From a virus (Duplodnaviria; Heunggongvirae; Uroviricota; Caudoviricetes), in IMG/VR virus record IMGVR_UViG_2602041568_000013: a DNA stretch of 5,704 bases. The stretch is one strand, 5' to 3'. Positions 1-5,704 of the stretch are shown piece by piece (positions within the stretch are counted from its first letter, which is position 1; each line of letters begins with the position of its first letter). A program made the translations under genes and the position numbers. Below the pieces are notes generated by a model, which saw only the letters and a list, made by a program, of their open reading frames with translations, had not been told where the DNA came from and did no database searches.

Positions 1-216
1 TCTGAACATAAAACACTATCAGTAAGTTGGAGTCATTACCCGCCATTAAAATAGTGGACACTGATGAATACTCATTGTGCTTTCTTTGTTTAACATCTCC
101 ATGCTTATCCTCCTGAACATGTTCATCTGCCAAAATATCTTCTAATACTTTTCGTGACGCTATCCGGTTTATGACATACACTGATGTAAGATTTTTACTT
201 ACAGGAGAGCATAAAC

Positions 217-468
217 ATGGCCAGAACGATGACGGTTGATCTCGGCGATGAGTTGCGTGAATTTATCGAGTCCTTAATTGAATCCGGCGACTATCGCACC
301 CAAAGCGAAGTGATCCGTGAGTCACTGCGCTTACTTCGAGAAAAGCAAGCAGAGTCTCGCCTGCAAGCGTTACGTGACATGCTTGCAGAAGGGTTGAGTA
401 GTGGTGAAGCTCAGCCGTGGGAAAAGGACGCGTTTTTACGGAAGGTGAAAGCAGGGATAAGGAAATAA
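217..468 (+). CDS. ParD-family (ribbon-helix-helix) type II antitoxin, 83 aa
   Basis: Seen: ATG at 217 preceded by AGGAGAG (203-209); 83-aa ORF ending TAA 466-468. N-terminal region (TVDLGDELREFIESLIESGDYRTQSEVIRESLRLLRE) has the RHH/ParD-like pattern as I recall it; stop is 1 nt before the start of the downstream toxin-like ORF. Family assignment is from memory of ParD-like antitoxins, not a search. Confidence 0.8.
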   Translation: MARTMTVDLGDELREFIESLIESGDYRTQSEVIRESLRLLREKQAESRLQALRDMLAEGLSSGEAQPWEKDAFLRKVKAGIRK

Positions 469-469
469 T

Positions 470-766
470 GTGCGTATTATTAAACTCATGCCAAAAGCCA
501 ATGAGGATTTAGAAGGCATCTGGTATTACAGTTATCACCATTTCGGCGAACCACAAGCCGACAGATATGTGGAACATCTTTCAGACGTTCTCCAGATTCT
601 GAGTAACAATAATATAGGTACGCCCAGACCTGAATTAGGCGAAGGTATTTTTGTTCTTCCTTTTGAACGCCACGTAATTTATTTCCTGCAATCACCAGGG
701 GAAATTATCGTCATTCGTATCCTTAACCAAAACCAGGACGCCACCAGACATTTACACTGGAGCTAA
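470..766 (+). CDS. ParE/RelE-superfamily type II toxin, 98 aa (GTG start)
   Basis: Seen: GTG at 470 with AGGAA 5-6 nt upstream, arranged TAA-T-GTG with the antitoxin stop. N-terminus IKLMPKANEDLEGIWYYSYHHFGEPQADRYVEHL fits the ParE signature (x-L-x3-A-x2-DL-x2-IW-Y...G...QA-RY) as I recall it. The alternative ATG at 488 would cut into this conserved N-terminal segment, so GTG is preferred. Confidence 0.8.
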   Translation: MRIIKLMPKANEDLEGIWYYSYHHFGEPQADRYVEHLSDVLQILSNNNIGTPRPELGEGIFVLPFERHVIYFLQSPGEIIVIRILNQNQDATRHLHWS

Positions 767-868
767 ACCCGCCGATTGCGCTACAATGCCCGCCCTTAAA
801 GTGGGGGCACTCCCCTAACCGCTTCATCAGGTGAAGCGGATCTGACCTGTCATCAGAACGAGAGAATT

Positions 869-2230
869 ATGTTTAAACCGGAACTCCTTTCCCCGGCGGG
901 AACGCTGAAAAATATGCGTTACGCTTTCGCTTATGGCGCAGATGCTGTTTATGCGGGCCAGCCGCGTTACTCCCTGCGTGTGCGCAACAACGAATTCAAC
1001 CACGAAAACCTTCAGCTCGGCATCAATGAAGCCCACGCGCTGGGGAAAAAGTTTTATGTCGTGGTCAACATTGCCCCGCACAACGCCAAGCTGAAAACCT
1101 TTATCCGTGACCTGAAACCGGTGGTGGAAATGGGGCCGGATGCGCTGATTATGTCCGATCCAGGGCTGATTATGCTGGTGCGTGAGCACTTCCCTGAAAT
1201 GCCGATCCACCTCTCGGTGCAGGCTAACGCCGTAAACTGGGCGACGGTGAAATTCTGGCAGCAAATGGGCCTGACCCGCGTGATCCTCTCTCGCGAGCTG
1301 TCGCTGGAAGAGATTGAAGAGATCCGCAATCAGGTGCCGGATATGGAGATCGAGATCTTCGTTCACGGCGCACTGTGCATGGCCTACTCCGGTCGCTGCC
1401 TGCTCTCTGGCTATATCAACAAGCGCGATCCGAACCAGGGTACCTGCACCAACGCCTGCCGCTGGGAGTACAACGTCCAGGAAGGGAAAGAAGATGACGT
1501 TGGCAACATCGTACACAAGTACGAGCCGATTCCGGTGCAAAATGTTGAGCCGACGCTGGGTATCGGCGCGCCAACCGACAAAGTGTTTATGATCGAAGAA
1601 GCCCAGCGTCCGGGCGAGTATATGACCGCGTTTGAAGATGAGCACGGCACTTACATCATGAACTCGAAAGATCTGCGCGCCATCGCCCATGTAGAACGCC
1701 TGACCAAAATGGGCGTGCATTCGCTGAAAATCGAAGGCCGTACTAAATCTTTCTACTATTGCGCACGCACCGCACAGGTTTATCGTAAAGCTATCGATGA
1801 TGCCGCTGCGGGCAAACCGTTCGATACCAGCCTGCTGGAAACTCTGGAAGGTCTGGCGCATCGTGGCTATACCGAAGGTTTCCTGCGTCGTCATACTCAC
1901 GACGATTATCAGAACTACGAATACGGTTATTCAGTTTCTGACCGCCAGCAGTTTGTTGGTGAGTTTACCGGTGAGCGCAAGGGGGACCTCGCGGCGGTAG
2001 CGGTGAAAAATAAATTCTCCGTTGGCGACAGCCTTGAGCTGATGACGCCGCAAGGCAACATTAACTTTACCCTTGAGCACATGGAAAACGCCAAAGGCGA
2101 AGCTATGCCGGTAGCACCAGGCGATGGTTATACTGTGTGGCTCCCGGTGCCGCAGGATCTTGAGCTAAATTACGCGCTGCTGATGCGTAATTTCTCCGGG
2201 GAAACCACGCGTAACCCACACGGTAAGTGA
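869..2230 (+). CDS. yegQ: U32-family peptidase-like protein YegQ (TrhP; reported role in prephenate-dependent tRNA U34 hydroxylation), 453 aa
   Basis: Seen: 453-aa ORF, ATG 869, TGA 2228-2230, N-terminus MFKPELLSPAGTLKNM typical of U32 family and Cys-rich motif CMAYSGRCLLSGY...CTNACRW. Matches my recollection of E. coli YegQ; the K-12 order yegQ-cyaR-ogrK is consistent with what follows. Confidence 0.93.
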   Translation: MFKPELLSPAGTLKNMRYAFAYGADAVYAGQPRYSLRVRNNEFNHENLQLGINEAHALGKKFYVVVNIAPHNAKLKTFIRDLKPVVEMGPDALIMSDPGLIMLVREHFPEMPIHLSVQANAVNWATVKFWQQMGLTRVILSRELSLEEIEEIRNQVPDMEIEIFVHGALCMAYSGRCLLSGYINKRDPNQGTCTNACRWEYNVQEGKEDDVGNIVHKYEPIPVQNVEPTLGIGAPTDKVFMIEEAQRPGEYMTAFEDEHGTYIMNSKDLRAIAHVERLTKMGVHSLKIEGRTKSFYYCARTAQVYRKAIDDAAAGKPFDTSLLETLEGLAHRGYTEGFLRRHTHDDYQNYEYGYSVSDRQQFVGEFTGERKGDLAAVAVKNKFSVGDSLELMTPQGNINFTLEHMENAKGEAMPVAPGDGYTVWLPVPQDLELNYALLMRNFSGETTRNPHGK

Positions 2231-2261
2231 TTAATTTCGATTATTTTTCCCGGATGGAAAA

Positions 2262-2307
2262 TTCTTAGAAACCGATCACATACAGCTGCATTTATTAAGG
2301 TTATCAT
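2262..2307 (+). promoter_or_regulatory. cyaR promoter region: candidate CRP site plus -10 element
   Basis: Seen: 22-bp window 2262-2283 (ttcttagaaaccgatcacatac) with a perfect TCACA right half (2276-2280) and a weak left half, centred about -42.5 from the inferred start at 2315; -10-like TATCAT at 2302-2307 with a poor -35. This fits a class II CRP-activated promoter, which is how cyaR is described. Inference; no experimental start site available. Confidence 0.4.
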
Positions 2308-2314
2308 CCGTTTC

Positions 2315-2401
2315 GCTGAAAAACATAACCCATAAAATGCTAGCTGTACCAGGAACCACCTCCTTAGCCTGTGTAATCTCCCTTACACGGGCTTATTTTT
2401 T
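2315..2401 (+). ncRNA. cyaR: CyaR (RyeE) Hfq-dependent small RNA, about 87 nt
   Basis: Seen: sequence starting GCTGAAAAACATAACCCATAAAATGC..., containing the C-rich CCACCTCCTTA motif, ending in a 10-bp hairpin (2367-2376 / 2383-2392, one G-U pair) plus U-run TTATTTTTT (2393-2401). Matches my memory of E. coli CyaR located between yegQ and ogrK. Ends are approximate (a few nt). Confidence 0.8.
2375..2401. other. P2-type attachment-site core (27 bp), chromosome/prophage junction
   Basis: Seen: aatctcccttacacgggcttatttttt, whose reverse complement AAAAAATAAGCCCGTGTAAGGGAGATT equals the 27-nt P2 att core as I recall it. It overlaps the 3' half of the cyaR terminator and lies directly beside ogr, the gene at the end of an integrated P2 genome. 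Confidence 0.7.
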
Positions 2402-2463
2402 ACGTACAACAAATTGAAATAAAAGGATTTATTTCTGGTCACGTCCACACATTGACCACATCG

Positions 2464-2499
2464 ACAAAAAAAGCCCCTCGACTGAGGGGCTTTCTGTTT
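2464..2499. terminator. bidirectional intrinsic terminator (3' end of ogr; possible backstop for + strand transcription)
   Basis: Seen: perfect 7-bp GC-rich stem GCCCCTC (2473-2479) / GAGGGGC (2484-2490) with 4-nt loop, flanked by an A-run (2465-2472; U-run on the minus-strand transcript, just downstream of the ogr stop at 2504) and TTTCTGTTT (2491-2499) on the + strand. Confidence 0.7.
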
Positions 2500-2503
2500 G
2501 TAA

Positions 2504-2722
2504 TTACATCCACATAATTTGCTGCCCTGACGGCAACGGGTGCGGCCTCACGGCGTGGACTTCTCCCGGCTTCACGATGTATCGCTGTACCGACTCATAA
2601 GTGATGAACGTGGCGCTGCAATTCACGTTCTGGCACTGGTGATAACGCTCTTTTGTCGTGTCAGTGATATAGCGGCTTGTACGCGCATGTGCGGCATGCT
2701 GGCATAAAGGACAATGAAACAT
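2504..2722 (-). CDS. ogr: Ogr, P2 late-gene transcriptional activator (Cys4 zinc-finger), 72 aa
   Basis: Seen: 72-aa frame MFHCPLCQHAAHARTSRYITDTTKERYHQCQNVNCSATF... with CxxC...CxxxxC and GGAAGAGGTG ribosome-binding site upstream of ATG 2720-2722. The ORF track extends the frame to 2785 (93 aa); the 72-aa start is chosen because it matches canonical Ogr length and has the RBS. Confidence 0.9.
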   Translation of the reverse strand: MFHCPLCQHAAHARTSRYITDTTKERYHQCQNVNCSATFITYESVQRYIVKPGEVHAVRPHPLPSGQQIMWM

Positions 2723-2756
2723 CGCGAGCACCTCTTCCGGTTTTGTTGATGGTGCC

Positions 2757-2785
2757 ATTTTAGTTAATTTATCCTTATAAAACAA
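2757..2785 (-). promoter_or_regulatory. candidate sigma70 promoter for ogr
   Basis: Seen on minus strand: TTGTTT (2780-2785) - 17-nt spacer - TAAAAT (2757-2762), about 35 nt upstream of the ogr ATG. Inference from motif spacing only. Confidence 0.3.
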
Positions 2786-2803
2786 ACAGATAAAATAAAA
2801 ACA

Positions 2804-3967
2804 TTACTCATCATCTTCTGTTTCGTACTCCATATCAGAAAGCCTGACCTCAAGCTCCAAGGACGTCGTGAAGCCGCTATTATTCAGAAAATGTGTCACC
2901 TTAGTGATTGTCCAGTCCTGCTCGTCTATGACGCGCTTAAAGCCTGACACTCTGACCGGTGTTTCCGTGTAAATATCAGCACGACCAGTGGCAAGGCTGA
3001 TGGAGAACTCCGCAACGCCCCGTTGCAGTTTATCCCACTTCGCCTGAGCGGCGCGCATGGCCTGTGCTTTCGTGGCATATACCGTAGTCAGGGCAAAAAC
3101 GTTGTCAGCTTCACCGGCCATGTATTCACCTTCGCGCGCTTCCGGTACTTTTGGCGCTTTCTTCTGCCTGACCGGTTTCGCTTTCGGGTGCTCCAGTGCG
3201 CGCAGGTGTTTTTCTTTCTTTTTGCGTTTCAGTTTTACCTTCTGCTTTTGCGGCTTCGGGTCTTTGGTGTGTAACCACTTTGCCGTTACGCCGGTGTAGG
3301 CTCCACGGTCAGCAATCGCAAAATGATGGCGGTCACCGTCGCTGCGGGTGATGGTGACCTGCGGGATTTTTTTACCGCTGGCCGTCACTCCCTGCCCCGC
3401 TTTGAGAAACAGCAGTTTTCCCATTTTTACCGACACCTCACCGCCGTTGCGTTCTGCAAGACGGGTCAGAAATTTCGCATCAGACTCCTGCGACTGGTCG
3501 ATGTGCGGGATTTTAATTCCGGCCAGTGACGGAGCGACACTGGCTTCCAGCCTGTTACGGGAGGCTATCGCCTCAACAATCGCACCGAGCGTGGTGTCAT
3601 GCCATGAGCCTTCACGGCGGGAATTGAGCGTCCCGCGAAAATCTGCACTCCGTGCGCGGATGGTGACCACATCCGGTGCGCCCCGGTGTTCAACCTCATC
3701 AACGGTAAATTTCCCTTTGCATACCAGGGCAAAACCTTTCCAGCCGATATACACCGTCAGGACAGCGCCACGAATCGGTAGTCCGACCTGCCCGTCGGCA
3801 TCGTTCAGTTCAATATCAAGCTGGTCAGCCTCAAAGCCCCGGTTATCCGTCAGGGTCATGCTCATCAGACGGTCGCTGATATTGCCGGTAATATCCCTGC
3901 TGTCGAGTATCAGCATGTAATCCGGCGTCAGCGTACTGCCTGCATCAAATGTCAGTGCATCCAGCAT
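2804..3967 (-). CDS. D: P2 gpD-like tail protein (phage late control D family), 387 aa
   Basis: Seen: 387-aa ORF MLDALTFDAGSTLTPDYMLILDSRD...; length and N-terminus match my recollection of P2 gpD; position between U and ogr matches the P2 order T-U-D-ogr. Start ATG (3965-3967) overlaps the U stop. Confidence 0.93.
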   Translation of the reverse strand: MLDALTFDAGSTLTPDYMLILDSRDITGNISDRLMSMTLTDNRGFEADQLDIELNDADGQVGLPIRGAVLTVYIGWKGFALVCKGKFTVDEVEHRGAPDVVTIRARSADFRGTLNSRREGSWHDTTLGAIVEAIASRNRLEASVAPSLAGIKIPHIDQSQESDAKFLTRLAERNGGEVSVKMGKLLFLKAGQGVTASGKKIPQVTITRSDGDRHHFAIADRGAYTGVTAKWLHTKDPKPQKQKVKLKRKKKEKHLRALEHPKAKPVRQKKAPKVPEAREGEYMAGEADNVFALTTVYATKAQAMRAAQAKWDKLQRGVAEFSISLATGRADIYTETPVRVSGFKRVIDEQDWTITKVTHFLNNSGFTTSLELEVRLSDMEYETEDDE

Positions 3968-4446
3968 TATCCCGCCCCCGTCATACCCGTGAATTTAGTC
4001 GCCATACTGCCAGCCTTACCGATGAGCGATTCCGCCTGTTTACCGATATCGCCATAAAGCGCGGCCAGTGATTCATCAACGCGGGTGAGCGACAGCGTAA
4101 AATCAATTTTCCGGGGTGTGCCGTCTGCAAAGAAAATACTCCCTGTTTCACTCACCCTGCTGATGACATACATGCCGTAAATCATGCCGGTGCCATCCAG
4201 CAACGGCCACGCCCGCCCCTCCTCTGCCATCAGCCTGAGCGTGGTCATCGTCAGCTTGCCGCCGGTCAGTTCGGGATAAAGCACACCGGCAAGCGTGATG
4301 TTTTCCTCACCCACACCGAGAAACTGAAAAGCGTCCCGTTTACCGATACGGGAATTTGACGGCCAGCGATAATCTGATTCACGCTGCATGGTCTGGTGTG
4401 GCAGCGTCTGGCGCATAAAAACAAACATACCTAACGCGAGCATCAT
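3967..4446 (-). CDS. U: P2 gpU-like tail protein, 159 aa
   Basis: Seen: 159-aa ORF MMLALGMFVFMRQTLPHQ... with GGAGGTGA RBS upstream; length matches P2 gpU as recalled; stop TAA 3967-3969 overlaps the D start (TAATG). Confidence 0.92.
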   Translation of the reverse strand: MMLALGMFVFMRQTLPHQTMQRESDYRWPSNSRIGKRDAFQFLGVGEENITLAGVLYPELTGGKLTMTTLRLMAEEGRAWPLLDGTGMIYGMYVISRVSETGSIFFADGTPRKIDFTLSLTRVDESLAALYGDIGKQAESLIGKAGSMATKFTGMTGAG

Positions 4447-4460
4447 TTTTCGTCACCTCC

Positions 4461-5660
4461 TTAACCGTCATGCATCATGCTGGCACGGGCGCGCGCACGT
4501 TTATCCCGCTCGTATTTTTCGAGCGCATCCTGTAACTGGCGGTCGAGCTGTGTCCCCGGCGCAGTACCACCCGTCAGGCTGATGTGATATTCGTTTTTAC
4601 TCTGGTCTACATAAGAGCGGCCAGCCGGTGCCGTGACCGGCTGATAAGCCTGATAACCTGCATAAGAGCTGGTCGCCGGAATATAACCACCGCTGCCATA
4701 CGTGGCGGCTTGAGTTCTGGCGGCGGTCTGGTCAAGTGTGTCTGACTCTTTGTTGATAACACCGAGTTTTTCCAGTACCCAGTCAATACCACTGCGCAGT
4801 TTGTTGAACGCATTAAGCGGCAGCATCAGCGCGTCAGCCAGTGCCTGCCCGAACATGACGCCCGTGTCACGGCAACGGTTCAGGGTGTCCTGGGTGGCTT
4901 TGACCGGGGCGATCAGGTTTTTAAACCACTGCCACGCGGCCTGTAACTTTTCACCCAGCCAGTCAAACACCGGTTTAAGTGGCGTGAACAGTTCCCCCAC
5001 CGGCGCAAATGCCGCTTTCAGCCCTTCCACCACACCGCCAAAGAATGCGCTGACAGGCTCCCAGTATTTACGGATAAGCAACGCCCCGGCGACAATTGCG
5101 GCCACCACGGCCACAACCGGCCAGCTAATCGCCCCGATGGCCGTCATAACAGCACTGCCAACCGTCGTGAAGATTGCCCCCATTGCGCCTGCTGCCGCGA
5201 TGATGGCATTGATGCCAGTGATAACCGGCCAGGCTACAAGACCAATGGCACCGATGATGCCAATAAGCGCCAGCGCGCCACCGGCAATGATGCCAATGGT
5301 TGACGCCAGTGATTTGTTTTTCTGTATCCAGCCGTCGAGTTTTAACACATACTTTGTGGCCGTCTGTGTGAGCTTACGCAGTGCGCCTTCCTGCTGGTCA
5401 AACAGGTCTGTCCCTACCGCCTCATAAGCGGACTGAAACTCCTTAAAGTCACCGCCGAGGTTGTCCTGCATGATATTTACCAGCTCGGCAGTCTTCCCGT
5501 CTGAGGCTTTAAACGCAGCGGTCAGTTTGTCCAGCTTTCCGGTTGAGGCGGCAGTCATCAGCACGGCGGCGGCTGAGCTGGCCTCCTCCCCGAAAATAGT
5601 TTTCATATATTCAGCCTGCTGGGCAGTACCGAGCCGGTTTTTCTCAAAGCTGGCCTGCAT
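4461..5660 (-). CDS. T: phage tail tape measure protein (gpT-like), 399-aa C-terminal reading frame; true 5' boundary unresolved
   Basis: Seen: long Gly/Ala/Ile-rich hydrophobic block (ORF residues about 118-195) typical of tape measure proteins; position immediately upstream of U; stop 14 nt before the U start. An in-frame TAG lies 9 codons upstream of the first ATG (5688-5690) while the other two minus frames are open to the window edge, so the gene may be frameshifted, truncated or genuinely short. Confidence 0.8.
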   Translation of the reverse strand: MQASFEKNRLGTAQQAEYMKTIFGEEASSAAAVLMTAASTGKLDKLTAAFKASDGKTAELVNIMQDNLGGDFKEFQSAYEAVGTDLFDQQEGALRKLTQTATKYVLKLDGWIQKNKSLASTIGIIAGGALALIGIIGAIGLVAWPVITGINAIIAAAGAMGAIFTTVGSAVMTAIGAISWPVVAVVAAIVAGALLIRKYWEPVSAFFGGVVEGLKAAFAPVGELFTPLKPVFDWLGEKLQAAWQWFKNLIAPVKATQDTLNRCRDTGVMFGQALADALMLPLNAFNKLRSGIDWVLEKLGVINKESDTLDQTAARTQAATYGSGGYIPATSSYAGYQAYQPVTAPAGRSYVDQSKNEYHISLTGGTAPGTQLDRQLQDALEKYERDKRARARASMMHDG

Positions 5661-5704
5661 TTTGAACCGCCCCGGGAATCCTGGAGACTAAACTCCCTGA
5701 GAAA

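Follow-up and report, generated by a model that had tools for sequence, protein, structure and literature searches.

An apparently intact ParD/ParE toxin-antitoxin operon in the strain-variable yegP-yegQ spacer of Escherichia coli

The two small genes upstream of trhP/yegQ in the window, by which we mean the whole 5,704-nt stretch of DNA analysed here (IMG/VR record IMGVR_UViG_2602041568_000013), are, as judged from their sequences, an intact ParD/ParE type II toxin-antitoxin operon that is already annotated in RefSeq. We consider it likely that this is an intact chromosomal PF03693/PF05016 operon which is autorepressed, poisons gyrase and is addictive, and which is plasmid-derived, has long resided in its slot and has been eroded by losing its toxin before, or along with, its antitoxin. 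The ParD/ParE pair is already known. It carries little weight as a discovery, because it belongs to a standard family that is named by RefSeq in more than 1800 complete genomes. What the locus adds is the yegP-yegQ spacer as a three-state slot that is either empty, occupied by parDE or occupied by a PcfJ/DUF1266/DUF4034 island. These states are linked by visible deletion scars, and the slot therefore provides a clean natural example of toxin-first loss of chromosomal toxin-antitoxin modules.

The parD antitoxin gene (217-468, plus strand) encodes 83 aa from an ATG start, with AGGAG at 203-207, and the parE toxin gene (470-766, plus strand) encodes 98 aa from a GTG start. The toxin is identical to RefSeq WP_001220181.1 and PGAP places a CDS at the same coordinates. 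Both ORFs are co-oriented with the antitoxin gene first, and they lie exactly where the original prediction had put two tightly coupled genes arranged as TAA-T-GTG: the stop codon TAA of parD (466-468) is followed by a single T (469) and by the GTG start of parE (470-472). A ribosome-binding site for parE, AAGGA (459-463, plus strand), can be read from the sequence within the last codons of parD, 6 nt ahead of the GTG at 470, and indicates translational coupling of parE.

A profile search bore out the ribbon-helix-helix antitoxin and ParE toxin that had been read from the letters, with scores for PF03693, TIGR02606 and PF05016 far above their cut-offs. ParD matched PF03693 over residues 1-78 (69.2 bits, cut-off 21, E 4.3e-19) and TIGR02606 over residues 4-74 (88.4 bits, cut-off 46.2, E 2.3e-25), and its residues 2-53 could be aligned with the crystallised RHH fragment of PrpA (7ycv, E 8e-18). 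The generic RHH_1 model reached 18.6 bits on ParD, slightly below its cut-off of 20.5. ParE matched PF05016 with 51.3 bits (cut-off 23, E 1.8e-13), where residues 4-90 cover profile positions 1-88 of 89; no NCBIfam model matched ParE.

RefSeq/PGAP names the two proteins 'type II toxin-antitoxin system ParD family antitoxin' and 'RelE/ParE family toxin', and the latter name would also suit a RelE-like ribosome-dependent mRNA endonuclease that does not poison gyrase. Because PF05016 also covers RelE-type proteins, the match to this family alone does not discriminate between the two. The solved structures, however, argue against an endonuclease. Residues 4-95 of the 98 in ParE are colinear with residues 7-99 of PrpT (E 2.3e-12), 7-98 of MtParE1 (E 5.8e-8) and 18-109 of CcParE1 (E 2.3e-7), and matches were also obtained to VcParE2 (E 6.8e-7) and to 6x0a, a 'plasmid stabilization system' chain (E 0.004). 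Five solved structures match ParE with E < 0.01, all of them ParE-type and end to end, so that there is no room for the extra C-terminal helix of RelE; no RelE, YoeB or HigB chain was among the matches at E up to 1. The partner protein points in the same direction, since PF03693 is the second most common antitoxin family paired with ParE toxins (about 26%, PMC7848731). We regard a RelE-like activity as very improbable, and the end-to-end matches to solved ParD-ParE complexes settle, in our reading, the family membership of the pair as one of ParE with its ParD.

The base composition had been estimated by eye as low 40s versus mid-50s percent G+C for the cassette and yegQ. When computed, this held for parE (41.8%) and for the leader upstream of parD, but not for parD itself (50.0%). 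The cassette as a whole has a G+C content of 45.5%, the variable segment 41-766 of 43.3% and yegQ of 54.2%, and GC3 amounts to 0.51 in parD, 0.40 in parE and 0.64 in yegQ.

The AT-rich non-coding leader (41-216, plus strand, 176 nt, 36.4% G+C) presumably holds the parDE promoter and operator. It is conserved among the Escherichia alleles, and the plasmid relatives share only the part from about 176 onward. A consensus promoter scan of 1-900 yielded no canonical sigma-70 site for parDE on the plus strand. In the K. pneumoniae plasmid homologue, the candidate -10 hexamer TACACT (177-182, plus strand) has a perfect TATAAT as its counterpart in the alignment. One promoter-like match and several terminator-like matches in 1-900 were discarded; they lie on the minus strand, within coding sequence, and occur at chance frequency. 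The inverted repeat TGTAAG-N7-CTTACA (185-203), which is part of the inverted repeat I1, is a candidate operator for the ribbon-helix-helix of ParD. Its GTAAG...CTTAC core is unchanged in all six of the chromosomal and plasmid copies compared, and the DNA around them is not alignable. As PrpA footprints on its own promoter (PMC7848731), ParD by analogy probably represses its own operon through this repeat. Two further elements of the leader were noted. A perfect 12-nt palindrome, TGAACATGTTCA, at 114-125 is kept in all Escherichia alleles and absent from the plasmid relatives. An 18-aa ORF on the minus strand (102 to 46) with a perfect AGGAGG was rejected as a gene, because a 1-nt deletion in the majority allele stops it after three codons and the frame differs elsewhere, with other species reading a different one.

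In every examined genome with the allele of the window (XH990, PKF8 and O55:H7 CB9615), parD is marked by PGAP as a frameshifted pseudogene; in the locus extracted from O55:H7 CB9615 the flagged gene lies at 1522-1819. In the majority allele, a 1-nt deletion before the start codon (AAAC-ATG to AAA-ATG) brings an ATG further upstream, at window 171, into frame. PGAP calls a 98-aa ParD from this ATG, and the allele of the window is judged against that longer model. ATG 171 is without a ribosome-binding site and is out of frame in E. whittamii and E. ruysiae, as it is in the window, and the family models and solved homologues start at the 83-aa start. Moreover, the 83-aa ParD is identical in the four E. 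coli alleles examined, which show synonymous differences only. The flag looks like an artefact of the longest-ORF model. The supported 83-aa start, the lack of a ribosome-binding site at ATG 171 and the invariance of ParD argue that the module in the window is intact, and with the flag being such an artefact, parDE of this allele is to be counted as intact in toxin-antitoxin surveys.

We searched for the cassette (window 150-770) in 5426 complete E. coli genomes and found it in 1845 (34%); in each of them one copy lies on the chromosome, in the yegP-yegQ slot. This confirms the strain-variable position that had been proposed. The allele group of the window (at least 99% identity) comprises 106 genomes, including O55:H7 CB9615, and the majority allele group (~98.6% identity) includes O26, O111, O104:H4 and O121 strains; ParDE is prevalent in B1-type and O55:H7-type strains. 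Of the 5426 genomes, 3182 have the K-12-type empty junction, and about 400 have neither this junction nor the cassette. In K-12, as the original prediction had stated, yegP immediately precedes trhP/yegQ; the spacer between them is 146 nt long. Alignment to the K-12 region showed that a cassette-bearing segment of ~770-780 bp stands in place of 21 nt of this spacer, and that the DNA shared with K-12 begins at window 778, which sets the right boundary of the variable segment. In UPEC 26-1 and AHB2, yegP and yegQ are separated by a ~5-kb island of four genes (PcfJ-domain, DUF1266, DUF4034 and hypothetical; 1881-6596 of the extracted UPEC 26-1 locus).

Two strains deserve separate mention. O157:H7 DEC4E has the K-12-type empty junction, in contrast to O55:H7 CB9615 with its cassette. 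The locus is ~60 kb from rfb-gnd in K-12 coordinates and may lie inside the segment that was swapped in the O55-to-O157 switch; if it does lie there, the empty state of this O157:H7 strain would have arisen by recombinational allele replacement and not by deletion. In E. coli HS-01, the yegP-yegQ interval (2313-3194 of the extracted locus) is a homopolymer-rich scramble of cassette length, and most likely reflects an error in local assembly or polishing and not biology.

The right end of the variable segment (748-777, plus strand) consists of the last 19 nt of parE and 11 nt downstream of it, and is kept as a scar in the island strains. UPEC 26-1 matches window 748-900 at 99.3% directly beside the PcfJ/DUF1266/DUF4034 island, and this parE-tail scar (2971-3123 of the extracted locus) forms the island's junction on the yegQ side. 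The cassette was also found in the yegP-yegQ slot of other Escherichia, by a single genome scan that brought up no E. albertii, E. fergusonii or E. marmotae. In E. whittamii neither ORF is disrupted; in E. ruysiae parD carries one nonsense codon and parE two. In Escherichia sp. E1V33 the left leader is still present together with the last 130 nt of parE, and a single deletion has removed parD and the first 164 nt of parE. In strain A41, a genuine +1 frameshift was found in a T-run of parE with parD intact. The 21-nt filler of K-12 resembles the degenerate parE tail of E1V33, and this short alignment is only suggestive of a parE-tail remnant in K-12. Occupation of this slot in E. whittamii and E. 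ruysiae, together with the parE remnants in E1V33 and UPEC 26-1, indicates that the variable state came mainly from loss; presence of the cassette is thus the older state and its absence mostly the result of loss. The horizontal acquisition that had been suggested from composition is not supported as a recent insertion, given the shared slot and the parE remnants in E1V33 and the island strains.

At synonymous sites, parDE of the window diverges by 0.16 from E. whittamii and by 0.10 from E. ruysiae. For yegQ this divergence is about twice as high (0.37 and 0.29, respectively). In the comparison with E. whittamii, 17 of 117 synonymous sites differ in parDE versus 90 of 310 in yegQ (z ~3), and yegP, with 0.5-1.1 between Escherichia species, lies far above parDE. 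Inter-lineage recombination or an unusual constraint is a possible reason for the low value of parDE. The cassette is old in the genus and may have moved between lineages by recombination of its flanks. We propose that a plasmid-type parDE would have settled between yegP and yegQ before the split of E. whittamii, E. ruysiae and E. coli, or would have spread among them by flank recombination. Its presence/absence polymorphism would now be maintained by addiction, and the module would erode through mutations that delete or disable the toxin before the antitoxin or both at once.

At the molecular level, ParD dimers would bind TGTAAG-N7-CTTACA upstream of parD via their N-terminal ribbon-helix-helix and repress the operon, and the C-terminal half of ParD would wrap and neutralise ParE. 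Upon depletion of the labile ParD, free ParE would poison DNA gyrase by stabilising cleavage complexes, resulting in the SOS response, filamentation and death. As the toxin would be freed on ParD depletion, the module would behave as a selfish 'addictive' element and not serve a housekeeping function.

The closest characterised relative is PrpT/PrpA of the Pseudoalteromonas rubra conjugative plasmid pMBL6842 (PDB 7ycs/7ycu), which has the same Pfam pair and gene order and sizes of 98 and 86 aa compared to 98 and 83 aa here. PrpA (7ycs) is 61% identical to ParD over 77 aa (E 1.9e-27) and PrpT is 33% identical to ParE over 93 aa (E 2.3e-12), each being the best match to a solved structure. PrpT is toxic and causes filamentation in E. 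coli, and PrpA neutralises PrpT and represses its own promoter (PMC7848731). The PrpA motif TTTG(T/A)AAT, however, differs from the TGTAAG-N7-CTTACA that is conserved here. Moreover, PrpAT is plasmid-borne and PrpA also binds the origin iterons and thereby sets the plasmid copy number (PMC7848731, PMC9731233), whereas the cassette studied here is chromosomal with no replicon nearby. Gyrase is not mentioned for PrpT in PMC7848731 or PMC9731233.

The same two-family architecture with full-length alignments is found in M. tuberculosis ParDE1 (8c24), C. crescentus ParDE1 (3kxe) and V. cholerae ParDE2 (7r5a), although by E-value these are distant relatives (6e-8 to 7e-7 for ParE against MtParE1, CcParE1 and VcParE2; 3e-12 to 9e-11 for ParD against their antitoxins). 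Passages of PMC3001019 and PMC10899793 describe VcParE2 and MtParE1 as demonstrated gyrase poisons, and by analogy ParE probably poisons DNA gyrase too. These relatives have a Trp at the alpha1-alpha2 loop, in contrast to Phe25 in the ParE of the window. Phe25 (in YHHFGEPQA) aligns with the Trp of MtParE1 and is equivalent to Trp25 of VcParE2; PrpT also has a Phe, and the residue is poorly conserved. For full toxicity of VcParE2 a Trp or Tyr is needed, and W25F lowers it (bioRxiv 10.1101/2025.07.24.666505).

The Phe in place of Trp/Tyr would fit a domesticated or attenuated relic, in which the toxicity of ParE is mostly lost and the pair persists by drift or by another role of ParD, for example as a regulator. 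Weak or protective chromosomal ParE toxins such as P. aeruginosa ParE1 are described in passages of PMC6368863. Loss and decay have also been frequent, as seen in the 3182 empty junctions and ~400 genomes with other content, the nonsense codons of E. ruysiae and the degraded copies on IncFIA/FIB plasmids and in Pluralibacter. On the other hand, conservation of both proteins is strong across E. coli and E. whittamii. Between the E. coli alleles, ParD (100% identical) shows 0 non-synonymous and 3 synonymous differences and ParE 0 and 2, and the dN/dS against E. whittamii is ~0.07; both genes are full length and under purifying selection. In addition, parE was always disabled at least as much as parD in the decay patterns seen (A41, E1V33 and E. 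ruysiae, as well as UPEC 26-1 and K-12, of which nothing but the parE tail would be left), as expected if parE is still dangerous. With the toxin disabled first or together with the antitoxin, the decay fits an active toxin, and we consider a relic unlikely compared to an operon that still encodes a working toxin.

The nearest relatives outside Escherichia chromosomes are located on conjugative IncF plasmids with ~70% nucleotide identity. The below-average G+C noted in the original prediction was confirmed as well. In K. pneumoniae pINF078-VP (IncFIB/FII), ParD is 92% and ParE 65% identical to the proteins of the window, and the same operator-like repeat is found. On this plasmid parD overlaps parE by 14 nt, whereas the chromosomal genes here are separated by a gap of 1 nt. 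E. coli plasmids of the IncFIA/FIB type carry a degraded copy, in which parE is split and ParD ends early, at 60 aa (3045-3589 and 4943-5920 of the extracted locus). This degraded copy is located ~1.3 kb from a RepB-family initiator gene. In Pluralibacter gergoviae, a decayed copy occupies a different chromosomal site in dnaB-alr-tyrB, between alr and tyrB (3250-3800 of the extracted locus). The parDE subfamily seems to be decay-prone wherever it lands, and an original plasmid origin of the chromosomal parDE is plausible on the grounds of these similarities.

Other plasmid systems were considered as well. The archetype, RK2 ParD/ParE, and also ParDE-I of the IncI1 plasmid pJIE512b and the ParDE of Yersinia pYV use ParE-family toxins for plasmid maintenance (PMC6614396, PMC10203498). 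The ParD of RK2 belongs to a different antitoxin family, PF09386 (PMC7848731), compared to PF03693 here. ParDE-I of pJIE512b was rejected as close kin, as it is 15% identical to CcParE1 and thus of a different subfamily, and so was the ParDE of Yersinia pYV, whose ParE is ~33% identical to that of the window. Literature searches on the ParD/ParE pairs of IncF plasmids retrieved no characterisation, and those on yegP/yegQ with toxin-antitoxin systems and on the RefSeq accessions retrieved nothing specific.

The 92% identity of ParD to its plasmid relative, the largely conserved C-terminal, toxin-binding third and the same operator-like repeat might allow the chromosomal ParD to cross-talk with the parDE of IncF plasmids. 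It would then neutralise the plasmid-encoded ParE and help to repress the plasmid operon, a form of 'anti-addiction' that we put forward as a distinctly speculative possibility. By analogy to PrpA, ParD might also interfere with the replication or copy-number control of IncF plasmids. If true, such cross-talk gives the polymorphism of the cassette a selective meaning in plasmid-rich lineages.

The window also contains the end of a P2-type prophage, and the cassette, beside a prophage integration hotspot, had been proposed to act in island stabilisation or abortive infection. Type II toxin-antitoxin systems can act in phage defence, and the cassette lies 1.5 kb from cyaR, where the P2-type prophage is integrated in the window. 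However, the core gene trhP and cyaR stand between the two. Among the 5426 genomes, a P2-type prophage end beside yegQ is present in 723 and the cassette in 1845; both occur together in 263, compared to 246 expected (odds ratio 1.13, chi-square ~2.1). The count of 263 was obtained with a composite query, because coverage of the whole window cannot separate genomes with the toxin-antitoxin genes from those without. Moreover, XH990 has the cassette without the prophage and K-12 a P2 remnant without the cassette. A PADLOC scan of both proteins returned 0 families at E up to 0.1, and in the phage collection there was a single partial match to the cassette, at 72% identity, in a 2-kb fragment of a Salmonella phage, which argues that the cassette is not phage cargo. 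The cassette is unconnected to the neighbouring prophage, and neither the functional link to the hotspot nor the role in abortive infection was supported. An anti-phage or prophage-stabilising module tied to the P2 integration site is hard to reconcile with these observations, and we give it very little credence.

To the right of the cassette, trhP/yegQ (869-2230) matched NF011996 with 876 bits, and the CyaR sRNA (2313-2398) matched RF00112 with 100.7 bits, lying between trhP and the prophage end. The latter is encoded on the minus strand and comprises ogr, gpD, gpU and the C-terminal part of the tape-measure gene. The listed ORF of ogr has 93 aa from a TTG, and since the NCBIfam model matches residues 22-93, a 72-aa product that begins at 2722 (2504-2722, minus strand) is the probable form of this gene. 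The tape-measure gene (4461-5660, minus strand) is interrupted by the terminal 41 nt of an IS3-family element (5664-5704), which we take to be IS629-like, and keeps only its C-terminal 399 codons in the window, so that the prophage is probably defective. The IS end is a multi-copy sequence that is elsewhere found directly upstream of an IS3-family transposase. The junction between the tape-measure gene and the IS3-family end is common to no complete genome in the collection, the best matches ending at 5662.

At the left edge, the end of an IS1 element (1-40) truncates the variable segment and is located outside the toxin-antitoxin module. Intact strains such as XH990 have ~33 nt more of the cassette leader and the yegP terminator at the place where the window has IS1. 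In PKF8, an annotated IS1A transposase ends 5 nt to the left of the equivalent position (3328-4025 of the extracted locus), and the IS1 has deleted the 3' end of yegP. The window and PKF8 represent two IS1 events, independent or successive, at almost the same point. With IS1 at its left edge and the IS3-family end at its right edge, the window has the appearance of an assembly contig with an IS copy at each end.

What the first reader, a model, noticed from the sequence alone, without database searches (positions are those of the whole stretch)
2315..2401. Prophage junction lies inside the cyaR terminator: the P2 att core forms the 3' end of the sRNA
The 27-bp sequence at 2375-2401 matches the P2 attachment core as recalled, and it makes up the 3' arm of the CyaR terminator hairpin plus its U-tail. 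The sRNA 3' end is therefore a hybrid chromosome/phage sequence, with ogr-D-U-T following immediately. This fixes the exact right boundary of the prophage and means sequence differences in the phage-supplied core could alter CyaR termination or stability.
Basis: partly seen in the sequence, partly recalled or inferred. Interest (0 to 1): 0.45.

Follow-up and report, generated by a model that had tools for sequence, protein, structure and literature searches.

The report
P2 prophage junction inside cyaR terminator
A P2-type prophage sits at its classic E. coli attachment site, whose 27-bp core is the 3' end of the small RNA gene cyaR and is rebuilt base for base on integration; this is correct but ordinary and already described.

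Summary
Rfam finds CyaR at 2313-2398 (100.7 bits, E 5.5e-20). The 27-mer at 2375-2401 equals the annotated attP core of phage P2 27/27, and homology to P2 starts exactly at 2375. To the left the sequence is chromosomal (yegQ, cyaR body). To the right come the P2 IHF site, P arm, ogr terminator, ogr, D, U and T, 97.1% identical to P2.

One correction: the core covers the last 2 nt of the terminator's 5' arm, the loop, the whole 3' arm and the U-tail, not only the 3' arm and tail.

The core is identical in P2, K-12, unoccupied E. coli sites and every occupied junction I read. So the "hybrid" 3' end cannot be told from the native one, and this CyaR is 87/87 identical to K-12 CyaR.

About 13% of complete E. 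coli genomes (706 of 5426) carry the same arrangement and 84% have the empty site. A related lysogen has a second identical core 31,020 bp away, beside int. K-12's RefSeq record annotates a prophage remnant overlapping cyaR, and papers list cyaR/ryeE as a P2 site.

The window is a metagenome scaffold that ends in an IS3-family element interrupting gene T. The far prophage end cannot be checked, and the prophage is probably defective.

The parts
869..2230 (+). yegQ (trhP), the chromosomal gene upstream of cyaR
   Evidence: 453-aa ORF. Annotated yegQ/trhP in all matching E. coli genomes. Pfam Peptidase_U32 on the identical scaffold L012.
2315..2401 (+). cyaR (ryeE) sRNA gene, 87 nt, identical to K-12 cyaR
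   Evidence: Rfam RF00112 at 2313-2398, 100.7 bits. Aligns column for column with K-12 cyaR b4438. 100% identical in 4821 of 5426 E. coli records.
2366..2393 (+). CyaR intrinsic terminator hairpin: 11-bp stem (one G-U pair) and 6-nt loop, followed by the tail UAUUUUUU at 2394-2401
   Evidence: Rfam structure line. MFE fold. Terminator scan. Inverted repeat I1. The isolated hairpin folds at -15.9 kcal/mol, z -6.4.
2375..2401 (.). 27-bp P2 att core (O), common to attP and attB; here it is the core of the ogr-side junction (P-O-B', attR in P2 terms)
   Evidence: Exact single match. Identical to the annotated P2 attP 24356-24382. Alignment A1 shows chromosome-type sequence to the left and P2-type sequence to the right.
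2400..2433 (-). IHF binding site of P2 attP, placed by alignment to the P2 annotation
   Evidence: P2 feature 'IHF' 24324-24357 maps here. One substitution relative to P2 (C2415).
2437..2464 (-). P-arm Int binding site, with two TGTGG(T/A)C repeats on the - strand
   Evidence: P2 feature 'Int P arm' 24293-24320 maps here and is identical. The P2-type arm-repeat consensus is tgTGGaCa (PMC3448106).
2470..2493 (.). Hairpin terminator of the ogr transcript and F operon; its sequence also fits a terminator on the + strand
   Evidence: P2 feature 'rho-independent terminator for ogr transcript and F operon'. Terminator scan and inverted repeat I2.
2504..2722 (-). ogr, the late-gene activator (72 aa)
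   Evidence: Translation. Aligns with P2 ogr. Pfam Ogr_Delta on the identical L012.
2804..3967 (-). gene D (tail protein, 387 aa)
   Evidence: ORF. P2 gpD. Pfam Phage_GPD.
3967..4446 (-). gene U (tail protein, 159 aa)
   Evidence: ORF. P2 gpU. Pfam Phage_P2_GpU.
4461..5662 (-). 3' part of gene T (tape measure), cut off by an insertion after 5662
   Evidence: 97% identical to P2 T. Intact relatives have a 2448-bp T. Alignment A2 shows the divergence from intact T at 5663.
5663..5704 (+). End of an IS3-family insertion sequence; the scaffold breaks inside it
   Evidence: This stretch matches many places per E. coli genome and plasmids. In one such place it lies 13 bp upstream of an annotated IS3-family transposase. 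The same T::IS junction is seen in two independent assemblies, L012 and L013.

Best explanation
This is the ogr-side junction (P-O-B', attR) of a P2-type (Peduovirus) prophage integrated at P2's preferred E. coli site. The 27-bp core of that site is the 3' end of the CRP-dependent sRNA gene cyaR.

P2 Int is a tyrosine recombinase helped by IHF. It exchanges strands inside a core that is identical in attP and attB. The phage therefore carries its own copy of the end of cyaR: the loop, the 3' arm of the terminator and the U-tail. Integration duplicates the core. One copy stays joined to the cyaR body and rebuilds the gene exactly. The other copy ends up next to int, about 31 kb away.

The result is that CyaR in a lysogen has the same sequence as in a non-lysogen; only the DNA after the U-tail changes. 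The same logic applies to phages that integrate into the 3' ends of tRNA or tmRNA genes.

Shown here: the identity of the core, the exact switch points of homology, the empty site, and the second core in relatives. Inferred: that Int made this junction, and where inside the core the crossover fell.

In this particular source the prophage also carries an IS3-family insertion in the tape-measure gene T, so it is probably defective.
For: - CyaR covariance-model hit at 100.7 bits.
- The core is exact and unique in the window and equals the annotated P2 attP.
- P2 homology runs 2375-5662 at 97.1% and ends at the last base of the attP feature.
- Alignment A1: to the left of 2375 the window matches K-12 and differs from P2; to the right of 2401 it matches P2.
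- The empty site yegQ-cyaR-core-yegR is present in 4563 of 5426 complete E. coli genomes, with the same core.
- The occupied arrangement is present in 706 of 5426.
- Strain 89-3156 has two identical cores 31,020 bp apart, with a full P2 gene set between them and int ending 80 bp before the second core.
- The E. ruysiae reference genome has cyaR-core-P arm and P' arm-core-host flank.
- K-12 RefSeq annotates cryptic prophage PR-X starting inside cyaR.
- Literature: ryeE is known to be targeted by phages (PMC3603311); 'cyaR RNA' is listed as a P2 insertion site in E. coli W, K-12 and B (PMC3032704); attB is identical to the attP core in P2-like phages (PMC3448106).
Against: No result contradicts this reading. 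There are three limits. The int-side junction of this very element cannot be seen, because the scaffold ends in an IS. The crossover point inside the core is not visible, because both parents are identical. The junction could have been inherited, or moved in by homologous recombination of a whole lysogenic locus, rather than made by a recent integration in this lineage.
Confidence: 0.95

Rival explanations
1. The junction belongs to a short cryptic remnant, like K-12's ogr-D' (PR-X), and not to a near-full-length prophage. In that case no second core and no int exist in this genome.
For: K-12 keeps only ogr and a fragment of D between a full core and a truncated core. In the window, gene T is interrupted by an IS element at 5662/5663, and nothing beyond it is available.
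Against: ogr, D, U and 1.2 kb of T are intact and 97% identical to P2, far more than in K-12. All 706 complete genomes with this arrangement match through to at least 5662. The three prophages read in full at this site (EC16, 89-3156, TR01) have complete P2 gene sets. A simple IS insertion does not delete flanking DNA.
Confidence: 0.2
2. The phage-supplied part of the core changes CyaR. This is the first reader's functional suggestion: the lysogen would make an sRNA with altered termination, stability or Hfq binding.
For: The 3' arm and U-tail lie inside the core. The CyaR terminator is leaky in a plasmid assay, with 41% readthrough in a delta-hfq background (PMC9765468), so downstream context might matter. 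One genome of 5426 (O157:H7 TR01) does carry a foreign core at this junction, with a much weaker hairpin of -6.8 against -15.9 kcal/mol.
Against: In this window all 87 nt equal K-12 CyaR and the empty-site CyaR. The core is 27/27 identical in P2, K-12, empty sites and all 13 occupied junctions read. K-12, where E. coli CyaR was characterised, itself has the phage-type downstream context.
Confidence: 0.04
3. The 27-mer is only the conserved CyaR terminator, and the P2 genes lie next to it by chance or through a non-Int rearrangement.
For: The same 27-mer ends cyaR in Kluyvera and Enterobacter genomes that have no phage beside it.
Against: The 27-mer is also in free P2 phage DNA, between int and ogr, where it is annotated as the attP core and Int binding site. 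The homology switches fall exactly at its two edges. It flanks both ends of the prophage in relatives.
Confidence: 0.01

Closest known systems
Phage P2 attP / E. coli attB at cyaR (the preferred P2 site, locI in the older literature as I recall it), and the K-12 remnant PR-X (ogrK-yegZ)
   Same: The same 27-bp core, the same host gene (cyaR downstream of yegQ), the same orientation, and the same P arm, IHF site, terminator and ogr next to the core.
   Different: Three sequence differences from P2 between the core and D, counted on the alignment, and a few from K-12. More of the prophage is kept than in K-12. There is an IS3-family insertion in T.
P2-like prophages at 'cyaR RNA' in E. coli W (Wphi2) and B (P2*B) (PMC3032704), and the 706 complete E. 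coli genomes with yegQ-cyaR-ogr-D-U-T
   Same: The same insertion site and gene order, at 97.8-98.5% identity over 5.6 kb.
   Different: None of the 5426 complete genomes has this T::IS junction.
Integration into the 3' ends of tRNA, tmRNA or other small RNA genes with restoration of the gene: phage 186 in tRNA-Ile, Fels-2 and SopE-phi in ssrA (PMC3448106), prophages at ryeB/sdsR in Salmonella (PMC3603311, PMC3333887), phiEf11 in ffs (PMC12540744)
   Same: The phage attP carries a copy of the 3' end of a structured RNA gene, so the gene is rebuilt at one junction.
   Different: The target is an Hfq-dependent sRNA terminator, not a tRNA-like fold. The core is short (27 bp) and ends exactly with the U-tail.
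W-phi / L-413C-type P2-like phages (for example P24A7b, 11W, pro483)
   Same: The same ogr-D-U-T module and the same P arm from window position 2415 onward.
   Different: A different core (…AGTCAGTTATTGGTGACATTTTTTG…) and a different integrase specificity. They do not normally sit at cyaR.

Membership tests
CyaR/RyeE sRNA (Rfam RF00112) | Covariance-model score above the gathering threshold over the full model | tested here: met
   100.7 bits against a threshold of 47, model positions 1-85, E 5.5e-20.
CyaR/RyeE sRNA (Rfam RF00112) | Conserved position downstream of yegQ, on the same strand | tested here: met
   yegQ is at 869-2230 (+) and cyaR at 2315-2401 (+), as in K-12.
CyaR/RyeE sRNA (Rfam RF00112) | Rho-independent terminator with a U-tail (the Hfq-binding 3' end) | tested here: met
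   11-bp stem at 2366-2393 followed by UAUUUUUU.
CyaR/RyeE sRNA (Rfam RF00112) | cAMP-CRP-dependent transcription, and expression as an RNA of about 87 nt | not testable with these tools
   Sequence only. The part of the upstream region I aligned, 2290-2314, is identical to K-12.
P2 attR (P-O-B') junction | 27-bp core identical to the P2 attP core | tested here: met
   27/27 identity with the AF063097 attP feature.
P2 attR (P-O-B') junction | Host-type sequence on one side of the core, and the phage P arm with its IHF and Int arm sites on the other | tested here: met
   Alignment A1, with the P2 feature table.
P2 attR (P-O-B') junction | An unoccupied allele exists with one core joining the two host flanks | tested here: met
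   4563 of 5426 genomes; locus L006 was read directly.
P2 attR (P-O-B') junction | A second direct copy of the core next to int at the other end of the same element | not testable with these tools
   The source scaffold is 5.7 kb and ends in an IS. The feature is met in relatives: 89-3156 with cores 31,020 bp apart, TR01, and E. ruysiae.
P2-like prophage (Peduovirus) | P2 late and tail genes ogr, D, U, T in P2 order with high identity | tested here: met
   97.1% identity to P2 over 3288 bp; Pfam Ogr_Delta, Phage_GPD and Phage_P2_GpU.
P2-like prophage (Peduovirus) | A complete, inducible genome | tested here: inconclusive
   T is interrupted by an IS3-family element at 5662/5663. The rest of the element is not in the window.

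The most novel reading that the evidence does not exclude
Transcription of cyaR, driven by cAMP-CRP, partly reads through its leaky terminator into attR. It would then cross the IHF and Int P-arm sites and run antisense towards ogr, unless it is stopped at the 2470-2493 hairpin. In lysogens the host's nutritional state would then influence prophage excision or late-gene control, or the phage-derived downstream context would alter CyaR 3' end formation. Nothing here tests this. It rests only on the convergent layout and on the 41% readthrough reported for the CyaR terminator in a plasmid assay (PMC9765468).
Probability: 0.04. Interest if true: 0.5.

Novelty: already known. Interest (0 to 1): 0.1.

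Why it matters
The value is mainly for annotation. It sets the prophage boundary to the base: the core is 2375-2401 and the first phage-only base is 2402. It shows that cyaR is intact despite overlapping a prophage end. It also warns that the prophage is IS-disrupted and that the contig break is caused by a repeat. As biology it is a textbook case of a phage carrying the 3' end of its target RNA gene. It is seen in roughly one in eight complete E. coli genomes and is already in the K-12 annotation and the literature.

Tried and rejected
1. Finding the source genome so as to look for the second core. The gpD protein look-up showed that the window is identical to a 5726-bp ENA metagenome scaffold ending in an IS, and a Logan contig breaks at the same place. 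No complete E. coli genome has this T::IS junction. The test could therefore only be done on relatives.

2. Reading the primary papers: Wassarman 2001, De Lay and Gottesman 2009, Yu and Haggard-Ljungquist 1993. None is held in the library. I used secondary statements instead.

3. Locating the crossover point inside the core. This is impossible by sequence because the parents are identical. K-12's truncated second core (TACACGGGC…) and the TR01 switch after AAT are only hints, and they do not agree with each other.

4. The weak Rfam hits Phe_leader and isrJ at 2413-2519. They fall below the gathering scores and are explained by the ogr terminator hairpin, so I rejected them.

5. The sigma-70 promoter scan of 2200-2820 found nothing. 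That is uninformative for a CRP-dependent promoter.

Full report
**1. What is at 2315-2401**

A scan of the whole window against Rfam gives one significant hit. It is CyaR_RyeE (RF00112) at 2313-2398 on the + strand, 100.7 bits against a gathering score of 47, E 5.5e-20, over the full model. The other three hits are below threshold and fall on a phage terminator hairpin.

The K-12 RefSeq record annotates cyaR (b4438) at 2167114-2167200. In an alignment this corresponds column for column to window 2315-2401. The 87-nt stretch is 100% identical in 4821 of 5426 E. coli records.

The predicted fold has the known shape:
- a small hairpin presenting ACCACCUCC at 2351-2364;
- a terminator hairpin with 5' arm 2366-2376, loop 2377-2382 and 3' arm 2383-2393;
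- the tail UAUUUUUU at 2394-2401.

Searches agree with this structure. The terminator alone folds at -15.9 kcal/mol, z -6.4.

**2. The 27-mer**

AATCTCCCTTACACGGGCTTATTTTTT occurs once in the window, at 2375-2401, and in none of 200 shuffles. The GenBank record of phage P2 (AF063097) annotates exactly this 27-mer as 'attP' and as the Int core binding site. There it lies between int with its P' arm on one side and the IHF site, P arm, terminator and ogr on the other.

Megablast of the window against phage records starts to match P2 at 2375 precisely. The stretch 2375-5662 is 97.1% identical to P2 21096-24382, and that match ends on the last base of the attP feature.

A six-way alignment shows the switch. 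To the left of 2375 the window equals K-12 chromosome and is unrelated to P2. Across 2375-2401 all sequences are identical. To the right of 2401 the window equals P2.

The one correction is that the core covers the last two bases of the 5' arm, the loop, the whole 3' arm and the tail, not only the 3' arm and tail.

**3. The surroundings**

Upstream lie a parD/parE pair (217-766) and yegQ/trhP (869-2230).

Downstream, by alignment to the P2 feature table, lie:
- the IHF site (2400-2433);
- the P-arm Int site (2437-2464), with two copies of the P2-type arm repeat tgTGGaCa on the - strand (consensus from PMC3448106);
- the ogr/F-operon terminator (2470-2493);
- ogr (2504-2722, 72 aa);
- D (2804-3967);
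- U (3967-4446);
- the 3' 1.2 kb of T (4461-5662).

Pfam families recorded for the identical scaffold L012 agree: Ogr_Delta, Phage_GPD and Phage_P2_GpU. In P2 terms this is the P-O-B' junction (attR).

**4. Empty site, second core and frequency**

A composite of the two host flanks joined by one core was searched against the complete E. coli genomes. It is found contiguous in 4563 of 5426 of them. One example, BE2-5, was read directly and has the same core.

The occupied arrangement, yegQ-cyaR-ogr-D-U-T, covers at least 80% of the window in 706 of 5426 genomes.

In strain 89-3156 (98.2% identical to the window) the core occurs twice, 31,020 bp apart. A full P2 gene set lies between the copies. 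An integrase 99.4% identical to P2 Int ends 80 bp before the second copy.

The E. ruysiae reference genome has cyaR-core-P arm in one locus and P' arm-core-host flank in another. These are 32,494 bp apart across the contig ends, if the contig is circular.

All 13 occupied junctions I read have the exact core. Outside Escherichia and Shigella, the same 27-mer ends cyaR in Kluyvera species and in Enterobacter hormaechei.

**5. How it works**

P2 Int is a tyrosine recombinase that binds a core and two arm sites, and attB is identical to the attP core (PMC3448106). Because attP contains a copy of the end of cyaR, integration duplicates that end. One copy stays attached to the cyaR body and restores the gene exactly. 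The other copy lies beside int.

The identity of the parental cores is shown here. That Int produced this junction, and where inside the 27 bp the strands were exchanged, is inferred. Since the parents are identical, no base can be assigned to phage or host.

The sRNA is unchanged, and only the DNA after the U-tail differs between lysogen (ACGTACAAC…) and empty site (ATGCATAAG…). K-12, the strain in which E. coli CyaR was characterised, already has the phage-type context.

**6. Comparison with what is known**

This is established.
- K-12's RefSeq record has a feature 'cryptic prophage PR-X' (2167183-2167811) that begins inside cyaR.
- Bobay et al. state that ryeE in E. coli was "previously known to be targeted by phages", citing Wassarman et al. 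2001 (PMC3603311).
- The E. coli W genome paper lists 'cyaR RNA' as the insertion site of Wphi2 (P2) in W, ogr-D' in K-12 and P2*B in B (PMC3032704).

The original att papers are not in the library. My recollection that this site is P2's locI is therefore marked as memory only.

**7. Limits**

The window has zero mismatches to the reverse complement of an ENA metagenome scaffold of 5726 bp. From 5663 on it no longer matches gene T. Instead it matches the end of an IS3-family element that occurs many times per E. coli genome and on plasmids. An independent Logan contig has the same junction.

Both contigs stop inside the repeat. The int-side junction of this element therefore cannot be examined, and the tape-measure gene is disrupted, so the prophage is probably defective.

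**8. Verdict**

The biology is ordinary and already described.

Noticed in passing
window 5663-5704 (junction at 5662/5663): An IS3-family insertion sequence end (TGAACCGCCCCGGGAATCCTGGAGACTAAACTCCCTGAGAAA; from memory it resembles IS629/IS1203) interrupts P2 gene T. The same junction is in two independent assemblies (L012, L013) and in none of 5426 complete E. coli genomes. Both contigs end inside the IS.
   Followed up: yes
window 1-5704: The window is identical (0 mismatches) to the reverse complement of ENA metagenome scaffold ERZ28644738 VATA22-2 scaffold_2679 (5726 bp). The best complete E. coli genomes are only about 98% identical.
   Followed up: yes
window 217-468 and 470-766 (+): A ParD antitoxin / ParE toxin pair lies between yegP and yegQ. 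It is present in many E. coli strains but absent from K-12, where yegP is followed directly by trhP.
   Followed up: no
L006 603-670; L005 33477-33545; L003 (K-12) 3331-3400: 'Empty' E. coli cyaR attB sites carry a P-arm-like sequence right after the core (CTGGTCACCGTCTTCCATTGACCACATCGAT against P2 CTGGTCACGTCCACACATTGACCACATCGAC; one arm repeat is kept). A partial second core (AATCTCCCTTCA) follows, starting about 78 nt after the start of the full core. This looks like the scar of an ancient P2-like prophage. It is absent from the Kluyvera, Enterobacter and E. ruysiae flanks. Whether it helps Int at attB is unknown.
   Followed up: partly
L003 (K-12 NC_000913.3) 2675-2701 and 3313-3330: The K-12 remnant PR-X (ogrK-yegZ) is bounded by a full core and a truncated core, TACACGGGCTTATTTTTT. 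The annotated PR-X limits run from the first TACACGGG to just before the second. The deletion that made the remnant therefore ended inside the int-side core.
   Followed up: partly
L037 (E. coli O157:H7 TR01, NZ_CP033605.1) 100-200 and 32126-32152: This is the only genome of 5426 in which the cyaR body is joined, after core position 3 (AAT|), to a W-phi/P24A7b-type core (GTCAGTTATTGGTGACATTTTTTG) and P arm. The int-side junction has the normal P2 core and a P2 Int. The CyaR terminator is replaced by a weak hairpin (-6.8 against -15.9 kcal/mol). It may be a hybrid phage, an aberrant recombination or an assembly error.
   Followed up: partly
L016 5349-5470 (CP178308.1, labelled E. coli ECDA1023; its cyaR is Kluyvera-like): The exact P2 core at the cyaR 3' end is followed by a diverged P2-like P arm and terminator. 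P2-family phages therefore seem to use the cyaR site outside Escherichia as well.
   Followed up: no
L002 (GenBank AY639599, 'Phage TP'): This record, deposited as phage DNA, contains the cyaR body and a 'putative protease' that is the 3' part of yegQ, next to ogr. It is therefore a chromosomal lysogen or remnant junction and not virion DNA.
   Followed up: partly
window 2470-2493: The ogr/F-operon terminator hairpin also reads as a terminator on the + strand (tail CTGTTTGT). It would be the first stop for any CyaR readthrough transcript entering the prophage.
   Followed up: no

Follow-up and report, generated by a model that had tools for sequence, protein, structure and literature searches.

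Genes and features of the window

The stretch of DNA analysed here (the window; 5,704 nucleotides) lies at offset 11 in a 5,726-bp ENA metagenome scaffold (contig L003). Towards its left end, a ParD antitoxin gene (217–468, plus strand, 83 aa) and the ParE toxin gene paired with it (470–766, plus strand, 98 aa) are situated immediately upstream of yegQ/trhP. The mechanical list of open reading frames (ORFs) also includes a 357-aa frame (827–1900, minus strand), which is wholly antisense to the conserved yegQ/trhP and is taken to be an artefact of that list. The gene for the sRNA CyaR (RyeE; 2313–2398, plus strand; Rfam, 100.7 bits) adjoins the right end of a prophage, the attR region being at 2399–2415. 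The blastn alignment with phage fiAA91-ss (L001) ends at window position 2415, and this loss of collinearity places the att site within about 17 nt of the 3′ end of CyaR.

The prophage genes that follow are on the minus strand. The first encodes the late-gene activator Ogr (2504–2722, 72 aa; Pfam Ogr_Delta, at 2994–3212 of contig L003) and is named ogrK in E. coli strain 600055; the 93-aa version in the mechanical list begins at an upstream TTG. Tail gene D, of the late control D family (2804–3967, 387 aa; Pfam Phage_GPD), and tail gene U (3967–4446, 159 aa; Pfam Phage_P2_GpU) are both of intact length, as in fiAA91-ss and strain 600055. Beyond U lies the 3′ part of the tape measure gene T (4461–5662, minus strand), and the remaining 42 nt of the window (5663–5704, plus strand) are the left terminal inverted repeat of IS629, its first 42 bases. 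Compared with the late operon FI-FII-E-E′-T-U-D, the genes U, D and ogr are in the right order downstream of T, and at the window edge IS629 takes the place of the upstream side.

Among the matches listed, strain 600055 is the closest complete genome. It carries a prophage at the same yegQ/trhP–CyaR site, in the order sheath, tube, E, E′, T (2,448 nt, 815 aa), U, D, ogrK and then trhP/yegQ, and is 99.73% identical to the window from 778 to 5662 (13 mismatches, no gaps). To the left of this segment, yegP stands in strain 600055 in place of ParDE, homology breaking at about 778 with 99.7% identity from there; the ParDE version is carried by many other E. coli genomes.

The tape measure gene remnant and the adjoining IS629 end

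The T remnant begins with the final two bases of codon 416 (GAA) and continues through codons 417–815 to the stop codon. In the ORF list of the window it appears as a minus-strand frame of 399 aa counted from its first ATG (4461–5660), and both this length and the ATG at 5660 agree with the initial annotation. The 399 residues are identical to residues 417–815 of the 815-aa T protein of strain 600055 (100% amino acid identity, zero differences). Read against the intact gene, the apparent start codon is the internal Met417, and it is because residue 417 is a methionine that gene finders call an ORF of this length. The full length of about 815 aa given in the initial annotation is right: T occupies 2,448 nt (815 codons and stop) in both fiAA91-ss and strain 600055.

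At the nucleotide level, the T region of the window is 96.9–98.1% identical to T of the 25 phage records that match it best, which are Peduovirus and relatives, including vB_EcoM-720R8, fiAA91-ss and P22H4, and it shares with Peduovirus the downstream order U-D-ogr-att. Unlike Peduovirus gpT, it retains residues 417–815 only, having lost its N-terminal half and the greater part of the PhageMin_Tail domain. That domain (Pfam PF10145) covers residues 239–440 of intact T (155 bits) and so extends only over residues 1–24 of the fragment. The earlier impression that fragment residues around 19–35 mark the end of the tape measure core was therefore essentially right. A Pfam search with the 399-aa fragment by itself gave no match to PhageMin_Tail. 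Set against a gpT of about 815 aa with a PhageMin_Tail domain, only 399 aa are left, and judged by this comparison the remnant is a gene fragment and not a functional member of gpT. The 90%-identity cluster that contains the 399-aa protein has 1,078 members, and the 14 listed besides the query are T proteins of 295–427 aa, mostly labelled as partial.

The position at which similarity to T is lost was located by comparing window positions 4400–5704 with 50,697 phage records and 5,426 complete E. coli genomes. Most of this region is covered by 73 phage records and about 1,579 E. coli records. Among the matches listed, P2-like phages and the matching E. coli prophages are collinear with the window up to 5662; all of the alignments start at query base 43, which corresponds to that position, and none crosses it. 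When the entire window was the query, 706 genomes matched over at least 80% of it, and all 25 listed end at 5662. Among the 5,426 complete E. coli genomes, no record covers at least 80% of a 105-nt query centred on the junction. As the alignments place it, tape measure homology ends sharply between 5662 and 5663, and this is no chance feature. On the T-sense strand the window edge reads TTTCTCAGGGAGTTTAGTCTCCAGGATTCCCGGGGCGGTTCA/AAATGCAGGCC..., the slash marking the change, while T of strain 600055 reads ...ATTCTGAAAGAAATGCAGGCC... (I L K E416 M417 Q A) at the same point. The junction in the window, ...GGTTCA/AAATGCAG, takes the place of ...CTGAAAGAAATGCAG... in intact T.

The 42 nt beyond the breakpoint (TGAACCGCCCCGGGAATCCTGGAGACTAAACTCCCTGAGAAA) are identical to known copies of the IS629 terminus at 42 of 42 positions. 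They match 168 phage records, 20 of them over all 42 positions (E = 8e-14), and almost all of these phages are Stx-converting. Phage BP-4795 has, 13 nt past the match, a CDS annotated as "putative transposase OrfA protein of IS629", and then OrfB; by this spacing the start of orfA is predicted 13 nt past the window edge, with transcription directed away from T. The IS629 unit of BP-4795 is 1310 bp long, and its ends, TGAACCG... and ...CGGTTCA, are the inverted repeats expected for an element of the IS3 family. The terminal inverted repeat in the window likewise begins with TG and matches known copies exactly. Only 42 nt of the element fall within the window, so the remaining identification comes from sister contigs and from annotated copies elsewhere. 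The initial annotation had proposed extending the sequence beyond 5704, and the contigs that permit this continue as IS629. Contig L003 runs 11 nt further into the element, and sister contig L008, which has the same junction, includes 140 nt of it (98 nt past the window), with 137 of the 140 identical to BP-4795 and, at the beginning of orfA, a partial gene of 28 codons on the opposite strand.

The same 42 terminal nucleotides are found in the copies of IS629 (IS3 family; isoforms IS1203 and IS3411) in E. coli prophages, where a prophage gene is a typical target; in O157:H7 genomes, 62% of IS629 copies lie within prophages or prophage-like elements (PMC3271280). What distinguishes the present case from known IS629 insertions is the site, since none of the 5,426 complete E. 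coli genomes has an insertion at codon 416 of T in a P2-like prophage at cyaR/yegQ.

Accounts of the IS629–T junction

The best explanation is that the window contains the right end of a P2-like (Peduovirus) prophage beside cyaR and yegQ (trhP), the T gene of which was cut by IS629 after the first base of codon 416, and this is very probable. The 1310-bp element would have entered T at that point with its left end against the remnant (T′) and its transposase genes reading away from it. The 3′ half of the gene (residues 417–815) is what remains, and it is called as a 399-aa ORF. We lean slightly towards a simple insertion, in which the 5′ half of T and the remaining prophage would lie on the far side of the element. 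IS629 target duplications are of 3–4 bp (PMC3271280), and here the duplication would be AAA or AAAT; the 5′ half of T and its duplication would then be followed by the right end of IS629, TGAACCGYCCCGGGTTTCC....

The other form that such an event may have taken is an IS629-mediated deletion or rearrangement that took away the 5′ half of T, together with part or all of the prophage upstream, and left a T′-U-D-ogr remnant. This is a sub-case of the same explanation and a serious possibility, if a little short of an even one, and the remnant would then be an intermediate on the way to the ogrK-yegZ state of E. coli K-12. The cryptic P2 remnant of K-12 occupies the same chromosomal site and has the same prophage end (ogr beside CyaR and yegQ/trhP), and just ogrK and a fragment of D remain there, which is in keeping with a deletion. 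Compared with K-12, the window has full-length ogr, D and U together with half of T, and, provided that decay is under way here, it would be at an earlier stage of it. The full length of U, D and ogr speaks against a deletion, as does the complete identity of T′ to T of a complete prophage, which suggests a recent event. In favour of it, matching target duplications were present at just 21 of 47 IS629 sites in O157:H7 genomes, so that rearranged flanks are common (PMC3271280).

The absence of a reciprocal junction would also fit a deletion, and it was looked for in two ways. A nucleotide query (T up to ...TATTTACCATTCTGAAAG, 0–6 nt, then the IS629 right end) had no match in the JGI metagenomes, a collection in which the known junction is likewise missing. 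A chimeric protein query, composed of T residues 347–416 and the read-through into the IS629 right end, returned no T–IS chimera in a non-exhaustive search from which full-length T was absent too; its T-like matches were ordinary T fragments continuing ...ILKEMQASF, and its match list was flooded by unrelated genes fused to IS629 ends. The known junction itself had no match in the complete E. coli genomes, the GTDB species representatives, the JGI metagenomes or the IMG/VR contigs. Since it is missing from these collections as well, the searches for its reciprocal carry no weight.

A functional role for the insertion is conceivable. Some E. coli have an IS-excision enhancer (IEE) that promotes precise excision of IS3-family elements, and IS629 might thus act as a reversible switch, precise excision restoring T and an inducible P2-like phage; alternatively, the T′-U-D half might be kept for use by the host. 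We consider either of these most unlikely.

An assembly chimera, in which an IS629 end was misjoined to an intact T and the junction exists in no cell, is very improbable. The window does come from a short-read metagenome scaffold, and the junction occurs in none of the complete genomes searched. An exact look-up of the 399-aa protein found it in seven contigs from seven samples, however, and five of these (L003, L004, L005, L008 and L009) have the identical IS–T junction. Three types of assembly are represented among them (ENA scaffolds, a k141 contig and Logan contigs), and the samples with the junction are SRR8316626, SRR18174062 and those behind ERZ28644738, ERZ28647821 and ERZ27264781. 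Recurrence in at least five samples and across three assembly pipelines is a strong argument against a one-off misjoin, and a random one would not recur at the same base, nor coincide with the terminal TG of an insertion sequence. On this evidence the IS629–T junction is real. The junction contigs terminate 28 to 140 nt within the element, and the breaks of the other two (L006 and L007) are precisely at 5662. Insertion sequences present in many copies cannot be crossed by short-read assemblers, which is why the contig, and with it the window, ends inside IS629.

Some further features of the sister contigs may be recorded here. L006 and L007 (3,247–3,248 bp) span exactly window positions 2415–5662, from the att boundary to the IS629 junction, indicating that both ends of the prophage segment are branch points of the assembly graph in those samples. 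L004, L006, L007 and L008 encode an identical 399-aa T′, and L004 and L008 share the IS629 junction. Relative to window positions 2415–5662, these four contigs have 4–33 substitutions, clustered in U (about 4216–4342) and in D/ogr, with 0–2 silent changes in T′ itself. Such clusters could reflect recombination downstream of a single ancestral insertion, or a mixing of strains in the metagenome scaffolds.

The initial annotation, made from the window sequence, had recognised an interruption of T and a possible defect of the prophage, and this part stands; all three of the mechanisms it offered fail, the cause being the IS629 junction at codon 416. The first was a point lesion, a frameshift or nonsense change (for example an indel in the CCCGGGG run at 5670–5676) in an otherwise continuous T. 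An in-frame TAG does occur 28 nt upstream of the ATG, at 5688–5690 as had been reported, and of the other two minus-strand frames described as open from the window edge, one ends at TGA 5603–5605 as given and the second at TGA 5644–5646, not at 5642–5644. The 42 nt upstream of 5662 are dissimilar to T in any frame, intact T reading ...ACCATTCTGAAAGAAATGCAG there, and are 100% IS629. The TAG and the CCCGGGG run both lie in its terminal inverted repeat, as do the two frames open at the edge, so that a check for a homopolymer indel at this run would concern the repeat. With the edge bases belonging to IS629 and not to T, a point lesion is refuted and has a negligible probability. The second and third mechanisms, an overlap with the E′ frameshift extension of E and a genuine half-length tape measure, are equally negligible, having nothing but the ORF length in their favour: the E′ frame, which in P2 ends just inside the 5′ end of T, overlaps in relatives the first 8 nt of T, and the breakpoint is about 1,250 nt further downstream (in strain 600055, L002: E′ 4607–4762, T start 4755, breakpoint equivalent 6001), and the bases at the window edge are IS629; relatives at 97–100% identity, including strain 600055 at the same locus, all have an 815-aa T, and the fragment begins in the middle of the PhageMin_Tail domain. 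The T protein of strain 600055, the coordinates of E′ and the extent of PhageMin_Tail together refute both.

Consequences for the prophage and its annotation

The position of the breakpoint, the identity of the element and the intact allele of strain 600055 are shown by the comparisons above, and the consequences given here are inferred from them. In P2, T is needed for building the tail and for setting its length. The T gene of the window prophage has lost residues 1–416, and with them about 90% of PhageMin_Tail, and is separated from the late promoter, which lies upstream of FI; for these reasons, and given the established biology of P2, it is almost certainly a non-functional pseudogene. 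If T is inactive, the prophage would be tail-defective, in that it could not build tails. Expression of U and D, which lie downstream of the interruption, is probably lowered by polarity.

All of the components are known ones, namely the Peduovirus late operon, the P2 att site beside cyaR/yegQ and IS629, and their combination is a case of ordinary IS-driven prophage decay together with an edge effect of assembly. The insertion site is a new one for a known element and is unrecorded among the complete genomes; the kind of event is not new. The 399-aa "tape measure protein" of this lineage should accordingly be annotated as a pseudogene fragment beside IS629, as it represents no short tape measure, and a tail-defective state should be recorded for the prophage. 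As a general rule, where an ORF appears to start within a few dozen bases of the end of a short-read contig, a search for an IS terminus should precede its biological interpretation.

As a side observation from the protein searches, the matches (P0001, P0030, P0039 and others) revealed that many short ORFs in public data are assorted genes that read through into IS629 ends. Several of these have been misnamed, for instance as 'outer membrane usher protein FimD', an annotation artefact tied to IS629.
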